A DNA stretch of 64,000 nucleotides, taken from Kiritimatiellia bacterium (GTDB lineage Bacteria; Verrucomicrobiota; Kiritimatiellia; RFP12; DVOR01). The DNA lies in the NCBI GenBank assembly GCA_017531445.1, contig JAFXKZ010000001.1, positions 68,534 through 132,533 on the forward strand, given 5' to 3'. The notes below the pieces were generated by a model. The model did not search any database and was not told the DNA's origin. It saw only the letters and a list, made by a program, of their open reading frames with translations. The translations under genes were made by a program, and so were the position numbers. Shown here piece by piece: positions 1 to 64,000 of this stretch (positions within the stretch are counted from its first letter, which is position 1; the number at the start of each line of letters is the position of its first letter).

Positions 1-1
1 C

Positions 2-364
2 CCTGCGCGGGTGTGGGACTGCCTGAAAGCACATTTTGAGCAGCATTGTCCGCGCGGACTAACATTGGAATTGACGGAGGTGACCGGATGTGAACCCGGC
101 TTCCGTCTGCCGATTGACAGTCCGGTGATGCGCATTGCGCACGACCTGTTGAACACCTTTGACCCGCGGGGTGCCGTGCTGACATGGGAGGGAGCTTCAA
201 TTCCGATTGTGGCACGTCTGCGCGATATTACCGGTGCTGCGCCCCTGCTGGTGGGATTCGGTTTGCAGGAAGATCGCATCCATTGCCCCAATGAATCGTA
301 TTCACTGGCGCAATTTACCGATGGTGTCCGCTGGGGGGCTCAAATTTTTTCTGCGCTGGCATGA
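2..364 (+). CDS. M20/M25/M40-family metallopeptidase, C-terminal fragment (5' end outside window)
   Basis: ORF open to the window edge. Tail EGASIPIV...LLVGFGLQEDRIHCPNE matches the conserved C-terminus of M20 dipeptidase/ArgE-DapE-like hydrolases. Stop at 362-364. Confidence 0.6.
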   Translation, partial: PARVWDCLKAHFEQHCPRGLTLELTEVTGCEPGFRLPIDSPVMRIAHDLLNTFDPRGAVLTWEGASIPIVARLRDITGAAPLLVGFGLQEDRIHCPNESYSLAQFTDGVRWGAQIFSALA

Positions 365-370
365 GGTTTG

Positions 371-407
371 AACATGGGCGATCTTGCGGCTGAAGATCGC
401 CCATGTT
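371..407. repeat. REP-like palindrome (AACATGGGCGATCTT / AAGATCGCCCATGTT, 15-bp perfect arms, 7-nt loop)
   Basis: Read directly, immediately after the peptidase stop. Same 11-mer family as at 14360, 35135, 49094, 55446 and 61666. Followed by the direct repeat GCAATCTCGGCGA at 412 and 436. Confidence 0.8.
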
Positions 408-492
408 CCGTTGCAATCTCGGCGACTTTCGAGGGCAATCTCGGCGATGTTGTTTCCGGAAGTCCGCGGCAGGGGAGGGAAAGGGTGCAGAG

Positions 493-1623
493 ATGAACGT
501 TGAGATTCAAGATGTAGGGTATGGCGGCGTGGGTGTAGCGCGCTCGGCAGACGGGGTGATTTTTGTGCCGGGAGCGTTCACAGGGGAACGCGTAGAGGTG
601 GAAATCGTCTCCAAAAAGAAACGGTTTGCGCATGCGCGGCTGCTGAACGTACTTGACGCTTCGCCCCATCGGATTGTTTCGCCCGTGCCGACAGTGCCCG
701 GTATGGTCTATGCAAATTTGGATTACGCTGCGGAAGTGACGTTGAAACAACAGCAGCTGAAGACCCTCTTGCAGCGGATCGGTAAACTGGACGTGCCGGA
801 ACTGAAAGCCCCGGTGGCTTCGCCGCAAGCATTGCATTACCGCAACAAACTGACGCTGCATTGGGATGGCCGCCGTCTCGGATATGTCGGGGAAGATAAT
901 CGCACCCTCGTGGAGACGCCCATGTGTCCGCTTTCGCAACCGTCCATCAATGACTTGCTGAAACAACTGCGAGCCGATCGGCTTGCCCTGCGTAAAGTGC
1001 GCCCGGGAGAACGCGTTTATTTCCGTTATACGCCTCAAGACGGTGTGGTGGTAGGGTTGGGAAAACCGCCACAGGGCACGTTGACAGAGGTGTTTGCCGG
1101 ATTGACGCTCACCGTGGCGGCAGATGCGTTCTTCCAAGTGAATCTCGCCTGTGCCGAGCTTTTGGCGCAGGCCTTTCGCCAAGCGGTGGGAGGAGCGCAG
1201 CGCGTCTTCGATCTTTATTGCGGCACAGGACTTTTCGGTTTTCTGGCGGTACAAGCCGGCGCAAAGGAGATTTTCGGTTTGGAAACTACACCTTCTGCGG
1301 TCGCTTCTGCCAAGCAGAATGCACGGCGAATGGGCGTTAAAGCCGAGTATCGCTGTGCGCCGAGTGAATGTTTGCCCGACCGGTTACCGCGAGCCGAGGC
1401 GTGGATTGTCGATCCGCCGCGCGATGGGCTTTCGGCAGAAGTGCGGCAAAATCTGTTGCAGGCACTGCCCGAGTGCGTCCTTTATATCTCTTGTGCTCCG
1501 GATACGTTGGCACGGGATTTGGCGCAATTGACCACGGCTTATCAGATTGAATCCATGCAGCTTTTCGATTTCTTCCCGCGCACTGCGCACTTTGAAACGC
1601 TTACGGTGCTGAAGCGGCTTTGA
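493..1623 (+). CDS. TRAM-domain SAM-dependent RNA (uracil-5)-methyltransferase, RlmD/TrmA family
   Basis: N-terminal TRAM-like VEIQDVGYGGVGVAR...GERVEVEIV, FFQVN, SAM motif DLYCGTGLFG, VDPPRDG, YISCAPDTLARD. Start moved to ATG 493 (GGGAGGGAAAGGG upstream) because ATG 403 lies inside the REP hairpin. Confidence 0.8.
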   Translation: MNVEIQDVGYGGVGVARSADGVIFVPGAFTGERVEVEIVSKKKRFAHARLLNVLDASPHRIVSPVPTVPGMVYANLDYAAEVTLKQQQLKTLLQRIGKLDVPELKAPVASPQALHYRNKLTLHWDGRRLGYVGEDNRTLVETPMCPLSQPSINDLLKQLRADRLALRKVRPGERVYFRYTPQDGVVVGLGKPPQGTLTEVFAGLTLTVAADAFFQVNLACAELLAQAFRQAVGGAQRVFDLYCGTGLFGFLAVQAGAKEIFGLETTPSAVASAKQNARRMGVKAEYRCAPSECLPDRLPRAEAWIVDPPRDGLSAEVRQNLLQALPECVLYISCAPDTLARDLAQLTTAYQIESMQLFDFFPRTAHFETLTVLKRL

Positions 1624-2353
1624 GCTGACGCAATTTGATTTTCGCTGCCGCCAGTTTCTTTTTCAACTGTTGATAATCCAGATTTTGCGTGAGGAGAATC
1701 TCCTCATAGCCCGCGTGTCGCTTTAAGAGATGCCGCGCGATTCGATCGGCTGTGCCCCAGGCAACGACCGTTTCGGGGAGATAGTTGTTGCGGTAGAAAA
1801 GCGTACCTGCATGGTCAAGCGCGATGATAGAAGTGATCGACTCGGCGGGAGAAGCTAAGGATTGCGGATTCGGATGGAGGCTTTCCAAAAGCGGTAGAAT
1901 GGTTTGCAGCGCATCGGCAGGCAGTCCTTGGCGGAGCAGAATCATTGCATACGTATCAAGCGAATAAGGCGAATGGTGCTTGATTTTCCGGATTAACTGC
2001 AGGGCGCGTTCATTATTCTCGCCGGAGAGATGATAGGCCCATGCGCACTGGTTGTAGAAGGGATCAATGCCGGGAAACAATGCCAGTGTGCGCTCAATAG
2101 CGGTCGGAGCAAGGCACTTTTTGCCGAAATGAACGTGCATGGCGTTGAGCACAATCTCCAGTACTGCCTCCAGCTGCTGATGTTTATCAAAGAGCATTGC
2201 CCAGGCGGCAGACTGCTCCAACGTAAGCGGTGCCGCTTTTTTCGAGATGGAAAGGGCGTTGTGCAGAATCCACAACGTTTCTGCCTGCAGGCGGGAGCAC
2301 GTAGCACATAGGAGCACGAGCGAGAGGAAAAGACGGTTTAATCTTCTGACCAT
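1601..2353 (-). CDS. hypothetical secreted helical-repeat (TPR-like) protein
   Basis: Internal Met gives the signal-peptide-like MVRRLNRLFLSLVLLCATCSRLQA. No recognisable catalytic motif. Its 3' end overlaps the convergent methyltransferase by 23 nt. Confidence 0.45.
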   Translation of the reverse strand: MVRRLNRLFLSLVLLCATCSRLQAETLWILHNALSISKKAAPLTLEQSAAWAMLFDKHQQLEAVLEIVLNAMHVHFGKKCLAPTAIERTLALFPGIDPFYNQCAWAYHLSGENNERALQLIRKIKHHSPYSLDTYAMILLRQGLPADALQTILPLLESLHPNPQSLASPAESITSIIALDHAGTLFYRNNYLPETVVAWGTADRIARHLLKRHAGYEEILLTQNLDYQQLKKKLAAAKIKLRQLKAASAP

Positions 2354-2892
2354 GGTGTGATTTCTTGAAGGTAAGGATGGTGCAAATCTTTTTCCGAAAG
2401 GATGGGAGAGGTGTTCAAAACAGGCCAATCAATCGCCAATTCCGGGTCGTCAAACCGCAGACCGCGTTCGGCTTGCGGACAATAAAAGTTGTCGCATTTA
2501 TAGGCAAAACGCGTGTAATCTTCCAGGACGGCAAAGCCGTGTGCGAAGCCGCGTGGGATGAACAGTTGCCGGGCATTCTCCGCAGTCAGCAGCGCGGTAA
2601 CGTATTTCCCAAATGTCGGTGAGCCCTTTCGGATATCCACTGCTACGTCCCAGACAGCACCGCAGATCACGCGGATCAACTTCGCTTGTGCGTGATTTCC
2701 GGCTTGCCAATGGAGCCCCCGGATAACGCCTTTCATGGAGCAGCTTTCATTGTCTTGCACAAAGACCGCGTCAATTCCCGCGCGGTTGAATGCTGAAGCG
2801 TTGTAGGTTTCGCAGAAAGTTCCCCGCGCATCCCTGAAGATTTCGGGCGTAATCAGTTTCACTTCCGGGAGAGCTGTCGGTGTAATTGTCAT
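2338..2892 (-). CDS. rmlC: dTDP-4-dehydrorhamnose 3,5-epimerase
   Basis: 184 aa with typical RmlC cupin sequence (FRDARGTFCETY, GVIRGLHWQ, KLIRVICGAVWDVAVDIRKGSPTFG, FIPRGFAHGF). Confidence 0.9.
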   Translation of the reverse strand: MTITPTALPEVKLITPEIFRDARGTFCETYNASAFNRAGIDAVFVQDNESCSMKGVIRGLHWQAGNHAQAKLIRVICGAVWDVAVDIRKGSPTFGKYVTALLTAENARQLFIPRGFAHGFAVLEDYTRFAYKCDNFYCPQAERGLRFDDPELAIDWPVLNTSPILSEKDLHHPYLQEITPWSED

Positions 2893-2915
2893 GATATCGT
2901 GCAGCCGTTGGCGGC

Positions 2916-3791
2916 TTAATGCGTGTGATTGGCGATGTCGAAGAGATAGTCACCATAGGCGGATTTACGTACAGTTTCGGCGGCGGCGAGCATTTCTTCG
3001 CGTGTAATGAAGCCCATACGCCAGGCGATTTCTTCAATACAGGCGATCTTTAATCCCTGGCGATCCTGGATAGTTTTGACGTAATTTGCCGCGTCCTGCA
3101 ACGCGTCATGGGTGCCGGTGTCGAGCCAGGCGAAGCCGCGTCCGAGCAATTGGACGTTGAGTTTCCCCTGCTCAAGGTAGCGTTGATTGACATCGGTAAT
3201 CTCGTATTCGCCACGCGCCGAAGGCGTCAGCGAGGAGGCGATTTGCACAACATCGTTGTCGTAGAAGTACAATCCTGTGACGGCGTAATTGCTTTTGGGC
3301 TGTTGCGGTTTCTCGATAATGGAGATGGCTTTTCCGGAGGTGTCGAATTCCACAACGCCGAAGCGTTCGGGGTCACGCACGTAGTAGCCGAAGACGGTCG
3401 CGCCGGAACTCTCCGAAGCTGCCCGGAGCATCTTGCTGAAGCCTTGCCCATAAAAGATGTTGTCGCCGAGGATAAGGCAGACGGGGTCGCTGCCGATAAA
3501 CTCTTTTCCCAGAACGAATGCTTGTGCCAATCCGTTGGGCTGTGCCTGCACTTTGTAGCTGAGTGTCAGTCCCCATCGGCGGCCATCGCCGAGCAGTTGC
3601 TTGAAAAGCGGTGTGGCCTCCGGCGTGGAGATAATCAGAATCTCCCGAATGCCGGCGAGCATCAGCGTGGAGAGCGGGTAATAAATCATCGGTTTGTCGT
3701 AAACAGGCAGGAGCTGTTTGCAGACGACCGAGGTGGCGGGATAGAGCCGGGTGCCGGCTCCTCCGGCGAGGATGATTCCTTTACGTGGCAT
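2916..3791 (-). CDS. rmlA: glucose-1-phosphate thymidylyltransferase
   Basis: 291 aa. N-terminal [17 protein letters not shown], then [26 protein letters not shown] and [10 protein letters not shown]. Confidence 0.92.
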
Positions 3792-3803
3792 CGGGGATCG
3801 CTT

Positions 3804-5492
3804 TCATGCTTGTGCCGACGGGGCGGTTTTTGGGAGGACAGTGCGCCTGGGGACGAAGCCTTCTGCACAGACAAAGAGCAGCCCGTAGAGCATCATGCAG
3901 GCCGGGCTCCGGAAGACTAGATCGATGAAGCTGTGGGCGGCGATCAGGGTGGTAGCGGCGAGTGCGAAGATGCAGTAGGCGCAGATGCGATTGAACCAGA
4001 TGCGGTCGGCTACGGCATCATTCTGCGGGACGGAGGGACTGCGCAGGAGGGTTTTGAAGAAGGGCAGCACAAGTGCAGCGATACATCCGAGCATCAGGCC
4101 GAATCCGACCCATCCGTGCTCGGCAAGAAATTGGAGCGTATCGTTGTGAACATTGGCCTGTCCGGAGACCTTTCGATTGCGCAACCATTCGCGCTCTTCG
4201 GGCAATTCGGTGTTGATATAGTTGATGTTGAGCCAACGGAAACTCCACGCTCCTGAGCCGAAGAGCGGGTAGTCTTCCAATTGCCGTAAGGCGAGGATGC
4301 CCTGATAGCCTGAGCGCATCAACATGGGATGCCGGATAAAGTGTGCCCAATCCGTCTCGCCGATTTCTTTCAATACCGCATCTACTGCCGGGATGGCGCG
4401 ATACGTGGGCATGGCAAAGGCCGCGGCGTGGGCTTCCGGTGTCGTGGCAGAAGCGATGGCCGCTGCGCGGCGTTCATTGGCAGAAACGGCATAAATGCGG
4501 AAGGCTGCCGAGCCGATGACGATTGCCGCGAGCGTGAAGAGCAGTGCCGGAAGTGCCACGCGCAACCGCATGGACATCGATTCAAAGTAGCGCAAAGGAA
4601 TGTAGAGCGCGGCGAAACCGATGATTGCGAGTGTGAAGAGCACCCCGGCGCGTGAACCGGAAAGGATGGCTGAAACAGCGCAAAGAATGAAGGTGCCGAT
4701 ATAGAGCACCGCCGGCATACGGGAGTGTTCACGGTGTTCGATTTTCCACAGCAGCATCCCCAGAGCCAATGCCATCACGGCCGGGAAGAAACAGGCGGCA
4801 TGATTGGGATATCCGAATGTGGCAAAGAAGAAGGCATGGCTTTCCATCCCCCAATAGAGGAAGGTGCCACCAACCAGATATTGGAAGATGCCGGCAACGG
4901 CGAGCACCGAGGTCATTGCGCAGATGAATGCACAGAGCATCCGTTTGGAATGGCGCAATGTCGCATGGCGCATTGCCAGAAGTGCCGTCAAGACCGGTGC
5001 GAACCATGCCAGCACGGTTACCGCTTCATCTGCGCGGAGGGCATGGGGAAGCCACGGCACCGGAAGCGAATCGGGCAGACGCAGATAGGTGGTTTGCCGG
5101 GGATTGGCGGGCGTACGTTCAAGCAGTGCTGCCGTATCCGGATGGCGCAACCATTCAAACGCAGGCGAGACCACCTCCCATGCCTGTTTGGCAGGATCCC
5201 ATTCCAAAAACGTGTAAGCATTGAGCCATTGAACCGTCAGAAAGGCGACCAGCGCGAGTGACAACCATGTGAGCGGATCGCGCAGAAGACTTTTCCATAC
5301 GCGTGTGCGCGCTTCGAGAAGCGATTCGGTGCGGCGTTGTTCCGGCAACAGAATCATCACTTCAATGAGCAGCAACGTCACCCATGGCACCCACGGTGCG
5401 AGCCAACGCGGCACGATACCGCCGCCCAGCCAGGTGAATAAGGTAAACATAAGCGCAACGAGCGCAACGACAATGTGGCGAACGATTCCCAT
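3804..5492 (-). CDS. O-antigen ligase/polymerase-like (Wzy_C family) polytopic membrane protein
   Basis: Multiple TM helices, SGSRAGVLF loop, C-terminal HNDTLQFLAEHGWVGFGLML. Start set at internal MGIVRHIVVAL (ATG ending at 5492), since the upstream ORF extension is basic and low-complexity. Confidence 0.7.
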   Translation of the reverse strand: MGIVRHIVVALVALMFTLFTWLGGGIVPRWLAPWVPWVTLLLIEVMILLPEQRRTESLLEARTRVWKSLLRDPLTWLSLALVAFLTVQWLNAYTFLEWDPAKQAWEVVSPAFEWLRHPDTAALLERTPANPRQTTYLRLPDSLPVPWLPHALRADEAVTVLAWFAPVLTALLAMRHATLRHSKRMLCAFICAMTSVLAVAGIFQYLVGGTFLYWGMESHAFFFATFGYPNHAACFFPAVMALALGMLLWKIEHREHSRMPAVLYIGTFILCAVSAILSGSRAGVLFTLAIIGFAALYIPLRYFESMSMRLRVALPALLFTLAAIVIGSAAFRIYAVSANERRAAAIASATTPEAHAAAFAMPTYRAIPAVDAVLKEIGETDWAHFIRHPMLMRSGYQGILALRQLEDYPLFGSGAWSFRWLNINYINTELPEEREWLRNRKVSGQANVHNDTLQFLAEHGWVGFGLMLGCIAALVLPFFKTLLRSPSVPQNDAVADRIWFNRICAYCIFALAATTLIAAHSFIDLVFRSPACMMLYGLLFVCAEGFVPRRTVLPKTAPSAQA

Positions 5493-5911
5493 AACAGGAA
5501 ACAGTCTACCATATTTTACCCCGAAAAGTGCGTGTTTATGCCGGGAAATCCGCAGGAGGCGCACGGCTTTCTGCCCAGCGCGGCAGAGGCCTCCGCGGCT
5601 GCGTGTATTGAGGTGCCGCCGCTGCGGGAAAAAGACCCGCCCGGAGTTGTTTTTCACTTTCGGCGACATTGCGGGGCGGTATCGCCGAAGTGGCACCCCC
5701 AATCCGCCCGGGATTGCTTCCGTGTTTGGGCGATGTTGAAATGCGTTGCCGGGAAGGCGTTTACGCGCACGCTGTGCTTCTTGCGTGCAGGGTTGACTTT
5801 ACCGTCCGTTTTTACGCGCTGAGCGCACTTGAGGCCCGGGCTTCCATACTTTGGCATCTGCTGTTGAGAAGGCTTTATTATGCTATACTTTCCCTATCGG
5901 GATTGATTTTT

Positions 5912-7198
5912 ATGAAACAACGTCCGGTTTATCTTGTCATTACACCTTATTTTCCATCGCCGTCTTCATGGCGGTGTGCGTTTGTCTATGATCAGGTGCG
6001 CGCGCTTCAGAGAGTTGGAACACGCTACGATGTCCGCGTAGTGAATACGGAAGTGGCGGAGGATTATACCTATGGCGGCGTGCAGGTGATTGCCTGTCCG
6101 CGTCTGCGCCGCGGAGCGGGACTTTGGCCGTGGTATTATGAACAGCGCAACGGACGCAAACTGCTCCGGACGCTTGAAGCGCATCAGATTGATGTGCAGA
6201 CAATCGCAGTAGTGCATACGCATCAAATCCAGACCGTGTGCTTTGCCAATTTCCTCAAACGCGTGAATCCTGCGTTGATGGCCATGGCACAATTTCATGA
6301 TGCCGATCCTTATGCGATGCTGATTTGCGCACGGGGGGATTGGTTCGGGGTGAAGCGGCGGCTCTATTTCCGCTATTACCGCCGCGCAACGGAGCGATTG
6401 GATCGTTGTATTGCCGTGAGTGAGAAGGTAAAAGCGATGCTTGAAACCTTTCCGCAACATCGGGTTTACGGGCACTATGCACCGATGTGCCGCGTGGCGG
6501 CGCGGCTTTCAAATTGCCGCCCGGCACGGCTTCGTGCGGTGGAGGTCCTTTACAACGGCGTTGATGTTGCGCAGTTCCACGCCGATGCGGCTGTGGCGGC
6601 GTCTCCCCGAAAGGCGCACACCCCATTTTGTATCGGCACCATCGGTAATTTCGTTCCCGCAAAGGATTTTCTTGCGCTTTTCCGCGCCTTGCAGTTGCTT
6701 CGCGACCGTCTTGGTGCATGGGAGCTGCACGTTATCGGGAGCGGAGAGACCTTGCCCGAGTGCCGACGTTTCCTTGCCGAGAACGGATTGGAGCAGCAGG
6801 TTCACTTTTTCCCCGAGCGTGCGCACGAGGCGTTGCCGGCATTCTACCATACGCTCGACCTCTTTGTACTGCCTTCGGCTTTTGAAGGGTTCGGGTGTGT
6901 TTTGGCAGAGGCCGCAGCGTGCGGGGTGCCGTTTGTTGCCTGCCATGGACAAGGTTTTGAAGAGGTTGTTCATTCAATCGATCATGCGGAAGGTAAAACT
7001 GCTCTGGCAGAGACTGCGCTTTGCCCCCCCCACGCGCCGGAACTTCTGGCAGAACGGCTCCTTTATGCCTATGAACATTTTGCAGAGGTGCGCGCCGAGG
7101 GAGAAGCCTTTGGGCGCAAGTTGCGGAGGGAGCTTGACATTGAAGTGCTGGTGGGTCGGTTCCTCACAACGTTGCCTTCGCCGCCAGACGGTGATTGA
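5912..7198 (+). CDS. glycosyltransferase family 4 (GT-B)
   Basis: MKQRPVYLVITPYFPS start. C-terminal GT1/GT4 signature FVLPSAFEGFGCVLAEAAACGVPFVA. TGcTATACT extended -10 at 5881-5889. Confidence 0.8.
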   Translation: MKQRPVYLVITPYFPSPSSWRCAFVYDQVRALQRVGTRYDVRVVNTEVAEDYTYGGVQVIACPRLRRGAGLWPWYYEQRNGRKLLRTLEAHQIDVQTIAVVHTHQIQTVCFANFLKRVNPALMAMAQFHDADPYAMLICARGDWFGVKRRLYFRYYRRATERLDRCIAVSEKVKAMLETFPQHRVYGHYAPMCRVAARLSNCRPARLRAVEVLYNGVDVAQFHADAAVAASPRKAHTPFCIGTIGNFVPAKDFLALFRALQLLRDRLGAWELHVIGSGETLPECRRFLAENGLEQQVHFFPERAHEALPAFYHTLDLFVLPSAFEGFGCVLAEAAACGVPFVACHGQGFEEVVHSIDHAEGKTALAETALCPPHAPELLAERLLYAYEHFAEVRAEGEAFGRKLRRELDIEVLVGRFLTTLPSPPDGD

Positions 7199-7311
7199 AG
7201 GGAGCGCATCAACGGATGGAACAGGCGGGGTGTCGCCCCGAAGCGACACTTCAAAGTGCGTAAAGGAGTGCCTGTTTCGGGCAGAACGGGCGTTGCAAGC
7301 CTTACGCCCAC

Positions 7312-8448
7312 GTGAGGCAGTCGAGTTATGATATTATTCTAACAAGCGTTATGTCACTTGCCGGAATGCAGCATCAAGGAGTCTACCCCGGGGAAATGGT
7401 TTCACCATTTTTCTCCATCATCATTCCCGTTTACAATGTCGCGCCCTATCTCCGTGCGTGTTTGGACTCGATGGTGGCGCAAACTTTCAGCGGGTGGGAA
7501 TGCCTGTGCGTTGATGATGGCTCAACGGATGATTCGGGGAAAATACTGGAAGAATACGCGCAACAGGATGCACGTTTCCGGGTGTTTCATCAGCAAAATG
7601 CCGGTGTTTCTGCCGCACGGAACCGGGCATTGGCGGCGGCAAAAGGCGCGTTTATCGGTTTTGCCGATGGGGATGACTGCTTGCGGGCGTCATGGCTTTC
7701 CACGGCGTATCACGCGCTTGCGGCTGCACCATCGGCAGATCTACTGCGTACGCGCCTTCAGCGGATTTCCGCAGAGAATACCAAGCCTGTGCTTACGGAA
7801 ACGGAAACAGGCGCAGTGACACATTTCGTACAGCCGGCAGACTGCCGTGCGTTTCTCTTGAGCGAGGCGGGATGCGTAGGGATCTATTTGTCGCTGATCC
7901 GGGCTGAAATTGCAAAAAGATGCCGTTTCAATGAGACCTTACGGATTGGCGAAGATGGTCTTTATGCCTGTCAGACGGGATTTTATGTAAAGGAACTGCT
8001 GGCGATAGACTTCGTCAGTTACTTCTACCGTTCGCGCCCGCAGGCTGCGACTGCTGTGCCCCGCCGATTTGAAGATGCGCTTGAGTTCCTGTCGTGTCTG
8101 CTTGCTTGCTTTGAAGCGCACCGCACGGAACTCTTTGAAACGGCGGCGGTCAAATGTGCAGCAGTGCGGCTCTTTTCACGATTTGTTGAGTGGGAGATGG
8201 TCGCGTGGTTTGCCTATGCCGCCGCTTCGCGCAGCCGTTCGGCAAAGGTTCATCGCAGGCTGTTGAGGCAAATCCACAAGCGCGGATATCTTTCGTTTTC
8301 CGCGCTGACGGGACGTTGGCGATGGCCGATGCGATTCTTTTTATGCGGCGCGACTGCAGGGGTTTTCCGATGGAATGCTACGCTGATCAGCAGCGCATGG
8401 CAAATGAAACAGCAGGTTCAACGATGGCGGAAGACATCCCGAAAGTGA
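7312..8448 (+). CDS. glycosyltransferase family 2
   Basis: FFSIIIPVYNVAPYLRACLDSMVAQTF...CVDDGSTDDSG...NAGVSAARN...DGDD. The start is uncertain, with alternative Mets at 7351, 7366 and 7396. Confidence 0.8.
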   Translation: MRQSSYDIILTSVMSLAGMQHQGVYPGEMVSPFFSIIIPVYNVAPYLRACLDSMVAQTFSGWECLCVDDGSTDDSGKILEEYAQQDARFRVFHQQNAGVSAARNRALAAAKGAFIGFADGDDCLRASWLSTAYHALAAAPSADLLRTRLQRISAENTKPVLTETETGAVTHFVQPADCRAFLLSEAGCVGIYLSLIRAEIAKRCRFNETLRIGEDGLYACQTGFYVKELLAIDFVSYFYRSRPQAATAVPRRFEDALEFLSCLLACFEAHRTELFETAAVKCAAVRLFSRFVEWEMVAWFAYAAASRSRSAKVHRRLLRQIHKRGYLSFSALTGRWRWPMRFFLCGATAGVFRWNATLISSAWQMKQQVQRWRKTSRK

Positions 8449-9212
8449 TTCATTACTGTTGGTTCGGAATGAAGCCTAAGCCGGCACTTGTTCGGCGTTG
8501 CATCGCTTCGTGGCGGAAGTATTTTCCGGATTACGAGATTCACGAGTGGAATGAAGCCAATTTTGACGTCAATGCAATTCGCTACACCCGTGAAGCCTAT
8601 GCACAGAAGAAATATGCCTTCGTCTCCGACTACGCCCGGTTTAAGATTCTTGAAGCGCATGGCGGTCTCTACCTCGATACCGATGTGGAAGTGATTGCTC
8701 CGTGGGATGAGATTCTTGCGCGAGGGGCTTTCATGGGGGCAGAGCAGGACCCTCTCGATGGAGATTTTACGGTATGGCAGGTCAATCCGGGGCTTGGTTT
8801 CGCGGTGGCTCCCGGAAATGCCTTTTGCAAAGCGATGATTGCCGCTTACCAAACGCGTGCGTTTCTTCTGGAAGAGGGGGCTTGTGACCTTACGACCGTG
8901 GTTGAAACCGTCACGCAAGCGTTGCTCGCACATGGGGTTGAAACAGGCGCATCGGTGATTCACGCTGCCGGGTTGCGGATCTATCCTGCGGCATATTTCA
9001 ATCCGAAGCCGCATCATGGGCGTTTGGTGCTCGCACCGGAAACCCGAGCCATTCACCATTTTGCCGATTCATGGCACAGTCCCAGGACGAAAGCCATTCA
9101 GTGGACAAAGCGGCATTTCGGGGTTCCTCTGGCTTGTATACTTGCGCTTCTTCTGCGCAATCCGCTCAAGATTCCTTCACGCATCTTCCGTTTTCTGCAA
9201 GAGGGAAAATGA
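8424..9212 (+). CDS. DXD-motif glycosyltransferase (OCH1/Gly_transf_sug-like)
   Basis: IPKVIHYCWFG...YAFVSDYARFKILEAHGGLYLDTDVEV. Start ATG 8424 overlaps the end of the upstream GT2 gene by 25 nt. Confidence 0.7.
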   Translation: MAEDIPKVIHYCWFGMKPKPALVRRCIASWRKYFPDYEIHEWNEANFDVNAIRYTREAYAQKKYAFVSDYARFKILEAHGGLYLDTDVEVIAPWDEILARGAFMGAEQDPLDGDFTVWQVNPGLGFAVAPGNAFCKAMIAAYQTRAFLLEEGACDLTTVVETVTQALLAHGVETGASVIHAAGLRIYPAAYFNPKPHHGRLVLAPETRAIHHFADSWHSPRTKAIQWTKRHFGVPLACILALLLRNPLKIPSRIFRFLQEGK

Positions 9213-9925
9213 TGAAAACCTTTGTGGTAAATCTCGATTGTCATCCCGAACGCCTAGCACATATTGTGGGACAATGCGCACAACGGGGGCTTACTTTTGA
9301 ACGTATTCCGGCTGTCCATGGCGCAAGTCTTTCACGAACGGCACGAAGGCGCGCCTTTGCAGCTTTCCGTTCGTGGTGTGCCTTGGGGCGGCGTCTGACA
9401 CCGGGAGAAATCGGTTGCGCGCTCTCACATTGTGCAATTTACCGGAGAATGGTCGAGGAAAAGATCCCGGCAGCACTCGTTTTTGAAGATGATGTTATCA
9501 TTGCACCGGCTATCCATGAACGTCTCAAAGACGTGGAAGCCTTTCTGAAGCTTGACCGGCCGCAGGTGGTACTTCTCTCCGCGATCTTCTTTGATGGCGG
9601 AGAGAAGCGCGGTATTCTCAGAAACCGGGATGCGGCATGGGGAACAACGGGTTATGTCATTACGCTTCCGGCAGCAAAACGAATTGCCGATGCCAATACG
9701 CCCGTAGTGGCAGAAGCTGATGCCTGGAAACGTTGGATGCGTCATTGCGGCGTGGAAGTGTATACGTGTTGGCCGGCCGTTGTCTGTCAGGAGGATGCTT
9801 TTGGGACAGCGGTCAATACTGTTCCGCGTAAACGCTTCACCGGATGGAGCAAATGGTGCCATCGAGCCTTGCGCATCCCCCAGCTCCTCGTGGATTGGTG
9901 CTTCTGGATACTGCTCGGGAAATGA
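9209..9925 (+). CDS. glycosyltransferase family 25 (LPS/LOS biosynthesis type)
   Basis: MMKTFVVNLDCHPERL...GEIGCALSHCAIYRRMVEE...ALVFEDDV. ATGA overlap with the preceding stop. Confidence 0.75.
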   Translation: MMKTFVVNLDCHPERLAHIVGQCAQRGLTFERIPAVHGASLSRTARRRAFAAFRSWCALGRRLTPGEIGCALSHCAIYRRMVEEKIPAALVFEDDVIIAPAIHERLKDVEAFLKLDRPQVVLLSAIFFDGGEKRGILRNRDAAWGTTGYVITLPAAKRIADANTPVVAEADAWKRWMRHCGVEVYTCWPAVVCQEDAFGTAVNTVPRKRFTGWSKWCHRALRIPQLLVDWCFWILLGK

Positions 9926-9948
9926 GCCTGCAACCCTTCATTCCCGGC

Positions 9949-10248
9949 ATGACAAAAAAGAAATTCGGAGCATTCTTTTTACAAAATGAACGCTTGGTGA
10001 ATCTTCCTGCCGATATTTCTCCGGACGAAGATCCTTTCACGCAATCGTTTCAGACGTTTAATTGTGTCCATTGGAATGCGGAACTGCAAGCACTGTTCGG
10101 TGCATTCTCAAATTCTGTTTTGGAGTTCTTGCAGGTTTCTGCTGATGCGCTCTTAGAATCACTTTTGTGGTGTGGAGAAGGAAAAACGTTGAAATTTTCA
10201 TTCGACAAGGTGAAATTCTTGGTGGAACTTCGGCTTTTTATAGAGTAA
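9949..10248 (+). CDS. hypothetical small protein (99 aa) in AT-richer islet
   Basis: ORF only (MTKKKFGAFFLQNERLVNLP...), no recognisable motif. It overlaps a convergent 72-aa ORF (10198-10416). Confidence 0.25.
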   Translation: MTKKKFGAFFLQNERLVNLPADISPDEDPFTQSFQTFNCVHWNAELQALFGAFSNSVLEFLQVSADALLESLLWCGEGKTLKFSFDKVKFLVELRLFIE

Positions 10249-10595
10249 ATTTGCAGCGCGTTCAGGTGGGAGATCGGGGGAGAAGAAGCAGAACTTGAGG
10301 ATGCGTTGGAAGAGCTTTTCGAGTGGGGGCCGTACGCATTCAGGCACTTCTTCAACGTTATCTCCGGGAAAGTCTTTTTTTGAATCGCCAATGGCAGCGC
10401 GGATTTTGAACAACAAATGTATTTATCTGGTCAGAGTGACAGTGTGCAGGATGACGATGTGTGTGAAAGGTTTAAGGGTTGCGTGGATGGTTCAAGGGTA
10501 AGAGATAAGATTGAAAGTGGATAATTGAGCGGTTTGAAACCGTTCAATCCGGAATTGTTTTTCGGCAGGGCGTATGCAGAATGAGGTGGACCTTC

Positions 10596-10633
10596 TTCAA
10601 AACAATGCAGGGAGCGGGTAGCCGCTCCCTGCA
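10596..10633 (-). terminator. lysS terminator hairpin
   Basis: 12-bp perfect stem TGCAGGGAGCGG/CCGCTCCCTGCA (10606-10617 / 10622-10633), followed on the minus strand by TTGTTTTG. Confidence 0.6.
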
Positions 10634-10654
10634 GGATTGAACGTATCTACGCCC

Positions 10655-12106
10655 TTAATTTTCGCTCTTCATTTGCGGGAAGAGGATGACGTCACGGATA
10701 CATTCGGTGCCGGTCATGAACATGACGAGGCGGTCAATGCCGAGCCCGAGTCCGCCCGTTGGCGGCATACCATATTCCAATGCTTCGACAAAGTCCTGGT
10801 CGGTAGGTTCTGCATCTGCTTCTACCTGATTGGCGAAAGCGGCGCGTTGTGCTTCGGGATCGTTCTGCTCGGTGTAGCCGGGGCAGAGTTCTTTGCCGGC
10901 AACAACAAATTCAAAAACGTCCACGAGCGACGGATCATCCGGGCAGGCTTTCGCCAACGGTACATACTGCTTGGGGATGCGCGTAACGAAGGTTGGCTGC
11001 CGGAGTGTGCTTTCAATCATCTTGTCGTAGACTTCGTGGGAAAGGGTAACCATGTCGGTGATTTCATCAACAAGTTCCAATCCTGCATCGGCGGCTCGTG
11101 CCCGTGCGGTTGCATAGTCAAGCTCAAACCAATCAGCTCCCATCTTCTCCTTGATGAGTTCTTGCTGCGTTACTTCGCGATACGGCGGTTCAAAGTTGAT
11201 GATTTCGCCGTTTTCGCCATAGGGCACCTGGCGTGTTCCGAGCACGGTATCGCAGAGATAAGGGAGCATTCCCTCGATGATGTTTTTCATCGACGTGCGA
11301 TCGCCATAGGCTTCATAGACCTCAAGAACGGTGAATTCGGGATTGTGTGTACGGTCAATGCCTTCGTTGCGGAAGTCCTTTCCGAGTTCAAAGACTTTGT
11401 CAAAACCGCCGACAATCAGACGCTTCAAGTAGAGCTCCGGAGCGATACGCAACACCATCTCGCGGTCAAGGGCGTTGTGATGCGTTACGAAAGGCTTTGC
11501 GGCGGCTCCGCCGGCCTGCCCCTGCATGATGGGCGTTTCCACCTCAATAAATCCTTTTGAGGAGAGGTAGTTGCGGATACCCAGAAGGATTTTGTGACGC
11601 TTGTCAAAGCGTGCCCGGCTTTCGGGATTGGACATCAAGTCCAGATAACGACGGCGATAACGCTCTTCGGTATCCTGCAATCCATGCCACTTTTCCGGGG
11701 GCTGGCGGATCGCCTTGGAGAGGAGTGTCCATTCTTTGACTTCCACCGTCTTTTCGCCTGCTTGCGTGGTGAAAAGGGTGCCGTGGACGCCGATAAAGTC
11801 ACCCAAGTCGAGCAGTTTGGCGGCGTTGTAGGCTTCTTCTCCCAAAACATCGCGTTTGAGCAGCACCTGAAAGGCATCGGTGCCGTCATTGAGATGAATG
11901 AACATCAGTTTGCCCATACGCCGTTTGGTCATGATACGTCCGGCGACAGAGGCGGCTTTTCCTTCTTCAAATCCTGCACGTACTTCGCTCAAGTTGCCTG
12001 TGCGCGGGAAGGCTTTCCCATAGGGCGCATAACCGAGTTCTGCGAGTTTACGGCGGTTTTCAATCCGTTGTGCGCGGTATTGATCGGGTGTCTTTTCCTG
12101 AGCCAT
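10655..12106 (-). CDS. lysS: lysine--tRNA ligase (class II)
   Basis: Full-length LysS-like sequence (OB-fold N-terminus, class II motifs FRNEGID...HNPEFT, GGLGLGIDRLVM). Start at MAQEKTPDQY, 10 nt after the tkt stop, with an AAGGAA RBS. Confidence 0.92.
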   Translation of the reverse strand: MAQEKTPDQYRAQRIENRRKLAELGYAPYGKAFPRTGNLSEVRAGFEEGKAASVAGRIMTKRRMGKLMFIHLNDGTDAFQVLLKRDVLGEEAYNAAKLLDLGDFIGVHGTLFTTQAGEKTVEVKEWTLLSKAIRQPPEKWHGLQDTEERYRRRYLDLMSNPESRARFDKRHKILLGIRNYLSSKGFIEVETPIMQGQAGGAAAKPFVTHHNALDREMVLRIAPELYLKRLIVGGFDKVFELGKDFRNEGIDRTHNPEFTVLEVYEAYGDRTSMKNIIEGMLPYLCDTVLGTRQVPYGENGEIINFEPPYREVTQQELIKEKMGADWFELDYATARARAADAGLELVDEITDMVTLSHEVYDKMIESTLRQPTFVTRIPKQYVPLAKACPDDPSLVDVFEFVVAGKELCPGYTEQNDPEAQRAAFANQVEADAEPTDQDFVEALEYGMPPTGGLGLGIDRLVMFMTGTECIRDVILFPQMKSEN

Positions 12107-12116
12107 GAGGCGTTCC

Positions 12117-14120
12117 TTACTTGGAAAGGTAGTCATTGATGAGGGCGGAGAGCCCCTCGACAGTGAAGCCGAAATATTCAGCGAGCTTGCCGGCTGGGCC
12201 CGAGGCTCCGAAGCCGCCCATGGTCAGCGTGGTGCCTTCATCGCCGATATAACGCTCCCAACCGAAAGCCGATGCCGCTTCCACCGCGATACGTTTCTTC
12301 ACGGAAGGCGGCAACACGCGCTTGCGATAGGCGGCGTTTTGCGCTTCAAAGAGTTCCCAACTCGGCATGGAGACCACACGCAGGTTGCGCCCGTCGGTCT
12401 GTGCTGCTTCGAGGGCGAGGCTGACCTCCGAGCCCGAGGCAATCAGGATCGCTTCGGGCGTTTTGTCCGGATTGCGCTGCCAGAGGATATACGCGCCCCG
12501 GGCGGTTTCATCGGCAGAGGGATAGACAGTGCGGTCGATAACCGGCAGGTTCTGACGCGAAAGGAGAAGCGCAGTCGGGCCATGTTTGCGGCTGAGGGCC
12601 ACTTCCCACGCCACGGCGGTTTCGGTGGCATCTGCCGGACGCAACACGCACATATTGGGCATGGCGCGCATGGCCGGAAGCTGCTCGATCGGTTCGTGCG
12701 TGGGACCGTCTTCGCCCACATAGAAGCTGTCGTGCGTCAATACGTAGATTACCGGAAGCCCCATTAACGCTGCAACGCGCATGACCGGACGGCAATAGTC
12801 GCAGAAAACAAAGAAGGTGCCGCCAAAGGTGCGCAACCCACCATGCACGGTGATGCCGTTCATGATTGCCGCCATCCCCTGTTCACGCACACCGAAACGG
12901 AAGTTGCGCCCGGTAAAATCGCCCTTGGCAATATCTCCCATCCCGTTGAGATAGGTCATATTGGAAGGCGCAAGGTCGGCACTGCCGCCCACAAGCCATG
13001 GGACGACCGGCGCAATGGCATTGAGCACTTTTCCGGAGGCTACACGCGTAGAGACAGGCTTACCATCCCATACCGGCAGATGATCTTCCAGATCTTCCGG
13101 CAGGGTGTTCTTGAGGCAGGCTTCCCATGCGGCTTTGAGCTTGATATCGGCAAAGGCAGCCTTCGCCGTGCGCTTCCAGGCATTGCGCACACGCTTCATC
13201 TTTGCTGCACGGGCGGCAAAGAGCGAACGCACGGCTTCCGGCACGACAAACGTTTCATCGGGATTGAAGCCGAGTGCCTGCTTGGTCAGGCGCAACTCTT
13301 CCGCGCCCAGCGGCGCACCATGGCAGGAGGCCGAGTCGGCCTTGTTGGGTGACCCTTTGCCGATGGTGGTTTCGCAAATCACGAGCACGGGTTTGTCTTC
13401 CGACTTGGCGGCCTTGCGCAACGTGCGGTCAATGGCGGCAATATCGTGCCCATCGCAAGTGAACACACGCCAGCCATACCCCTCAAAACGCTTTTTGGTG
13501 TCGTCGCTCATCGTGATGTCCACGCGTCCCTCAATGGAGATACGGTTGGAATCATAAAGGAGGATGAGTTTGTTCAAGCCCAGATTTCCGGCCATGGAGC
13601 AGGCTTCATGCGAGATGCCCTCTTCCAGATCACCATCGCCGCAGGTCACCCAGGTGCGGTGATCAACGAGCGTGTGCTCCGGCGTGTTGAAGCGTGCGGC
13701 CATCATGCGTTCTGCAATCGCCATGCCCACACCGTTGGCAATACCCTGACCGAGCGGACCGGTGGTCGTCTCGACCCCCGGCACAATGCCGTATTCCGGG
13801 TGTCCGGGCGTCTTGGAACCGAGCTGACGGAACTGCTTGAGGTCGTCCATTGAAAGCGCGTGTCCGGAGAGGTGCAACAGGGCATACAGCAACGAAGAAC
13901 CGTGCCCGCCCGACATGACAAAGCGGTCGCGATCGGCCCATGCCGGGTCGCTTCCGCAGAGTTTGAGGTGGCGCAGCCACAATACGGCGGCGACATCGGC
14001 CAAGCCCAACGCCACCCCCGGATGGCCGGAATTGGCACTTTGAACTTCATCAGCGGCGAGGCAGCGCAACGTGTTGGCTGCCAAAAGCATCTCGTTAAGG
14101 TCAAGTTTGCTCATGTGCAT
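12117..14120 (-). CDS. tkt: transketolase
   Basis: 667 aa with SGHPG, GPLGQGIANGVGMA, GDGDLEEGISHEA and THDSFYVGEDGPTHEPIEQ motifs. Confidence 0.95.
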   Translation of the reverse strand: MHMSKLDLNEMLLAANTLRCLAADEVQSANSGHPGVALGLADVAAVLWLRHLKLCGSDPAWADRDRFVMSGGHGSSLLYALLHLSGHALSMDDLKQFRQLGSKTPGHPEYGIVPGVETTTGPLGQGIANGVGMAIAERMMAARFNTPEHTLVDHRTWVTCGDGDLEEGISHEACSMAGNLGLNKLILLYDSNRISIEGRVDITMSDDTKKRFEGYGWRVFTCDGHDIAAIDRTLRKAAKSEDKPVLVICETTIGKGSPNKADSASCHGAPLGAEELRLTKQALGFNPDETFVVPEAVRSLFAARAAKMKRVRNAWKRTAKAAFADIKLKAAWEACLKNTLPEDLEDHLPVWDGKPVSTRVASGKVLNAIAPVVPWLVGGSADLAPSNMTYLNGMGDIAKGDFTGRNFRFGVREQGMAAIMNGITVHGGLRTFGGTFFVFCDYCRPVMRVAALMGLPVIYVLTHDSFYVGEDGPTHEPIEQLPAMRAMPNMCVLRPADATETAVAWEVALSRKHGPTALLLSRQNLPVIDRTVYPSADETARGAYILWQRNPDKTPEAILIASGSEVSLALEAAQTDGRNLRVVSMPSWELFEAQNAAYRKRVLPPSVKKRIAVEAASAFGWERYIGDEGTTLTMGGFGASGPAGKLAEYFGFTVEGLSALINDYLSK

Positions 14121-14151
14121 AAACCTCTTTTTAAGGCAAAATCAAGCACAT

Positions 14152-14180
14152 AGTATAACAAAAAGTCGCATAGTTCACAA
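14152..14180 (-). promoter_or_regulatory. putative tkt-lysS promoter (TTGTGA-N17-TGtTATACT)
   Basis: Minus-strand -35 at 14180-14175. Extended -10 at 14160-14152. About 30 nt upstream of the tkt ATG. Confidence 0.5.
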
Positions 14181-14359
14181 ACCGCTGCCGCGTAACGCAC
14201 TGAAAACAGGTGTCCATTCATGGTGAAAACCGCAGGTGTGCCTATTTATTTCGGGCGTAGCCATCACCGCGGTGAACCTCCGGGGAAAACGTGGCTGCCA
14301 GTGCTTCGCTCGTCCGGTGCTGTGGAAGCACACGTGTATGCCGGGGGAAAGTGAAAATG

Positions 14360-14455
14360 AACATGGGCGAAACTGCGCGGGAAGATGGGCGAGAGTGCAT
14401 GGGGCACTTGGGCGGAGTTCCTCGCGCACATGGGCGAAGTTGAAAACGAAGGTGG
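14360..14455. repeat. cluster of REP-like 11-mers (three ATGGGCGA copies) plus AAGTTGAAAACGAAGGTGG module
   Basis: AACATGGGCGA at 14360, AGATGGGCGA at 14383, ACATGGGCGA at 14428. The module at 14437-14455 is 18/19 identical to 35167-35185. Confidence 0.75.
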
Positions 14456-14613
14456 CCGTGAAACTTTTTCTTGTGGCGCGGCAACGGAAAAACGGGTGCG
14501 CCGTTCGCGCTTTCCGCTGCGGCAACGTTGCGCCCTGATAGCCTGCTTTGGAGGGGAGATGACGCTTGCTGTTGCGGGGAGGTTTTGATAACCTATCAAT
14601 GGTTACCGGTCAT

Positions 14614-14685
14614 AAAAAAGCCCCATACGGAGTACGTACAGGGAAGTCTTTGCGACTGCGGCATATAGCCTTGTTGTGAAAAGAC
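14614..14685 (-). ncRNA. tracrRNA: tracrRNA (predicted primary transcript, ~72 nt; weak residual anti-repeat homology extends to ~14710)
   Basis: Minus strand reads GUCUUUUCACAAC-AAGGCUAUAUGCC-GCAGUCGCAAAGACUU-CCCUGUACGuacucCGUAUGGGG-CUUUUUU. The first 13 nt are the perfect complement of repeat nt 1-13 (GTTGTGAAAAGAC). They are followed by an AAGG + GGC/GCC nexus-like hairpin, an AGUC/GACU hairpin, and a 9-bp hairpin with U6 terminator. Confidence 0.8.
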
Positions 14686-14691
14686 AGTGTT

Positions 14692-14721
14692 ATTGTAGAG
14701 GATTTTGCCCGGGACTGTCAA
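14692..14721 (-). promoter_or_regulatory. tracrRNA promoter (TTGACA-N18-TACAAT)
   Basis: Minus-strand -35 TTGACA at 14721-14716. -10 TACAAT at 14697-14692. Predicted +1 near 14685. The -35 lies 14 nt from the cas9 ATG and abuts its GGAGG RBS. Confidence 0.6.
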
Positions 14722-14735
14722 ACGGAGGCTTTAAG

Positions 14736-17700
14736 ATGAAGCGTTTAGGGATCGATTTGGGCACGTCGTCTTTGGGTTGGGCGATTCTGGATGATGAACG
14801 GATGTTTGCTTCACCAATAGGGGACGCGGCAACGTCTCCCATTGACTGCGGCGTGGTGATTTTCCCGGAAGGAATGGAGCGGGATAAATCGGATAATCTG
14901 AAATCTCCGGCGGCCTCACGGCGCAGTGCACGGGCGATGCGGCGGTTGATTTATCGCCGGAAATTGCGGAAGTTCCACCTACTCCAAGTGCTGATTGAAA
15001 ACGGTATGTGCCCGCTCAGCGCGGAGGGATTGGCAAAATGGAAGGCCGAAGGGTGCTATCCGGTGCAGGAAGAAGCTTTTATGGCGTGGGTGCAGGCGAG
15101 CAATGACCACAATCCGTATGCCGATCGTGCGGCGGCGGCAGAGCGGGCGGTTGACCCCTTGACGCTTGGGCGGGCCCTCTATCATATCGCGCAAAGGCGT
15201 GGCTTCAAGAGCTCAAAAAAGGAGCAGTTGGAGGCTTTGCCCGGAGAGAGCAAAGCCGGGAAAAATGGGAAGAACTCCACGGAAGCAACGCAAACGAAGC
15301 AGGCAATTGATACGCTCACGCAAGCACTGGAGGCGGAATCGCTCACGTTGGGGCAATATTTTTACAAGCTGTTTTTGGCGAATGCCGCAGCGATTGCCGC
15401 TACGGGAGAATCGGGAACCTCAGAGAGAATCATCGAACGGATTCGCGGACGCAAGACCGGACGCATTGAGCATTATCAGAAAGAGTTTGAGGTGATTGCG
15501 GAGAAACAAGCGTTATCGTTGGAATTAAAGGAACGCCTGGCCTCAATTCTTTTCTTTCAGCGTCCGTTGCGGATTCAGCGTCATACGGTCGGGTATTGCG
15601 CACTTGAAAAGGGAAAATCGGCCAGAAAATATCGCCGCTGCTTAAAGAGTCATCCGACGTTTGAATACTACCGTGCGCTTTGCTTCCTTAATAATTTGCG
15701 CGTGGGTGAGACGTTGCAAGAGGGGAAAGACCGATTGCAAAATGGCGAGGGCACTCCTTTGTCGGCGGAAGAGCGCGCCAAAGTATTGGAGGCTTTGTGC
15801 GAAAAAGATAATTGCACAGTGGAAGAACTTTTCGGGAAGAAAAAGTCGCCTTTGGGCAAAAAGGTCTATACCAATTACCGCCCCTCGGATGATGCTCCCG
15901 TGATGCCGATCCGGGCACGCTTTATGAAGTTGGGGATCCCGGAGGCTCAATGGCAGATGGCGTTGAATGCCGCCATGGATTTTGAAGACCTTGAAAAGTT
16001 GATGGTTTGGGCACAGAAGCCGGAAACCCTTGGGCTCGAACCGAAAGCTGCGCGCACCTTTGCCCGGATGCGCTTTTCGACAGATCGCGCCGATTACAGT
16101 CTCCATGCAATCCGGAAAATCATTCCTTATCTGGAGCGGGGGTTTACGCTGCGCAAGGCCACTTTCTGTGCAAAATTGGGTGACATCATCCCGGCGTTTG
16201 AAGAGAAGCGCGAGCAAGTGTTGCAGGGTCTGTGCGACTGTGAGCGGAATTACGCGGAAGAAAAGGCGCGCCGCGTGCCGGGTGGGTATGGAAAAGTGAA
16301 TCCGCTGGAGACCTACCATTACAAGCGTTATCTCGCCGCGCAATGGGAAGTTTCGGAAGAAGCCTTCAAGCAGTTGTATGTGGATCTCACCGAGACCGAT
16401 GAGGCGAATCCGGTGTTGCCTCCGGTGAATCTGGGCGCGATCCGCAATCCGTTGAGCTGCCGTTCGCTGACGGTGTTGCGGCGTTTGGTGAATGCCTTGC
16501 GTAAAACGGGGAAGATTGATGCCCAAACGCAGATTTTCATTGAATTGGCGCACACGGTGAACAGTGCGAATGATTGCCGTGCGATTGAGCTGTATCAGAA
16601 GGAACAGAAAGCAAAACGTGAAGAAGCCGCTGCCGAGGTGCAGAACATCATTGACGAGCATCATCTTTCCATTACCGTTAATGAAGATACGATTTTACGC
16701 TATTTGCTTTGGGAAGAACAGGAGAAGTGTTGTGTCTACACAGGGCAACCCATCAGCCAGAAAGCGATCTTCACCGACTGTGATATTGAGCATACCATTC
16801 CGCGTTCGCGCGGGGGAACGAATGAACTTGAGAACCTTACCTTGTGTTTTCAACACTACAATCGCAATGTGAAAAAGGGAAAACTTCCCTCGGAGTGTCC
16901 CAATGCCACAGAAGCGTGGTTCGACCCGGAGACGAAGGAAGAATATCCGGCGTTGCAGATAAGTAAACCCTTGAAGCAGTGGCGCGATGCGTTGCATGGT
17001 TTGCAGAAAAAATTGGAGAAAAAACCGAAACGCGGCGGTGATGTTTCGATTTACAATCAGCAACGCATCAAATGGCTGTTGAGCAAGCGCAAGAGGGACT
17101 ATCTGAAAAAGAAATTGGAGACCTTTACAATCACGCGTGACAAGGTGGAAGAAAAAAGCTTCATTCCCCGACAGATGGTAGATACCGGCATCATCACTAC
17201 GCAGGCTGTCAAGTTTTTGAAGAGCCGCTATCGGCACGTTTATACGCGCAACGGTGCTGTTACTGCTGCCGCCCGAAAAGCGTGGGGGATTCAGAAAGAA
17301 GATGAGAAAAAAGCGCGTGTTGACCACATTCATCACGCGGTAGATGCGTGTGTGATTGCGGCACTGGATCCGAAAGCCTTTACGGAAATCTGCACACAGT
17401 TGGGCAAAAATGAGAAAACTACGCGCTGGAATGCGGTTGTGCCGCCGCCATATGAGGACTTTGCACGGCGGATCAATGCGGCGACCGAAAGCGTGTTGGT
17501 GCGGCATTTGCCGTTGAATCGTCAGGTGCGTCCGATTGGTAAGCGGCGGCAACGGGTGCCGCTATCGGTGAAAAAGCAATTGAAGTTTGAGAAGAAGGCA
17601 CCTGCAAAAGCGCAAAGAACCTTGGTGGTGCGTGGCAGTTTGCACAATGATACGCTTTATGGAAAGATCAAAATTGCAGGTGAAGAAACCGTTGTTTTGC

Positions 17701-18428
17701 GCAAGACGATCTCCGCACTTGGCAATGACCTGAAGAAAAATGTGGCAAATGCGGTGGACAAGGCCGTAAGAGAGGCCTTAGAGCAACAGATTGCAACGTA
17801 TGAGGCTCAGGGCATTGCGGTAAAAGACCTGCCCAATCAACGTTATCACCTCCCCTCCGGAATCCCCATCAAAAAGATTCGCGTCAAAATCAGCAAGCCT
17901 AAAAATCCGGATGCACTCCGCGCACAAGCCTTCGCCCCCGATAAGCCCGTCTATGGTTCCGGAAGCGATGCTTTGTGTCTTGAAATCGTCCAGAATAATA
18001 AAGGGGTGAGCGTTCCAATCTATCGAACGCTTCTTCAGGAGGTAAAAGAAACTCGATCGGATGAAGAAAAACGTGCGGTATCTTTCAAAATTTATCCCAT
18101 GCAACTTGCGCTTACGTATGAAAAATCTCCGGACGAATTAAAAATGCTTTCCGGTCGGGAATTGAGTAAGCGACTCTATGTTGTCCGAAAGGTGACAGAT
18201 GATGGTAGAACGACGCTTTACTACCATCGGGAAGCACGACGCTCTACGGTGTTGGGTGAAGAATTAAAAGCGATGGGGAAAAACAAAGAGGGTGCCTCCA
18301 ATGTTAATTTTTCAAGCCCTGAACCATTGCTGCTGGTCACCAAAGGCGTCTTCCTGGAGCATATGCTCTTTGAAGGCGTTCACTTCACGTTGTCAATGGA
18401 TGGTAAAATCGAGTGGATTGATGATTAA
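14736..18428 (+). CDS. cas9: CRISPR-associated endonuclease Cas9, type II-C (1230 aa)
   Basis: RuvC-I MKRLGIDLGTSSLGWAIL, bridge helix SRRSARAMRRLIYRRKLRKF, RuvC-II IFIELAH, HNH CDIEHTIPRSRGGTNELENLTLC..NRNVKKG, RuvC-III HHAVDACVIA. GGAGG RBS at 14724-14728. The track ORF start at 14676 is rejected because it lies in the tracrRNA anti-repeat. Confidence 0.95.
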   Translation: MKRLGIDLGTSSLGWAILDDERMFASPIGDAATSPIDCGVVIFPEGMERDKSDNLKSPAASRRSARAMRRLIYRRKLRKFHLLQVLIENGMCPLSAEGLAKWKAEGCYPVQEEAFMAWVQASNDHNPYADRAAAAERAVDPLTLGRALYHIAQRRGFKSSKKEQLEALPGESKAGKNGKNSTEATQTKQAIDTLTQALEAESLTLGQYFYKLFLANAAAIAATGESGTSERIIERIRGRKTGRIEHYQKEFEVIAEKQALSLELKERLASILFFQRPLRIQRHTVGYCALEKGKSARKYRRCLKSHPTFEYYRALCFLNNLRVGETLQEGKDRLQNGEGTPLSAEERAKVLEALCEKDNCTVEELFGKKKSPLGKKVYTNYRPSDDAPVMPIRARFMKLGIPEAQWQMALNAAMDFEDLEKLMVWAQKPETLGLEPKAARTFARMRFSTDRADYSLHAIRKIIPYLERGFTLRKATFCAKLGDIIPAFEEKREQVLQGLCDCERNYAEEKARRVPGGYGKVNPLETYHYKRYLAAQWEVSEEAFKQLYVDLTETDEANPVLPPVNLGAIRNPLSCRSLTVLRRLVNALRKTGKIDAQTQIFIELAHTVNSANDCRAIELYQKEQKAKREEAAAEVQNIIDEHHLSITVNEDTILRYLLWEEQEKCCVYTGQPISQKAIFTDCDIEHTIPRSRGGTNELENLTLCFQHYNRNVKKGKLPSECPNATEAWFDPETKEEYPALQISKPLKQWRDALHGLQKKLEKKPKRGGDVSIYNQQRIKWLLSKRKRDYLKKKLETFTITRDKVEEKSFIPRQMVDTGIITTQAVKFLKSRYRHVYTRNGAVTAAARKAWGIQKEDEKKARVDHIHHAVDACVIAALDPKAFTEICTQLGKNEKTTRWNAVVPPPYEDFARRINAATESVLVRHLPLNRQVRPIGKRRQRVPLSVKKQLKFEKKAPAKAQRTLVVRGSLHNDTLYGKIKIAGEETVVLRKTISALGNDLKKNVANAVDKAVREALEQQIATYEAQGIAVKDLPNQRYHLPSGIPIKKIRVKISKPKNPDALRAQAFAPDKPVYGSGSDALCLEIVQNNKGVSVPIYRTLLQEVKETRSDEEKRAVSFKIYPMQLALTYEKSPDELKMLSGRELSKRLYVVRKVTDDGRTTLYYHREARRSTVLGEELKAMGKNKEGASNVNFSSPEPLLLVTKGVFLEHMLFEGVHFTLSMDGKIEWIDD

Positions 18429-19326
18429 ACGCACGGTCTGTTTCTCAAATCCGGGGACGCTTCGTCTTCATTTGCGCCAGCTCGTCTGGCGGGGTGAGGA
18501 TGCGCGGGAAACCGCTGTACCGATAGAAGATCTCGGTGTGTTGATTTTGGAGTCACCGTTAATCACGGTAAGCACGGCTTTGTTGCAGGCACTTACGGAA
18601 GCGTGTGTAGCCGTTGTGCTATGCGATGCGGCGCATTTGCCGTCAGGCTATTTACTGCCGCAGGCGTCGCATACGTTGGCAAGTCGCATCTTGCGTCAGC
18701 AGATTGAGCTTTCCGATGCACGGGCAGGGATGTTGTGGCAGCAGATTGTGATTGCCAAAATCCGGAACCAAGCCGCCGTGATTCGGAGCATGGATGCAAC
18801 AAAAGCAGAGGAACTGCTTCAGATGGCAGCGCAGGTAAGGCGGGGCGATGTGACAAACCTTGAAGCGCAAGCTGCCAGACGTTATTTTGAAGCGTTCCCG
18901 ATTCCGGAAGACGTTTTCCATCGGTCGCGGTACGGGACAATGCCGAATGCCGCGCTGAATTACGGTTATGCAATTCTACGTGCTGCCGTGGCGCGTGCGC
19001 TGGTGGGGTCGGGCTTGAATCCGGAATTGGGATTGCACCATCGCAACCAATACAATCATTTCTGTCTGGCAGATGATGTGATGGAGCCGTATCGTCCATT
19101 CGTCGATAGGATTGTTTTGGAGCATCTGGACACCTTTGAAAAGACGGAATATCCCACCAAATTGTCCGCGAAAGGGAAGCAATTGTTACTACCATTCCTG
19201 ACAATGGATGTGCAGCTTGGAGCGGCGACACGACCGCTTTTTAATGCACTTCAATTGACCTCCGCATCGTTGGTACGGTGTGTTTGCAATCAGCAAAAAA
19301 CGCTTGAACTCCCCTCAATTCCATGA
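18421..19326 (+). CDS. cas1: CRISPR-associated endonuclease Cas1 (type II)
   Basis: MIKRTVCFSNPGTLRLHLRQLVW... with typical type II Cas1 features (NAALNYGYAILRAAVARAL, GLHHRNQYNHFCLADDVMEPYRPFVD). The ATG overlaps the cas9 stop (ATGATTAA). Confidence 0.92.
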   Translation: MIKRTVCFSNPGTLRLHLRQLVWRGEDARETAVPIEDLGVLILESPLITVSTALLQALTEACVAVVLCDAAHLPSGYLLPQASHTLASRILRQQIELSDARAGMLWQQIVIAKIRNQAAVIRSMDATKAEELLQMAAQVRRGDVTNLEAQAARRYFEAFPIPEDVFHRSRYGTMPNAALNYGYAILRAAVARALVGSGLNPELGLHHRNQYNHFCLADDVMEPYRPFVDRIVLEHLDTFEKTEYPTKLSAKGKQLLLPFLTMDVQLGAATRPLFNALQLTSASLVRCVCNQQKTLELPSIP

Positions 19327-19670
19327 GTGAAGTCGATTTCTCTGCGATCAATCATTACAAAGCGATGTGGCTTTACGCACTCTTTGACTTGCCGACCGAA
19401 ACGAAGAAGCAGCGGAAAAACGCCGCTCTTTTCCGAAAAGGACTTCTGCAGGACGGCTTTACAATGTTTCAATTCTCGGTTTACATCCGCCACTGTGCTT
19501 CCCGGGAAAATGCCGAAGTCCATATACGGCGTGTTCGCGCAATGACGCCGGAAGAAGGAAGAGTCGCGATTATAGCGGTAACCGATCGCCAATTTGATCA
19601 GATGGTTATTCTCTATGGCGCAAAAGAAAAACCGCCGCCGCCTGCGCCTCTGCAACTCGAACTCTTTTAA
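19323..19670 (+). CDS. cas2: CRISPR-associated endoribonuclease Cas2
   Basis: 115 aa. YKAMWLYALFDLPTETKKQRKNAALFRKGLLQDGFTMFQFSVYIRHC is a typical type II Cas2. ATGA overlap with cas1. Confidence 0.9.
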   Translation: MSEVDFSAINHYKAMWLYALFDLPTETKKQRKNAALFRKGLLQDGFTMFQFSVYIRHCASRENAEVHIRRVRAMTPEEGRVAIIAVTDRQFDQMVILYGAKEKPPPPAPLQLELF

Positions 19671-19679
19671 CTTTTCACT

Positions 19680-19726
19680 CAAAAAAGAACGCTTTCAACT
19701 CCATTTCAGGGAGATTGAAAGCGTTT
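19680..19726. terminator. bidirectional hairpin terminator between cas2 and the array
   Basis: 11-bp perfect stem AACGCTTTCAA (19687-19697) / TTGAAAGCGTT (19714-19724). On the plus strand it is followed by TTTT. On the minus strand it is followed by the better TTCTTTTTT tract. Confidence 0.65.
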
Positions 19727-19782
19727 TGAGATTTGATTTCACCTCTTAACTCATTCATACAATAAAGAAATATGACTTCAAT

Positions 19783-22588
19783 ATTGTATCAAATCCCAAG
19801 AGGGAGTCTTTTCACAACTATTCAACAATCATATTCAACTCCTTTTCTATTGTATCAAATCCCAAGAGGGAGTCTTTTCACAACTCCGTGGCGCATTTCG
19901 TTTTGATTCTCCGCATTGTATCAAATCCCAAGAGGGAGTCTTTTCACAACAGTGAGTCTTGCGTAGGAGTTTTAGAAACTATTGTATCAAATCCCAAGAG
20001 GGAGTCTTTTCACAACTCTGCGTAAATGTCAAGAAGATTCTGCTCCATTGTATCAAATCCCAAGAGGGAGTCTTTTCACAACTGCATAAGATAGGCGGCG
20101 TTGGTCGCGGAGATTGTATCAAATCCCAAGAGGGAGTCTTTTCACAACTCTTCGCGCACGAAATGAAAACTATCAACGATTGTATCAAATCCCAAGAGGG
20201 AGTCTTTTCACAACTGAGCGCATCCACTTCCTCTTGACGCGGCCATTGTATCAAATCCCAAGAGGGAGTCTTTTCACAACCACCAAGTAAATAATGGCAA
20301 AAAAATAGCATTGTATCAAATCCCAAGAGGGAGTCTTTTCACAACCTTCTCTTTCTCCCCGCGTTGGGGTAGTTGATTGTATCAAATCCCAAGAGGGAGT
20401 CTTTTCACAACTGGAACGCCCCGAACGCATCACTGTCCAGAATTGTATCAAATCCCAAGAGGGAGTCTTTTCACAACCACCTGGACGGGCAAGAACATCC
20501 CGTTGGCATTGTATCAAATCCCAAGAGGGAGTCTTTTCACAACGGTGTTTCAGTTCGGGCGATGCTTGAGAATATTGTATCAAATCCCAAGAGGGAGTCT
20601 TTTCACAACCAAAAGACATCCATCTGCACATCCCATGAGATTGTATCAAATCCCAAGAGGGAGTCTTTTCACAACCGGATACCGCCTATAAATACAGCGC
20701 GGAAGATTGTATCAAATCCCAAGAGGGAGTCTTTTCACAACCATGGCTGGGGACAACATTACCAAAGCACGATTGTATCAAATCCCAAGAGGGAGTCTTT
20801 TCACAACATACCTGCTTCGTTGCCGAACAGTCTGCCGATTGTATCAAATCCCAAGAGGGAGTCTTTTCACAACCATAAGGACAAACTTTAGCAGTTGCGG
20901 ATAATTGTATCAAATCCCAAGAGGGAGTCTTTTCACAACTGTCACTGGTGGCGCCGACCACGTATTTTCATTGTATCAAATCCCAAGAGGGAGTCTTTTC
21001 ACAACCTTCTCCAACTGCTGAATTTTTTTCAGTAGATTGTATCAAATCCCAAGAGGGAGTCTTTTCACAACCACTGCTGTTTTTCTCCTCCAGCAGTAGC
21101 AATTGTATCAAATCCCAAGAGGGAGTCTTTTCACAACCCGCGGCGCGTCTTGGACGCATATCAAAAAATTGTATCAAATCCCAAGAGGGAGTCTTTTCAC
21201 AACTTTTTGGCGTAACTGTGAAGTGTCAAGAAAATTGTATCAAATCCCAAGAGGGAGTCTTTTCACAACGGCCCGGGCAGAAAATACGTTATTTTGCTTA
21301 TTGTATCAAATCCCAAGAGGGAGTCTTTTCACAACGTTGCATGGCGTGAAGCGGTTCGCGCCTGCATTGTATCAAATCCCAAGAGGGAGTCTTTTCACAA
21401 CTGGGCACGTGGTCATCGATGCAAGCCTCCGATTGTATCAAATCCCAAGAGGGAGTCTTTTCACAACCGATATACCATTTGTTGTATCTTTTGACGAATT
21501 GTATCAAATCCCAAGAGGGAGTCTTTTCACAACCGATATACCATTTGTTGTATCTTTTGACGAATTGTATCAAATCCCAAGAGGGAGTCTTTTCACAACT
21601 AGTTCTCGCTGCGCCTCCCTACGGCACACATTGTATCAAATCCCAAGAGGGAGTCTTTTCACAACTACAGGTGCGTGGCACTAAGAAGTCGCTTCATTGT
21701 ATCAAATCCCAAGAGGGAGTCTTTTCACAACTGTACGCCGCCGTGGGAGACCCATGCGGAATTGTATCAAATCCCAAGAGGGAGTCTTTTCACAACGAAG
21801 AAGTAGGTGGTGTTGCGTATGTGTTAATTGTATCAAATCCCAAGAGGAAGTCTTTTCACAACTAATCGATTATTAACTCTTCTTTTCCGGACATTGTATC
21901 AAATCCCAAGAGGGAGTCTTTTCACAACAGTTTGCGCAGTTTGCACGTAACTGTTTGCATTGTATCAAATCCCAAGAGGGAGTCTTTTCACAACCGCATT
22001 GAACTTCAAAAAAATAGAACGCCTATTGTATCAAATCCCAAGAGGGAGTCTTTTCACAACAACGAGTGGGTAGACTGCGAGGCCACCATTATTGTATCAA
22101 ATCCCAAGAGGGAGTCTTTTCACAACTAGGCGGATTGGCGAAGCGTAGAGATTTCTATTGTATCAAATCCCAAGAGGGAGTCTTTTCACAACTCTTATTT
22201 ATTAGATTTGTTCGGCCCGGAAATTGTATCAAATCCCAAGAGGGAGTCTTTTCACAACTTCTATTCTGATGAATACGCAGGCTTGCTCATTGTATCAAAT
22301 CCCAAGAGGGAGTCTTTTCACAACCCGGTGACAGGGTCAATGCCGTTTTCGTCAATTGTATCAAATCCCAAGAGGGAGTCTTTTCACAACCCAAAGCAAT
22401 GGCAATTAAAGAAAATGCTAATTGTATCAAATCCCAAGAGGGAGTCTTTTCACAACGTATGTCATCACATCTAATGCCGCAGCCCTATTGTATCAAATCC
22501 CAAGAGGGAGTCTTTTCACAACTTTTGCGTTTGACCTCAAGTGCGCCCGCCCATTGTATCAAATCCCAAGAGGGAGTCTTTTCTCAGT
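19783..22588 (-). CRISPR. CRISPR array with 43 repeats and 42 spacers (36-bp repeat; 40 spacers of 30 bp, 2 of 29 bp)
   Basis: Plus-strand repeat is ATTGTATCAAATCCCAAGAGGGAGTCTTTTCACAAC with 66-bp periodicity. Every unit was parsed by hand. R32 (21827-21862) carries one SNP. Terminal R43 (22553-22588) has 3 changes in its outer 5 nt. Spacers 26 and 27 are identical. Minus-strand orientation is inferred from the canonical II-C GTTGT...ACAAT form, tracrRNA complementarity and the TGaTACAAT embedded promoter. Confidence 0.97.
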
Positions 22589-22765
22589 AGTTTTCTCAGT
22601 AGAGAGTAATAAAATTATTAATCTATAAATAAATAATGGAGGGGGACAAGGAGTGAGATCGGTAACTTATGGCAAAAGGGTGTGTGCGGCAATGCTTTTC
22701 ATGAGAAAGGAGGTTCTTTTATGGAGCGGCTGAATGCGTTATTCTTTTTTAGACGGGGTGGTTTG

Positions 22766-22774
22766 TGGTATAAT
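22766..22774 (+). promoter_or_regulatory. putative leuS extended -10 (TGgTATAAT)
   Basis: Read directly, about 35 nt upstream of the leuS ATG. No clear -35. Confidence 0.4.
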
Positions 22775-22808
22775 GTACAGCGTTTTTTTACTTGAAGGAA
22801 GGTCTATC

Positions 22809-25343
22809 ATGATGGAAGAAAAATATCCGTTTCACGCGATTGAACCCAAGTGGCAGAAGTTTTGGGATGAGAATGGGACGTTTCGCTGTGATGCGCAGGA
22901 TGATTCCCGTCCGAAGTTTTATTGCTTGACGATGTTCCCTTATCCCAGTGGTCATATGCACGTGGGGCATGGGCGTAACTACATCATGGGGGATGTGATT
23001 ACGCGTTATAAGAAGATGACGGGGTATAATGTGCTTTCGCCAATGGGATGGGACAGCTTCGGATTGCCGGCGGAGAATGCAGCCAAGAAGTTTCATGTGC
23101 ATCCACACAAGTGGACGATTGAGAATATTCAGGAGATGAAGCGACAGGTGCGCAGTTGGGGGGTCGGTTACGATTGGGAGCGTGAAATCGCAACATGCCA
23201 TCCGGATTATTACAAGTGGACGCAGTGGGTGTTCTTGCAGGCATATAAACTGGGGGTGGCCTATCAGAAAGAATCTCCGGTCAACTGGTGCCCGCTGTGC
23301 ACGAATCTGGCGAATGAGGAAGTCACGGCTGATGGACATTGTGATCGTTGCGGACGTCCGGTAGAGAAGAAGAATCTCAAGCAATGGTTCTTCAGAATCA
23401 CTCAGTATGCCGATCGATTGTTAAAGGATTTGGATTTACTTGAGGGGTGGCCGGAGAAGGTTCGCCAGATGCAGGCCAACTGGATTGGAAAATCAGAGGG
23501 GGCAAAGGTCGTCTTCAAAGTGACCGAGACCGGGGATGAATGCCCGGTATATACGACGCGCCCGGATACGATTTTCGGTGTGACGTTTATGGCAATCGCG
23601 CCGGACAATCCGCTGCTGCAAAAGTTGCTTCCCGGTTCTGAGCGGGAAGCGGAAGTGCGCACATTCATTGATAAGCTTGCCAATATTCCTGCTGCGGAGC
23701 GTTTCTCTGATGCCACGGCGAAAGAGGGCGTCTTTACCGGTTTCCACGTGACCAATCCCTATAATGGTGATCGCGATATTGAATTGTGGGTGACGAATTA
23801 TGTAGTCTCTGATTCCGGAACGGGAATTGTGATGGCGGTGCCAACGCATGATCAGCGAGACTGGGACTTTGCCACGAAGTATGATATCGCCAAGAAGATT
23901 GTCATTCAAAACGCTGAAGGCACTCTTGATTTGGCAACGATGACGGCGGCCTACGTGGAAGATGGCGTATTGGTGAATTCCGGTGCCTTTGATGGCATGG
24001 CCAATCGTGAGGCAATTAAGGCAATCATCGCCGATGGCACAGAAAAGGGATTTGCCGAGGCGACAACCAATTTCCGTATTCGTGATTGGAATGTGGCGCG
24101 TCAACGTTATTGGGGGGCACCGATTCCGATTGTGCACTGTCCGCACTGTGGTGCAGTGCCTGTGCCGGAAGATCAACTGCCCGTGCGTCTTCCGGATGAT
24201 GTGGATTATGATGGTGATCAGGGGAATCCTCTGGCGCGGCATGAAGGCTTTGTTAATACTACCTGCCCGAAGTGTGGTGCACCGGCAAAGCGTGAGACCG
24301 ATACGCTCGCCCAATGGTTGTGCTCGTGCTGGTATTTCTTGCGTTACATTGATGCCCGGAATGAGGCTGCGCCCTTTGATAAGGCATTGGTGGACAAGTG
24401 GATGCCAGTGGATCAGTATATCGGTGGCGTAGAGCATGCGGTATTGCACTTGCTCTACTCACGCTTTGTGGTAAAAATCCTCAATGATGCAGGGGCATTG
24501 GACTGTGTAGAGCCGTTTAAGGCGTTGTTTACGCAGGGGATGATTTGCAAACGTTGCGAAAAAGATGATGGCAAATACGTCAAGGGCAAACTCTACAAGA
24601 TGTCGAAATCGGTGGGGAACGTTGTCTCTCCGGACGAACTGATTAAGACGTATGGTGCAGATACTGTTCGCCTGTACACGCTCTTTATCGGACCGCCGGA
24701 ATTGGATGCCGAGTGGCAGGACGCTGCAGTGCAGGGGCCCTATCGCTTCCTTTGCCGTCTGTGGAAGCGTGCTTATGATGCCAAGTCCATTGTACCGGAG
24801 CAGGATGTCGCGGTGCAGATCGACGCACTTACGCCGGTGGAACGCGATCTTTATCGCAAGTTGCACCAGACTTTGGCCGGTGTGACTGATTCCATTGAGC
24901 ACGGATTCCGTTTCAATACGGCCATTGCGCAGTTGATGGAATTGATGAATGTTCTGGATAAAGCCAAGATTGATGCGACTTCGTCCGATGCGGCGAAGGC
25001 GTTACTGCGTGAGACGATTGTAACAATCGCGCGGATGATGGCTCCGATTACGCCGCACATTGCCGAAGAGTTGTGGCAGGCGTTTGGCTGTACACCTGCC
25101 GGTGTGATGAGTGCCGGTTGGCCCACAGTGAATGCGGAAGCCTTGAAGGAAGATTCGCTTCAAATTATTCTGCAGGTGAATGGCAAGATGCGCGGTAAAA
25201 TCATGGTGCCCGCAGGCATCGGCAAGGAGGAATTGGAGGTTCTCGCCCGTGATTCTGCTGATGTGAAGCGCTTTACCGATGGACAAACCATCGTCAAAGT
25301 GATTGTGGTGCCCGGGAAGCTCGTCAACATCGTGGTGAAATAA
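22809..25343 (+). CDS. leuS: leucine--tRNA ligase
   Basis: [25 protein letters not shown] (HIGH motif), KMSKS, CP1 editing domain. Start at the internal Met of track ORF 22734. Confidence 0.95.
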
Positions 25344-25366
25344 TTACGTAAGCGTATGCTATTACG

Positions 25367-25406
25367 ATGGGGCACGGTGTGAACCATGCCCCATTTTGTT
25401 GTTTTG
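25367..25406 (+). terminator. leuS rho-independent terminator
   Basis: ATGGGGCA (25367-25374) / TGCCCCAT (25387-25394) stem, followed by TTTTGTTGTTTTG. Confidence 0.65.
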
Positions 25407-25448
25407 TTCCTGTCGGAATGAGCGCGGGCGTAATGGAACGCAAGGCGA

Positions 25449-25712
25449 TTAGAGCCCGGTTGCCTCTGAGACTTCTGCCCTGTCGGCTTCCAATGCGCGG
25501 GCGAACTGATCCGGGCATGAAGTGCCGTTTCGACACTGAATCCCTTTGAGCAAAGCGATGACTTCATCCACGGTGCGCCCAATAACCAACCGGGCAACCC
25601 CTTGCGTATTTCCAGGGCAGCCTCCCGAAAAGGCGCAGACGGTGATGCGGTTATCGACAATTTCGTAGGTGACACTTTGGGCACAGGTGTTTGAAAGACG
25701 GACGGTTTTCAT
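25449..25712 (-). CDS. TSCPD-domain small protein (TIGR03905-like)
   Basis: MKTVRLSNTCAQ...FSGGCPGNTQGVARLV...NGTSCPDQFARAL contains the eponymous TSCPD motif and conserved Cys residues. Confidence 0.65.
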   Translation of the reverse strand: MKTVRLSNTCAQSVTYEIVDNRITVCAFSGGCPGNTQGVARLVIGRTVDEVIALLKGIQCRNGTSCPDQFARALEADRAEVSEATGL

Positions 25713-25876
25713 ATGTGGGATGTTCCGGGATGTTATTGAAAGCAAGGGGCACAGAGGGAAGAAGACGCTTTAAGGGCGTCCAAATCCTACGCAGATACAG
25801 TGTAGCAGATTTCATAGTATGTTCGCTGCTTCCGGAGTATGTTATACTTTTTTTGTTGGAAGGAGTTTGTCGGTAA

Positions 25877-26818
25877 ATGAATGTGTTACGTTGTTTTGCA
25901 TTGCTTTCGATTGTCGCATGGATGATGTTGCTTCCGATAGTGCAGGCGCGTTCGCCTTTGGCGCAGCGGCATTTGGAAACATTGCAGCGCGACTATTCTC
26001 AGACAAACCGATGGGAGGCGTTGGATCCTGTGGATGTCCGGGAGTATGTGCTTCCGTTGACTTCTCTCGGAGAAGAAGAGGTGGATTGGCTGCCGGTATT
26101 GCGTCCGCTTGCGCACGAACTCACGCAAAATGCGCAGACGCCTCTGGAGGCGGCGATGGTGTTAAACCGGTATCTGTGGAAGCGTATCGGCGTAATTTAC
26201 TCGACAAAACGCGAGAAGGCAAATCAAGATCCGTTACATTCCATCCGGCTGGGACTTGCCTCTTGTTCCGGACTTTCCATCTTGTTGGTAGATGCGTGCC
26301 GCAGTCTTGGGATTCCGGCGCGAGTAGTGGGGTGCCTATGGCGGCATAAGCCCGGTAATCATTCGTGGGTGGAAGTTAAGAGCAATGGGCAGTGGTATCC
26401 GCTGGGAGCGTTTGAGGATTGTCCCCCGGATCAGCTGTGGTTTCTGGATGATGCCGCCCAAGCTGATGCCGGAAGTGCGCGGTATGCCATTTACGCTGCT
26501 TGCGCAACGCCGGGGAATGCGGTGTTTTATGGTTGGGGTGTTCCGGCGGAAAATGTGACGCAGCACTATGTGAAAGCACATTCCTCTGCGCAAGCATCCA
26601 TTCGCATCTACTATGCAGCAGAGCGGAATGGCGAACGCGTTTCAGTGCCGTTTCGTGTCAATGGACACGCCTATACAACGCCCGGTCCACTTCAAGATTT
26701 GAATGATTATGCGGTAATCGAACTCTCTGAAGTCGCGCCCTTTGAGGTGGAAATGGAGGGGAATCGCTATCGCTATGAATGTCAACCGGGCGCGATTATC
26801 GTGGAGCAACTGCCATGA
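25877..26818 (+). CDS. secreted transglutaminase-like cysteine protease-fold protein
   Basis: Signal-like N-terminus MNVLRCFALLSIVAWMMLLPIVQA. Transglutaminase core GLASCSGLSILLVDACRSLGIPARVV...NHSWVEV (Cys and His of the triad). Confidence 0.7.
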   Translation: MNVLRCFALLSIVAWMMLLPIVQARSPLAQRHLETLQRDYSQTNRWEALDPVDVREYVLPLTSLGEEEVDWLPVLRPLAHELTQNAQTPLEAAMVLNRYLWKRIGVIYSTKREKANQDPLHSIRLGLASCSGLSILLVDACRSLGIPARVVGCLWRHKPGNHSWVEVKSNGQWYPLGAFEDCPPDQLWFLDDAAQADAGSARYAIYAACATPGNAVFYGWGVPAENVTQHYVKAHSSAQASIRIYYAAERNGERVSVPFRVNGHAYTTPGPLQDLNDYAVIELSEVAPFEVEMEGNRYRYECQPGAIIVEQLP

Positions 26819-28179
26819 AGAAAACAACTTCGCGATTTGAGTTTACGCCGTGGAATGCCACGACGTTCTTTTTCCCGCTGTGTATTCAAGCCGCCAGTCA
26901 GGGCTTGACGTATCCTTTGGTTGGCATTGTTGTTGCGCATGGCATCGGCGGAGCGGCAGAGTTTTCCGCGTATGCACAGGGCTTGATGGTGATGTTCTTT
27001 CTGGGGACGCTCGGCTATGGGTTGATTACCACCGGGATGGTCTATGCGAAAGATCGCATCGGTTATGTCCGCTTTGTGCAGGTCAATACTATTATTCTCT
27101 TGCTGATGATTTCTCTGCAGATTCTATTTGTATTACCGGGAATCGCTCCGATGGTCTTCGGCCGTTTGCTTGGACTTGAAGCGGAACAGCTCGCGGTGGC
27201 GCGATGGTCAATGTTGGGTGCCTTGCCGGCACAAATCGGGTTTATGTTGCGGAATGTGCCCCAGGTGGTGCTCTACAATGAGCATAAAACCGGTATGGCC
27301 AATGCCGCAACGATTCTACGCATCGTGATTACCGCGCTGGCAGCACCGGTGCTGTATTGGTCGGGGCTGGTAGGATGGCAATGGGGCTGCGTGTGTCTGT
27401 GTGTGCCGGTGTTGATTGAAGCGGCAATGATGTACAAGCTCGCGCGGCCGTATGTGCGTTTATTGCCCAAACGTTCACAGACAGAACGGCGCGTTACGAC
27501 CGGTCAGGTGCTTCTTTTCAATGTACCGCTTTCAATGGGTGGTATGTTTCTGATGTTTGCGATTTTCATGCTGAATGCAATTATCAATCGTGCGGAATCG
27601 GGTGCAGAGATGTTGGCCGTCCATCTGGTGGCCATTGGTTTGGTTAATCCGCTTTCCTATGGTGCGTTGCGGAATCAAGCTGTAGCCATCGGATTCCCGC
27701 AACGTGATGTGCATGATCATCGGACGCTCTGGTTTGCGCTTATGAGTGGTTTTTGTCTTGCACTGCCCTTGCTGTTAATTCAACTCCCACCCATTGCGCA
27801 ATGGTATTTCGGCGAGGTGCAGAATCTTCCTCAGGCGCACATCCCTTGGGCACAGAATGCAGTTTGGGTGGCAATGCTCTTTCCTGTGTTGCAAGCTGTC
27901 CGTGGTCACGCGGAAGGGTTGGCTGCTTTCCGGAAGCGGCCGAACGCGGTCTTGGCAGGGCAAGCCGTCTTTTTCGGCGTATTGGTCGCGGTGCTCGTGA
28001 TGCTGTTTGCCTTTCATGTGTCGGGCTATTTGATGGGTGTCGTCTCATTGTGTGCGGCATCTGCCGGTTCGTTTCTTACGATTCGCACGGGGCTTGCGCT
28101 TGCACGGTTGGAAGAATCAAACGATCTCCCCGGTGCAGAACGCGTTAATGCGTCACGCTCTGCCGAGCGGCGTGTGTAA
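26815..28179 (+). CDS. polytopic membrane protein, MATE/MOP-superfamily-like
   Basis: About 12 predicted TM segments. ATGA start/stop overlap with the transglutaminase-like gene. The family assignment is weak, resting on topology and length only. Confidence 0.45.
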   Translation: MKKTTSRFEFTPWNATTFFFPLCIQAASQGLTYPLVGIVVAHGIGGAAEFSAYAQGLMVMFFLGTLGYGLITTGMVYAKDRIGYVRFVQVNTIILLLMISLQILFVLPGIAPMVFGRLLGLEAEQLAVARWSMLGALPAQIGFMLRNVPQVVLYNEHKTGMANAATILRIVITALAAPVLYWSGLVGWQWGCVCLCVPVLIEAAMMYKLARPYVRLLPKRSQTERRVTTGQVLLFNVPLSMGGMFLMFAIFMLNAIINRAESGAEMLAVHLVAIGLVNPLSYGALRNQAVAIGFPQRDVHDHRTLWFALMSGFCLALPLLLIQLPPIAQWYFGEVQNLPQAHIPWAQNAVWVAMLFPVLQAVRGHAEGLAAFRKRPNAVLAGQAVFFGVLVAVLVMLFAFHVSGYLMGVVSLCAASAGSFLTIRTGLALARLEESNDLPGAERVNASRSAERRV

Positions 28180-28287
28180 GGCTGCCGGGGAAGCGGCAAC
28201 GGTGTTGCTGTCGGCGAACGATGCTGTGTCTGTAACTTTATCTCACGAAGTAACGTAAACGTTCATGACCGAGCGCAAGGAGGTGTC

Positions 28288-28743
28288 ATGAACAGATTTG
28301 AAGTGTTGTTGCGTTGTTTGGGCGAGAGTATCGGGGTGACTCTGCAGCCGGATGAGCGAGGACTTTGCGAACTCCCGGTACAAGGGCAACGTCTGGTATT
28401 GTATTATCAGGCCGAAGCCTCGCTGCTACTCTGTTTCGGTGTGGTCAAAACCTCGCAAACACCTTTCCCATCATCGCTTCTGACGCATGCGCTTACATTG
28501 AACCTTTTCGGGAATGGCACGCATGGGTTCAGTTTGGGACTTTTCCACAATACCTTGCTGCTTTCGGGCGTGTTACCGCTGGAGGTGCTCAGCGTAGAGC
28601 AATTGGTAGAACAGTTGTATCTATTGGCTGTGCAGATTGCAGAAGTACGGCGGGAATTGGAATGTGCGCCCGAAGCGTCTATTCCATCGTCTTCTTCCGG
28701 CAGGGAAGAGGTGCCCGATCTGGCGCGATTATTGCGGATTTAG
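28288..28743 (+). CDS. CesT/SycE-like (type III secretion chaperone fold; YbjN-like alternative) small acidic protein
   Basis: 151 aa. The pattern FEVLLRCLGESIGVTLQPDERGLCELPVQGQRLVLYY..LLLCFGVV...LLTHALTLNLFG...LGLFHNTLLLSGVLPLEVLSVEQLVEQL follows the CesT-family profile as I recall it. AAGGAGG RBS. Confidence 0.45.
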   Translation: MNRFEVLLRCLGESIGVTLQPDERGLCELPVQGQRLVLYYQAEASLLLCFGVVKTSQTPFPSSLLTHALTLNLFGNGTHGFSLGLFHNTLLLSGVLPLEVLSVEQLVEQLYLLAVQIAEVRRELECAPEASIPSSSSGREEVPDLARLLRI

Positions 28744-29442
28744 CAACGCATCAATTTCTGATCGGGAAAGCTCACGATACCGCCCCGCAGGGAGCGAACC
28801 CAGGCGTAACCCGGAGAGTGCAACGCGCTTTAACCGGAGCACACGCAACCCCGCCTGCTCGCACATTTGGCGAATCTGCCGATGCCGTCCTTCAGAAAGG
28901 ATGAATTTCAGCTTGCATTTCGTCACTATTTGCACGGGGACCGGGCGAATGTGATACCCTTCTATCTTCAAGGGACTGCGGAGGAGTGCCAATTGCGCTT
29001 CGGTGGGGGGGCGATGAACCTCGACTTCATAGTGCTTGCGATGGGCATAGCGGGGGTGGGTCAACCGTTGAATCAACGCTCCGTCATTTGAAATCAGGAG
29101 GAGCCCTTCACTGTCTTTATCAAGCCGACCCACCGGGACGAGCCGAAGGTCGAATTGACGAAAGGCTTCCAGAACGCTGCGTGCGCCTTGGCCATCGGTA
29201 GAGCAGACTTCCCCCACCGGTTTGTGATAGAGGAATGTGCGGTGCGGTTCTGCCCGGAGCGGAATCGCTTTCCCATCCAGGTAAATATCTGCCTCGCCCG
29301 AAACACGTTGCCCCGGCTCCCGGACCACTTGGTGGTCAACCGTTACACGCCCCTCACGAATGAGGTCGGCGGCACCACGGCGCGAGGCGATACCGCGCTG
29401 CGCCAAAAGATTTTGCAAGCGTTCAAGAGGTTCCATTGCCAT
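28729..29442 (-). CDS. rRNA pseudouridine synthase (RsuA/RluB family, S4 domain)
   Basis: N-terminal S4 domain (RLQNLLAQRGIASRRGAADLIREGRVTVD), catalytic GRLDKDSEGLLLISNDG, and HEVEV...GRHRQIRQM. Confidence 0.88.
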   Translation of the reverse strand: MAMEPLERLQNLLAQRGIASRRGAADLIREGRVTVDHQVVREPGQRVSGEADIYLDGKAIPLRAEPHRTFLYHKPVGEVCSTDGQGARSVLEAFRQFDLRLVPVGRLDKDSEGLLLISNDGALIQRLTHPRYAHRKHYEVEVHRPPTEAQLALLRSPLKIEGYHIRPVPVQIVTKCKLKFILSEGRHRQIRQMCEQAGLRVLRLKRVALSGLRLGSLPAGRYRELSRSEIDALLNPQ

Positions 29443-29533
29443 AGACGATTGGTTTCTGTTTTAAGCGGCGTGAAAAGCGAAGTGGACGGATTGAGGTGTA
29501 GCGTGATGCGTTGCGCGTGTGGCGATTGACTTG

Positions 29534-30778
29534 CTAGGGCGTTTGGGCAGCGTCCTTCCATAGGATCGCACGAAGCCGTTGCACCGCCAGAAGGATTGGC
29601 AGGCTGATAATGGCGATAACGAGAAACGCTATCGGCAGATTGAAGCACTTGGAAAGGTAGCCGACAAGTGGTGGTGCGAGCAGCAACCCCATGAACCCGA
29701 TCGTGGAGATTTCGGCGATGGCGATACCGGAAGGAATCTCCTTGCAACGACTGGTAAGTCCGCAGCAGAGCGGGACAACGGCACTTGTGCCGCAGCCGAT
29801 GAGAGCAAAACCGCACAGCGTTACGGGCAGATTGTCGGTCAGCAGCAATGAAGCGGCAACAGTAAGAAGGAATCCCAGCGTAATCATGCCTCCGGAAATG
29901 AAAAGAATCCGGAAGATCCCCCAACGATTGACCAGTGTATCAATAATGAAACGCCCGGCTACCATTGTGCAGAGATAGACAAAATAGGCGAGGCTTTGGT
30001 GTGTGGGTTCCACCCGGAGTGCATCCCGCAGATAGAGGTTGCTCCAATTATAAACCGTCCCTTCACAGGCCATACATCCGAAACAGGCGATGCCGAGCCA
30101 GAGGATTGCCGGAGTAAAACGCCATGCCTTGAGCCCGGTTGCGGCGCGGGGCTTTTTCGGAGAATGTGTGGATTGGTCAGCACCGAGTGCTCCGCCGGAG
30201 AAGCACAACAGCAGCATTGCGCCTGTGGCCATAATGCCGAAATGGAGAAGAATCGGGAGATGAAATTGCGCAAAGAGCAGCTCCATTGAAACGGCAAACA
30301 ATCCGCCGATTGACCACATCCCGTGAAAGAGTGCGATAATACTCCGCCCATAGCGTTGTTCCAATTGCACCGCTTGCGTATTGACCGCCGTGTTGGAAAG
30401 ATTCGCGATGGCTCCGGTAAAGAAGAGAAGAAGGGCCAGTTGGAGCGGGGAAGTGGCGCATCCAAGCGCAATCAAAATGGCGGGATATAAGAAACCTGCC
30501 AGCAAGGTGGTGCGGCGACTGCCGAAGCGTGTCACACAAATGCCGTTGGGGACGATTGAGAGAAATTCGCCAATCGGGAGCAGGAAAAGCAGACTTCCGA
30601 GCGTTGCATCATCGAGGTGGAGATTTGCTTTAATCCCGGGAATCCTCGAACACCAGGTGGCATACATCGTCCCTTGAATGAAAAAAGAGGCGCAAATGGC
30701 CAGTCGCGTCCGCACCAACGCCGTCAGCCGGGGAAAGAAAAAGCGCGAGAGAAGAAAGGCGTTTGGTGCGGCTGTCAT
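29534..30778 (-). CDS. MFS transporter
   Basis: 12-TM-like hydrophobic profile typical of MFS. Start at MTAAPNAFLL, downstream of the lolD stop. Confidence 0.65.
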   Translation of the reverse strand: MTAAPNAFLLSRFFFPRLTALVRTRLAICASFFIQGTMYATWCSRIPGIKANLHLDDATLGSLLFLLPIGEFLSIVPNGICVTRFGSRRTTLLAGFLYPAILIALGCATSPLQLALLLFFTGAIANLSNTAVNTQAVQLEQRYGRSIIALFHGMWSIGGLFAVSMELLFAQFHLPILLHFGIMATGAMLLLCFSGGALGADQSTHSPKKPRAATGLKAWRFTPAILWLGIACFGCMACEGTVYNWSNLYLRDALRVEPTHQSLAYFVYLCTMVAGRFIIDTLVNRWGIFRILFISGGMITLGFLLTVAASLLLTDNLPVTLCGFALIGCGTSAVVPLCCGLTSRCKEIPSGIAIAEISTIGFMGLLLAPPLVGYLSKCFNLPIAFLVIAIISLPILLAVQRLRAILWKDAAQTP

Positions 30779-30801
30779 CTGAAACGAGACCGGAAAAACG
30801 G

Positions 30802-31479
30802 TTAAATCAACTTTCCATCCAAAAGCGTCAAGGTGCGGGAACACCGTGCGGCCGTTTCCGGATTGTGCGTTACCATCATCAGCACGGTGCCATGTTCGTG
30901 TGCCAAATTGAAGAGAAGGTTCATTACATGATCACCGGTTGTTGCGTCAAGATTTCCGGTTGGTTCGTCGGCAAGAATGAGCGGAGGCGTATTCATCAGA
31001 GCCCGGGCAATCGCTGCGCGTTGCTGCTCGCCGCCGGAAAGCTCCTGCGGTTTATGGTTCAGCCGATCGGCTAAACCGACGCGTTCCAAAAGCATTTCCG
31101 CCCGGAGGCGCATTTCTTTCCGGGACAATCTCCCCAAAGCCATCGCCGGAAGAATCACATTTTCTGTGATGTCCATCTCGGGAAGCAGGTGATAGGCTTG
31201 AAATACAAAGCCGATTTTTGCGGCGCGCAAACGCGTCCGTTGACGGGCGGAAAGAGCATACAAGTCTTTGCCATCAATGAAAACTTTTCCGGATTCAGGC
31301 TTGTCCAGTCCGCCGAGCAGGTGCATCAAGGTTGATTTCCCGGAGCCGCTGCGCCCGATGATGGCGACGGTTTCACCGGGCACAGTTTCCAATGAGGCAC
31401 CTTGAAGCACCTTGATGCTTTTCCCATGCAGGACGTAGGTCTTGTGCAAATCACTGGCGACAAGCGGCATAGCGGACAT
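30802..31479 (-). CDS. lolD: lipoprotein-releasing ABC transporter ATP-binding protein (LolD-like)
   Basis: Walker [10 protein letters not shown], signature [15 protein letters not shown], Walker [13 protein letters not shown]. Adjacent to the LolC/E permease. Confidence 0.8.
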
Positions 31480-31481
31480 GA

Positions 31482-32738
31482 TTATTCCTTTCGCAGTGCA
31501 TTCACCGGAGCCATCGCAGCGGCGCGCCAGGCCGGCAGAAGTGAAGCCAGCGCACAGAAGACAATCACCAGAACCGCCACTTGAACAATCTCAAACGGAA
31601 CGACACGCCAGGGCAATGCATCCAGACCATAGACGGCTTTGGGGAAGACATCCATCCCGCAAGAGGCGAGAAAATCCACGAGATTCTGAAGGTTGTTCAA
31701 GACTAAAAACGCCAATCCGATGCCGAGTGCAGTGCCGATGAGGCATTGAATCCAACCGTAAAGGACAAACGTCATCGTCAGTTGAGAAGTGGAAAAGCCC
31801 AATGCTTTCAGCAGACCTACTTCGTGTGTTTTCTGGATGGTAATCACAATGATGGTATTGACCACACAGAAGATGGCGACGATACTGATGAAGATTAGAA
31901 GAAGCGTCATCATGTTCTTTTCGGTGGCGACAGCATTGAAAATCAAGCTGTCGAGTTCCTGCCATGTGCTGACGCGAATCCGGGGTGTGCCTAAAATCTC
32001 CCGGGAAATGGTGCGCACTTCAGAGACAATTCCTTCAGAATATCCGCCCTGATACCACGGTTTCAAGCGGTGAGGGTGTTCAACGCGCAGATTGATACTG
32101 TTTGCTCCGCTCCGGACACCTGCAAGATCCCGGGCGACAGGAAGTGACACAAAGACGTAGCCGCTGTCAAATTCGGCCTGTCCTGTTGAGAAGACGCCGG
32201 AAACGTTCAGCCGCTCCGGAAAATAGATTTCATCCTTGTCGATAAGATTCATCGGGGAGTAGAGCAGCAGTTCATCGCCTACAGTAAGTCCCAATTGCCG
32301 CGCCATGTCTACGCCGATGACCACGTTGGAATCGTGCAGATCGAAGCGGCCATTCCACATTTCAAGCGGCAACATTTTCTGGATACGCTCGGCATCAACC
32401 CCCAGCAGAATCGGTGCGAGGATGCGCTTGTCATACTCTGCCAGCACACGTGTTTCGATACTGGGCGAGGAGGCGATCACACCGGGCAGTGCATCGTATT
32501 GCGCACAGAGCTCTTCTACATTGGTCAACGTGCCGCGATAGTCGGGACGTACAACGATGTGCGGTTTGAAGTCGAGAATCTTACGTTGCCACGTATCTCC
32601 AAACCCTGTGAAGACGGCGCGGACGATAATAACAATCGCCACCCCGATGGTAACGCCGAGGATGGAGAGGAGTGTCACAACCGATGCGATTCCGCGACGC
32701 GGGCGTAAATATTTGAGTGCGAGGAAGAGCGAAAACAT
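31482..32738 (-). CDS. LolC/LolE-family lipoprotein-releasing permease (FtsX fold)
   Basis: MFSLFLALKYLRPRRG start typical of LolC/E, a large periplasmic loop and a C-terminal FtsX domain (LKALGFS). The track ORF N-terminal extension is rejected. Confidence 0.8.
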   Translation of the reverse strand: MFSLFLALKYLRPRRGIASVVTLLSILGVTIGVAIVIIVRAVFTGFGDTWQRKILDFKPHIVVRPDYRGTLTNVEELCAQYDALPGVIASSPSIETRVLAEYDKRILAPILLGVDAERIQKMLPLEMWNGRFDLHDSNVVIGVDMARQLGLTVGDELLLYSPMNLIDKDEIYFPERLNVSGVFSTGQAEFDSGYVFVSLPVARDLAGVRSGANSINLRVEHPHRLKPWYQGGYSEGIVSEVRTISREILGTPRIRVSTWQELDSLIFNAVATEKNMMTLLLIFISIVAIFCVVNTIIVITIQKTHEVGLLKALGFSTSQLTMTFVLYGWIQCLIGTALGIGLAFLVLNNLQNLVDFLASCGMDVFPKAVYGLDALPWRVVPFEIVQVAVLVIVFCALASLLPAWRAAAMAPVNALRKE

Positions 32739-32811
32739 AGGCTTGAGCGCAGGTGCATGGAGTCCTCCGTGACGTGGCGCAGGAGTCGCCGCCACGGAGG
32801 CGAACAAGGTT

Positions 32812-34014
32812 TTAAGGGGCCTGGAGACCGAAGTGCTCCACGACGTAGTCGATGTCCTTGTCACCGCGCCCCGAGAGGTTGACGAGAATCGAACGGCGCG
32901 GGTGTTCTTTGGCATAGCGGATAGCGTAGGCCACCGCGTGGGCACTCTCAATCGCCGGAATGATACCTTCATTGCGCGAAAGCTCAAAGAAAGCACTCAA
33001 GGTTTCCCTGTCATCGGCAGTGACGTATTCAACGCGCCCCTGATCGTGCAGCCAGGCGTGTTCCGGACCGACGGATTGGTAGTCAAGTCCGGAGGCCACC
33101 GAGTAAACGGGCATTGGCGAACCGTCTTCTTCCTGAAGGGTGTAACTCTTGAATCCGTGCAGGATGCCGGGCCTTCCGTAAGTGACCGAGGCGGCATGAT
33201 CGCCGGGGTTTGCACCGCGCCCGAGGGGCTCTACACCATACAATTTCACATCGCAGTCGTCCAGGAAGCCGCAGAAGATGCCGATAGAATTGGAGCCTCC
33301 GCCGACACATGCCGCAACGGCATCGGGCAATTCTCCGGTCATTTCAAGGAATTGTTCGCGTGCTTCTTCGCCGACGACTTTCTGAAAGTCGCGCACCATC
33401 ATCGGGAACGGGTGCGGCCCTACGACAGAACCAATGCAGTAGATGGAGCCTTCCGGGTCTTTCAGATAGGCTTCAAATGCGGCATCAACGGCTTCTTTAA
33501 GGGTGCGCTGTCCGTGTGTGACGGGGATGACATTTGCGCCAAGAATCTTCATGCGCAGCACATTGGGATGTTGCTTGGCGATATCCACTTCGCCCATGTA
33601 GATGTCGCAGGGGATGCCGAAGTAGGCGGCGGCGGTTGCCATCGCCACGCCGTGCTGACCGGCTCCGGTCTCAGCGATGACTTTTTTCTTGCCGAGATAC
33701 TTTGCCAGCATCACTTCACCCATGCAGTGGTTTAACTTGTGTGCGCCGGAGTGGTTGAGATCTTCACGCTTCAGATAGATGCGTCCACCGAGGCGTTCGC
33801 TGAGATTGCGGCAGTAATAGACCGGGGTGGGGCGTCCCTGGAAGTGTTTGCGGATTTGGCGCAGTTCTTGCACGTAGTCGTGCGATTTGCCGATGCGGTA
33901 ATAGGCATCGGCGATTTTCTGCATTTCCGCTTTCAGATTTTCCGGCACATACGCTCCGCCATAGGGGCCGAAGAAGCCGTTTTTATCGGGGTAGTCTTTG
34001 AAATAGGTACTCAT
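32812..34014 (-). CDS. trpB: tryptophan synthase beta chain (no adjacent trpA)
   Basis: [26 protein letters not shown] (PLP lysine), [14 protein letters not shown]. Confidence 0.9.
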
Positions 34015-34155
34015 GATATCCTTTTACGAAATAGAGTTCACGGGGTTTCTGGAGAAAATGACATTTTTTTGTTGCACAAACTATCTGCGCTCCGCCATCG
34101 CCAATGGGCATTGGCGTGATAACTGGGGAGCAAAAGCGTGTGCACGGTCATGGGG

Positions 34156-34932
34156 TTATTTCGTACGTTTGGCAAATTCTTTTGCGAAGTCCATATAGGC
34201 TTGTGCGCCCTTTGAGGAGGGATCGAACAGCACAACCGGTTTCCCGAAACTGGGGGCTTCCGAGATGCGGACGCTCCGGGGAATAACGGTCTTGTAGACC
34301 AGTTTCCCGAAATGTTTCCGGACTTCGCCGACAACGTCTGCCGACAGATTGGTACGGGCATCGAACATGGTCATCAGAATCCCCTCCAGATGGATTTGCG
34401 GATTGACGCCATTGTCGTGCAGACGTTTCACCACGTCGGTAATGACGCGCAGCCCTTCCATTGCGTAATATTCGCATTGCATGGCCACCACCACACTGTT
34501 GGCCGCGGCCAGCGAGGAGGTCATCAAAATACCCAGAGAGGGCGGACAGTCAATGAGAATATAGTCGAACACATTGGCCATCAGCACCGGTTTGAGCAGA
34601 TTGCGCACCACGTTCAGATGGTTTTCCTGTCGCGCAATTTCAAGCTCTGCACCCGATAAATCCAATTCCGAAGGGATGATATTTACATTTTCAATGGGCG
34701 TAGGCTGAATGATATCTCCGATAAACGCCTGATTGACAAGTGCCGCATAAAGACTTGTGCCGGGGGTCGGTGTCAATCCCAAACCGCTGGTCGCATTGGC
34801 CTGCGGGTCAAGGTCAATCACCAAAACCGTCTTTTTAATCTGAGCAAGTGCTGCGGCCAAATTGACAACGGTTGTCGTTTTTCCTACGCCGCCCTTCTGA
34901 TTCGCAACTGCGATAACCTTCGTTTGTTTCAT
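34156..34932 (-). CDS. parA: ParA/Soj-family partition ATPase
   Basis: Deviant Walker A KVIAVANQKGGVGKTTT, plus DCPPSLG and the other ParA motifs. No parB next to it. Confidence 0.88.
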   Translation of the reverse strand: MKQTKVIAVANQKGGVGKTTTVVNLAAALAQIKKTVLVIDLDPQANATSGLGLTPTPGTSLYAALVNQAFIGDIIQPTPIENVNIIPSELDLSGAELEIARQENHLNVVRNLLKPVLMANVFDYILIDCPPSLGILMTSSLAAANSVVVAMQCEYYAMEGLRVITDVVKRLHDNGVNPQIHLEGILMTMFDARTNLSADVVGEVRKHFGKLVYKTVIPRSVRISEAPSFGKPVVLFDPSSKGAQAYMDFAKEFAKRTK

Positions 34933-35134
34933 ACCAATCAGTATAGCATAATTACGCCTTTGCAGACGACTTTCCCGGCTTTTTCAGCGGGAGTTTTCCC
35001 GTGTTTTCTCCCGGTGGAATTGGTGCGTGCAGGCGGTGTTGAACAACTGTGCGCGGAGGCGGCTGCGGGGGGCGGCAAGAGGCGCGCTGAACATCGCCGG
35101 AGTTGCCGCGACATCCCGCCGATAGTGCCGCAGC

Positions 35135-35185
35135 AACATGGGCGAAGTCCGGCGCGTGTATCGCCCAAGTTGAAAAAGAAGGTGG
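35135..35185. repeat. REP-like pair (AACATGGGCGA ... TCGCCCAAGTT) plus AAGTTGAAAAAGAAGGTGG module
   Basis: Read directly in the parA-mutL intergenic region. The module is 18/19 identical to 14437-14455. Confidence 0.75.
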
Positions 35186-35306
35186 ACGCAGCAATGGAAT
35201 GGAGCGCGGAAAAGGGGGATTGGGGTGCCGCTCTGCCGCAACTTGGCGGGAGTGCAAAGCCGCCGCGTACGGCGCGAACAGTGGGGTAAAGCGCGTATAA
35301 AAGAGA

Positions 35307-37127
35307 TTATGAACGCTGGAAACGGCGCGCAAGCTCGCGATAAGTGGTGAGAATCATCACCGGGCGTCCGCGTGGTGTGGCATAGGGCATTGCGCAGTAG
35401 GATAATTGATGCAACAGCGTTTCCGCTGTCTCCCGTGTCTGGATCTGCAAGGTTCGTGCCACCGCACTGGCTGCTGCCCGTGCCGCAATTTCCTGCCGCC
35501 AATTCTCAATTCCTTTGCGTACGCCGGTGAGATCCAGATCTTCTGCAATGGCAGGAATCAGTGTTTGCAATGGCACCTCGCTCAACAGTTGCGGCACGGC
35601 ATCAACCAGAAACGTATTGGAAGCAAAAGGACTGATACCGAATCCGCAAGCTTCCAGTTCCGCCAGAAAACGCGTGACGCGCTCGGCATCCGTGGGGGAG
35701 AGCGTCAAGGTTTCGGGAATCAGAAGCGGCTGCGTAATCGGTGCAGCCGAGGTTTTCATGAAGCGTTCATACAAGATACGCTCCAGTGCTGCCGCCGCAT
35801 CAATGGTAACATAGCCCTGTTCGGTTACGACCAGCCAGTAGCCAGGCTCCAAAAGATCGGCAATGCGCACCCAGGAAAAGTTGCGTTTGGGCGCAGCGAC
35901 AGCGTCAGGCGGTGGCGGCGGTGGTCGGACGGGGGCAATGACCAGTTCCGGCGTCTCCGGGGAAGGCGGAGAGGGAGGCGTTGGGGAAGATTCCAGCGGC
36001 AAGGTGCGCTGCAGGACCGTTGGCGCGGCAGGTCGGGGAAGCGGCGCGGGCGCAGGCGCCGGAGCCTGCGGCGTAGGGAGGGGAATTGTAGGAGCTGGCG
36101 GTAGCGGCGAAGTGTCGGCCTCAAAGAGATTGAGGGCCCGGGCAATCGCGGTGCTGACGGCGTTGATGACAGCATTTCCCCGGCGGAAACGTACTTCGCG
36201 CTTGGCCGGATGAACGTTGACATCGACCATTTCCGGCGGCAAATCAACGAACAGCACCACTGTGGGGCGTCGATCGCGTAACGGCCACACTTCGCGCACA
36301 GCGTATTGAATCTGTGCGGCGGTGGCGGTGCGGTGATTGACAAAAACGTATTGTTCCGGTGTTCCGGTCGCCGGAGCATCCACCCGGGAGATATAACCGG
36401 ACACATGAATGTCGCCCTCGGTATGGTTGATAAGGCTCAACGACTGGGCAATCGGCACCCCTAAAAGCGCACGCAGGCGGTCTTCAAGGGTGTCGTTTTC
36501 CGGGAGACGGAAAAGGTCCTTCCCCTCCGAACGCAACCGGAAAGCGATGGTGGGATGTGCCAGAGCGATGGAGGTCAACGTCTGGCGGATTCGGGCAAGT
36601 TCTGTCGCCGCCGTGCGTAGAAACTTGCGCCGTGCCGGAAGATTAAAGAAGAGATCCTGGACGCGGAGGGTGGTGCCGACCGGGTGCCCGGTTTCGGTTA
36701 CGTGCTCAAGTGTGCCGCCGACGACATTCAGCTCTGTGGCACTGTCGGCATCGGCGGAGCGGGTAATAAGGGTGAACCGTGAGACGCTTGCAATGGAAGG
36801 AATCGCCTCGCCGCGAAATCCAAACGTGCAGATGCGCGTGATGTCTTCCGTGTCAGTGATTTTGCTGGTTGCCTGACGTTCCAGTGCAGCCAGCGCATCC
36901 TCCGGAATCATGCCATAGCCGTTGTCTTCCACTTCAATTGACTTGATGCCGCCGGATTCGATCGAGACAGTAATCCGCGTTGCCTCGGCATCAAGTGCGT
37001 TTTCCACCAGCTCCTTTACCACCGAGGCCGGACGCTCCACCACCTCTCCGGCAGCAATCTGATTGGCGACCGTTTCGGGGAGCACACGGACAGGGCGGCG
37101 GTTTGGAGCTGCGGCAGTTACTTGCAT
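35307..37127 (-). CDS. mutL: DNA mismatch repair protein MutL
   Basis: N-terminal GHKL ATPase (ANQIAAGEVVERPASVVKELVENALDA), a proline-rich linker and a C-terminal dimerisation domain. Confidence 0.92.
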   Translation of the reverse strand: MQVTAAAPNRRPVRVLPETVANQIAAGEVVERPASVVKELVENALDAEATRITVSIESGGIKSIEVEDNGYGMIPEDALAALERQATSKITDTEDITRICTFGFRGEAIPSIASVSRFTLITRSADADSATELNVVGGTLEHVTETGHPVGTTLRVQDLFFNLPARRKFLRTAATELARIRQTLTSIALAHPTIAFRLRSEGKDLFRLPENDTLEDRLRALLGVPIAQSLSLINHTEGDIHVSGYISRVDAPATGTPEQYVFVNHRTATAAQIQYAVREVWPLRDRRPTVVLFVDLPPEMVDVNVHPAKREVRFRRGNAVINAVSTAIARALNLFEADTSPLPPAPTIPLPTPQAPAPAPAPLPRPAAPTVLQRTLPLESSPTPPSPPSPETPELVIAPVRPPPPPPDAVAAPKRNFSWVRIADLLEPGYWLVVTEQGYVTIDAAAALERILYERFMKTSAAPITQPLLIPETLTLSPTDAERVTRFLAELEACGFGISPFASNTFLVDAVPQLLSEVPLQTLIPAIAEDLDLTGVRKGIENWRQEIAARAAASAVARTLQIQTRETAETLLHQLSYCAMPYATPRGRPVMILTTYRELARRFQRS

Positions 37128-38941
37128 GAAAGCCCTTGAATAAACGCGGTGATCCGTTCACGGAGCGCATCATGATCTAATCTTCCCCATGTGCGCAACT
37201 CCGATGCGCTGCCTTGGGGCACAAACCTATCGCCCCAGCCGAGAATCAATACCGGCGCATCGTGTACCTCTGCTACGGCTGCTCCGAAGCCTCCTTGGGC
37301 GGCGGCATTCTCAAGGGTAATCAAGGGGCGGTGCTTCAACGCACAGAGGCATTCGGGAAGCGGCTTAATCTGTTCAACAGCGATACAGGGAAGCTGAAGC
37401 TCGTTTGCCAGTGGTGCAATCCAATCGACCGTATCGCCCAGTGCCAGAATAACAGGGGATGGCGTCTCTGCCGGGACGGGGGGCAAATCGGGAAGTGTCT
37501 CGTTTGCCCATCCTCTCGGATAGCGGATGACGGTTGGCCGGGTGTCGGTCAGTGTCTGTTGCAGGAGCCGCAGCAACCCTTCCCGTGAAGCCGGCGCATA
37601 GAAGGCAAGGTCGGGCAATGCCCGGAACATGGCGATATCGTACAATCCGTGATGCGTGGGGCCGTCAGCTCCAACGATCCCTGCGCGATCAAGGCACAAG
37701 GTGACCGGGAGTGAGGGGAGGCAGATGTCGTGCATCATGCAGTCTACGGCGCGTTGTGCAAACGTAGAGTAGAGCGCGACGTAGGGGCGATAGCCGGCCG
37801 CCGCCAGCCCCGCAGCAAAGGCCAGTGCGTGTTCTTCGCAAATGCCGACATCAAATGCACGGGAAGGAAATGCTTTGAAGAATGGCGCAAGCCCCGTGCC
37901 ATCACGCATGGCAGCGGTAATGGCAACCACCCGATCGTCCTTTTGTGCGAGTTCGCACAGAGCGGAGCCAAACGCATCCGACCAGGAACAGCGCGGTGAA
38001 GCGGAAGGTGGGAGCGGTTCAGCGACCTTCGCCCATGGCGAGACGCCATGCCATTTTGATGGATTACGTTCCGCAGGTTTGTATCCTTTCCCCTTGATGG
38101 TGGCAATATGCAGAGCCACCGGAACGTGCCCATCTGCTGCACTTTGGAGTGCTTCCAAAAGCGCAGGCAGATCGTGCCCGTCGATCGGACCGATATACCG
38201 CAAGCCCAATTCTTCAAAAATGGCAGAGCGATTGCGCAAGAGCAGCGGCTTGATCACGCGTTTCAGTGCCTGATAGAACGACTTGAGACCGCGTAAGCGC
38301 AAGCGGTGCCCGGTGGCTTCAGCCAGCGTGCGGATGCGGTTGTACCGCAGTCCGGCGATCTTGCGGGCAAACATCCGTGCGAATGCGCCTACATTTTGCG
38401 AGATGCTCATGCCGTTGTCATTGATAACAAGAATCAGACGCTCGGTGGTATGACGGACGGCGTTAAGTGCCTCAAGGGAAATGCCATTGGTAAGTGCAGC
38501 ATCCCCCACGATGGCAATGATATGTTCGTTGCCTTTGGCCAGGTCGCGGGCGGCGGCAAATCCAAGCGCGGTGGAAAGTGCCACGCCGGCGTGACCGCTA
38601 ACAGCGGCATCGTAGGGAGACTCTTCCGGTGCAGTGAACCCGCGCACCCCGTTGAATTGCCGGAGTTGCTCCATGGCTTTGTTGCGTCCGGTCAACATTT
38701 TCCAGGCGTAACTTTGGTGTCCGACATCCCAGATAATCTTATCTTCCGGCGGATTGAAAAGATGACACAGCGCGAGTGTTAATTCTACTGTTCCCAAACT
38801 GGAGGCCAAATGCCCTCCGGAGCGTGAGACGACATCAATCATCCGATGGCGGATCTCTGCCGCCAATTGGGCGAGTTCAGAGGCATTCAGCCGTTGGACA
38901 TCTGCCGGAGTGTGGATTGTTTCCAGAAGCGTAGAGGCCAT
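37118..38941 (-). CDS. dxs: 1-deoxy-D-xylulose-5-phosphate synthase
   Basis: GGHLASSLGTVELT, DVGHQSYAWKMLTGR, GDAALTNG, and transketolase-like C-terminal domains. Start at MASTLLETIHTPADV, just after the upstream stop. Confidence 0.92.
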   Translation of the reverse strand: MASTLLETIHTPADVQRLNASELAQLAAEIRHRMIDVVSRSGGHLASSLGTVELTLALCHLFNPPEDKIIWDVGHQSYAWKMLTGRNKAMEQLRQFNGVRGFTAPEESPYDAAVSGHAGVALSTALGFAAARDLAKGNEHIIAIVGDAALTNGISLEALNAVRHTTERLILVINDNGMSISQNVGAFARMFARKIAGLRYNRIRTLAEATGHRLRLRGLKSFYQALKRVIKPLLLRNRSAIFEELGLRYIGPIDGHDLPALLEALQSAADGHVPVALHIATIKGKGYKPAERNPSKWHGVSPWAKVAEPLPPSASPRCSWSDAFGSALCELAQKDDRVVAITAAMRDGTGLAPFFKAFPSRAFDVGICEEHALAFAAGLAAAGYRPYVALYSTFAQRAVDCMMHDICLPSLPVTLCLDRAGIVGADGPTHHGLYDIAMFRALPDLAFYAPASREGLLRLLQQTLTDTRPTVIRYPRGWANETLPDLPPVPAETPSPVILALGDTVDWIAPLANELQLPCIAVEQIKPLPECLCALKHRPLITLENAAAQGGFGAAVAEVHDAPVLILGWGDRFVPQGSASELRTWGRLDHDALRERITAFIQGLSCK

Positions 38942-38942
38942 A

Positions 38943-41096
38943 TCAACGGGAATAGTGTGCGCCAAAAATTTGCATGAACCGTGAACGGAGATCGCCATTG
39001 ACGTTGACAGGTTCGTCAGGGCCGCCGCGCAAATCGATGTAGTCAGAGAGAATGTTCAGTGCCTCGCGGAGCACGTAGTCATTTTCTGCTGTTGAACCAT
39101 TCTTATGCCCCAATCGGGATTCTTTCAGTGCATCCTCTTGAAGCTTTTCCACGGCGCGTTCGGCATTCATGCGTGTCCGGCGTTTCTCAATCTGCAACGG
39201 CACGGTTTGCTCGGCATTGACCTTACGGATGTGATTGATGAGTTGGAAAGCCGCAGTCGCCTGAGTATCTGCTTTCAAGCGAAGGTCGGAACGCTGTTTC
39301 AATTCTGCAAGATAAGGTTTGACATCTGAAGTCTTGGCATAGTAGGCCGGTTGAATGGTGGTGTAGGGCAATGCACCGGGAAGTTGATCTTCGCCAAGAT
39401 CGAGCGCATCATAAATGGAAGGAATGACAAAGTCCGGCGCAATCCCCCGCAATTGGGTTGTGCCACCGTTGATGCGATAAAAGCAGGCTGTGGTAATCTT
39501 ATTTGCGCCATAGGTTTTGGAATCGCCCAGAGCCTGCACGGTTTGGACGGTGCCTTTGCCGTGTGTTTTAGAATCACCGATGATGATGGCACGACCGTAA
39601 TCCTGCAAAGCAGAGGCAACGATTTCAGAGGCAGAGGCAGAGTTGCGGTTGGTCAGGACGACGATCGGCTTGCGGAAGGCGACACGGCCTTGCCCTGCCA
39701 AAACCTGGCTTCCTCTTTGATCCCGCACTTGAACGACCGGGCCGGTAACAAACAGCGCGGTCATGGAGAGAGCTTCGGCGAGTGAACCACCGCCATTGTT
39801 GCGCAGGTCGATCACGAGACCATCGATGTGTTCGGTGTTGAACTTTTGGAGATAGACCAGCAAATCGCGTGTCATTGAGGTGAGGTTGGTACCTTTTTCG
39901 CCACTGACTGCGCCGGCATAAAATGTGGGAATGCGGAGATAGCCGAGCTTGCGTTCATCGCCATCTTCCAGCTTCAGGCATTCAACGTGTCCGGTTACAG
40001 CCTGTTGGTCAAGGTGAATTTCATCGCGGACAAGATCGACAATCTTTGTACGCGTTCCGGTCTTGTCCGAAACCGGAATCACTTTCAGAGTGACTACCGT
40101 GCCTTTCGGGCCGCGGATTTTACGCACCGTCCGGCTGAGCGGTTTGTGGCGGACGTCTTCAATCGGTCCATCGCCTTGCCCCACGCCGATAATGCGGTCA
40201 CCTGCTTGCAGACGGATGTCGCGCGTATCGTTTGCCGCAGGCGCACCGGGCATCAATTCCGTAACGCGCACCATGCCGTCATCATACCGTAATGTTGCGC
40301 CGATGCCGCAAAGAGTCAGGTTCATATCCATGCTGAAGTCTTCAAAGTTCATTGGAGACATATAGTCGGTATGAGGGTCAAATGCCGTAGCAACGGCGGA
40401 AAGGATGTGTTGCAGCGCAGTTTCTGCTTCCATTTCGTTGTAGACGTCCCGGAGCGAACGGTAACGCTTGAGAATAATCTCTTCTACCGAAAGATTGGAA
40501 TTGTCATCCTCTGAATAGTCTTGTGTGGCTTCCTTTTGGGTTGTCGTTTCAGGCGAAGTCTCTGCTTCTTTTGCATCGAGCTCTTTCGAAAGCTTCAATG
40601 CGAGGTATTCATTTTTCAATGATGCATACCAAAGTGCCTTTTGCGCTTCACGGTTCGCCGGGCGCGGGGCTTTTTTGCGTTTCCATTGATAGTGTTCGTC
40701 AATGGTGAAGTCAAATGGCTCGGTCTGCCGGAGCGTTTTCTCTGCAAAGTCGCAGCGTTCGGCGATGCGTTCGCGGACAAGGTTGATCAAGTCATAGCCG
40801 AATTGCAACTCGCCTTTAGCGACAAGGTCGTCCAGTTTTGTCTTCAAAGGTTCGAGTGTTTTCAGATCTTCTTGAGTCAGCAACGTGTGATCATAGTCCA
40901 GTGTTTCAATCAGGTTTGTCCATGCAACGCCGGAAAGACGATCGTTCAGCACCTCGCCGGAGAGATGGGTGATGTTGAGTTCCCGCACCATGCGCTGTGC
41001 AATCAGAGGGTAATTATCCTGCGGTTGCAGTTTTGCGAATGCGAAGGTCGGCAGGAGAAGATGGAGACAGATAGTAAAGAGTAGTGTCTTCTTCAT
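38943..41096 (-). CDS. carboxy-terminal processing (S41, Tsp/Prc-like) protease with PDZ domain
   Basis: Signal peptide MKKTLLFTICLHLLLPTFAFA, a PDZ-like region, and the S41 catalytic region NRNSASASEIVASALQDYGRAIIIGDSKTHGKG. Confidence 0.85.
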   Translation of the reverse strand: MKKTLLFTICLHLLLPTFAFAKLQPQDNYPLIAQRMVRELNITHLSGEVLNDRLSGVAWTNLIETLDYDHTLLTQEDLKTLEPLKTKLDDLVAKGELQFGYDLINLVRERIAERCDFAEKTLRQTEPFDFTIDEHYQWKRKKAPRPANREAQKALWYASLKNEYLALKLSKELDAKEAETSPETTTQKEATQDYSEDDNSNLSVEEIILKRYRSLRDVYNEMEAETALQHILSAVATAFDPHTDYMSPMNFEDFSMDMNLTLCGIGATLRYDDGMVRVTELMPGAPAANDTRDIRLQAGDRIIGVGQGDGPIEDVRHKPLSRTVRKIRGPKGTVVTLKVIPVSDKTGTRTKIVDLVRDEIHLDQQAVTGHVECLKLEDGDERKLGYLRIPTFYAGAVSGEKGTNLTSMTRDLLVYLQKFNTEHIDGLVIDLRNNGGGSLAEALSMTALFVTGPVVQVRDQRGSQVLAGQGRVAFRKPIVVLTNRNSASASEIVASALQDYGRAIIIGDSKTHGKGTVQTVQALGDSKTYGANKITTACFYRINGGTTQLRGIAPDFVIPSIYDALDLGEDQLPGALPYTTIQPAYYAKTSDVKPYLAELKQRSDLRLKADTQATAAFQLINHIRKVNAEQTVPLQIEKRRTRMNAERAVEKLQEDALKESRLGHKNGSTAENDYVLREALNILSDYIDLRGGPDEPVNVNGDLRSRFMQIFGAHYSR

Positions 41097-41171
41097 ATAG
41101 TGTTCTCTTGAGAAGCTTTTGTTAAATAAGTGGGATCGTTGAGACGTCCTTGGGTTGGGGCTGCCAATGGA

Positions 41172-41885
41172 TTACAACCCTTTGGTCACAGAGAGTGTAC
41201 TCAGGTGAGCGACAATGGCAGCAATTTTTACCGTGTCCAGCGTTGCAGGCGCAGATGACAGTTGATCGGCAAGGTCAAGATATGAGCAAATGGCGACTTC
41301 GTCCAGTTGTTGAGGTGAAGACTGAAATTGGGGTCCAGCAAAACACAAAATGCCACGGACGCTGTTGGAAGCGGGCGGTAAGCATTGCTGAACGGCAGCA
41401 GAGAGCGTCCGCACTTGTGCGATAGGCGATTTGGAAAGCGGGCGGCCATTGGCAAGCAGTTTCCCGGAGTCGATGGAGACGGAGCCGAACCAGTGCTTTG
41501 TTTCAATCACAAAGACGCCTTGCGGCCCAACGGCAACATGATCGGCATCGCGTCCATCCGGGAGAATCAATCCGTTAAAGATTGTCCATGAAGCCGGAAG
41601 TCGCGCAAGTTCGCTTGCCACCATCTCCTCTCCACGGGCACCCTTAAAGTAACCGTAAACCAAGGAAGAATGATAGAACTTGAAGAAAAAGAGGTTTGCG
41701 AATGCGACCAGGAACATCAGCAGGCCTGTCCACCATGGTAAGACTTGCGTGCCTCCAAGGAGCACACCGGCCGCAAACCCAAAGAGTATTCCAAAGACAA
41801 GCATGGGAACTAAGATACGGCGCAGACCGCGTTTGCGGGCGGAGTCGCCGGGATTGCCTCGCATGGTAGCACGTGCTTCTGTCAT
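41172..41885 (-). CDS. membrane-anchored NERD (nuclease-related) domain protein
   Basis: Two N-terminal TM helices, then GARGEEMVASELARL...DHVAVGPQGVFVIETKHWFG (NERD signature). Confidence 0.7.
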   Translation of the reverse strand: MTEARATMRGNPGDSARKRGLRRILVPMLVFGILFGFAAGVLLGGTQVLPWWTGLLMFLVAFANLFFFKFYHSSLVYGYFKGARGEEMVASELARLPASWTIFNGLILPDGRDADHVAVGPQGVFVIETKHWFGSVSIDSGKLLANGRPLSKSPIAQVRTLSAAVQQCLPPASNSVRGILCFAGPQFQSSPQQLDEVAICSYLDLADQLSSAPATLDTVKIAAIVAHLSTLSVTKGL

Positions 41886-41896
41886 AAGAAAAAGCC

Positions 41897-43009
41897 TTAA
41901 CGTAACTTTTTGAAGAGAATAAACGCGGATGCCCCAAAGATGATAGAGGGAAGCATTACCGCAAGAGCGGGTTTAATCCACCCATTGTTTGAGAGCATCA
42001 TCGCCAGTGCTGTGATTGCGTAATACATCAGGAACATCCCAAGGGCGAGCAGGATGCCCTTGAAGACGGACTGACGTCCGGAAGCGATGCCTGCCGGAAT
42101 CGCGAACAAGGTGACCAAAATGATTGAGAATGGTGCTGCGTAATGATTATAGGTCGCATAGGAGTCTTCATGCTTTTGACGCCGCGTCAAGCCGGTGTAG
42201 TTCCGTTCTTTACGGTTGATACGTCTGTCTGCGGCAGAAGCGAATTCCGCATCGGAGTTTTGGACAACGATTTGTCGGGGTGAGATGTTTACGTTGTAGA
42301 GTTGCTTTACCGTGAAGTGCGAAGCAACCCCTTCAGGCGGTTCAATAATCTCGTCAAGTTCATTGTAGTAAGTCGCTTTAACGCCGCCCTGCAACCACCA
42401 CTCTTGATCCAACCACCGGGCTTCCGGCGCACTGTAACTTACGGATTGCGATCCATCCTCGCGGAAGAATGTAACGCGAACATCATGGAGTGTCTCCGGT
42501 GCCGAGGGGTCAAATTCCCCAATGACGATGCGAAAGCGTCCCATTGGTTCAAAGTAAGCTCTTCCTTTCAGGGGGTCTCTTCCTGTAGCCCGGAAGTCGG
42601 AGTTCTTGATAATCATTGCGCGCGCTGCGGCTTCTGGCTTGATGTATTCGGTATTGAAGAATGAGAATGCTGCCGCCAGAATCGCAGTTAAGACAATAGG
42701 AGCTGTGATGGTCATCATTCCGATGCCTCCGGCACGCATGGCAATCAGTTCGCTATGACGGCAGAATTGCCACATGGTGTAGAGAGTGGAGAGCAGGAAG
42801 ACGGCCGGTAACAACCATTCCAAGTACATGGAAAGCGTCCCGCCGATGAAATCCATAGCTACTGTGAATGTGACAGCTGATTTAGGGTCGAAGCAGGCTC
42901 CGATGAGGTCAAAACTCATGAATAGCAATGTGAGCGAGCAAAGCCCGAGGAAGCACATTGTTGCCGGAATAGCGAAGCTGCAGAGGATATAACGGAAGAG
43001 AATGCTCAT
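41897..43009 (-). CDS. LptF/LptG-family LPS export permease (YjgP/YjgQ)
   Basis: MSILFRYILCSF... start with a 6-TM plus periplasmic-domain architecture typical of LptF/G. Confidence 0.75.
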   Translation of the reverse strand: MSILFRYILCSFAIPATMCFLGLCSLTLLFMSFDLIGACFDPKSAVTFTVAMDFIGGTLSMYLEWLLPAVFLLSTLYTMWQFCRHSELIAMRAGGIGMMTITAPIVLTAILAAAFSFFNTEYIKPEAAARAMIIKNSDFRATGRDPLKGRAYFEPMGRFRIVIGEFDPSAPETLHDVRVTFFREDGSQSVSYSAPEARWLDQEWWLQGGVKATYYNELDEIIEPPEGVASHFTVKQLYNVNISPRQIVVQNSDAEFASAADRRINRKERNYTGLTRRQKHEDSYATYNHYAAPFSIILVTLFAIPAGIASGRQSVFKGILLALGMFLMYYAITALAMMLSNNGWIKPALAVMLPSIIFGASAFILFKKLR

Positions 43010-43557
43010 TGACCAACGACCTTTTCAAATTGAGTAAGCGCGATAAGGCAGAGAGTGCCTGCTGTGATGAGAGCGACTGCAAACGCCGTCCGAAGCGGTT
43101 GCTTTTCGGCGAGGATTTCACTTGCGATGCGTACACGCCATGGATGAAAGGCGGCAAACATTCCCAGTGTCAAGCTGATGTAACCGATGGTAATCGGAAT
43201 CAATCTCCAAGCGGTCAGATAGTCGCGTGTCAGTAAGATGATCGGCATGGGCCATAACATAAGCAGCCCCCCAAATGCTCGTGCACAGAGGAGGTTTTGC
43301 AGGAATATGCAAATGGCTGATGTGAGCAAGATGCCAGAGATGAAGAGCCGGGTGGGTGTGATAAAGGCCAGGAAATCAATCGGATGATAATACAGGGAAA
43401 CTGTCACCCATGCCATGCAGACGCAGGTGAGCAAGATGCCCCCGATGCGACTTCTCGGGAAGCGGAGGATTGCCTTCGGTGCGCAAGGCAACAAGCAAAA
43501 AGCACCACAGAGAAGAAGAAGAACGGCAAGGAGTGATACGCCAAGATGCGCAGTCAT
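43006..43557 (-). CDS. hypothetical polytopic membrane protein
   Basis: 183 aa, about 5-6 hydrophobic segments. 4-nt overlaps with both neighbours suggest an operon. No motif recognised. Confidence 0.5.
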   Translation of the reverse strand: MTAHLGVSLLAVLLLLCGAFCLLPCAPKAILRFPRSRIGGILLTCVCMAWVTVSLYYHPIDFLAFITPTRLFISGILLTSAICIFLQNLLCARAFGGLLMLWPMPIILLTRDYLTAWRLIPITIGYISLTLGMFAAFHPWRVRIASEILAEKQPLRTAFAVALITAGTLCLIALTQFEKVVGQ

Positions 43558-44726
43558 GATGACAAACCCTCCGCTCGTTGTTCAGAGTCTGTTGGCTGAG
43601 AAACGAAACGCTCTGTCGAAGCGCGCCATTCATCCCAGGATGCTTTCACAAATGCTGTAAGCGGAATAGCAAGCAACAATCCCAAGAATCCTCCGATCTG
43701 TGTCCAGAAGAGGAGCGCAAAGACGATTTGCCAGGCCGACAGTTTCATGCGGTCGCCTTGGATATAGGGTTGCATGATGTAACCATCAAACGTTTGAATG
43801 ACGCAGAAGACGAAGAAGATGCCGCAGGTGTACATGAATCCGGCATGGAAGAAGGCCACCGGCAATGCAATGCAAAGTCCTGTGATTACGCCGAGGTAGG
43901 GGATGAGGTTCAATAAACCAAGGACAAACCCGATGATAAACCCGTTCGGCAGTCTGAAGAGTTGAAACGTGAGGCCATATAAAACACCTTGGATCGTGAC
44001 ATCAATGATTTGGCCCCGGAAATAAGAGACGATAATCTCATTGAAGTTTTGGAAGTAACGCGCAGTCGCAATGCGACCGCTGTCGCTGATAAACGGGAGC
44101 CGTTTGGCAAAGGCCTCTCCTGTCAGCGGTTCTTTCATTACGAAAATAATCCAATAAAAGAATGTCAGCAACCAGAGCAATGCAGCCGACCCGGCGGAAA
44201 ATACTGCTCCTCCCATGTGGACGCCTTTGCCTGCAACATCAATCAATTTTGACCAGGAAAGTGAACCGTCCGGGGCCTGCACATTGGTCAAGTTCGGGAT
44301 AATGCTTTTGACAATCTCTGTAGCATCCGGGAATGCGGTTGCGATGCATTGCTGTGTTTCCGTTACGATTTTTGGCAACGCTTGTGCCAGATTGTTGCCT
44401 TGCTGGATAATGAACGCGCCAAAAAACCAGCACAGAAGGAATAACGGAATGAGGAATGAAAGCGAAAACAGGAGCACGGTCGGAATGGTGCGTCCTTTGA
44501 ACCATGCTTGAAGCCGGGCATACCATGGCCGCGTCAGCAGACTTAAGAAGAATGCAACAATAATGGGGCCGATGATGTTCAGAAGGTAGTTCAAACTGAA
44601 CAGGAGCCCAAACAGGATGAACCCCACACCAACAACAAAGACGGCGATGCACAACAGCGTTAATGAGGAGGTAATAATCCTGTTCTGTGCGGCGGAAAAA
44701 GTGAGCATCTTACGTGGTTCTTCCAT
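43554..44726 (-). CDS. AI-2E family transporter (PerM-like)
   Basis: 390 aa, 8-TM-like. LIPYLG and other features characteristic of PF01594 as recalled. Confidence 0.7.
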   Translation of the reverse strand: MEEPRKMLTFSAAQNRIITSSLTLLCIAVFVVGVGFILFGLLFSLNYLLNIIGPIIVAFFLSLLTRPWYARLQAWFKGRTIPTVLLFSLSFLIPLFLLCWFFGAFIIQQGNNLAQALPKIVTETQQCIATAFPDATEIVKSIIPNLTNVQAPDGSLSWSKLIDVAGKGVHMGGAVFSAGSAALLWLLTFFYWIIFVMKEPLTGEAFAKRLPFISDSGRIATARYFQNFNEIIVSYFRGQIIDVTIQGVLYGLTFQLFRLPNGFIIGFVLGLLNLIPYLGVITGLCIALPVAFFHAGFMYTCGIFFVFCVIQTFDGYIMQPYIQGDRMKLSAWQIVFALLFWTQIGGFLGLLLAIPLTAFVKASWDEWRASTERFVSQPTDSEQRAEGLSS

Positions 44727-45511
44727 CAGTTAAGCTCCTTGACAGAAAAGGCTTCGGATTGAATCGTTGCAATGATCAATTTCGTTACACGGCGCATACC
44801 TTCGCGCTGAATGCGGAATTCACGCGGCACCCAGCGTCCTTCTTCGCGTCCGATACGCTGCACCCACATACGGCGGACTGCGCGCTGATGTGCATCGGTC
44901 TGCTCGGTTTGGACGAGATACCCTGTGGAGATGTCGATCCACAACAGCACCGAGTGCAGACCAATGGTGCCCTTGGGCGGGAAGGCTTCCAATACAACGC
45001 AGTTGCGTCCGCCCTGCCGTGCTTTGAGTGCCCGCGCTTCAAGTGCCGCTTCCGACAGTTGTTGAACATTTGTCCACCAAAGATAATTGAACGTCAGATC
45101 CATCCACGTTAAATCGGTGTCTGCAACAGGCGTATTCAAACGGACGTCCTCGTTCTGCACGCCTTCGGCATTGAAGAGTGTAAGGTGCGTGATGCCGTTT
45201 TCACGTTTGAGAAGCGCACGTTGAACCGGCGATTGCCTGCCGGCATCATCAAAGATGGCACACGTTGCCGAGGGGGAACCCTGATGCCAGTTGAGCGAGA
45301 GCGTATAAGGACGGATTACAGCGTTCAGCCCCCGCGCTTCTGCCGTTTCGAGTGTGCCGGTGACCTGGAGCTGTTCTTGCGGGAACATACTGCGGGCCTG
45401 CACGAGGATCATCAGCGGTGACAATCCTTCAATCGCGCTTTCTGCTTTGAGCGTGGCAGCGGACAACATGAACATGAGCAGGCCGCAAAGGCAGAGGCTT
45501 AAGTGTTTCAT
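44726..45511 (-). CDS. LolA-like outer-membrane lipoprotein-sorting family protein
   Basis: Signal peptide MKHLSLCLCGLLMFMLSAATLKA. The pattern TDLTWMDLTF...CVVLEAFPP...LLWIDISTGYLVQTE resembles the LolA_like (PF17131) family. The call is tentative. Confidence 0.45.
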   Translation of the reverse strand: MKHLSLCLCGLLMFMLSAATLKAESAIEGLSPLMILVQARSMFPQEQLQVTGTLETAEARGLNAVIRPYTLSLNWHQGSPSATCAIFDDAGRQSPVQRALLKRENGITHLTLFNAEGVQNEDVRLNTPVADTDLTWMDLTFNYLWWTNVQQLSEAALEARALKARQGGRNCVVLEAFPPKGTIGLHSVLLWIDISTGYLVQTEQTDAHQRAVRRMWVQRIGREEGRWVPREFRIQREGMRRVTKLIIATIQSEAFSVKELN

Positions 45512-46635
45512 TTCAAATCAATCCATTTCATAAAGTCACCGGCAAAGACGAGCTGCCCCAGAGGACGCAACCATAATGCTCGCAGAATATCCAGACGGAA
45601 CGCGCGCTCGTGCCATGCATCCCTGAAGCGTGCAGGAAGTGCTTGCAAGGCGTCTGTCGGACAATCTGTCAAGTGCAATTCCCTTTCGCATACATCGTCA
45701 CGGACATTGTCAAAACAATGCCCGAAAGCATAGGGTTCGCCCTTCGCCGGAGGAATGATACCACAACTGCGTCCAAGCCAATAGTCGGAAAGCAGATTAA
45801 GGGCTTCTTCTTCCGTAATCAAACACGCATAATTGCAGAAACTGCGCATCCGGTTGAGCGATTCATACAGCAAAATAGGGGAATCATACTTCATGCACTG
45901 CCGGATGCGCATTTCCTGATGTGCGACGCATTTCAGAAACGCAACGGCCGATGCTGTAATCGCTTCCGGTGTTTGCGTCAAAGCAAACGTGTTGGTAAAC
46001 TGAAACAGATTGCCGGGAGGAAGCCCTCGTTCAAGGTCGTTGGCACACGTCATGCCCTGTGCGTGTGCAAAGTTGCAGAGCCCCTCCAAATAATCATGCG
46101 CAGTGAGTCCGGGGAGGTGAGCCCGGCAATGAATCGAAAACCCAGCACCTGCGAGATCGGGATTTGCCGTGAGATAACCGAATTGATCGTCATAGGCAAA
46201 ATGAAAACAGTTCTCCAATTGCAGGAGCAACTGTTGCAATTTTTGGAGGATGGGTAGGTCTTCAACACTGTGCAAGCAGAGGGAAAAGCGGAAATGATCC
46301 TGTTGCATCAATTCACACCAGACGAAGTAACTTCTGCCTTGCCATTCAAGGCGGCGGCGCAACAGAAAAGCGTCTATGGGGCGTTTTTGCGGCAGCGCGT
46401 GTGCGCAGGGTGCGAAGAGGAGGTCGGTCTGTACCGACAGTTCATCGACTTTTTCAAAGCCGAATTGGTGTATAAGGTCACTCGCCCACCGAAGCGCAAT
46501 GCCTTCTGCCGATCCACCTTCTGAAAGTTTCGCTGCAAATGGATACTCGTGGAGATTCCGGCAGAAGACCAATTGCAGTTTGTGGCAAATGGTATCAACC
46601 GAAGCTTCGGGAGTCGCGTCATGTAAGTTGCTCAT
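45508..46635 (-). CDS. McsB-like ATP:guanidino phosphotransferase homolog with degenerate signature motifs
   Basis: Collinear with B. subtilis McsB as recalled (DHFRFSLCL, FGYLTANPDLAGAGFSIHCRAHLPGL, GNLFQFTN), but NEEDH is MQQDH and CPTNVGTGLRA is NPDLAGAGFSI. Adjacent to mcsA. Confidence 0.65.
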   Translation of the reverse strand: MSNLHDATPEASVDTICHKLQLVFCRNLHEYPFAAKLSEGGSAEGIALRWASDLIHQFGFEKVDELSVQTDLLFAPCAHALPQKRPIDAFLLRRRLEWQGRSYFVWCELMQQDHFRFSLCLHSVEDLPILQKLQQLLLQLENCFHFAYDDQFGYLTANPDLAGAGFSIHCRAHLPGLTAHDYLEGLCNFAHAQGMTCANDLERGLPPGNLFQFTNTFALTQTPEAITASAVAFLKCVAHQEMRIRQCMKYDSPILLYESLNRMRSFCNYACLITEEEALNLLSDYWLGRSCGIIPPAKGEPYAFGHCFDNVRDDVCERELHLTDCPTDALQALPARFRDAWHERAFRLDILRALWLRPLGQLVFAGDFMKWIDLK

Positions 46636-47245
46636 CGTCCTCCCCTAACTGATGTTCCGTGGCTTCGAGTGTTGCCGTGAGTGCTGAAATGGCCGCTTTA
46701 AGTTGCTTGGCTTTGTTGAAATCCTCGGTTGCCAAAGCCTCGTTGAATGCTTGCTTCAAGCGGTTGAGCTCCAACAGTTTTTGCTTTCTGGGCGGAGGCG
46801 GTGTGCAGGTCGCCGCTTTCCCCTGTTGTTCAGTGAACATTTCCGCGAAGGCATCCCGGAAAGTGCTGTAGCACTCCGGGCAGCCGGCAGTGTGTGAAGT
46901 GCTGATTTCCCGGAACGTCATTCCGCACTTGGGGCATTCTGGGGACTCATCGCATTCCTCTGGTGTGGGGTGGGGGCGGGTTGAATTTACCCCGAAGAAA
47001 TCGCGCATCGTTTTGAGCAACTCTTCGGAGAGCTGCGAGAGGCCCGGGAGCTCTTTGGCGGGCGGAGTAAGGGTGTGGCTTTCCGGAGCCTCCATTGCGG
47101 CTACCTGAATCCCGTGGGGCTGCAAAAAGGCGCGTTCACGATTGAAGCAGGCGTGGCAAACGTAGAGCTCTTCCTTACCTCCCGCCGGAGTTGGGCGGAA
47201 GAAGACGGTTTCGGCATCATTTTTGTTGCACAATTCGCACTTCAT
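46619..47245 (-). CDS. mcsA: McsA-like zinc-finger / UVR-domain protein
   Basis: MKCELCNKNDAE...YVCHAC, CPKCGMTF...GCPECYSTF, C-terminal UVR motif (ALATEDFNKAKQLKAAISAL). Start at internal Met (47245). Confidence 0.75.
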   Translation of the reverse strand: MKCELCNKNDAETVFFRPTPAGGKEELYVCHACFNRERAFLQPHGIQVAAMEAPESHTLTPPAKELPGLSQLSEELLKTMRDFFGVNSTRPHPTPEECDESPECPKCGMTFREISTSHTAGCPECYSTFRDAFAEMFTEQQGKAATCTPPPPRKQKLLELNRLKQAFNEALATEDFNKAKQLKAAISALTATLEATEHQLGEDDEQLT

Positions 47246-47261
47246 CGCGGGGATTCCTGAT

Positions 47262-47798
47262 TTATGGCGTGGAGGCAAAAGCCTGAAGTGCCGCAAAAAG
47301 GTCTTCCGGCTCCGGTAATCTTCCGGTGCCGGTGACCCCGCAGGCAAGTGCGCCTGTCGGGGGCGTCAGGAGACGATTTTGGCGTTGGATCAGGCACTGC
47401 ACATTCGCTTGTGTCGCAGGATGATTCCACATATGCGTGTTCATTGCCGGAGCGAGCAACAGCGGTTTGGGGTAGGCAAGAGCCGTTTGCGTCAACAAGT
47501 TGTCTGCAATGCCATGTGCCAATTTTGCCATTGTATTGGCGGAAAGCGGCGCGATGACAAAGAGATCCGCCCAGCCGGCCAATTCGATGTGGCGCGGATG
47601 CCAATCTTCTGCAGGGGCAAAGGCTGATTGCTCCACCTTGTTTTGTGAGAGGGTGCGCCAAGTGATTTCGCCGACAAACTCAAGTGCGTGTGGCGTTGCA
47701 ACCACGCGGACCTGCCATCCGGCCGATGTCATCAAACGCACGAGCGAGCACACTTTGTAGCATGCAATCGCACCGGTTACTCCCAGCAGAATGTTCAT
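47262..47798 (-). CDS. coaC: phosphopantothenoylcysteine decarboxylase-type flavoprotein (CoaC domain only)
   Basis: MNILLGVTGAIACYKV..., PAMNTHMW; 178 aa with no CoaB domain. Start at internal Met. Confidence 0.75.
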   Translation of the reverse strand: MNILLGVTGAIACYKVCSLVRLMTSAGWQVRVVATPHALEFVGEITWRTLSQNKVEQSAFAPAEDWHPRHIELAGWADLFVIAPLSANTMAKLAHGIADNLLTQTALAYPKPLLLAPAMNTHMWNHPATQANVQCLIQRQNRLLTPPTGALACGVTGTGRLPEPEDLFAALQAFASTP

Positions 47799-47835
47799 GT
47801 CTGTGCTCCTCAATCGGTTGTGATGATGTTCTTCT

Positions 47836-48429
47836 TCAGAGAAGTCCGCCCTTGACCATGATGATATCGCGCAAACGGCGATAGGCCAAATCGAGTTCAT
47901 CATTGACCACGCGGTAGGTGAATTCGTCTGCGCGGTCAAGCTCTGCTTGGGCATTCTTCATGCGCAGTTGAATCGTTGCCGCGTCGTCTTCGCCGCGCCC
48001 TTCCAACCGCTGCTGTAAAGTTTCCATGCTTGGCGGTTCAATAAAAATATCGGTAAAGCCCGCACGCAAAGGATCTCCGGGCGGAAGCCCGGCGATGTAA
48101 CGGCGGACGAGGTCGGCCCCGACCACGTCGATATCCATCAAAACGCTCTGACCTTCTTTGAATGCTTCACGGACGGGCTCTGCCGGTGTGCCGTAGTAAT
48201 TTCCGTGAACGATGGCGTGTTCCAACAGCTGTCCCTCTGCAACGCGCTGTTGAAAGGCTTCTTTGCTCAAGAAAAAGTAATCAATACCATCTTCTTCCAT
48301 GCCACGGGGAGCGCGTGTCGTGCAGGAAATGGAGTAGGTAATCTCCGGAAATTCTTGCAGCAACAAATCGCACAGCGTCGTCTTTCCCGTTCCGCTCGGC
48401 GCACTCATGACAATCAATAATGGTTTCAT
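47836..48429 (-). CDS. gmk: guanylate kinase
   Basis: MKPLLIVMSAPSGTGKTTL, TTRAPRGMEEDGIDYFF, GNYYGT. Confidence 0.9.
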   Translation of the reverse strand: MKPLLIVMSAPSGTGKTTLCDLLLQEFPEITYSISCTTRAPRGMEEDGIDYFFLSKEAFQQRVAEGQLLEHAIVHGNYYGTPAEPVREAFKEGQSVLMDIDVVGADLVRRYIAGLPPGDPLRAGFTDIFIEPPSMETLQQRLEGRGEDDAATIQLRMKNAQAELDRADEFTYRVVNDELDLAYRRLRDIIMVKGGLL

Positions 48430-48701
48430 TCGTCGTCTCTTTCCTAAAATGCTTCCCATAGACAGACATTATAACATAAGTTTATTTTCTTCTGCAGGGA
48501 AACTTTTCGGGCAGGGGCTGTTGTGGACGGCTCGCCGTTCTTTTCGGTTGACTTTCCTGGCATCGGCGGTGAGCAGTTTGTGAAGATATGTGAACGCCCG
48601 ACGGGGAGAAACGCCAGCACCCGGCGGCGAAGCGCGGTGTGCTGTGCTACGGGTAAAAGGGGGCTCCGGCCGGGAAATCGCGTGGCAATGAAAAATAACG
48701 C

Positions 48702-48730
48702 TTGCAATCTGAAAACCGTTTTGCTATCAT
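48702..48730 (+). promoter_or_regulatory. tRNA-Cys promoter (TTGCAA-N17-TGcTATCAT)
   Basis: -35 at 48702-48707 and -10 at 48725-48730 with an upstream TG. The tRNA starts 15 nt after the -10. Confidence 0.6.
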
Positions 48731-48744
48731 CATTGGCGTTTTAA

Positions 48745-48818
48745 GGCGTGATAGCCAAGCGGTTAGGCAGAGGACTGCAAATCCTTCTAGATCGGTTCGA
48801 CTCCGATTCGCGCCTCCA
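48745..48818 (+). tRNA. tRNA-Cys (GCA)
   Basis: 74 nt. Acceptor GGCGTGA/TCGCGCC (one G-U), anticodon loop CTGCAAA, T-loop GGTTCGACTCC, encoded CCA. Confidence 0.92.
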
Positions 48819-48826
48819 GTTTTAGT

Positions 48827-48865
48827 AAAGCAACTTGCGTATTCGCAGGTTGCTTTATTTGTTTT
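48827..48865 (+). terminator. tRNA-Cys terminator
   Basis: 13-bp stem (48827-48839 / 48844-48856) with loop TATT, followed by ATTTGTTTT. Confidence 0.75.
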
Positions 48866-49093
48866 CCGGAAGCCTCTTTCCCGGATGGGCGGCAGATGTG
48901 CGCGGCATGGCGGCGTGATTGGCAAGCCCCGCAGGATCGGTGCGGTGATGGGTAAAAGATGGAAAGGCGGGGGCATTGACTGCCGGGCACGGGAAATCCG
49001 GAATCGCTTTCGGGAGAATGCCGGGCGGCGGATGCCATGGCGGAAAACCGGTTGCACCGGAGGGTTCTTCCGGCGTCCGGCAAGGGCGTTGGC

Positions 49094-49180
49094 AACATGG
49101 GCGGCATTGCTGCTGCAACTTCGCCCATGTTGCGCGTCACTATCGCCGAAACAGCGCGTCAGTTTCGCCGAAGTTGAAAA
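49094..49180. repeat. REP-like inverted pair AACATGGGCG ... CGCCCATGTT plus CGCCGAAGTTGAAAA module
   Basis: 10-bp arms at 49094-49103 and 49122-49131. Related TTTCGCCGAAGTTGAAAAGGG at 49163-49183. Confidence 0.75.
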
Positions 49181-49312
49181 GGGTTTCCGTGGCGAGTGGT
49201 TTGCAACACGGGGCGTATGGCTTTGTGCCCGGGAAGTGTTTGTGCGTACCGCTTGTCGTGCCGCGCAGACAGACTTTCGGGTGGAGCGGGCGATTTTATG
49301 ATGATTAGGCAC

Positions 49313-49341
49313 TTGCAATCTGTGATAATTTCTGTTATCTT
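49313..49341 (+). promoter_or_regulatory. putative promoter TTGCAA-N17-TATCTT
   Basis: Shares CTTGCAATCTG with the tRNA-Cys promoter -35 region. About 60 nt upstream of the small basic protein ATG. Confidence 0.4.
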
Positions 49342-49402
49342 ATTGCGACATTTCATTTCAAGCGGGGTTCAGACCCCCTAACCAATGTTAAGGAGGTTCA
49401 AC

Positions 49403-49558
49403 ATGAGCCAGCACAGAAGTCTTAAAGGTTCGGGCAAGATTACTGCCAAGCGCAACGTGCTCAAGCGCTTCGAACGCATCGATTTGCTGATCAAGCGCGG
49501 TCAGTGGAAAGAGGGCGATCGCGGTCAGGGTCTCCGCAAGACCATGCCTGAAGCCTGA
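49403..49558 (+). CDS. small basic protein (51 aa), absent from the ORF track
   Basis: Strong RBS TAAGGAGGTTCAAC-ATG. Encodes MSQHRSLKGSGKITAKRNVLKRFERIDLLIKRGQWKEGDRGQGLRKTMPEA. Followed by a clean terminator. Resembles the ~50-aa small basic protein family recalled from PVC-group genomes. Confidence 0.7.
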   Translation: MSQHRSLKGSGKITAKRNVLKRFERIDLLIKRGQWKEGDRGQGLRKTMPEA

Positions 49559-49589
49559 TTCTTTGTTGCATACTGCAGCACAGATTGAA

Positions 49590-49619
49590 AGCGTCGCACG
49601 TTGCGACGCTTTTGTTTTT
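49590..49619 (+). terminator. rho-independent terminator
   Basis: AGCGTCGCA-CGT-TGCGACGCT stem, then TTTGTTTTT. Confidence 0.8.
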
Positions 49620-49717
49620 ACGCGGGCTTTGCTACACTGAACAACATCGGACACGTCTTTTTTAAGGGTGTGCAGCGGCGAAGAATGCAGCAGAGGCGGT
49701 CTTCCATTGGAGCGGAT

Positions 49718-51649
49718 ATGACGGATTGGCAGCAACTTTTGAACCCGGAACAATACCAGGCCGTCACGGCTTCGGAGGGGCCGATACTTGTTCTGGCCGC
49801 TGCCGGCACGGGGAAGACGCACACGCTCACCTATCGCGTGGCGTATCTGATTGAACAGGGTCTTCCCGCATACAATCTTCTTCTGCTGACGTTTACCAAC
49901 CGTGCAGCGCGCGAAATGATGGCGCGCGCTTCGCAATTGGTCGGCCCGGAGATCAATACGATGTGGTCGGGCACATTCCATCATGTCTGCCACCGGATTC
50001 TGCGCCGTCATGCAGATAAAATCGGTTACACGCGCTCGTTCTTGATTCTGGATCGGGATGATTCCCATGCGTTGATCCATAAAGCTTTGAAAGCGCGCGT
50101 ATCGGATGTTAAGCATTTCCCCAAGAAAGAGGTGATCGCTTCGCTGATCGGCAAGGCGGCCAATACGCAAAAACCGCTACGCGAAATCGTGGAAGCGGCA
50201 ACGTTCAAAGATCCGATCGATCCGGAAATGATTCTGGCCATTGCCCGCGACTATGACGAAGCGAAGCGCAAGACGAACGCGATGGATTTCGATGATCTGC
50301 TCGTGCTGACGCTCAAACTCTTCAAGGATTACCCGGAGGTGTTGCTGGAATACAGCACGCATTTCAAGTATGTGCTGGTAGACGAATATCAGGACACCAA
50401 TATCATCCAGGCGCAATTGGTTGATTTGCTCGCCTCGTATCATCGCAATCTGATGGCGGTGGGAGATGATTTTCAGTGCATTTACTCTTGGCGCGGGGCA
50501 GATTTCCGGAACATTATGGACTTTCCGAAGCGGTGGGAAGGCTGTCAAATCGTTAAATTGGAGCGTAATTACCGTTCGGTGCCGGAGGTGCTGGAGGCCG
50601 CCAATGCCTGTATTGCCGGGAATCCGGATCAATTTCAGAAGACGCTCCGTGCCGTGCGCGAAGGTTCAGGTGTCAAGCCGATGGTCGCCTTTCTGCGCGA
50701 TGCACAGGAGCAATCGCAATTGGTCATGCGGCATATCCAGCGCGCTTTGCAGTCCGGTTACGCCGCCAAGGATATCGCAGTGCTCTACCGTTCACACTTC
50801 CATGTGTTGGAATTGGAAATGGATTTGCGCCGGATGCGGATGGAGTATACGCTGACATCGGGACAGGGAATCTTTGAAAGCATCCATGTAAAGGACGTAA
50901 TTGCGTATCTGAGATTCTGCAGCGGCGGGACGGATGCCTTCGCATTCCAACGGATGATGGGGCTTTTGCAGGGGGTAGGACCGAAGACCGCCGGGAAGAT
51001 TTGGCAAAAGATGGGCGAACAGTTTGACGGCAGCCGGGAAACTGATCGGCTGAAATTGCTGTCGTTGATGCCGAAAAAGGCGCAGGATGACTGGAAAGTG
51101 ATTGATGCACTCATCGGAAACTACCACAAAGACGACTTGGAACATAACGGAAATCGCGCCGTAACCGCCTTTCTGGATGGATGGTATGAGGCGTATCTGC
51201 AGCGCAACTTTGAGAATGCCGAAGATCGTTACGAGGATATCGCCGCGCTCGCCGCCCAGTTTGAGCGTGGTGCTCCTGTAGCCGAGTTTCTCTACGATGT
51301 GGCATTGATGACCAATGTCGATGCCGAGCAAGCCAGGGCGATGGAAGACAATCCCGGCATCCGTCTGACAACCGTGCATCAGGCGAAAGGTTTGGAGTGG
51401 CCCATCGTTATTGTGTTGTGGTGCAATGAGGAAATGTTCCCAAGTGCCAAGGCTTTGGCTGAAGAGAATGACGCAGAAGAGCGTCGTTTATTCTACGTTG
51501 CCATCACCCGGGCCAAGGACAATTTGCTGTTGTGCGTACCCTCATCACGCCGCATAGCCAACGGCGGGGGCACGCAATATCTCAAGCCTTCGCGTTTCTT
51601 GAAGGAGCTTCCCGCAGCATTGGTGACCAAACGTTATGGACTTTATTAA
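49718..51649 (+). CDS. UvrD/PcrA/Rep-family ATP-dependent DNA helicase
   Basis: LNPEQYQAVTASEGPILVLAAAGTGKTHTL (motifs Q and I), VDEYQDTN (motif II), GDDFQCIYSWRGA, TVHQAKGLEW, YVAITRAK. Confidence 0.9.
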   Translation: MTDWQQLLNPEQYQAVTASEGPILVLAAAGTGKTHTLTYRVAYLIEQGLPAYNLLLLTFTNRAAREMMARASQLVGPEINTMWSGTFHHVCHRILRRHADKIGYTRSFLILDRDDSHALIHKALKARVSDVKHFPKKEVIASLIGKAANTQKPLREIVEAATFKDPIDPEMILAIARDYDEAKRKTNAMDFDDLLVLTLKLFKDYPEVLLEYSTHFKYVLVDEYQDTNIIQAQLVDLLASYHRNLMAVGDDFQCIYSWRGADFRNIMDFPKRWEGCQIVKLERNYRSVPEVLEAANACIAGNPDQFQKTLRAVREGSGVKPMVAFLRDAQEQSQLVMRHIQRALQSGYAAKDIAVLYRSHFHVLELEMDLRRMRMEYTLTSGQGIFESIHVKDVIAYLRFCSGGTDAFAFQRMMGLLQGVGPKTAGKIWQKMGEQFDGSRETDRLKLLSLMPKKAQDDWKVIDALIGNYHKDDLEHNGNRAVTAFLDGWYEAYLQRNFENAEDRYEDIAALAAQFERGAPVAEFLYDVALMTNVDAEQARAMEDNPGIRLTTVHQAKGLEWPIVIVLWCNEEMFPSAKALAEENDAEERRLFYVAITRAKDNLLLCVPSSRRIANGGGTQYLKPSRFLKELPAALVTKRYGLY

Positions 51650-52211
51650 GCTGTTTGTGCGTTCGTTGTTGTTCCTGCTTCCGGTGATGATTGTGCCGCC
51701 GGAAGAGGTGTGTGCGCAGGGAGTAAGTTTTCAACTCGCCACCGATGCGCAGTTGTCACTCTCCATTGCGCAGGAAGCAGAGGAGGCAGTTGATCGCGCA
51801 CAACGGTGGTTGCGGCAGCAACCTCCCGCGAAAGACCGGGCAGAAAGACTGCTGAGAGATTACGCACTTACAAGCGCAGATTCAGAAGGATTCACGATTT
51901 CCCGTTGCGACCTTACGCCATTGCAGCAGGCAATGCCCGCGCAAGAGACAGAAGCTTTCGCGATGGCGTTTGCGTTGGCTGTGGAGAAGAACCGTCATGA
52001 TTACAAGCGACTGTTTGCGTTTCAGCGCGATATGCCGGTTGCAAATCCGCCGGCAAACTGGCGTGAAACGCTTGCGCTGACGCTCATTAATGCCCAGAAA
52101 ATCACCCCCATAGGCGGACATTGGGCAAACAATCCGCAGGCGACCACATGGGCAGTCCTCACCTTGCGGGCACTTTTGAACGCCTCGCCGCGTGTTCGTT
52201 TGGCAGAGTAG
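51636..52211 (+). CDS. hypothetical secreted protein
   Basis: N-terminal signal-like MDFIKLFVRSLLFLLPVMIV. 14-nt overlap with the helicase 3' end. No motif recognised. Confidence 0.4.
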   Translation: MDFIKLFVRSLLFLLPVMIVPPEEVCAQGVSFQLATDAQLSLSIAQEAEEAVDRAQRWLRQQPPAKDRAERLLRDYALTSADSEGFTISRCDLTPLQQAMPAQETEAFAMAFALAVEKNRHDYKRLFAFQRDMPVANPPANWRETLALTLINAQKITPIGGHWANNPQATTWAVLTLRALLNASPRVRLAE

Positions 52212-52505
52212 GCGTCCGCTTTTTCGCCGAAAGCCGGGATGTTGTATCGGCAGAAAGCGTTTCACGCCCGGCAGAAGATCTGCTGGTATATCACCTGAAT
52301 AGCTCCCATTGAAGCCTTGTTTTACGCCTGATTTTCGCTTTGGCCGCGTGCAAAGCAGGGGTGCGTTTGCGCTGCCTATGCACGACTTTGACGGATATGT
52401 TCAGGCGAGTGTCTCGCCTCTTCTGTGTTTGTTGCCTGATTCTGTAACGGAGTAATGCGTGGTGGAGTGTCGGAATGAGTGAACGCAGTGGGAGCATTGA
52501 AGGAT

Positions 52506-52534
52506 TTGCGTTAGCAGACATTTTGCGCTATACT
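52506..52534 (+). promoter_or_regulatory. putative promoter TTGCGT-N17-TATACT
   Basis: Read directly, about 55 nt upstream of ATG 52591. Confidence 0.5.
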
Positions 52535-52590
52535 GGTGATTATCGTATGTGATTTGCAATGCGTTTATTTGAAAAAGGAGTTTTGACGCA

Positions 52591-53511
52591 ATGGAAAAGA
52601 AACCGACTCTCTTGATCCTCGCTGCCGGCATGGGTAGCCGCTATGGTGGGTTGAAGCAGATTGATTCTGTGGGACCTTCCGGTGAAACCATCATGGATTA
52701 CTCAATCTATGATGCGATTCGCGCCGGTTTTGACCGCGTTGTCTTTATCATCCGCAAGGATTTTGAAGAGGCCTTCCGTGAGAAGATTGTGGCGAAGTAT
52801 GAGGGGAAGATCCGCATTGATCTCGCATTTCAGGATCCGATGGACCTGCCGGAAGGCTGCACGTTCCCCGAAGGTCGCGAGAAGCCCTGGGGCACGGCAC
52901 ACGCCATCCGCTCGGCACGCAATGTGATTGATGCACCCTTTGCAGCCATCAATGCAGACGACTTCTACGGTGCAGATGCCTTCCGTCAGTTGGCGAAGTT
53001 CCTCACTTCTGTAGATACGGCTGCGGAACCCAAACAGTTTGCAATGGTGGGTTATCGTTTGGATCAGACGCTCTCTGAAAACGGCACTGTGGCGCGTGGT
53101 ATTTGCGAAGTCGCAGCAGACGGTAAACTCATTGGCGTGACGGAAATGACCAAGATCGCCCGCAAGGACGATGGCACCATCCAGAATGAGGAAGATCCTG
53201 ATGCGCCGGTGCCGTTGACCGGTGACAGCCGTGTATCGCTTAATCTCTGGGGCTTTACGCCGGCACTCTTTGAGGGCATGGAAGAGCGTTTCGCCACATG
53301 GTTCAAGGAACACGAGGGGCAGCTCAAGGCAGAATGGTACATTCCATTCTATGTAGACGAGCTCGTTAAGGGCGGCAAGGTGACGGTGGATGTGATTCCC
53401 ACCAACAGCAGTTGGTTTGGTGTCACCTATCGTGAGGATAAGCCTGTGGTCGTGGAAGCCATCCAAAAGATGGTGGAAGCCGGCGAATATCCCGTAAAGC
53501 TCTGGGAGTAA
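52591..53511 (+). CDS. sugar-phosphate nucleotidyltransferase family protein
   Basis: LLILAAGMGSRYGGLKQ (GxGxR NTP-transferase motif) and INADDFYG. AAAGGAG RBS. Confidence 0.75.
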   Translation: MEKKPTLLILAAGMGSRYGGLKQIDSVGPSGETIMDYSIYDAIRAGFDRVVFIIRKDFEEAFREKIVAKYEGKIRIDLAFQDPMDLPEGCTFPEGREKPWGTAHAIRSARNVIDAPFAAINADDFYGADAFRQLAKFLTSVDTAAEPKQFAMVGYRLDQTLSENGTVARGICEVAADGKLIGVTEMTKIARKDDGTIQNEEDPDAPVPLTGDSRVSLNLWGFTPALFEGMEERFATWFKEHEGQLKAEWYIPFYVDELVKGGKVTVDVIPTNSSWFGVTYREDKPVVVEAIQKMVEAGEYPVKLWE

Positions 53512-53596
53512 CGTTCCGGAAGTTGCGCGGGGTGTCTGGAGGCACTCCGCGCATTTGATGGGGGTGCACTGTTGTATGTGTGCCCCGGTAAGATTG

Positions 53597-53634
53597 ACGA
53601 CACGCCGCCCTTTGGGTCGGTGTGTCGTTGTTTT
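53597..53634 (+). terminator. rho-independent terminator
   Basis: 11-bp stem ACGACACGCCG / CGGTGTGTCGT (one G-U), followed by TTGTTTTA. Confidence 0.6.
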
Positions 53635-54365
53635 ATCAGAGGGCGAACGGAGTGATAGCGGCGCAAAGCGCACGGATATTGCTCCCACCTTCTCTGCGCC
53701 CACGCAACAGGGGCGGAGTGACAATGGCGTAAAGTGCATGGATTTTACGCCTGATTGCCCCCCTTTTGCCGGGGAGAGTTACGCGATAGCAGTATGCAGG
53801 ACTGACGCTATTAAAAGGGCAAGGTGTGCGGGTGTTTTGAACCTGTGAAGCGGAAATAGCGTAGCGTGCGCTCAGGAGCGTATGAGCAGATGGCATCAAT
53901 TGAAATGTAACAGAAGAGGGGCTGCATTACGGCGATGACGGGGAGGAACATGGGTGCAGATGATGACATTAAGTCCGTTAACGGCGAAAGGTCTCGGGGG
54001 CAAGATGGCCGATAATGAATGGAAAGGTGCACAGCGTGTGCCGGGGGCATGACAGTGGATGTGAGGTGGAGGAGACATAGCGGATCTGTAACCTCTGTTA
54101 TGTGTGACGCGTATCATGAGTGTCACGTATGAACGTGCGCTGCCATGTGTTGCGCCGAGCGTGGAGAGAGGAAGCTCTCCAGGCGGAGGCGTGACGGAAG
54201 GCGGAAGGGCTTGCTGCAGAAGGTCGTTGGGGACACAGTGAACGGACGCATGAAATAAAATAGAAGTTTTTGAAGGCTTTTGCTTGCGATAATGGCGTAA
54301 ATGTGAGATACTTTAGGCGTTGAGTAACGTAATTACGCTTGACTTGATATGAGAGGAATAACGCA

Positions 54366-54815
54366 ATGAAAAAGATGATTTATGGCGCTGCTGCCGCACT
54401 GACCCTGCTTGCAACCGGATGCACCGGTTCGTTTCAGTTGATGCAGGCGGTTCACCACTGGCACCGCAACTTTGAGAATCGTTGGACGGACGAAGCCTGC
54501 TATCTCGTGGCTTGCATCCTCCCGATTTATGCCGCCGCCTACACTGTGGATACCATTTTCTTCAACTCTGTCGAGTTCTGGATGGGCGAGAGCATGGTGC
54601 AGGTGACTACTGCTGATGCCACGGTCACCCGCGTGAATGCCACTACGGCACTTGTGAAGAGCAAGGCTTCGGGCGAGGTTTATACGCTTACCCGTTCGGC
54701 AGACGGCACGTTTGCCATGACCGATGCGCAGGGTAACAGCGTCACGGCGCAAGTGCAGGGCTCCATGCTCACGATGACGCTTCCCGACGGCACCACGCGC
54801 ACGGCTTTGATGTAA
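54366..54815 (+). CDS. DUF3332-like lipoprotein, paralog 1
   Basis: Lipobox LLATGC. Conserved block W..N......V.......P.Y......D.IIFNS(V/I)EFW shared with the next gene. Confidence 0.65.
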   Translation: MKKMIYGAAAALTLLATGCTGSFQLMQAVHHWHRNFENRWTDEACYLVACILPIYAAAYTVDTIFFNSVEFWMGESMVQVTTADATVTRVNATTALVKSKASGEVYTLTRSADGTFAMTDAQGNSVTAQVQGSMLTMTLPDGTTRTALM

Positions 54816-54894
54816 TTTCGGCAAGTCGCCGCCGGAGGATTGAAACCTGGGTGGCGTTGCTTATGAACCATACGCACAAAGAAAGGTACACACA

Positions 54895-55359
54895 ATGAAG
54901 AAAGCAGTGTTTATGGCGATGGCCGCGCTCACCGTGGCTGCGCTCTCCACCGGCTGCATTGGCAAGTTCCGCTTGACCAATAACATCTTGGCTTGGAACG
55001 AAGGTATGCACGAAGAAGCGTGGGTGCAGGAAGTCGTCTTCCTCGGTCTCCACATTGTTCCTGTCTATCAGATTTCCATCTTCGCTGATATCATCCTCTT
55101 CAACTCCATTGAGTTCTGGACGGATAAGCCGATCGATTTCCTCGCAGGCGTGGATCAGCAGGGCAATGAATACAAGGTGGTCTCCAACGGTGACGGCACC
55201 GCAACCCTCCACTACAAGGGACAGCTCTGCACGCTCGTCAAGCAGGGTTCCGAGGTGAAGATGGTCAAGGATGGTGCTTATGTGGGCACCTTCTCGGCAC
55301 AGGGTTCGCTCGTGAGCTTCACCGCTCCCGATGGCTCTGTTCAGAGCGTCTTGCGCTAA
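54895..55359 (+). CDS. DUF3332-like lipoprotein, paralog 2
   Basis: Lipobox ALSTGC and ADIILFNSIEFW. Collinear with the upstream paralog. Confidence 0.65.
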   Translation: MKKAVFMAMAALTVAALSTGCIGKFRLTNNILAWNEGMHEEAWVQEVVFLGLHIVPVYQISIFADIILFNSIEFWTDKPIDFLAGVDQQGNEYKVVSNGDGTATLHYKGQLCTLVKQGSEVKMVKDGAYVGTFSAQGSLVSFTAPDGSVQSVLR

Positions 55360-55380
55360 GTCCACGGACATGGCTTAAAA

Positions 55381-55415
55381 GAAGCGCCGCCGGAAGGCGG
55401 CGCTTCTTTTGTTTC
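55381..55415 (+). terminator. rho-independent terminator
   Basis: GAAGCGCCGCC-GGAA-GGCGGCGCTTC perfect 11-bp stem, then TTTTGTTTC. Confidence 0.85.
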
Positions 55416-55445
55416 TGCACCGGAGGGTCTGCGAAGCCGAAGCGC

Positions 55446-55560
55446 AACATGGGCGACATTGAGACGCAGTCCCGCCGGGATTGCAACGGCGTTTCGGCGA
55501 TGTTGGAGGGGTGGTTTCGGCGATGTTGGGCAAGTGCTTCATCAGAGAGGAAAACGAAGG
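55446..55560. repeat. REP-like 11-mers (AACATGGGCGA; two TCGGCGATGTT) plus GAAAACGAAGGTG module
   Basis: Copies at 55446-55456, 55494-55504 and 55517-55527. Module at 55548-55560. Confidence 0.7.
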
Positions 55561-55639
55561 TGCGGCTTGTTGTGAGGGGGGATGGAGGGAAGGTGAGGCG
55601 AACCCTTTCCGGAAAAAGTGAAACGCAGGTGCTTTTTCA

Positions 55640-55668
55640 TTGCGTTTTACGGTAGCACATTGTATAAT
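55640..55668 (+). promoter_or_regulatory. putative promoter TTGCGT-N17-TATAAT upstream of tRNA-Arg
   Basis: Read directly. A GAGACTTC/GAAGTCTC hairpin lies between it and the tRNA. Confidence 0.5.
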
Positions 55669-55735
55669 GCACGGCGTTTTTTGCCGAGACTTCTGCTTTA
55701 CTGAAGTCTCAGAATGTGCAATACTATAACCAAAC

Positions 55736-55811
55736 TGCCCTGTAGCTCAGTGGATAGAGCAGCGGTTTCCTAAACCGCGTGCCGCAGGTTCGATTCCTGT
55801 CAGGGCAACCA
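55736..55811 (+). tRNA. tRNA-Arg (CCT)
   Basis: 76 nt. Acceptor TGCCCTG/CAGGGCA, D-arm GCTCAGTGGATAGAGC, anticodon stem-loop GCGGT-TTCCTAA-ACCGC, T-loop GGTTCGATTCC, encoded CCA. Confidence 0.9.
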
Positions 55812-55904
55812 TTTTTTCTTGAGAGGCAGGGGCGTTTCCGCCGTCAGAGGGCGGAAAGAGTAGCGTGAACCTTGCAGAGGTGGTGCACAGGAAGGGCAAA
55901 CGCA

Positions 55905-57167
55905 ATGAAAAAATGCCTGATGTTACTTTTGGTCGCGGCCGGAATTGGCGGCGGGGTGTGGTGGTATTACCGGCAGAAGCAACCGGTTCAGGAGGCCATC
56001 GCCTATAAAACTGCGCCGATTGTGCGTGGACAGACGGTGCAGACGATTCGTGCGACGGGGACGATTGAGCCGGAAGATTTGATTGATATCGGTGCGCAGG
56101 TAACCGGACAAATCATGCAGTTCGGCACGGATACCCGGGGAAAAGAGGTGGATTATTGCTCGGAAGTGCGCAAAGGTCAGCTCCTGGCGCGCATTGATGA
56201 TGTTACCTACAAGGCTGAAGTGACGATTTCAAAAGCCAATCTTACCACCGCAAAATCGCAATTGGCCGGGGCAGAAGCTGAAGCGGCGCAATTGCGGGCA
56301 AAGTTGCGTCAGGCTGAACGTGAATGGGTGCGAGCCCAGCAGATGGGGGTGGGGGAAGCCGTTTCACAGAAAGATTTTGATGCGTATTTGAGTGCCTATG
56401 AGGTGGCGGTGGCCAACTTGAAAGTGGGGGATGCCAAGATCGAACAGGCGCAAGCGGCCATTGCACAAGCGCAGGCACAATTGGAGAAGGCCGAGCGTAA
56501 TCTTTCGTATTGTGACATTCTTTCCACGGTCGATGGCATTGTTATCGACCGCCGGGTGAATATCGGGCAGACCGTGACGGCCTCGATGAGCACCCCCTCG
56601 CTTTTCCTCGTGGCAAAGGATTTGCGGCGGATTGAGATTTGGGTGCCGGTGAATGAGGCCGATATTGGCGCGATTACCGTAGGGCAAAGGGTGCGCTTCA
56701 CCGTGGATGCTTTTCCCGAACGCGAGTTTACAGGCAGCGTGAGCCGTATCCGTCTCAATGCCTCGATGAGTTCCAATGTCGTGACCTATACGGTAGAGGT
56801 GGCCACGGAAAATCCGGATTCGATTCTGCTGCCTTACCTTACGGCCAACGTGCGCTTTGTTTTGGCAGAATCGCCGGAGAACGCTTTGCTTGTCCCGGCG
56901 GCGGCATTGCGTTGGCATCCGGAAGGGTGGGTGGCTCCGGAGGGAAAACACTTCGTTTTTGTGCAGAATGAACAGGGTTCGCCGGAGGCGGTGGAAGTCG
57001 TCTGCGGCGTTGTGGACGATCGGAATGCGGCCATTGTGACTGATTGTCTGACCGAGGGCGATGCGGTGATTACCGGCACATTGACGCCAATTGAGGTGAT
57101 TCAGGCCTCGGCCGCCGGGCAGAATCCGTTTTTGCCCAAGCCGCCACGCTTCCGTCCCCGGCGTTGA
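55905..57167 (+). CDS. macA: efflux periplasmic adaptor (HlyD/MacA family)
   Basis: N-terminal TM anchor, coiled-coil hairpin (AEAEAAQLRAKLRQAEREW...QAQAQLEKAERNL), beta-barrel domain. Followed by MacB-type ATPase and permease genes. Confidence 0.8.
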   Translation: MKKCLMLLLVAAGIGGGVWWYYRQKQPVQEAIAYKTAPIVRGQTVQTIRATGTIEPEDLIDIGAQVTGQIMQFGTDTRGKEVDYCSEVRKGQLLARIDDVTYKAEVTISKANLTTAKSQLAGAEAEAAQLRAKLRQAEREWVRAQQMGVGEAVSQKDFDAYLSAYEVAVANLKVGDAKIEQAQAAIAQAQAQLEKAERNLSYCDILSTVDGIVIDRRVNIGQTVTASMSTPSLFLVAKDLRRIEIWVPVNEADIGAITVGQRVRFTVDAFPEREFTGSVSRIRLNASMSSNVVTYTVEVATENPDSILLPYLTANVRFVLAESPENALLVPAAALRWHPEGWVAPEGKHFVFVQNEQGSPEAVEVVCGVVDDRNAAIVTDCLTEGDAVITGTLTPIEVIQASAAGQNPFLPKPPRFRPRR

Positions 57168-57257
57168 ACTGCGCAGATAGGTGGAAGAAAATGAAGCGCA
57201 CAGCAGAAGACCGAGCAGGGAAAAGTCGGCGGGATCGCCCCGGCACAAGGAGGACGT

Positions 57258-57965
57258 ATGGCGGTTGAATCGGGCTCATCACCTCTGATTGAGTTGCGCA
57301 ATCTAACGAAAACCTATCTGCTCGGCGATGTGGAAGTGCCCGTATTGAAAGGGATTTCCATGAAAATCCACGAGGGGACGCTTCTGGCTTTGATGGGACC
57401 ATCGGGCGGAGGTAAATCAACCCTGATGAATATTTTGGGTTTTCTGGATACGCTTTCGGGCGGACAATACCTGCTGGACGGAAAAGATGTCAGTACACTT
57501 TCCTCCAATGCCCGGGCGGATTTGCGCAATGAGCGTATCGGGTTTGTCTTTCAAAACTTCAATCTTCTGGCGCGGACATCGGCACTGAAAAACGTGATGA
57601 TGCCGCTGGAATATGCGCGTCACGCGCAGAGTGCCAAAGCACAACGTGCCTGGGCAGAGCACCTGCTTGAGCGCGTGGGGCTGAAAGACCGCATGGATCA
57701 CCAGCCTTCCCAGATGAGCGGCGGGCAGCAACAGCGTGTGGCCATCGCACGGGCATTGGTCAATCGTCCCAAAATTCTCTTCGCAGATGAGCCGACGGGC
57801 AATCTGGATTCCAAAACTTCCGAGGAAGTCTTGCAGATGTTTCAAGAACTGAATGCAAAAGAGGGGTTGACGATTGTGCTTGTCACACATTCCCCGGAGG
57901 TGGGCGCGTTTGCCAGAGAAGCGTATCATATTAAAGACGGGTTGATGGTCGATGGCACCTACTGA
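57258..57965 (+). CDS. ABC transporter ATP-binding protein (MacB/LolD type)
   Basis: Walker [11 protein letters not shown]-loop, [27 protein letters not shown]. Confidence 0.88.
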
Positions 57966-58057
57966 TCGCTTCCGAAAACGCACGTGCAGTGGCGCACTTT
58001 CCTGCGTTGGGCAAACAGTTTCCCGTTTGCTCCCTGTGGCAATAAAGGGGTAATACA

Positions 58058-59431
58058 ATGGATTTTCTACGGCAAATCGCAGCAGCTTTCGTTTCTTTCA
58101 GGCGCAACATTCTGCGTTCGATGTTGACGATGCTGGGCATTGTCATTGGCGTGGGCGTTGTCATTACCATGATGGAAATCGGGGCCGGAGCGGCACAATC
58201 GATTAAAGCGTCAATTGCCAATATGGGGACCAATGTGATGATGATATGGCCCTCGGCGGTAAAAACGTCGGGTATCAGCTCCGGAGCGGGCGGTTCGGTG
58301 ACGCTGACCGAGGAAGACTGCGCGGCAATCGCCGCCGAGTGCCTTTCGGTAGAGGCCGCTTCGCCCACGCTTTCGCGCCGTGGGATTCAGGCAATTGCCG
58401 GCAACCGCAACTGGACGCCTTACGTAATCTATTCCGGAAATGAGGATTACTTCACGGTACAATCGTGGAAAACGCCCGAGGCTGGCCGCTATTTTACGAA
58501 GCGGGAAGTGGATACTGCGGCCTGCGTTTGCGTGATTGGGCAGACGGTGCGCGACGAACTTTTTCCCGGAGAGAATCCGGTCGGGCGTGATGTGCGGTTG
58601 AACAGCGTTCTCTTCCGCGTCATCGGTTTGCTTCCGAAAAAGGGCGCGAACATGATGGGAATGGACCAGGATGACACAATCATTGTCCCATGGCGCACGA
58701 TGCGAAACCGCTTGTCGCGTTCGGGTTCTTCCGCTACCGGCGCATCGGTGAGTGCGTCTGCCACGACGACAGCGTTTTCCACCAGCGCGATTTACCCCCA
58801 GAATACGACTTCGATTTATCCGGAACGTGACAGCGTTCAGGCGCAAAACTATCCGCTTCCGGTGCGTTTCAACAATCTGGATCAGATTACCGCCTCTGCC
58901 AAGTCGCCCGAACAGGTGCCTGATGCCATCGTACAAATCACCGAAGTGCTGCGCCGCCGTCACCGTATCCGCCCGGGTGCGCCCAATGATTTTATGGTGC
59001 GTGATATGTCGGAGATGCTCAAGACGATGACCTCAACGAGCGGTTTGATGACCACGTTGCTGCTGATTGTGGCCTTGTTGTCGCTGCTGGTCGGCGGCGT
59101 GGGCATCATGAATATCATGCTGGTCAGCGTCACAGAGCGCACACGGGAAATCGGGCTGCGTATGGCGGTGGGGGCGCGCGGGGCGCGGATTCTCGCCCAG
59201 TTTCTGATTGAATCGGTGCTGTTATGCCTGTTGGGTGGGCTCGTAGGTATCGGGGCAGGGCGGTGCGCCTCAACGGTGATTGCCCACGTGCTGCATTGGC
59301 CGATTGGTGTATCGCTCTCGGCGATTCTGCTCTCGGCAGGCATCTCGGCGGCGATTGGTGTGATTTTTGGTTTCTACCCAGCCTGGCGTGCCAGCCGCCT
59401 CAACCCGATTGACGCTTTGCGCCATGAATAA
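58058..59431 (+). CDS. ABC transporter permease (MacB_PCD + FtsX domains)
   Basis: N-terminal TM helix, large periplasmic domain, C-terminal FtsX 3-TM bundle (TERTREIGLRMAVGAR...FYPAWRASRLNPIDALRHE). Confidence 0.85.
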   Translation: MDFLRQIAAAFVSFRRNILRSMLTMLGIVIGVGVVITMMEIGAGAAQSIKASIANMGTNVMMIWPSAVKTSGISSGAGGSVTLTEEDCAAIAAECLSVEAASPTLSRRGIQAIAGNRNWTPYVIYSGNEDYFTVQSWKTPEAGRYFTKREVDTAACVCVIGQTVRDELFPGENPVGRDVRLNSVLFRVIGLLPKKGANMMGMDQDDTIIVPWRTMRNRLSRSGSSATGASVSASATTTAFSTSAIYPQNTTSIYPERDSVQAQNYPLPVRFNNLDQITASAKSPEQVPDAIVQITEVLRRRHRIRPGAPNDFMVRDMSEMLKTMTSTSGLMTTLLLIVALLSLLVGGVGIMNIMLVSVTERTREIGLRMAVGARGARILAQFLIESVLLCLLGGLVGIGAGRCASTVIAHVLHWPIGVSLSAILLSAGISAAIGVIFGFYPAWRASRLNPIDALRHE

Positions 59432-59445
59432 ACCAAGGAGCTGCG

Positions 59446-59838
59446 ATGTCTTTTCCGGAAGTGCTTCTCCCCGCTGCCCGTGCCGCCGCCAAAAAAGCTT
59501 ATGCTCCCTATTCCGAATTTACGGTAGGGGCGGCGTTGATGGATGAAAACGGTGTGATTTACACCGGGTGCAACATTGAAAATGTGTCGTATGGATTGAC
59601 GGTGTGTGCCGAGCGTGTCGCGCTGTTTAACGCGCTTTCTCAAGGTGCCCGGCGGTTTATCGCGCTGGCTTTGAGTGCCGCAGAACCCGTAACGCCTTGC
59701 GGTGCTTGCCGTCAGGTGCTGGCGGAGTTTTGCGACGCCTCGCTTCCGATCGCCCTTACCGATCACCAAGGTAGCGGGGTGCGCCTGACACATCTGGGCG
59801 CACTCTTTCCCGAACCTTTCGCTTCGGAGACCCTGTAA
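59446..59838 (+). CDS. cdd: cytidine deaminase
   Basis: 130 aa with CAERVA (zinc His/Cys-Ala-Glu motif) and PCGACRQVLAEF. Confidence 0.88.
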   Translation: MSFPEVLLPAARAAAKKAYAPYSEFTVGAALMDENGVIYTGCNIENVSYGLTVCAERVALFNALSQGARRFIALALSAAEPVTPCGACRQVLAEFCDASLPIALTDHQGSGVRLTHLGALFPEPFASETL

Positions 59839-59877
59839 GCCGGCGACTGTTTGCACAGAGAAAGAAGTGGGTTGACG

Positions 59878-61632
59878 ATGACAACGTGCGGAATCGAGCC
59901 TGTAACGCATTGGCAAGCGGCACCTGCGCCCTCACAGGAGATTTTGGAGGCGGTGTGCCAATTGAGCCGGGTGCATCCGGTGGTGGCACGGATTGCCGCG
60001 CGGCGCATGGCTTCTGCCGGGGAGGCGGCGCGCTGGTTGCACCCGTTTGGCGACGCTCTGCCGCCGCCGCTAGCCTTGCACCATCTGGAACTTGCGGTGG
60101 AGCGTCTGCAACAGGCACTGGAAAAGCGCGAAGAGCTCGTGATTTTTGGCGACTATGATACCGATGGCCTTACGGCGACTGCGCTGATGGAGCAGGCGTT
60201 GAGTGAAGTGGGGGCCGAGGTGACGCATTTCATTCCCGATCGCGAAACCGAAGGATACGGCTTGACTGTTGCGGCGATGAAACGCTGTCTGCGCGAGCAT
60301 CCTTCCGTGCGCGTGCTGGTAACAGTCGATTGCGGTATCACGAGCGTTGCTGAGGTCGCGGAATTGATGCAGAGCGGCATTGAGGTGATCGTCACCGATC
60401 ATCACGTCCCTTCAGAACAGCTTCCGGCGGCGGTGGCGGTGGTGAATCCGCGTCTGGGTGCGCCGGAGGGTGCGGAAGCTTTGTGCGGCTGCGCCACGGC
60501 GTTTACGGTGATTCATGCGTTGTATACCCGTCTTGGGCGCAACACTTACAAAAAGTATTTGGATTTGGTGGCGGTGGCCACCGTGGCCGATGTGATGCCG
60601 TTGACCGGAGAGAACCGCGCATTGGTCAAAAAAGGACTGCACATTCTTTCCCGGGAAGGATGCGGTAATCCCGGATTGAAGGCATTGGCCAAACTTCAGC
60701 ACGTGGAGCTTTCCAAGATAACCGCCGAGGATCTGGCTTTCAGACTGGTGCCGTGCATCAATGCCGCCAGCCGCATCGGCGATTGGCAACGGGCGTATGA
60801 ACTGCTGACGTGCGCCGCACCGGCGGGCAAGGGAGTTTTTTCTCCGGCGGTGCAACAGCGTTGCGAAAAAGCGGCACGGGGCTTGGATGCGGCCAATAAA
60901 GAGCGGCGTGAAATCGAAACCCGGTTGCGTCAGAAAGTGGAGATCGCCGGAGTGCCGCCCGGAAGTAAGGTGATCATTGCCGCCGGACGTGCGCAAGAGG
61001 GGTTTCTTTCGGGGGTTTTGGGTATCGTGGCAGCGCGGCTGGTGGAGCAACATCATCTGCCGGCGGTGGTCTGTTGCCGGAAAGACGATGGCCGCGTGTG
61101 CGGCTCCATGCGCTCGAAAGGCGCATGGCATGCTGTCAAGGCGTTGGAAACAGTGGCCGATTTGTGCGAACATTTCGGCGGACACGCCGCTGCCGCCGGT
61201 TTTACCTTGCGCCCCGGCACATTTGAAGCCTTTTGCAACCGCTTGCCTCTGGCCTTTGCCGCCTGTGACGCCACGCCCGATGTGCTTGCCTACGAAGAAG
61301 ATTTGGCATCACCGATTGATTCGGAGCTGTGGGCGGGGTTGCAGGTGCTTGAACCTTGCGGCACCGGGAATCCAAAGCCGCGCTTCGCAAAAATCTTCAC
61401 GCTTCTGGCGCACCGCGTTATCGGAAAAGACAAAACGCATTTGTCGTTGAAACTGCGTGAAACGCACACGGCCGCTGCGCCCGAACTGGAAGCAATCTGG
61501 TTTGGCGGAGCGCACCGGGCAGAATCGTGGCAGGGGGGGATGCGGTTGCGGGTGCTGTTTTCCCTTTCCGAAGACCGTTTACAGGCCGGTCGGCTGAAGC
61601 TGAATATCGTGGATGCTTTTCCGATTCCATAG
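59878..61632 (+). CDS. recJ: single-stranded-DNA-specific exonuclease RecJ
   Basis: DHH motifs (VIFGDYDTDGLTATAL, VTVDCGI, IVTDHH) and DHHA1 (GGHAAAAG). The start codon is uncertain (59851 or 59878). Confidence 0.88.
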   Translation: MTTCGIEPVTHWQAAPAPSQEILEAVCQLSRVHPVVARIAARRMASAGEAARWLHPFGDALPPPLALHHLELAVERLQQALEKREELVIFGDYDTDGLTATALMEQALSEVGAEVTHFIPDRETEGYGLTVAAMKRCLREHPSVRVLVTVDCGITSVAEVAELMQSGIEVIVTDHHVPSEQLPAAVAVVNPRLGAPEGAEALCGCATAFTVIHALYTRLGRNTYKKYLDLVAVATVADVMPLTGENRALVKKGLHILSREGCGNPGLKALAKLQHVELSKITAEDLAFRLVPCINAASRIGDWQRAYELLTCAAPAGKGVFSPAVQQRCEKAARGLDAANKERREIETRLRQKVEIAGVPPGSKVIIAAGRAQEGFLSGVLGIVAARLVEQHHLPAVVCCRKDDGRVCGSMRSKGAWHAVKALETVADLCEHFGGHAAAAGFTLRPGTFEAFCNRLPLAFAACDATPDVLAYEEDLASPIDSELWAGLQVLEPCGTGNPKPRFAKIFTLLAHRVIGKDKTHLSLKLRETHTAAAPELEAIWFGGAHRAESWQGGMRLRVLFSLSEDRLQAGRLKLNIVDAFPIP

Positions 61633-61665
61633 ACCTGAACCTACGTGGGGGAGAGAACCTTTTTG

Positions 61666-61747
61666 AAGATGGGCGATGTCCGGCGGGAACATCGCCCATC
61701 TTGCAGGGGGAGTTTCGCCCATCTTGCGCCGCACTGTCGCCCATGTT
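61666..61747. repeat. REP-like hairpin (14-bp perfect arms AAGATGGGCGATGT / ACATCGCCCATCTT) plus two further TCGCCCAT(C/G)TT copies
   Basis: Arms at 61666-61679 and 61689-61702, directly after the recJ stop. Extra copies at 61714-61724 and 61737-61747. Confidence 0.85.
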
Positions 61748-61763
61748 GAAATGCCCTCCTGCG

Positions 61764-61923
61764 GAGCTGGATGCGCTGGAGGCACTGGAAGCACGAGGAG
61801 CTCTGGCAGGGCGTAAAGGTGGTGGTGTGAGGTGCGGGGTGCCCGGTGCGGCGCGGGGGTGGTGTGGGGGAGCTGGAGGGGGAGAAGTTCTGGAGGCTCT
61901 AGAAACTCTAGGAACTCTCGCTG
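61764..61923. repeat. two blocks of degenerate 9-bp-periodic NNNCT(G/A)GAR repeats
   Basis: 61764-61808: GAGCTGGAT GCGCTGGAG GCACTGGAA GCACGAGGA GCTCTGGCA. 61870-61923: GAGCTGGAG GGGGAGAAG TTCTGGAGG CTCTAGAAA CTCTAGGAA CTCTCGCTG. Confidence 0.8.
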
Positions 61924-62056
61924 GGGCGTGGGGCAGGCAGCTTCGCCGCACTGCCCGGAACCTTTGCTCTGTCCGGCTGCCCGGGCGCGGGCGCGATGTG
62001 GGGGAGCTGGAGGGGCCCGGTGAGGCATGGGGATAAAGCCCATACGCACTGTATTG

Positions 62057-62065
62057 TGCTATAAT
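62057..62065 (+). promoter_or_regulatory. extended -10 TGcTATAAT placed 6 nt before the rarA ATG (possible leaderless mRNA)
   Basis: TG at 62057-62058, TATAAT at 62060-62065, ATG at 62072. No SD-like sequence in between. Confidence 0.45.
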
Positions 62066-62071
62066 GCGCGT

Positions 62072-63436
62072 ATGGACGATTGGTTTGAGGAGTCGCCGGC
62101 GGAAGCGGCGCAGAGCATAACGGATAATCGCAAGGTGGGGCCGCTGCCGGCGCGGATGCGCCCGAGGCGGTTGGAAGAGATTGTCGGGCAGGATCATCTG
62201 CTCGCACCGGGACGGTTGTTGCGGCGTGTGATTGAGAGTGACCGCTTTACCAATCTGATTTTCTACGGGCCGCCCGGCACCGGAAAAACCACCCTTGCCG
62301 AAGTGATTGCCCATACCACCCATCGCCGCTTTGAGCGCACGAGCGGGGTGATGAGCAATGTCGCCCAACTGCGCGCGATTTGTGAACAGGCGCGTCAATT
62401 GCGCGACCGCATGGGCACCGTCCTTTTTGTCGATGAAATCCACCGCTTCAATAAGTCCCAGCAGGATGTCCTGTTGCCCTATGTTGAAGATGGTTCGGTG
62501 ACCCTGATCGGAGCCACCACGCATCATCCGGGGATTTTTATCAACACCCCGCTTGTTTCGCGCAGCTTGGTCTTTGAACTGCATTCCCTCTCCACCGATG
62601 ATATCGTCACGTTGCTGAAACGGGCTGTCGCCGATTGCGAAAGAGGCTTGGGCGAAGAGCACGTGGAATTACAGGAAGACGCCGCGCACTTTTTGGCGGA
62701 AATCTGTGAAGGTGACGCCCGCCGTGCCCTTACGGCCCTTGAAATTGCCGCCCGCTCCACGCCGCCGGATGAACGCGGTCGCATCGTCCTCACGACTGAT
62801 GTCATGGCCGAATGCGTTCAACGGCGCGTCATCGCCTATGATAAAGATGAAGACCAGCACTACGACACCATTTCGGCCTTTATCAAATCCATCCGGGGGT
62901 CCGATCCCGATGCGGCCATCTACTGGTTGGCCAAAATGCTTGAAGGCGGCGAAGACCCCCGTTTTATCGCGCGGCGGCTGATCATCTCCGCCAGCGAAGA
63001 TATCGGCAATGCCGATCCAAGAGGTCTTACGGTTGCCGTTGCCGCCATGCAGGCGGTGGAGTTCATCGGTATGCCCGAAGCGCGCATTTCTCTGGCGCAG
63101 GCGACCACCTATCTTGCCTCCGCGCCGAAATCCAATGCCGCTTATCTTGCCGTCAATGAAGCCATGGAAGATATCCGCGCAGGACGCGTGCAGCCCGTGC
63201 CTGAACACCTGAAAAATGTCCATGTCAGAGCCGAAGGCAAAGCCCCTGCGCCGGCCTATCGTTATCCGCATGACTACAAAGATACTGCCGTTGCGCAAGC
63301 CTATCTCTCCATCCCCAAGACCTACTACCGCCCCAAATCCTCCGGTTACGAAGAGACGATTGCCAAACGGCTCGACTGGCTCCGCGCCAAAAAACAACCT
63401 CCGCATCCCGCCGAAGCCGCGCGCAGAGAGCAGTAG
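62072..63436 (+). CDS. rarA: replication-associated recombination protein A (AAA+ ATPase)
   Basis: PLPARMRPRRLEEIVGQDHLL, Walker A GPPGTGKTT, Walker B LFVDEIHRFNK, and C-terminal MgsA domains (ISAFIKSIRGSDPDAAIYWLAKMLEGGEDP). Confidence 0.92.
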   Translation: MDDWFEESPAEAAQSITDNRKVGPLPARMRPRRLEEIVGQDHLLAPGRLLRRVIESDRFTNLIFYGPPGTGKTTLAEVIAHTTHRRFERTSGVMSNVAQLRAICEQARQLRDRMGTVLFVDEIHRFNKSQQDVLLPYVEDGSVTLIGATTHHPGIFINTPLVSRSLVFELHSLSTDDIVTLLKRAVADCERGLGEEHVELQEDAAHFLAEICEGDARRALTALEIAARSTPPDERGRIVLTTDVMAECVQRRVIAYDKDEDQHYDTISAFIKSIRGSDPDAAIYWLAKMLEGGEDPRFIARRLIISASEDIGNADPRGLTVAVAAMQAVEFIGMPEARISLAQATTYLASAPKSNAAYLAVNEAMEDIRAGRVQPVPEHLKNVHVRAEGKAPAPAYRYPHDYKDTAVAQAYLSIPKTYYRPKSSGYEETIAKRLDWLRAKKQPPHPAEAARREQ

Positions 63437-63471
63437 TTCATCGCCTTTCTCCTTTCGGCTATCTTGTACGC

Positions 63472-63505
63472 CGCCCCGCGCCTTTGGTGTGGGGCGTTTC
63501 TTTTC
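63472..63505 (+). terminator. rarA terminator (imperfect GC hairpin + T-tract)
   Basis: CGCCCC...GGGGCG outer stem with inner GC pairs, followed by TTTCTTTTCG. Confidence 0.5.
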
Positions 63506-63635
63506 GTGCCGCGTCCGCGCACTGTTGCTGCGGAGCTCACGCTCGCTTTGCGCCGCACCTCACCCCACGCCTCGTCGTGTTGCAGCCACATCTCACCTTG
63601 CGCGGGTGTCGGAGATGCCAGTGTGTCAGAAAAGT

Positions 63636-63792
63636 TATCTGGAGGTTCTAGAGGGTCGAGAAGTTCTAGGTTGTCTGGAGCGACATGTCTTTTCCGCTCC
63701 ACCACACCCTTGGCCCAGAGCTTTTAGATGTTCTAGAGAGCCTAGAAGTGCTAGAGGGCCTGGATATTCTAGAAGTTCTGGAGTCGCTGGAG
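63636..63792. repeat. two blocks of 9-bp-periodic, CTAG-rich NNNCT(A/G)GAR repeats
   Basis: 63636-63680: TATCTGGAG GTTCTAGAG GGTCGAGAA GTTCTAGGT TGTCTGGAG. 63721-63792: CTTTTAGAT GTTCTAGAG AGCCTAGAA GTGCTAGAG GGCCTGGAT ATTCTAGAA GTTCTGGAG TCGCTGGAG. Confidence 0.85.
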
Positions 63793-64000
63793 GTTTCCAG
63801 TCTCCGCTTCTCTGTGCGGCAGGGCTTCCCGCCGCTGGGTACGGGTCGTTTTTTCGTGCCGCTTCCATTCATGTTTCCAACGTGCGGACACCGAAAAAAC
63901 TTGACAATGGGGGAAGAGTGAGATTATGCTATTTGTAATTACGGGAAGGCGCGTTTGTCGTCAGCCTGAGCAGTGTGACAGACTAAAATAATTGAAGGAA

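Follow-up and report, generated by a model that had tools for sequence, protein, structure and literature searches.

The cas9 gene of a compact type II-C CRISPR-Cas9 module in a gut PVC-group bacterium is preceded by a tracrRNA gene on the opposite strand, and comparison of the locus with its relatives suggests that the cas9 leader probably runs antisense through the whole of this gene. The nested layout is real, and the nearest relatives share it; the start of cas9 transcription in the window (the whole 64,000-nucleotide stretch of DNA that was analysed) is a predicted one. Taken for the window alone this is a modest result, in which the annotation is correct and the regulatory hypothesis reasonable. 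The features on which the argument rests are collected in Table 1.

Table 1. Features of the cas9 locus in the window and predicted promoters of related loci (L numbers).
Feature	Position	Strand	Sequence or size	Score or basis
tkt (transketolase), upstream neighbour of cas9	12117..14120	-		Pfam Transketolase_N, Transket_pyr, Transketolase_C_1
tkt promoter	14180..14152	-	TTGTGA-17-TGnTATACT	13.9 bits
Example of a further-upstream site	14440-14467	+	TTGAAA-16-TGnAACTTT	
Best candidate cas9 promoter	14566..14594 (-35 14566-14571; TG 14586-87; TAACCT 14589-94)	+	TTGCTG-17-TGaTAACCT	9.1 bits; extended -10
Candidate of the earlier note	14572..14599	+	TTGCGG-16-TATCAA	overlaps the 14566..14594 site
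tracrRNA gene	14614..14685	-	~72 nt	promoter and terminator scan
tracrRNA terminator	stem 14643..14621; T-run 14619..14614	-		strong, one-way
tracrRNA anti-repeat	14685..14673	-	13 nt	
Repeat-like segment, would be in plus-strand leader	14673..14685	+	GTTGTGAAAAGAC	complement of anti-repeat
Window's version of gap site	14674..14703	+	TTGTGA-18-GAGGAT	5.8 bits; 51/100 shuffles as good
tracrRNA promoter	-35 14721..14716; -10 14697..14692	-	TTGACA-18-TACAAT	11/12 consensus matches
cas9 ribosome-binding site	14724..14728	+	GGAGG	read from sequence; 2 nt from tracrRNA -35 box
cas9, type II-C	14736..18428	+	1230 aa	translation; Pfam RuvC_III, HNH_4
cas1	inside ORF 18292-19326	+		Pfam Cas_Cas1
cas2	19323-19670	+		Pfam CRISPR_Cas2
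CRISPR array	19783..22588	-	43 repeats of 36 nt, spacers 29-30 nt	
Upstream promoter, L002		+	TTGACA-16-TGtTAAAGT	15.7 bits
Upstream promoter, L103		+		14.2 bits
Upstream promoter, L003		+	TTGCCT-17-TATAAT	14.5 bits
Upstream promoter, L008		+	TTGCTC-17-TATAAT	12.7 bits
Upstream promoter, L016 and L020		+	TGGTATAAT	12.7 bits
Upstream promoter, L029		+		16.0 bits
Gap promoter, L034 and L024			TTGTGA-18-TATAAT	14.3 bits; 0/100 shuffles as good
Gap promoter, L022				14.2 bits; 0/100 shuffles as good
Gap promoter, L026				11.7 bits
Gap promoter, L011				12.0 bits

The assignment to type II-C follows the gene content, since the module contains cas9, cas1 and cas2 only, with csn2 and cas4 absent, and the tracrRNA anti-repeat is a 13-nt exact complement of the CRISPR repeat. 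The three cas genes are contiguous, and the array begins 113 nt beyond cas2. Because of the anti-repeat pairing, the crRNA sense of the array is placed on the minus strand, where every repeat ends in TGaTACAAT. Cas9 shares 41-69% identity with its relatives, and the ATG at 14736 is its true start, with the RuvC-I motif GIDLGTSSLGW beginning at residue 5 and an N-terminus that is kept among relatives. The host shares its GTDB genus with a MAG labelled Candidatus Spyradenecus, and RNase III is encoded in all three same-genus genomes. The upstream gene had been read as tkt on the strand opposite cas9, and its Pfam transketolase domains bear this out.

By position-weight score, the tracrRNA promoter (15.8 bits) is the top site on either strand of 14100-14760, and its transcript is predicted to start at G14685. 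The tracrRNA should be about 72 nt long because the T-run of its minus-strand terminator ends at 14614, and this terminator is the sole terminator-like call when both strands of 14000-15000 are scanned. Apart from the anti-repeat, the RNA contains a nexus hairpin (GGC-UAUAU-GCC), a stem-loop (AGUC-GCAAA-GACU) and the terminator hairpin; its fold has a z-score of -3.3, and 1 of 200 shuffles is equally stable. The family to which it belongs sits upstream of cas9 in ~60 loci and shows compensatory changes at 8 of 11 base pairs. Its anti-repeat covaries with the repeat, both changing together in L015 and L018. A search of 12000-23000 against Rfam at E values up to 1 gave no family match, leaving this tracrRNA family unmatched there. 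The -35 box of the tracrRNA promoter lies 14 nt before the cas9 ATG (14722-14735) and adjoins the GGAGG, and relatives keep a TTGACA- or TTGACG-like box adjoining the cas9 ribosome-binding site. These and the other tracrRNA and cas9 sequence features reported in the earlier note were all found where it had placed them, including the repeat-like segment that a plus-strand leader would contain, which matches the crRNA-sense repeat exactly over its initial 13 nt.

Across the tkt-cas9 spacer (14100-14760), the top plus-strand sigma70-like site is TTGCTG-17-TGaTAACCT, from which cas9 transcription is predicted to start near 14601. Its score of 9.1 bits, obtained with a matrix of E. coli frequencies that may not suit this phylum, is by itself not above chance, as 15 of 100 dinucleotide shuffles equal it. 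No plus-strand site of at least 6 bits lies between 14600 and the cas9 ATG. The site proposed earlier, TTGCGG-16-TATCAA, is present and is weak, as had been said, but is not the best one: its hexamers reach 3.2 bits (without the -7 T), far below the overlapping site, and we rejected it as the cas9 promoter. No consensus-resembling sigma-54 site (GG-N10-GC) was found in 14540-14740. Two small plus-strand ORFs (14236-14538 and 14385-14588) match no Pfam family and lie in a region unconserved in relatives; they were treated as non-coding, and there is no ORF with a Pfam family between the candidate promoter and cas9. The tracrRNA hairpin should not stop a plus-strand transcript, because the only terminator-like call is on the minus strand. 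On the plus strand the hairpin has only AAGUCUUUG after it and its G-U pairs turn into C-A mismatches, and termination there was rejected, with no plus-strand terminator called in 14000-15000. Masking of the ribosome-binding site by leader structure was rejected as well, the fold of 14601-14770 being no stabler than shuffles (z-score -0.6).

The weakness of every plus-strand site in the spacer (at most 9.1 bits) could also mean that cas9 is scarcely expressed or is decaying and lacks a functional promoter of its own, or that it uses a rare start further upstream, of which Table 1 gives an example; the degeneration of the window's -35 and -10 relative to the promoters of L002 and L103 points the same way. 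We consider this very unlikely, since all three cas genes are intact and 42 uniform spacers are present in the array, and any start further upstream would yield the same antisense leader.

A leader antisense to the whole tracrRNA is the best reading because the promoters of relatives sit upstream and the cas9-adjacent gap lacks a promoter in L002, L003, L008 and L103 (2.7-4.5 bits). An upstream plus-strand promoter is the state of the window's Cas9 clade, which has 100/100 support: four of the six other rows of this clade (L002, L003, L008 and L016) have plus-strand promoters of consensus grade on the upstream side of the tracrRNA terminator. Promoters of the same quality and placement are found in L103, close to L002, and in L020, both of them close relatives left out of the Cas9 tree on frame grounds, and likewise in L029, which branches off first in the sister clade. 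All seven score 12.7-16.0 bits, with 0-3 of 100 shuffles as good, and in every case the distance upstream of the terminator is at most 62 nt. Those of L002, L103 and L008 (12.7-15.7 bits) fall at the same few bases as the weak site of the window, the promoter-terminator distance being -22 to -23 in these loci and -19 in the window, and the window's site aligns with the L002 and L103 promoters. Thus, the claim that the cas9 leader is antisense to the whole tracrRNA is supported by the upstream promoters of relatives, although the window's own site does not rise above chance.

In the sister clade, L022, L024, L034 and L026 have a strong plus-strand promoter within a 53-61 nt gap (11.7-14.3 bits; 0-5 of 100 shuffles as good). 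Its -35 is the TTGTGA of the anti-repeat complement and its -10 adjoins the tracrRNA -10. A cas9 promoter placed likewise in the 50-nt gap of the window, overlapping the tracrRNA promoter in a two-way, divergent fashion, would give a leader of 20-35 nt that never crosses the tracrRNA gene, and coupling would then amount only to two polymerase orientations competing for one site. Bacteria commonly have two-way promoters (PMC10268837, PMC12825309), and the window retains a TTGTGA -35-like box at 14674-14679. However, the -10 at the needed spacing is GAGGAT, about half of the shuffles do as well as the resulting site, and the closest relatives have strong upstream promoters in place of one in the gap; we regard a gap promoter in the window as unlikely. 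L022, L024 and L034 have usable -35 and -10 elements on each strand with a shared -10 region, and the window does not. The Bacteroidales relatives have a wider gap with separate promoters, and the window has neither a wide gap nor a two-way promoter. The earlier statement that there is no room for a cas9 promoter beside that of the tracrRNA goes too far, since the sister clade does fit one there; the window's own gap contains no strong one (5.8 bits). An upstream promoter matched by at most 5 of 100 shuffles is present in 8 of 21 dereplicated compressed-gap loci versus 3 of 43 wide-gap loci, and loci with higher upstream scores tend to have lower gap scores (Spearman -0.52, with related loci not independent).

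One tracrRNA/Cas9 family thus has three promoter layouts, namely separate divergent, overlapping two-way, and convergent upstream of the tracrRNA gene, and therefore none of them is required for function. That related clades work with two other layouts would fit a neutral origin, in which the nested layout arises simply because a self-contained mobile module (promoter, tracrRNA, cas9, cas1, cas2 and array) is tightly packed and interference or pairing is too small to matter. The similarity of the window to L002 and L103 begins approximately at the promoter and the flanks further upstream are unalignable, as expected at a module boundary, and the convergent overlap would be only ~84 bp. Against this, the layout is kept even where the Cas9 proteins share only ~50% identity, a 15.8-bit promoter faces one of 9.1 bits with footprints that, at standard sizes, would be expected to overlap at both ends, and interference has been measured elsewhere in such a configuration (PMC5001618, PMC4731013). 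A purely neutral layout seems to us rather improbable.

Under the convergent reading, which we prefer, the most likely start of cas9 transcription is near 14601, at the weak extended -10 promoter, and the transcript would cross ~135 nt containing the tracrRNA terminator, body and promoter and then the ribosome-binding site. The stronger tracrRNA promoter would fire in the opposite direction from ~14685, with transcription stopping at 14614. With these two starts the promoters would therefore be convergent, their start sites ~84 bp apart. Considering standard footprints, a polymerase at the tracrRNA promoter should cover the DNA of the cas9 ribosome-binding site and start codon, and one that is terminating the tracrRNA should lie over the -10 box and start site of cas9. 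The expected result is that cas9 transcription is held down, by occlusion and head-on collision, in proportion to the activity of the tracrRNA promoter. At this length the overlap is short, and the contribution of collisions by themselves may be small. The leader that gets through would be a perfect complement to all 72 nt of the tracrRNA, and free tracrRNA could thus pair with it to form a duplex that RNase III could cut. The presumed outcome is that Cas9 is kept scarce relative to tracrRNA. As a whole, the best explanation, which we believe and doubt in about equal measure, is that a weak cas9 promoter converges with a strong tracrRNA promoter and cas9 is damped. That the nested layout measurably lowers or couples Cas9 expression is offered more tentatively.

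A further and quite improbable speculation is that the leader of cas9 itself senses free tracrRNA and sets Cas9 synthesis by the tracrRNA-to-Cas9 ratio. Cas9-bound tracrRNA would be folded and protected, so that surplus tracrRNA alone would pair with the 72-nt leader, and cutting of the duplex by RNase III would set Cas9 synthesis, down or up. If true, an RNA-guided nuclease and its cofactor would be kept in stoichiometric homeostasis with no protein regulator involved.

The natural control of Cas9 levels has been detailed for S. pyogenes-type II-A systems, in which a long tracrRNA represses Pcas (10.1101/2020.05.21.102756), and our literature search found no comparable account of how Cas9 levels are set in type II-C. 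Work in Neisseria suggests that the Cas9-to-RNA balance has biological consequences (PMC12477760). If the nested convergent layout damps or tunes cas9, the locus would have a second control route of its own, one that works in cis, does not depend on a guide match and moves along with the module when it is transferred horizontally. The three layouts in one family provide a natural experiment, and the question is testable with simple reporter constructs.

In N. meningitidis and C. jejuni, whose loci are of type II-C, the tracrRNA has a different position. The likeness of these loci to the window lies in the gene content cas9-cas1-cas2, an array transcribed opposite to the cas genes and a -10-like repeat end, as given in the accessible part of PMC3737331, where no tracrRNA gene nested antisense in a cas9 leader is described. 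In gut microbiomes, tracrRNA genes immediately preceding cas9 have been seen in the same general layout (Fremin and Bhatt, 10.1101/2020.03.31.018887; PMC4911918), and the Alistipes branch, represented by an Alistipes shahii-like locus (PMC4911918), falls within the window's tracrRNA/Cas9 family. Both papers report the layout in passing, neither locating the cas9 promoter nor offering a mechanism, and a full-text literature search found no study of convergent or antisense tracrRNA/cas9 regulation.

In S. pyogenes type II-A, the tracrRNA and cas9 promoters stand back to back and diverge, with overlapping -35 boxes (PMC12302355), and Cas9 with a long tracrRNA isoform carrying an 11-nt guide to Pcas represses in trans (10.1101/2020.05.21.102756). 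The window resembles this system in having a tracrRNA directly upstream of cas9 on the opposite strand, and in the idea that tracrRNA and cas9 expression are wired within the locus. The back-to-back layout is impossible in the window because the tracrRNA -35 is only 14 nt from the ATG. Autorepression by a long tracrRNA was rejected for the window: the sole other minus-strand site in 14000-15000 is the tkt promoter, leaving no second tracrRNA promoter and no long isoform to carry a guide, and no array spacer matches 14500-14760 over at least 10 nt. Unlike the control in S. pyogenes, the coupling predicted here would act in cis, through convergent transcription and antisense pairing.

Parallels are found among convergent promoters and engineered antisense promoters (PMC5001618; Brophy and Voigt, PMC4731013), where the weak promoter loses output through occlusion, collision and 'sitting duck' removal. 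As in these systems, a strong promoter would face a weak one over a short overlap. They differ in that their transcripts and effect were measured, whereas one promoter of the window is only predicted, and in that the strong transcript of the window is stopped by a terminator shortly before the weak promoter. In the RnaG/icsA system of Shigella flexneri, a small RNA is antisense within the 5' leader of its target and acts by both interference and leader pairing (PMC2879508); the antisense small RNA gene in a 5' leader and the convergent promoters are like those proposed for the window. RnaG, however, has no other job, whereas the antisense RNA of the window is the essential cofactor of Cas9, and pairing with the leader would therefore also remove the cofactor.

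A complete type II-C CRISPR-Cas9 locus lies in the window; the table below collects its features together with promoters of homologous loci (L numbers) fetched from other genomes (G numbers). Judged by kinship, the host is a gut bacterium of the PVC group, and a homologous locus is found in a same-genus MAG labelled Candidatus Spyradenecus, Lentisphaerota. RNase III is present in 3/3 same-genus genomes and was not found in the window's own assembly, which is half-complete (50%). The orientation of the array relative to cas9 switches between clades of this single Cas9/tracrRNA family: it is transcribed against the cas9 direction in the window, L015, L018, and L022-L034, and in the cas9 direction in the L016 group (L016, L017, L020, L114, and L118) and in Bacteroidales loci. 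The cas9 of L003 (G021, same genus as the window) has one in-frame TAA, and its twin L015, taken from the same MAG's public record, came up as a match over the full length; a pseudogene or else an assembly error is possible. Some contigs with a Firmicutes bin (Christensenella, Anaerovoracaceae, Clostridium, and Faecalibacterium; L071, to be set against L072, and also L023, L044, and L053) carry Cas9 loci of the family as well. L072 has a Bacteroidales bin, yet it and L071 are near-identical tree neighbours (branch lengths 0.008 and 0.0065), suggesting that one was mis-binned or that transfer was very recent.

Features of the window locus and upstream promoters of related loci
Feature	Position	Strand	Sequence or content	Score
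cas9	14736-18428	+	1230 aa; RuvC_III, HNH_4	
cas1, cas2	downstream of cas9			
CRISPR array	19783-22588		43 repeats, 36 nt each	
Transketolase gene (tkt)	upstream neighbour of cas9	opposite to cas9	own promoter	
tkt promoter	14180..14152	-	TTGTGA-17-TGnTATACT	13.9 bits
tracrRNA promoter	-35 14721..14716, -10 14697..14692	-	TTGACA-18-TACAAT; 11/12 matches	15.8 bits
Best plus-strand site	14566-14594	+	TTGCTG-17-TGaTAACCT	9.1 bits
Further plus-strand site	14440-14467	+	TTGAAA-16-TGnAACTTT	8.1 bits
Gap site	14674-14703	+	TTGTGA-18-GAGGAT	5.8 bits
Site of the earlier note	14572-14599	+	TTGCGG-16-TATCAA	3.2 bits
L002 upstream promoter			TTGACA-16-TGtTAAAGT	15.7 bits
L103 upstream promoter			TTGACA-18-TAAAGT	14.2 bits
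L003 upstream promoter			TTGCCT-17-TATAAT	14.5 bits
L008 upstream promoter			TTGCTC-17-TATAAT	12.7 bits
L016, L020 upstream promoter			TGGTATAAT	12.7 bits

The tracrRNA is predicted to start at G14685 and opens with a 13-nt anti-repeat, GUCUUUUCACAAC, which is the exact complement of nt 1-13 of the crRNA-sense repeat. Its body consists of a GGC-UAUAU-GCC hairpin and then an AGUC-GCAAA-GACU hairpin, its 3' end of a 9-bp terminator (14643..14621) with six T after it, and the fold beats 199 of 200 shuffles. Members of this RNA family are encoded upstream of cas9, against its direction, in ~60 of the 94 fetched loci (Kiritimatiellota, Lentisphaerota, and Bacteroidales), and upstream of cas9 also in most of 30 further metagenome loci; a 28-member alignment contains compensatory changes at 8 of 11 predicted pairs. 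Anti-repeat and repeat vary together, GTTGTGAAAAGAC with GTCTTTTCACAAC in the window and GCTGTAAAAAGAC with GTCTTTTTACAGC in L015 and L018. Given these features and its promoter, the identification of the tracrRNA is secure. Folding of the free tracrRNA to minimum energy predicts a pairing between GUCUUU of the 5' anti-repeat and AAAGAC in the first stem-loop (14645-14685, minus strand), so that the guide-binding end could be partly self-masked before crRNA or Cas9 binding. In L006 (G059), the tracrRNA, ~40-140 nt upstream of the cas9 ATG, has three tandem nexus-like units before the anti-repeat (GACTACGGCATGTAGTCAC twice, then ACGACTACGGCATATAGCC); such a threefold Cas9-binding hairpin within one tracrRNA is unusual.

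As claimed earlier, the tracrRNA -35 element ends 14 nt before the cas9 ATG and next to GGAGG (14724-14728), which is 2 nt away, and tkt, upstream of cas9, is on the other strand. This ATG is the real start, since the N-terminus is conserved and the RuvC-I motif starts as early as residue 5. Back-to-back divergent promoters of the S. pyogenes type are impossible at the window locus, because the cas9 start site would land within the ORF. The earlier note also held that no room is left for a cas9 promoter in the gap; the short spacing is real, but the statement is too strong, as the sister clade has a strong promoter in the same gap.

All sigma70-like sites in 14100-14760 were scored with a position-weight matrix built on E. 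coli frequencies, which may not fit this phylum. No plus-strand site exceeded chance in the window alone: the best was equalled by 15 of 100 dinucleotide shuffles, and the gap site by 51 of 100. TTGCGG-16-TATCAA, proposed in the earlier note as the best, albeit weak, candidate cas9 promoter, is indeed weak, its -10 missing the conserved final T, and it is surpassed by the overlapping TTGCTG-17-TGaTAACCT. No sigma-54 site was found in 14540-14740, and the scan called no plus-strand terminator at the tracrRNA terminator; the tracrRNA terminator works one way. At 14361-14461, the tkt-cas9 spacer has three imperfect copies of a motif with ACATGGGCGAA, which are REP-like intergenic repeats in a region without conservation in relatives.

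For comparison across the family, a dereplicated set of 64 loci in which the tracrRNA gene is located upstream of cas9 was scored in zone U (150 nt upstream of the tracrRNA terminator) and zone G (the gap from anti-repeat to ATG). The window's Cas9 clade (100/100 support) and its close kin have a consensus-quality plus-strand promoter in U, each of those tabulated being equalled by 0-3 of 100 shuffles. Three loci with stop codons in the assigned frame were left out of the Cas9 tree; L103, a close relative of L002, and L020, a close relative of L016, were both dropped on frame grounds. An upstream promoter (16.0 bits) is present too in L029, which branches off first in the sister clade. The gaps of L002, L103, L003, and L008 score 2.7-4.5 bits, that is, no promoter. 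From -10 to the A-run of the terminator there are 22-23 nt in L002, L103, and L008 and 19 nt in the window. Aligned directly, TTGCTG and TAACCT of the window coincide with the L002 and L103 hexamers. These upstream promoters lie in otherwise unalignable flanks, and no ORF separates them from the tracrRNA gene. Read most simply, they would drive cas9 through the tracrRNA gene. L123 has a tracrRNA and gap near-identical to those of L016, yet lacks the upstream TGGTATAAT promoter and has a different sequence abutting the terminator; it looks like a natural promoter-loss variant, usable as a comparison.

Upstream promoters equalled by no more than 5 of 100 shuffles were found in 8 of 21 loci with a compressed gap (66 nt or less) as against 3 of 43 wide-gap loci, descriptive counts from related, not independent, loci; outside Bacteroidales they were counted by eye in 1 of 13 wide-gap loci. 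Among compressed loci, again related ones, U and G scores are negatively correlated (Spearman -0.52). In the sister clade (L022, L024, L026, and L034; L027 and L011 are similar), a strong plus-strand promoter occupies the same gap of 53-61 nt. It takes TTGTGA from the complement of the anti-repeat as its -35, has a -10 (TATAAT or TACAAT) directly next to the opposite-strand tracrRNA -10, and scores 11.7-14.3 bits (0-5 of 100 shuffles equal), with predicted starts 28-37 nt before the ATG. By sequence, it is an overlapping divergent promoter, a type now known as common (PMC10268837, PMC12825309). Bacteroidales members have a longer anti-repeat and a gap of 84-126 nt; TAnnTTTG-type promoters were seen by eye, in L035 as separate ones facing each way and in L040 as one facing the tracrRNA. 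Upstream promoters in the window's clade, gap promoters in the sister clade, and separate promoters in Bacteroidales, along with the negative U/G correlation, indicate that the family uses three promoter layouts, sorted by clade. The window appears to belong to the convergent layout, with a degenerate promoter.

In this layout, the cas9 mRNA would start near 14601, with a ~135-nt leader that contains the repeat-like GUUGUGAAAAGAC and is complementary to the entire tracrRNA; the leader has no special fold (z-score -0.6 against shuffles). With convergent start sites ~84 bp apart, three cis effects would be expected from established transcriptional-interference work (PMC5001618, PMC4731013). The cas9 promoter should be occluded, its -10 and start site lying under polymerase that terminates the tracrRNA at 14614; the strong tracrRNA promoter should hold waiting polymerase across 14665-14740, an obstacle to polymerase coming from the cas9 promoter; and elongating polymerases would collide head-on. 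Once transcribed, tracrRNA that is free could also pair with the cas9 leader. Overall, Cas9 expression is predicted to be low and dominated by the tracrRNA.

A full-text literature search found no study of convergent or antisense tracrRNA/cas9 coupling. Fremin and Bhatt mention in passing the expression of gut tracrRNAs that lie upstream of cas9, even when antisense to the predicted cas9 mRNA (10.1101/2020.03.31.018887), and an Alistipes shahii-like family member has been drawn with the anti-repeat upstream of cas9 (PMC4911918). The window is one member of a recurrent, unstudied layout; new here are the clade-by-clade comparison of three promoter solutions within one family and the corrected cas9 promoter hexamers. 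In S. pyogenes, Pcas and the promoter of the long tracrRNA are back-to-back and divergent, with -35 regions common to both (PMC12302355). The tracr-L circuit, in which this long isoform represses Pcas, is ruled out in the window, since a single tracrRNA promoter was found in 14000-15000, no guide-like match (10 nt or more between an array spacer and 14500-14760) turned up, and the promoter arrangement is different. Mechanistically, RnaG/icsA comes closest: there, too, the leader of the target harbours an antisense small RNA gene (PMC2879508).

Follow-up and report, generated by a model that had tools for sequence, protein, structure and literature searches.

The window analysed here, a 64,000-nt stretch of DNA from the metagenome-assembled genome (MAG, 50% complete) of an uncultured Kiritimatiellales bacterium, carries a locus that, judging from its sequence, is very probably a functional type II-C CRISPR-Cas9 adaptive immune system. 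Its Cas9, far from any solved structure, falls in a fairly large branch that is uncharacterised, and the region through which the guide RNAs pair is unusually short. Otherwise, the locus is an ordinary member of the well-known minimal (II-C) type. The operon, the array and the genes on either side are as follows.

12117-14120, minus strand: tkt, left flanking gene (Pfam)
14736-18428, plus strand: cas9, 1230 aa (TIGR01865, 2.2e-117; Pfam HNH_4 and RuvC_III)
18421-19326, plus strand: cas1, 301 aa, ATG at 18421 (TIGR03639 cas1_NMENI, 4.6e-79; PADLOC Cas1_II, 2.5e-100)
19323-19670, plus strand: cas2, 115 aa (PF09827, 1.7e-15; TIGR01573, 2e-17; PADLOC Cas2_II, 2.5e-43)
19690-19727, no strand assigned: 11-bp inverted repeat between cas2 and the array, candidate read-through stop in either direction
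19783-22588, minus strand (predicted crRNA strand): CRISPR array, 43 repeats of 36 nt and 42 spacers
22553-22588, minus strand: degenerate terminal repeat R43, promoter half kept and tracr-pairing half lost
22734-25343, plus strand: leuS, right flanking gene (Pfam)

The initial annotation had described a complete II-C locus, and cas9, cas1, cas2 and the 43-repeat array were all found at the positions it gave, with small corrections. The cas genes are contiguous, with the reported overlaps of 8 nt (cas9/cas1) and 4 nt (cas1/cas2), and the array begins 112 nt past the end of cas2. The hallmark of type II systems, one large effector whose RuvC domain is split and which has an HNH insertion, was seen with TIGR01865 and Pfam, and the classification of Cas9 by profile HMM that had been proposed gave TIGR01865 at 2.2e-117. 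Among type II systems, csn2 marks subtype II-A and cas4 marks II-B. There is no space for either gene within the locus, the 615-nt gap upstream of cas9 containing just the tracrRNA gene and ORFs without a Pfam match, and the loci of relatives in which cas9, cas1 and cas2 were all recovered (n = 26) show the same three-gene layout with no fourth gene. In the genome as a whole, a 50% complete MAG, Cas4 (PF01930) gave no match and control genomes did give matches; Csn2 (PF09711) gave no match either, but none was obtained in the control genomes, which makes that search uninformative. Further cas loci or anti-CRISPRs may lie in the missing half of the genome. The locus is thus of subtype II-C by gene content, as had been concluded from the lack of csn2 and cas4. 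This subtype is defined by an operon of cas9, cas1 and cas2 only (PMC3737331). Cas1 agrees with this assignment, being of the type II kind by its matches to cas1_NMENI and Cas1_II.

All the catalytic motifs of Cas9 were located in its translation: the RuvC-I motif GIDLGTSSLGWAIL at residues 5-18, RuvC-II (IFIELAH) at 599-605, the HNH motifs DIEHTIPRS (683-691), ENLTLC (699-704) and NRNVKKG (709-715), and RuvC-III (HHAVDACVIA) at 866-875. Across 60 aligned clade members, E603, H686, N709, H866, H867 and D870 do not vary and D7 hardly does, which upholds the earlier view that the motifs are intact. This clade, whose proteins measure about 1170-1266 aa, is represented in 45 of the 319 genomes of the order (~1 in 7). 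The length of 1230 aa had been placed at the large end for II-C enzymes. It is in fact mid-range, because Cas9 lengths span 984-1629 aa, typically about 1100 or about 1400 (PMC3737331), and II-C members reach 1400 aa in Riemerella (PMC5006608) and 1442 aa in the CbCas9 chain of the PDB.

An AF2 model of the protein (pLDDT 81.5) had as its best Foldseek match Nme1Cas9 of Neisseria meningitidis (6je4/6jdq; E 4e-32, TM 0.54-0.61), yet with 19% identity, and the Cas9 described here is about 150 aa longer. Of the best 50 matches, II-C enzymes took the first 19 places and compact II-A enzymes came next, and none was II-B; the nearest structures were the Nme1, Thermo, Geo, Hpa, Cb and Ace Cas9 proteins, all II-C. 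Near-identity to a characterised ortholog, which had been raised as an objection to novelty, was looked for and not found, the best PDB structural match being 19% identical. The best matches in a PDB sequence search were the Geobacillus/ThermoCas9 (9ar4, 8jtj) and Haemophilus parainfluenzae (8hnt) enzymes, which have the II-C fold (E 6e-24 to 4e-22). The best of them, at E 6e-24, spanned HNH/RuvC alone: only the RuvC-II/HNH/RuvC-III core aligns with these proteins, whereas the REC and PAM-interacting parts are unalignable by sequence. Compared with the 1082-aa ThermoCas9 chain, the surplus is roughly 30 residues close to the N-terminus, 70 within the REC lobe and 50 in the stretch that separates HNH from RuvC-III. 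Chryseobacterium CbCas9 (8iyq, 8wr4), likewise a II-C enzyme above the compact size, gave the highest query-normalised TM-score (0.60), but CbCas9 and the other Bacteroidota II-C Cas9s are 1400-1442 aa long and the identity is 16%. The 984-aa Cas9 of Campylobacter jejuni is a much weaker structural match (Foldseek rank 50).

A predicted tracrRNA gene with its own promoter and terminator, conserved in the clade, is composed of the following elements.

14692-14721, minus strand: putative sigma-70 promoter of the tracrRNA (TTGACA, 18 nt, TACAAT)
14612-14685, minus strand: tracrRNA of about 72-74 nt, antisense just upstream of cas9, its 5' end predicted from the promoter
14685-14673, minus strand: anti-repeat GUCUUUUCACAAC, 13 nt, perfect complement of the repeat
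14672-14659, minus strand: nexus-like hairpin AAGGCUAUAUGCCG, from the fold of the tracrRNA
about 14657-14645, minus strand: hairpin AGUCGCAAAGACU, from the fold of the tracrRNA
14643-14621 (stem) and 14619-14614 (U-run), minus strand: tracrRNA terminator, found by a terminator scan

The promoter matches 11 of the 12 consensus positions (the shuffled region yields 0.6 sites), and a TTGACA/TAnnnT pair likewise occurs upstream of the anti-repeat in related loci. Every one of the 29 related loci compared by blastn keeps the tracrRNA region upstream of cas9 in antisense orientation, and the nexus anchor is kept in 27 of the 28 in which the 5' end of cas9 was recovered. Among these loci the terminator stems vary in sequence while their pairing is always kept by compensatory changes, and the anti-repeat covaries with the repeat of its own locus (GTTGTGAAAAGAC/GTCTTTTCACAAC here versus GCTGTAAAAAGAC/GTCTTTTTACAGC in locus L026). 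A text search of the literature returned neither the predicted guide-RNA sequences nor a relevant paper on a Kiritimatiellae Cas9.

In the array, 41 of the 43 repeats are identical, R32 having one mismatch and R43 three at its outer end. The spacers had been described as 42 uniform 30-bp sequences. Their number stands, as does the count of 41 unique ones (S26 and S27 are the same), but their length is not uniform, 40 being of 30 nt and two (S8 and S30) of 29 nt. On the minus strand the repeat reads GUUGUGAAAAGAC...UGAUACAAU and its first nucleotides are exactly complementary to the tracrRNA anti-repeat. Since the strand of the tracrRNA and this complementarity leave only the minus strand for reading the array, the crRNAs are predicted to be transcribed antisense to the cas operon. 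In that sense TGaTACAAT, an extended -10 box, closes every repeat. It is not accompanied by a -35 element, a two-hexamer promoter scan does not score the repeats as promoters, and the scan found no such promoter flanking either array end (19600-20100 and 22589-22733). The TGnTACAAT box is not general in the Cas9 clade: besides the near subclade, only L048 keeps it. In N. meningitidis each repeat carries a promoter (PMC5006608, PMC3737331), and we infer that repeat-internal promoters would be used here too. The 11-bp inverted repeat next to cas2 has a 16-nt loop and falls below the criteria of the terminator scan.

In each of the 18 loci tested, repeat and anti-repeat pair only over repeat nt 1-13/15, complementarity at nt 16-36 being near chance level; the duplex energy here is -18.4 kcal/mol, whereas the median published for II-C is -39.4. 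The -10 box of the tracrRNA promoter lies 6-7 nt ahead of the anti-repeat, so a longer anti-repeat in the transcript is excluded. As a 13-nt duplex is too short for a typical RNase III substrate, crRNA maturation probably proceeds without RNase III. Each crRNA would most likely start at the extended -10 box at the repeat end, as in N. meningitidis, and would comprise a guide of some 23-24 nt and then the repeat, of which nt 1-13 alone would pair with the 5' end of the roughly 72-nt tracrRNA. Cas9 and this dual RNA would then cut PAM-flanked phage DNA through the RuvC and HNH sites. A host devoid of RNase III was considered as the cause of the short anti-repeat and rejected: the enzyme (TIGR02191) is found in all 27 genus relatives and in 298 of the 319 genomes of the order, although not in this half-complete MAG.

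Only tentatively can this picture be extended to the whole clade, as a minimal dual RNA whose tracrRNA starts exactly at the 13-15-nt anti-repeat, whose duplex is about half as stable as is typical of II-C, and for which RNase III is never used. In the subclade of the window, a small hairpin (UCCC/GGGA) is predicted within the crRNA repeat, and relatives show compensatory changes in it. As part of the same tentative proposal, this hairpin may stack on the duplex and replace the upper stem, the result being in effect a nicked sgRNA.

Instead, a single long pre-crRNA could run through the whole array from a promoter outside it, in the AT-rich flank (22589-22733, minus strand), and be cut by RNase III with the help of the tracrRNA, as in classical type II systems, the TGaTACAAT boxes being incidental. 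The occurrence of RNase III in every genus relative (27/27), the absence of the TGnTACAAT box from most repeats of the wider clade and the AT-rich stretch that precedes the array when it is read in the minus sense all fit such a transcript. However, no sigma-70-like promoter was found in that flank, complementarity of 13-15 nt that is random beyond this length in 18 of 18 loci would make a poor RNase III substrate, and the position of the tracrRNA -10 box rules out a longer anti-repeat. This alternative is considered unlikely, and crRNAs that are made from promoters within the repeats and mature without RNase III are the preferred reading.

Comparison with a close strain bears on the activity of the locus. 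The Cas9 of L143 is 98% identical to that of the window, and its locus occupies the same site and has the same repeat. Its array of 27 spacers has none in common with the window array; S15 of the window and s15 of L143 are overlapping spacers with the same target. S7 of the window matches a lambda-type portal gene in a prophage of G037 (28/30), while spacers 4 and 1 of L143 match G016, the former in a Mu-like transposition gene adjoining Mu Gam (30/30) and the latter at 27/30. These three protospacers, all in prophages of congeners, are the only ones found. The complete turnover of spacers relative to L143 and the matches to congener prophages support the view that adaptation is real and recent, in keeping with the active or recently active adaptation module suspected at the outset.

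In the collections searched, a convincing target was found for one of the 41 unique window spacers. In the searches that had been recommended, phage records (INPHARED) gave no credible match, plasmid records (PLSDB) and two scans of JGI metagenome contigs gave no match, and neither did exact scans of IMG/VR with four 22-mers; relatives of the targeted portal or Mu-like proteins were also absent from IMG/VR. Nor did the protospacer flanks yield the PAM that was to be derived from them, the three having in common only a C at +6 of the 3' flank, which is at chance level. Three further matches were set aside. An apparent self-target of S7 (C1:318802-318831, 24/30) lies in an unannotated 187-aa ORF that is no homolog of the G037 portal, and a match in G019 lies in an ABC-2 permease; both were attributed to chance. 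S24 matches a beta-helix gene that six genomes belonging to other families have conserved (3-7 mismatches), but this is borderline with respect to chance and was not used.

The single convincing target among the 41 unique spacers would also fit a recently silenced relic, with intact genes that had lost acquisition and interference. This is very unlikely, given that all ORFs are full length with conserved catalytic residues, that 41 of 43 repeats are identical, that spacers have turned over completely between strains whose Cas9 differs by 2%, and that S15 and its L143 counterpart overlap on one target. A functional system remains the favoured interpretation.

The degenerate repeat R43 closes the L143 array in identical form, and is therefore seen as the old, fixed end of the array, so that new spacers would enter at the cas2-proximal end. 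Cas1-Cas2 would insert them there, with Cas9 selecting the PAM. A plus-strand reading of the array, from a leader beside cas2 as in type II-A, is hardly credible: a degenerate repeat at the cas-distal end would suit leader-proximal acquisition, but the crRNA would then equal the tracrRNA anti-repeat instead of complementing it, the tracrRNA strand is fixed by a conserved promoter and terminator, and the scan of 19600-20100 found no promoter.

The position of the locus between tkt and leuS was confirmed by Pfam for both genes, and so was the AT-rich stretch to the right of the array (22589-22733), with 38.6% GC versus 54% for the window. REP-like repeats are present on the left flank as reported, but merely as three weak 34-nt copies of 63-71% identity. 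The insertion of an island between core genes, which had been suggested from this arrangement, is unsupported, and a clean event of this kind was rejected on GC content and synteny. The cas genes have a GC content of 49-52.5%, against 51.5-52.8% for the genome, and tkt and leuS lie on separate contigs in all 23 genus relatives where both were found. Genes that adjoin tkt and leuS in relatives also map to scattered places in this genome, so that the locus sits at a synteny breakpoint; the tkt-leuS junction is not a conserved one. Its patchy distribution and differing contexts nevertheless make it likely that the locus is mobile over longer times.

Among known systems, the locus resembles that of N. 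meningitidis in its cas9-cas1-cas2 operon with no fourth gene, in its 36-nt repeats (GTTGT...ACAAT) and 30-nt spacers, and, by prediction, in an array transcribed antisense to the cas operon (PMC3737331) from in-repeat promoters (PMC5006608). It differs in that the tracrRNA lies antisense-upstream of cas9 and has a 13-nt anti-repeat, where complementarity stops. The minimal operon and an array transcribed opposite to the cas genes, the latter again predicted here, are shared with C. jejuni (PMC3737331). In contrast, repeats of the Bacteroidota II-C systems reach 47-48 nt (PMC5006608), versus 36 nt in this locus.

Taken together, these results suggest that Kiritimatiellales of gut or rumen type possess an apparently active Cas9 aimed at their own temperate phages, both Mu-like and lambda-like. 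The mechanism of type II systems as it is known is unchanged by these findings. The clade represents an untested source of Cas9 for technology, 19% identical to Nme1Cas9, and its guide scaffold is compact and can be written from the sequence, as a 13-nt repeat segment plus a tracrRNA of roughly 72 nt.

The cas9, cas1 and cas2 genes are contiguous between tkt and leuS, one on each side of the locus. ORF listing, translation and family searches all agree with the initial annotation on this arrangement and on its overlaps of 8 nt (cas9/cas1) and 4 nt (cas1/cas2).

14736-18428, plus strand: cas9, 1230 aa, TIGR01865 at 2.2e-117 (ORF list, translation, family search)
18421-19326, plus strand: cas1, cas1_NMENI at 4.6e-79 (family search)
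19323-19670, plus strand: cas2 (ORF list, translation, family search)
19783-22588: CRISPR array, 43 repeats of 36 nt and 42 spacers

Every motif quoted in the initial annotation as evidence of intact catalytic sites is present in the Cas9 translation; across 60 aligned clade members, E603, H686, N709, H866, H867 and D870 never vary and D7 is almost invariant. By sequence, the best matches among solved structures covered the HNH/RuvC core only (ThermoCas9, E 6e-24). An AlphaFold2 model of residues 1-1200 (pLDDT 81.5, pTM 0.60) had Nme1Cas9 as its top Foldseek match (E 4e-32, TM 0.54-0.61, 19% identity), followed by ThermoCas9, GeoCas9, HpaCas9, CbCas9, AceCas9 and then compact II-A enzymes; no II-B enzyme appeared within the top 50. 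Gene content, Cas1 type and this order of structural matches jointly support the proposed assignment to subtype II-C. According to the alignment coordinates, the protein is about 150 aa longer than ThermoCas9 (1082-aa chain), the additional residues being located in the N-terminal region, the REC lobe and the HNH-RuvC-III linker. Cas9 proteins span 984-1629 aa, and their length distribution peaks near 1100 and near 1400 aa (PMC3737331). The length of 1230 aa, previously considered large for II-C, is unexceptional, since II-C enzymes of 1400 aa exist (PMC5006608) and the II-C CbCas9 chain has 1442 aa.

In the array, 41 of the 43 repeats are identical, R32 differs at one position and the last repeat, R43, at three positions in its outer end. 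The count of 42 spacers stood, but not their uniform length of 30 bp, as two are 29 nt long (40 are 30 nt); spacers S26 and S27 are identical. An extended -10 box, TGaTACAAT, is located at the end of every repeat and no two-hexamer promoter was found beside either array end, so that a promoter in each repeat, as in Neisseria (summarised in PMC5006608), is the most likely mode of transcription.

Upstream of cas9, a putative tracrRNA is encoded on the opposite strand by the following elements.

14721-14692, minus strand: sigma-70 promoter, 11/12 (scan)
Between promoter and terminator, minus strand: anti-repeat GUCUUUUCACAAC, fully complementary to nt 1-13 of the repeat in the reading GUUGUGAAAAGAC
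Between promoter and terminator, minus strand: nexus-like element AAGGCUAUAUGCCG
Between promoter and terminator, minus strand: small AGUC/GACU hairpin (fold)
14643-14621, minus strand: terminator, 9 bp followed by a U-run (scan)

Because promoter and terminator fix the strand of the predicted tracrRNA, the crRNA must come from the minus strand of the array and run antisense to the cas operon, as in N. meningitidis and C. jejuni (PMC3737331). Of the tkt-cas9 spacer, other genomes conserve the tracrRNA stretch alone, and blastn placed it antisense-upstream of cas9 in 29/29 related loci. Among 28 loci with a recovered cas9 5' end, 27 carry the nexus motif that anchors this stretch. Terminator stems vary in sequence from locus to locus with pairing always kept, and in each locus the anti-repeat covaries with the repeat (GCTGTAAAAAGAC/GTCTTTTTACAGC in L026; ATTGTG.../...CACAAT in L029). 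The arrays of L028, L030 and L033 have the opposite orientation to the cas operon (repeat GTTGTGAAAGGAC in cas sense), and the tracrRNA is still antisense-upstream of cas9. Locus L031 (G288:C122) bears, upstream of cas9, a tandem triplication of ATGCCGTAGTC..GTGACTAC in the tracrRNA scaffold, between nexus and terminator. The window's tkt-cas9 spacer also contains, at 14361-14461, a weak direct repeat of about 34 nt in three copies (ACATGGGCGAA..., 63-71% identity); relatives conserve the adjoining tracrRNA but not this stretch.

The anti-repeat is short. In 18 loci, the repeat was paired with the 36 nt that precede the nexus. Positions 1-15 formed 12-13 pairs and positions 16-36 formed 6-12 out of 21, where random sequence would give about 8 if G-U pairs count. 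In all 18 loci, a TAnnnT box resembling a -10 element ends 18-21 nt ahead of the nexus, which in most of them is about 6-7 nt ahead of the anti-repeat start. The window hybrid has -18.4 kcal/mol, and at most -22.3 kcal/mol even if the upstream sequence were transcribed; the II-C median is -39.4 kcal/mol (PMC6546382), a value whose method may differ from ours. A host without RNase III was rejected as the reason for the short duplex, since the enzyme is present in 27/27 genus relatives; it is missing from the window's own MAG, which is 50% complete. Minus-sense nucleotides 14-25 of the repeat, which immediately follow the 13-nt tracr-pairing segment, can fold into a small hairpin (UCCC-UCUU-GGGA, -5.8 kcal/mol), kept with other letters in close relatives (AUCUU/AAGAU in L025, CCC/GGG in L026, UCUU/AAGA in L028) and not kept in the wider clade. 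Possibly this hairpin stacks on the short duplex in place of the upper stem.

A strain with a 98%-identical Cas9 (L143; ENA ERZ28593491, 288-kb scaffold) shares both the repeat and the degenerate end repeat with the window, from which we infer that the cas-distal end is the old end and that new spacers enter beside cas2. Its spacers (26, plus one from a second sample) all differ from the window's 42. Its spacer 15 and window S15 (20742-20771) have 18 nt in common on opposite strands, and the two lineages have thus sampled the same target. Such pairs, overlapping by 15-18 nt on opposite strands with PAM sides outward, occur both across strains (s15/S15) and within one array (L143 s2/s3), which suggests acquisition hot spots or one target site sampled repeatedly.

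Spacer searches yielded three protospacers, all in congeners, and no PAM. Window S7 matches a lambda-type portal gene adjoining a ClpP-like protease in G037 (28/30, the 13 PAM-proximal nt perfect). In G016, L143 spacer 4 matches a Mu-like transposition gene adjoining Mu Gam (30/30), and L143 spacer 1 also has a match (27/30). The 3' flanks (ACGAGCAAAACG, CGAGCCATCAATGCC and AAATACGCCCGTTCC) have nothing in common but a C at +6, a match without significance, and thus no PAM was derived. No further protospacers came from phage or plasmid records, from IMG/VR or from JGI metagenome contigs. The targeted prophage pieces in these sister species are L147 (G016:C83), Mu-like, with transposition protein phrog_296 and Mu Gam phrog_491, and L019/L020 (G037:C24), with the lambda-type portal and ClpP-like protease module. 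Spacer S24 (21336-21365) resembles, with 3-5 mismatches, the conserved ANRFTRCHVWGG of a beta-helix, pectate-lyase-like gene in several genomes of other families (L008, L010, L012, L014, L015); this could be chance, or the true target could be a phage tail-spike homolog.

A simple island insertion between conserved neighbours, as previously proposed, is unsupported: the cas genes have genome-like GC, and tkt and leuS lie on separate contigs in all 23 genus relatives in which both were found. In none of these 23 does the 1.5 kb upstream of tkt contain leuS or cas9. The genus conserves lysS and tkt as a pair, and the tkt- and leuS-neighbours of relatives map to scattered places in the window genome. 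L143 has the window's arrangement (lysS-tkt, cas9-cas1-cas2-array, leuS), so the locus is stable at this site within the species, at a synteny breakpoint. The window genome itself (two contigs, 1.40 Mb; relatives 1.4-2.5 Mb) is scored 50% complete; long as its contigs are, about half of it is apparently absent.

Metagenomes contain many homologs of about 1170-1266 aa; the few that carry a name belong to Kiritimatiellia MAGs. A Cas9 match was found in 45/319 genomes of the order and 7/28 of the genus, window genome included; the 26 loci from which all three genes were recovered have cas9, cas1 and cas2 in the same order with nothing between. One genus relative, L026 (G026:C22:1623-5339), has a single in-frame TAA stop in cas9, which reflects either a broken gene or a fault in the assembly. 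Some same-genus Cas9s (G040, 44%; G023, 50%) are no nearer than those of other families (G185 and G288, 50%), which suggests exchange within the order. Literature searches found no description of a Kiritimatiellae Cas9 and no text match to the guide sequences. The locus is an uncharacterised member of a well-known kind, and its consistently short anti-repeat is its sole unusual trait.

Follow-up and report, generated by a model that had tools for sequence, protein, structure and literature searches.

The stretch of DNA analysed here (the window; 64,000 nt) contains a chromosomal CRISPR-Cas9 locus, the main features of which are as follows.

14724..14728, plus strand: Shine-Dalgarno sequence of cas9, GGAGG
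14736..18428, plus strand: cas9, encoding 1230 amino acids (TIGR01865 at 393.7 bits; HNH and RuvC_III domains)
18292..19326, plus strand: cas1, given as the limits of its open reading frame (cas1_NMENI, TIGR03639, at 264.9 bits)
19323..19670, plus strand: cas2 (TIGR01573 at 63.2 bits)
19681..19725, minus strand: hairpin (19725..19688) followed by CUUUUUU, between the array and cas2 (fold z-score −4.8)
19783..22588, minus strand: CRISPR array of 43 repeats of 36 nt with 29–30-nt spacers (functional reading of the repeat, GTTGTGAAAAGACTCCCTCTTGGGATTTGATACAAT)

The true start of cas1 is probably near 18425 because the HMM match begins at residue 46 of the open reading frame. cas9, cas1, and cas2 formed an unbroken run from 14736 to 19670. 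The array began at 19783, which left no space for a further gene. Since the locus has neither csn2 nor cas4, it was assigned to type II-C. Genes for a class II aminoacyl-tRNA synthetase and a transketolase were located upstream of the locus, and a gene for leucyl-tRNA synthetase was located downstream.

The original prediction held that GTTGTGAAAAGAC at 14673–14685 (plus strand) is the only match to the repeat outside the array, and our counts agree. GTTGTGAAAAGAC occurred in 42 copies in the array (minus strand) and in a single copy outside it, where the chance expectation for the 64-kb window is 0.07. In a blastn-short comparison of the whole repeat with the array-masked window, the best match was this 13-mer (E = 0.021), and the remaining matches were exact matches of 10 nt or shorter with E values of at least 1.3. 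On the minus strand, this site is complementary to nt 1–13 of the repeat in 13 of 13 Watson-Crick pairs, as had been claimed. We also scanned the whole window with RNAduplex using both orientations of the repeat. The site ranked third of 6092 scanned segments at −28.0 kcal/mol, a score that includes a 9-bp second segment in the promoter region; the other top sites were fragmented, G·U-rich duplexes at least 20 kb away, and the energy alone was not discriminating.

The 13-mer is followed on the minus strand by the elements expected of a tracrRNA, and the region was annotated as follows.

14692..14721, minus strand: tracrRNA promoter, TTGACA (14721..14716)-N18-TACAAT (14697..14692), matching 11 of 12 consensus positions
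14614..14685 (read from 14685 down to 14614), minus strand: predicted tracrRNA of ca. 72 nt, from the match to covariance model R1 (see below) and the bracketing promoter and terminator
14673..14685, minus strand: anti-repeat GUCUUUUCACAAC, 13 nt, perfect complement of repeat nt 1–13 (GUUGUGAAAAGAC)
14659..14672, minus strand: nexus AAGGCUAUAUGCCG with a GGC/GCC stem, a helix invariant in 71 distinct homologues
14645..14657, minus strand: hairpin 2, AGUC-GCAAA-GACU, with two-sided changes at three of four pairs (e.g., AGUC/GACU versus AGGU/ACCU)
14614..14643, minus strand: intrinsic terminator CCCUGUACG-UACUC-CGUAUGGGG, then C and U6 (14619..14614), from the terminator scan

The order read from the sequence, GUCUUUUCACAAC-AAGGCUAUAUGCCG-C-AGUCGCAAAGACU-U-CCCUGUACG-UACUC-CGUAUGGGG-CUUUUUU, was that of the original prediction, which had described AAGG and a GGC/GCC nexus right after the anti-repeat, the AGUC-GCAAA-GACU hairpin, and a 9-bp terminator hairpin with a CUUUUUU tail. 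The terminator scan identified the same stem at 14643..14621, in which nine pairs close a 5-nt loop ahead of a U tract. This stem contains U·G and G·U pairs, which are mismatches when read on the plus strand. Co-folding of the repeat with the tracrRNA, proposed as a check of the prediction, gave exactly the described architecture: a 13-bp duplex, the nexus, the AGUC/GACU hairpin, and the terminator. The nexus stem and the terminator also formed in the fold of the part downstream of the anti-repeat. In the minimum-energy fold of the free tracrRNA, GUCUUU at the 5′ end of the anti-repeat paired with AAAGAC and disrupted hairpin 2. This alternative fold could mask the anti-repeat; its conservation was judged by eye only.

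The predicted gene lies 51 nt upstream of the cas9 start on the opposite strand, within the 615-nt gap between the transketolase gene and cas9, and its in-silico promoter and Rho-independent terminator are both on the anti-repeat strand. The near-consensus promoter was absent from the original prediction, which had placed the tracrRNA at 14614–14712. The portion 14614–14685 stood; the portion 14686–14712 consists of the promoter spacer and −10 box and is not RNA. With 6 nt between the end of the −10 box and G14685, transcription is expected to begin at the first base of the anti-repeat and to yield an RNA of 72 nt. On this spacing, the 5′ end of the tracrRNA is probably G14685 to within 3 nt on either side. 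A promoter scan of 14100–15100 found no other minus-strand promoter-like site upstream. An Rfam scan of 12000–24000 at E ≤ 10 returned four chance-level matches and no tracrRNA family. In the ca. 490-nt non-coding gap between the transketolase gene and the tracrRNA terminator, five imperfect direct repeats with 22–23-nt spacing and the core ACATGGGCGAA were found at 14339–14461 (plus strand); these could be regulator binding sites.

The relatives of this Cas9 were encoded by uncultured Kiritimatiellae, Lentisphaerae, and ‘Ca. Spyradenecus’ from guts and rumens, with 36–72% identity and one cluster with 98% identity. More distant relatives (30–34%) were found in Bacteroidales such as Alistipes, Prevotella, and Rikenella. 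A first motif search of 79 fetched loci located the element 60–140 nt upstream of cas9 on the opposite strand. MAFFT alignments misaligned the variable hairpins, and RNAalifold consequently saw only the invariant nexus helix. We instead used Infernal with a covariance model (R1) built from five relatives as the seed and a hand-annotated structure, leaving the window sequence out. R1 matched exactly once in each of 73 out of 80 sources, namely the window and 72 of the 79 related loci, always just upstream of cas9 and on the strand opposite to it. The window match was 14612..14685 on the minus strand (79.5 bits, E = 1.4e-14) and was the sole match in the 64 kb.

Among the 71 distinct sequences, aligned by fitting to R1, which favours the structure, 96.5% of the cells formed standard pairs compared with ca. 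45% when the partners were slid by 1–3 columns. Two-sided changes were seen at 13 of 17 pairs, and the covariation score was 0.583, which none of 500 shuffles reached, against 0.147 for shuffled alignments. The nexus helix was invariant, hairpin 2 covaried at three of its four pairs, and the terminator did so at 10 of 10 model pairs. Conserved G·U and U·G pairs (e.g., columns 93/107 and 95/105) would be A·C mismatches on the plus strand. As an independent check, 14 homologues were folded singly, and all had the same three-hairpin tail. The three helices downstream of the anti-repeat, namely the nexus and the 3′ hairpins, are thus conserved as structure.

The pairing between the repeat and the anti-repeat was also kept, in all 50 loci with a usable array. 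In L001/L004, the two sides had changed together (GCUGUAAAAAGAC with GUCUUUUUACAGC), and further compensatory cases were L047 (GUUGCGG), L038 (..GGCUUGCUG..), L071 (GAUAUAG), and L016 (GUUGUGUU). The tracrRNA always paired with the GUUG end of the repeat, whether the array was on the cas9 strand or on the opposite one. The array was opposite to cas9 in most Kiritimatiellae-type loci, including the window, and on the cas9 strand in L002/L003/L007 and Bacteroidales. Only the proposed strands accommodate the G·U pairs of the duplex (repeat G1 with a tracrRNA U) and of the stems.

The length of the duplex differed within the family:

Bacteroidales: duplex of 17–25 bp, with a conserved UU·UU internal mismatch after 8 bp
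Other Kiritimatiellae-type loci: duplex of 14–18 bp, with the same UU·UU mismatch
Window clade (the window, L001/4, L002/3, and L022; L007 has 14): duplex of 13 bp

The 13-bp duplex was uninterrupted in the window, L001/4, and L002/3 (with two G·U pairs in L002/3) and had an internal 2-nt mismatch in L022. It is shorter than the duplexes of characterised natural systems. We measured the distance from the end of the −10 box to the first paired base in Kiritimatiellae/Lentisphaerae-type loci. It was 5–8 nt in the 15 loci that had both a strong −35/−10 match (score of 9–11 of 12) and a usable array, and 3, 4, and 11 nt in three weaker-scoring loci. In Bacteroidales, a TAnnTTTG motif ended 6–16 nt (mostly 9–14 nt) before the first paired base. 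Judged from these spacings, the primary transcript appears to begin at the anti-repeat, or no more than a few nucleotides from it, in the whole family. In ten more distant Kiritimatiellae loci (L006, L010, L012, L014–L018, L035, and L036), the arrays were ca. 5 kb downstream of cas9 and the repeats ended with CAGT, CACT, ATATT, or GACATC. These repeats carried no −10 box, the duplexes were 14–18 bp, and the tracrRNAs had no 5′ extension.

Among known systems, the closest scaffolds were those of the Rsp, Jpa, Ghe, and Cme3 Cas9s, for which tracrRNAs, working sgRNA designs, and experimentally determined PAMs are given in Supplementary Data 2 of Gasiunas et al. (2020, Nat Commun 11:5512; PMC7606464). 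Rsp Cas9 is from Rikenellaceae sp., has 1213 amino acids, and belongs to clade VIII (PMC7606464). It showed 40% identity with the window Cas9 over the N-terminal 356 aligned residues. The four tracrRNAs and the window RNA share CACAAY-AAGGCNAUNNGCCG, a short hairpin, and a terminator hairpin in the same order, and the nexus motif AAGGCUAUAUGCCG of the window is present in all four. The GUACUCC terminator loop is common to Rsp and the window. Rsp-type systems and the window also have in common 36-nt repeats starting with GUUGUG and homologous Cas9s of similar size, and R1 joins the window with Bacteroidales loci whose repeats are Rsp-like. In pairwise alignments, the window RNA had 49–54 identical positions of ca. 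80 with these tracrRNAs, with the core motif intact. It aligned much worse to the S. pyogenes-type scaffold, while the N. meningitidis tracrRNA gave a similar count of identical positions but in a longer, gap-rich alignment. On these comparisons, the window RNA belongs with the Rsp-like scaffolds of clades VIII and IX of Gasiunas et al. Hairpin 2 is AGUC/GACU in the window and AGGU/ACCU in the Rsp type. The Rsp co-fold showed an 8 + 9 bp layout, as in the Bacteroidales relatives, whereas the window clade has a 13-bp duplex (uninterrupted in the window) and a sigma-70 promoter that ends 6 nt before it. Since this class of RNA is known and validated in vitro for relatives, the window gene is a new member of that class. 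Full-text search for the strings AAGGCUAUAUGCCG and AAGGCTATATGCCG returned no paper, and the motif was found only in the supplementary table of Gasiunas et al. A literature search on Kiritimatiellae Cas9 or short anti-repeats found nothing relevant to Cas9.

The window also resembles the type II-C system of N. meningitidis (Nme). Both have cas9–cas1–cas2, an array opposite to the cas operon, 36-nt repeats starting with GUUGU and ending with an extended −10 sequence (TGCTACAAT in Nme and TGATACAAT in the window), and ...ACAAU-AAGGC... at the junction of the duplex and the nexus. In contrast, the Nme anti-repeat is ca. 24 nt or longer with a 5′ extension, compared with 13 nt at the predicted 5′ end in the window, and the 3′ scaffolds are not alignable past the nexus. 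The Nme tracrRNA gene is located elsewhere in its locus, not as in the window. RNase III cuts the Nme tracrRNA, though this cut is dispensable (Zhang et al. 2013, as summarised in PMC5965381). Like the window, S. pyogenes has its tracrRNA gene upstream of cas9 on the opposite strand, and the RNA carries a nexus of the AAGGCUAGUCCG type together with 3′ hairpins and a terminator. Unlike the window, the S. pyogenes system is of type II-A with csn2, and it has a 25-nt anti-repeat, two tracrRNA promoters, obligatory co-processing by RNase III, and an array on the cas9 strand. Its long and short primary tracrRNAs arise from the two promoters (Deltcheva et al. 2011, as summarised in PMC5965381), and the complementarity cleaved by RNase III is ca. 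25 nt (PMC5965381). Chylinski et al. (2013; PMC3737331) list four typical places for a tracrRNA gene, and the arrangement in the window, upstream of cas9 and on the other strand, is among them. The nexus sequences that the original prediction had given for comparison, AAGGCUAGUCCG (S. pyogenes type) and AAGGCCGUCUG (N. meningitidis), match those printed in Supplementary Data 2 of Gasiunas et al. (2020).

We considered three other explanations of the element. If the 13-mer were a chance match beside an unrelated terminator, its presence would be only moderately rare, given a blastn E value of 0.021 for the 13 nt alone. Its conservation in 72 other loci, with covariation and with the repeat and anti-repeat changing together, refutes this explanation, to which we give practically no weight. 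The element could also be read on the plus strand, as a degenerate orphan repeat or a structured 5′ UTR of cas9, with no minus-strand RNA made. GTTGTGAAAAGAC is indeed repeat-like on that strand, and the cas9 mRNA must start in or upstream of this region because the −35 box of the tracrRNA promoter is 2 nt from the Shine-Dalgarno sequence. However, the promoter and the U-tract terminator are found only on the minus strand, many of the conserved G·U and U·G pairs become A·C mismatches on the plus strand, and the scaffold is homologous to tracrRNAs that are used in the minus-strand orientation. A plus-strand element is therefore very improbable.

The third explanation accepts a tracrRNA but has it start further upstream, inside or near the cas9 start, so that a bipartite duplex would form from the 13 bp and from AGUCCCGGG (14716..14708) with repeat nt 19–27, one that RNase III could cleave as it does in canonical type II systems. 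RNAduplex gave this 13 + 9 bp interaction at −28.0 kcal/mol when 14661–14720 was allowed, and the long and short tracrRNAs made from two promoters in S. pyogenes are a precedent for a long form (PMC5965381). On the other hand, the additional 9 bp include three G·U pairs, require a 22-nt bulge, and overlap the −35 box and the promoter spacer. In the relatives, complementarity stops at or near the 13th–15th nucleotide, and nothing equivalent is conserved upstream. A second minus-strand promoter was not found upstream within 14100–15100, and the distance from the −10 box to the first paired base is nearly fixed (5–8 nt in the 15 strong loci and 3–11 nt overall). The bipartite duplex was rejected because of its location in the promoter and its lack of conservation, and we regard a longer tracrRNA as unlikely. 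The minus strand from 14685 to 14614 is thus very probably the tracrRNA gene of this type II-C locus, in line with the original prediction. This reading draws on the order of the elements, the promoter, conservation in 72 related cas9 loci, compensatory changes, and homology to catalogued tracrRNAs.

The tracrRNA also bears on the direction in which the array is read. Since its strand is fixed by the promoter, the terminator, and the G·U pairs, the crRNA must contain GUUGUGAAAAGAC. An extended −10 sequence, TGATACAAT (of the form TGnTAnAAT), was found at the minus-strand 3′ end of all 43 repeats, which suggests by analogy with N. meningitidis and C. jejuni that these boxes act as repeat-internal promoters. 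In these two species, promoters embedded in the repeats drive crRNA transcription (PMC5965381), and in both, as in F. novicida, the array is documented to be transcribed against the direction of the cas operon (PMC3737331). The hairpin and U tract at 19681..19725 are consistent with termination of minus-strand transcription of the array. This hairpin could instead end the cas operon on the plus strand, or act in both directions. Transcription of the array on the minus strand, as originally proposed, is supported by the G·U-containing pairings, the extended −10 sequence in every repeat, and the minus-strand terminator past the array.

At the end of the array far from cas2, a degenerate repeat (22553–22588) carries ACTGAG in place of GTTGTG. 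Because it keeps the TGATACAAT box, it would provide the upstream-most promoter in the minus-strand reading. This end of the array is the upstream end if crRNAs are read on the minus strand. The degenerate repeat adjoins a 60-nt AT-rich stretch in which ACTGAGAAAA is duplicated (22553–22650 for the two together). Repeat nt 14–25 can form a mini hairpin, UCCC-UCUU-GGGA (e.g., 19794–19805), that directly abuts the 13-bp duplex. L002/L003 have a weak hairpin of different sequence (UCUU/AAGA) at the same position, and it is absent in more distant relatives.

On the plus strand, we looked for a consensus cas9 promoter upstream of the gene and found none. Together with the position of the tracrRNA −35 box (14721..14716), 2 nt from the cas9 Shine-Dalgarno sequence, this indicates that the 5′ end of the cas9 mRNA probably falls in the tracrRNA gene or upstream of it. 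The cas9 mRNA may accordingly be antisense to the tracrRNA. TGTTATTGT on the plus strand (14688–14696) is the mirror of the tracrRNA −10 box and might serve as a weak extended −10 sequence.

Based on these features, we propose the following pathway of guide RNA biogenesis. The tracrRNA would be transcribed divergently from cas9, from the near-consensus sigma-70 promoter to the intrinsic terminator, as an RNA of ca. 72 nt (14685 to ca. 14614). Its first 13 nt would form a duplex with repeat nt 1–13 in the minus-strand crRNAs, for which the form spacer-GUUGUGAAAAGAC(UCCCUCUUGGGA...) is expected. The Cas9-binding scaffold is predicted to consist of the nexus and the two 3′ hairpins. Transcription of the crRNAs likely initiates at the repeat-borne TGATACAAT boxes, as it does in Neisseria meningitidis. 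The mini hairpin in the repeat might cap the duplex or set the 3′ end of the crRNA.

A 13-bp duplex at the predicted 5′ end, far below the ca. 25 nt of complementarity cleaved by RNase III in S. pyogenes (PMC5965381), suggests in combination with repeat-internal promoters that guides could mature without RNase III. With only 13 bp and no 5′ extension, it is conceivable, at somewhat less than even odds, that RNase III co-processing is unused. More tentatively, the tracrRNA of the window clade may be born mature, as a leaderless primary transcript of ca. 72 nt whose first base is the first of the 13-nt anti-repeat, and together with crRNA promoters in each repeat this would leave no RNase III step. 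Since the repeats of the more distant Kiritimatiellae lack the −10 box, the family as a whole cannot be processing-free.

These results supply the predicted guide RNA component for an uncharacterised Cas9 of 1230 amino acids from an uncultured gut or rumen lineage of Kiritimatiellae. With the tracrRNA identified, an sgRNA can be designed directly from GUUGUGAAAAGAC, a GAAA loop, and the 72-nt tracrRNA. The tracrRNA also fixes the orientation of the array, which is needed for reading the spacers and inferring the side of the PAM. A search that requires long complementarity of the anti-repeat, like the workflow of Chylinski et al. (2013), would be prone to overlook or down-rank one of 13 nt, whereas R1 recovered the element in 73 of 80 sources. 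The short anti-repeat at the start of the transcript illustrates, in a modest natural case, that a Cas9 may need very little duplex. It may also point to a pathway that is free of processing.

Follow-up and report, generated by a model that had tools for sequence, protein, structure and literature searches.

The window, by which we mean the whole 64-kb stretch of DNA that was analyzed, contains a complete type II-C CRISPR-Cas locus flanked by transketolase and leuS, for which NCBIfam matches indicated cas9, cas1 and cas2 as the only cas genes, with neither csn2 nor cas4 (cf. Table 1). The array begins 112 nt beyond cas2. The nearest homologues of the Cas9 protein were found in Kiritimatiellae and Lentisphaerae gut metagenome bins, and no solved Cas9 structure is close to it, Neisseria-type Cas9 being alignable at the HNH region only (E about 1e-21, phmmer). 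The tracrRNA gene is divergent from cas9, and only 14 nt separate the -35 hexamer of its promoter from the cas9 ATG. On the plus strand, no promoter for cas9 was found between the tracrRNA gene and this ATG, and window positions 14121-14735 hold no candidate matching at least 9 of 12 consensus positions. Four relatives (L081, L082, L085 and L001) carry TTGACA, TTGACT or TTGCCT, followed at 16 or 17 nt by TAAAGT or TATAAT, on the cas9 strand just past the tracrRNA terminator, so that the 5' UTR of cas9 would there be wholly antisense to the tracrRNA, with the potential for a regulatory duplex between the two and for convergent transcription. Between transketolase and the tracrRNA gene, which lie 490 nt apart in the window, ATGGGCGA(A/G) occurs in three copies in about 80 nt (14350-14440), which could represent a candidate regulator-binding site near the cas9 promoter. 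As for the other cas genes, cas1 of the relative L172 is spread over two ORFs of 178 and 127 aa (9848-10748), by either a frameshift or an assembly error.

Table 1. Positions of the genes, RNA elements and promoter elements of the CRISPR-Cas locus within the window
Feature	Position	Strand	Basis and remarks
Intrinsic terminator	14614..14643	-	9-bp stem 14643-14621, then U-tract; compensatory changes in 5 stem pairs
Predicted primary tracrRNA	14613..14685	-	About 72 nt; start at G14685 deduced from promoter phasing
Second small hairpin, GUC-GCAAA-GAC	14646..14656	-	Cofold; relatives have GUC../..GAC or GG../..CC (by eye)
Nexus hairpin, GGC-UAUAU-GCC	14660..14670	-	Follows the AA junction; GGC/GCC pairs invariant in 25/25 sequences
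Anti-repeat, GTCTTTTCACAAC	14673..14685	-	13 nt; exact complement of crRNA-sense repeat positions 1-13, GTTGTGAAAAGAC
tracrRNA promoter, -10 TACAAT	14692..14697	-	18 nt downstream of -35; A2 and T6 in 18/18 relatives
AAAUCC segment	14700..14705	-	Pairable with repeat GGAUUU; in non-transcribed promoter spacer; judged a chance match
tracrRNA promoter, -35 TTGACA	14716..14721	-	Consensus scan; TTGAC invariant in 16/16 aligned relatives; TTGAC[AG] in 18/18 distinct loci
cas9	14736..18428	+	1230 aa; divergent from tracrRNA gene; TIGR01865, E = 2e-117; homologues found
cas1 (type II)	18421..19326	+	TIGR03639; coordinates carried over from L086 gene calls
cas2	19323..19670	+	TIGR01573
CRISPR array	19783..22588	crRNA sense -	43 repeats of 36 nt, spacers 29-30 nt; strand set by tracrRNA orientation

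When matches to the repeat of at least 10 nt were sought outside the array, on either strand and over the whole window, the 13-mer GTCTTTTCACAAC was the only one found, and no 18-nt stretch within three mismatches of the repeat lies outside the array in the 64 kb. The perfect 13-nt anti-repeat that the earlier note had reported at 14685-14673 is thus present and has no competitor of at least 10 nt. Its complementarity is to positions 1-13 of the repeat as read in the sense GTTGTGAAAAGACTCCCTCTTGGGATTTGATACAAT, which makes the minus strand the crRNA strand, and the array is thus read antiparallel to the cas genes. The calculated energy of the repeat:anti-repeat duplex is -18 to -20 kcal/mol. 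Two compensatory changes distinguish the relatives L001/L004, where the block reads GTCTTTTTACAGC and the repeat GCTGTAAAAAGAC, and the 13-bp duplex is kept.

Read on the minus strand from the block, the sequence runs GTCTTTTCACAAC-AA-GGCTATATGCC and continues with another small hairpin before the 9-bp stem and the U-tract of the terminator. Type II tracrRNAs are recognized by a nexus placed 1-3 nt past the hybrid (an A or AA junction and a stem starting from GGC) and by a Rho-independent terminator (PMC6546382); both can be discerned in the predicted RNA at 14613-14685. The fold of this RNA has a z-score of -3.2, and its scaffold is conserved in 25 diverse relatives. An Rfam scan of positions 14300-14900 returned no tracrRNA family, the sole match being ClpQY_promoter with E = 2.9, i.e., a chance hit, and no phage-borne copies of the tracrRNA scaffold were found in IMG/VR. 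When the free tracrRNA is folded in silico (14646-14685), GUCUUU at the 5' end of the anti-repeat is predicted to pair with AAAGAC in the second hairpin. Since crRNA positions 8-13 also read AAAGAC, the tracrRNA could in this way mask itself.

The promoter ahead of the block was evaluated by a consensus scan with sigma70 hexamers spaced 16-18 nt apart and a start about 7 nt past the -10, criteria that were assumed to be valid for this phylum. It matches the sigma70 consensus at 11 of 12 positions and is the sole site in the 64-kb window, both strands considered, that reaches at least 11/12. Only six nt, AACACT, stand between the -10 and G14685. The earlier note had proposed a sigma70-type promoter here, composed of TTGACA, an 18-nt spacer and TACAAT on the minus strand, with a start at about 14685 on the first base of the block. 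The hexamers are where it had placed them and are conserved in 18 distinct relatives, and the 6-nt gap from which the start is predicted is kept across relatives as well. In all relatives with the 13-nt design, +1 is the G of the block and is preceded by a pyrimidine at -1, which agrees with the usual start-site preference. Sequence conservation thus supports a promoter that is real in the evolutionary sense and a predicted +1 on the first base of the 13-nt block, and a primary tracrRNA of about 72 nt with a 13-nt anti-repeat is, in silico, well supported. The conserved promoter also lends indirect support to the expression of this tracrRNA as a small RNA.

Relatives were sampled at 98, 72, 69, 67 and 55-45% Cas9 identity, by comparing the homologous region and genome loci; a metagenome scan with a Cas9 alignment added distant branches only. 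In 18 distinct loci with Cas9 proteins 45-98% identical to that of the window, the arrangement was TTGAC[AG], 17-18 nt, a -10 with A2 and T6, and a block conforming to GTCTTTT[CT]ACA[AG][CT], with 6 nt between -10 and block (7 nt in two loci). The alignment revealed conservation of the hexamers, the block and the scaffold downstream of it, while the spacer between the hexamers was variable. Together with the lack of upstream complementarity described below, this is what would be expected if transcription started at the block and the DNA upstream of it served as promoter only. In the genome comparison that the earlier note had called for, to see whether the 13-nt block alone is kept, the promoter hexamers and the scaffold proved to be kept as well. 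More remote relatives showed variations of the same layout. A branch with Cas9 35-38% identical also has a sigma70-type promoter, with the -10 mostly 8-9 nt from the block and 1-3 extra paired nt; where its promoter matches are clear, an anti-repeat of about 15 nt with a U.U/U.U mismatch starts 6-8 nt after the -10. The Bacteroidales (47 distinct loci, Cas9 about 30% identical) have 4-9 nt more pairing and an anti-repeat of 17-22 nt, and their TAnnTTTG motif ends 6-15 nt ahead of the first paired base in all but one of the loci (46/47). The layouts of these two groups indicate that a promoter abutting a short anti-repeat is a trait of the family, of which 13 nt is the extreme.

Some relatives depart from the common pattern in other respects. 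L018 (array from 11063, tracr block at 5872) has a repeat, ATTGTGAATTGACAACTTTTTCTGGTTTCGACCAGT, with two U.U mismatches to its own block and a 3' hairpin of another kind, closed by a UUCG loop. The arrays of L002, L003 and L006 (from about 11034 and 9922) run in the direction of the cas genes, and the repeats in them terminate in TAATACAAT or TTATTCAAT and lack the TG of an extended -10; these loci keep the 13-nt design of the tracrRNA, with two G-U pairs, and may rely on a leader promoter and on some processing.

The earlier note had described the promoter as sitting inside a decayed anti-repeat, with complementarity to the repeat collapsing upstream of the block, a loop of 9 nt against 14 nt and, beyond it, a 6-bp helix at 14701-14706. 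The collapse, the loop and the helix were all found, but the helix lies at 14700-14705, and the decay itself could not be upheld, as the AAAUCC remnant is at chance level. Shuffling of the 36-nt upstream segment gave a 6-bp Watson-Crick helix in 16% of cases and a duplex energy at least as good in about 11%, and a local-alignment test of the window's promoter spacer against the repeat gave P near 0.95. The AAAUCC segment is also missing in relatives, with the exception of L086, whose Cas9 is 98% identical. Given complementarity no better than that of shuffles, we rejected a decayed anti-repeat in the promoter spacer of the window. The same comparison in 14 relatives with a known repeat, i.e., of the upstream 36 nt with the remainder of their own repeat, revealed no complementarity beyond that of shuffled controls. 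A significant repeat-tail fossil was recognized in the promoter spacer of a single relative, L008/L176, as AAATCCCAAAACGGG (minus strand, 5951-5985; P about 0.005). This sequence is closer to the repeats of other lineages than to its own repeat, ATTATATCAAACCTTAAAAAGGT, which indicates that the sequence upstream of the block has not co-evolved with the repeat; the fossil suggests that the ancestral anti-repeat was longer. L174/L175 have six further pairable nt between the -10 and the block, two of them as G-U pairs, which would become relevant if initiation took place unusually close to the -10. With the promoter phasing conserved and no upstream complementarity above shuffles in relatives, the best reading of these sequences is that the primary tracrRNA pairs with the crRNA over about 13 bp.

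On the crRNA side, the repeat reads GTTGTGAAAAGAC-TCCCTCTTGGGA-TTTGATACAAT. All 43 repeats contain TGNTACAAT on the crRNA strand and end in TGATACAAT, an extended -10, which occurs only once more in the 64 kb. Extended -10 elements at repeat ends are known from Neisseria (PMC5965381), and the putative element of the window likewise faces the adjacent spacer. The crRNAs are therefore probably made singly, from TGATACAAT at the repeat 3' ends; as in Neisseria meningitidis, each would begin some 7 nt inside the spacer that follows, which would leave a guide of about 23-24 nt. Comparison with L086 (11048-12895) revealed identical repeats and not one spacer in common (42 spacers in the window vs 26) in spite of the 98% identity of the Cas9 proteins, which suggests rapid array turnover and points to an active array. 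Protospacers that might inform on the PAM and crRNA orientation were found neither by megablast of the array against phage genomes nor by a search of two spacers against IMG/VR. Spacers 27 and 28 (21534-21563 and 21600-21629) are identical, CGATATACCATTTGTTGTATCTTTTGACGA, a tandem duplication of one repeat-spacer unit. Degeneration of the terminal, cas-distal repeat (22553-22588) is confined to the 5 nt that would pair with the tracrRNA (...TTTTCTCAGT), and the TGATACAAT end of this repeat is intact; L086 has the same degenerate terminal repeat, also cas-distal.

Directly after the pairing block, repeat positions 14-26 can form a small hairpin, which cofolding placed flush against the 13-bp helix. 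Its pairs 17-23 and 18-22 are found in 11/11 distinct repeats and 16-24 in 10/11, with C-G to U-A exchanges. As the covariation score was reached in 22/500 shuffles, with 11 sequences as input, we regard this covariation as suggestive. Thermodynamically the hairpin is weak (z of -2.2 in the window and near 0 in three relatives). The only internal SNP of the array falls within it, in repeat 32 (plus strand G22 to A, i.e., crRNA-sense C15 to U). The earlier note had located this SNP correctly at crRNA-sense position 15; its argument for relaxed constraint carries little weight, because this is a single event inside a hairpin with suggestive covariation, and the change of C15 to U stays compatible with pairing there.

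Taken together, these observations make it probable, in our judgment, that the locus encodes a type II-C tracrRNA that starts at or near G14685 and carries a 13-nt anti-repeat, and that it forms its guide from primary transcripts, with crRNAs initiated at repeat-borne promoters. According to this model, transcription would be initiated at G14685 or no more than 1-2 nt away, and the 13 nt at the 5' terminus of the tracrRNA would be the entire anti-repeat, pairing perfectly with repeat positions 1-13 and followed by the AA junction, nexus, second hairpin and terminator, as in other Cas9 guide scaffolds. Since the tracrRNA would then have nothing upstream of the 13-bp helix, the long duplex that is normally cut by RNase III would never form, leaving primary transcripts to build the guide complex. 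Our placing of the 5' end, like the dispensability of RNase III, the formation of the crRNA 3' end and any role of the repeat hairpin, is an inference. Independence from RNase III is plausible, as it fits both the presence of TGATACAAT in 43/43 repeats and the shortness of the predicted duplex; at variance with classical RNase III co-processing, the predicted transcript does not extend 5' beyond the 13-bp helix. RNase III is, though, able to cut some short helices. The median hybrid energies given for tracrRNAs are -39.4 kcal/mol in type II-C and -48 kcal/mol in type II-A (PMC6546382), the 13-bp hybrid amounting to about half the II-C value.

The most serious alternative, to which we assign a minor though appreciable probability, accepts the 5' end as predicted and requires a nuclease for the production of unit-length crRNAs, be it RNase III acting on the stacked helix, another endonuclease or a 3' exonuclease that trims. 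Transcripts from repeat promoters must gain a 3' end somehow; the relatives L002/L003/L006, with co-directional arrays and repeats without the TG, probably require cleavage of a pre-crRNA; and RNase III of Neisseria meningitidis still cleaves although it is dispensable (PMC5965381). Residual nuclease processing is a live possibility, even if two points speak against it, namely the lack of any 5' extension of the tracrRNA to be taken off and a duplex energy (-18 to -20 kcal/mol) that is roughly one half of the median for type II-C (PMC6546382). We consider it unlikely that a longer tracrRNA is made from an unseen promoter in the first codons of cas9 and that RNase III co-processes a bipartite duplex composed of 13 bp, a loop and at least 6 bp. 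Such a duplex could draw on the AAAUCC/GGAUUU helix, S. pyogenes does have two tracrRNA promoters (PMC6546382), and the L008/L176 fossil can be recognized upstream of the block. However, no promoter-like site was found on the minus strand at 14722-14900, the 6-bp remnant is at chance level and would have to compete with the hairpin of the repeat itself, and upstream complementarity is absent in the relatives, the L176 fossil being mismatched to its own repeat.

It is very improbable that the hexamers are chance matches, or serve the regulation of cas9, and that the 13-mer is not a working anti-repeat. A consensus match alone is no proof of function, and the -35 is a mere 14 nt from the cas9 ATG; nevertheless, both hexamers, and their spacing relative to the block, have been kept in 18 lineages in which the intervening sequence has not, a conserved nexus and terminator follow the block, block and repeat have changed in a compensatory manner, and there is no alternative anti-repeat. 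Slightly less credible still is a split anti-repeat, in which the 3' portion of the repeat would be bound by a second segment of the tracrRNA body; split anti-repeats are known from some Cas12 tracrRNAs of type V systems (PMC9486595). In 11 lineages, duplexes between the tail of the repeat and the body of the tracrRNA were searched for, which revealed neither energies beyond those of shuffles nor a consistent position, and this candidate was rejected.

If the tracrRNA is as predicted, the 13-bp helix may be capped by the repeat hairpin, stacked on its end where engineered sgRNAs have their tetraloop; the hairpin might also define the 3' end of the crRNA. These considerations lead to a tentative hypothesis, rather doubtful at present, that RNase III co-processing was lost throughout the Kiritimatiellae/Lentisphaerae clade when the promoter moved against the 13-nt lower stem, the crRNA-borne capping hairpin turning the guide into a nicked sgRNA. 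In such an arrangement, the 13-bp intermolecular helix would be coaxial with the 3-5-bp crRNA hairpin, and the 5'-triphosphate of the tracrRNA would be located at the nick.

The predicted system has several counterparts among known ones. The type II-C system of Neisseria meningitidis resembles it in having a cas9-cas1-cas2 operon only, an array read antiparallel to the cas genes, an extended -10 (TGnTACAAT) at each repeat end and a tracrRNA with an AA junction and a GGC nexus. The long anti-repeat and duplex of Neisseria are cut, although this cut is dispensable (PMC5965381), whereas the 13 nt predicted in the window would leave nothing to cleave; the two Cas9 proteins are, besides, only distantly related. 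The processing-independent crRNAs of Neisseria were described by Zhang et al. 2013, in the outline of that work given in PMC5965381. Judged from its sequence, the present system appears to work like the Neisseria one but to go further. Campylobacter jejuni, another type II-C example, shares the repeat-borne promoters and a short tracrRNA (Dugar et al. 2013, cited in PMC5965381 and PMC3737331), yet its duplex has retained RNase III-type processing sites (PMC3737331). The tracr-S and tracr-L forms of S. pyogenes likewise illustrate that the position of the promoter sets the amount of sequence 5' of the anti-repeat (PMC6546382, bioRxiv 10.64898/2026.06.01.729453), but both forms have a full anti-repeat and yield the same mature form, while no long form is indicated in the window. 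Homologous tracrRNAs, with the block, the AAGGCTATATGCCG nexus and the terminator, occur at the same position, divergent upstream of cas9, in the sister branches represented by the Bacteroidales (Alistipes and Prevotella; Cas9 about 30% identical) and by Pontiellaceae L078. These differ by an anti-repeat of 17-22 nt, a 2-nt U.U mismatch and a Bacteroidetes-type promoter motif. Engineered sgRNAs have a repeat:anti-repeat helix of similar length and, provided that the repeat hairpin stacks, a small loop at its far end; unlike their covalent tetraloop, the window would use two RNAs, with a cap borne by the crRNA and a nick where the tracrRNA begins. In the original sgRNA of S. pyogenes, 12 nt of the repeat were kept. 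The sgRNAs in a catalogue of 79 orthologs keep 16 nt (PMC7606464).

That the lower stem is the conserved part of the duplex, and that the upper stem drifts, was already known (PMC6546382). Our literature search on short anti-repeats in Cas9 tracrRNAs and on the Cas9 clade of the window found no report, and should the predicted 5' end hold, none of the natural Cas9 duplexes of repeat and anti-repeat that we found described would be shorter. Earlier pipelines favored long duplexes, and tracrRNAs appeared weak or missing in several lineages (PMC3737331), which a 13-nt design helps to account for. The locus also offers a compact scaffold, predicted at about 72 nt, for an uncharacterized clade of Cas9 proteins of about 1230 aa without a solved structure. 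If the model is true, it would provide evidence from evolution, rather than from engineering, that the lower stem alone suffices for guide assembly, and would add a second route to RNase III-independent type II immunity, one that is structurally enforced, whereas in Neisseria processing is dispensable and yet occurs. The predicted tracrRNA would then be about as short as a guide scaffold engineered in the laboratory, in a layout that appears to be common to a clade of related bacteria.
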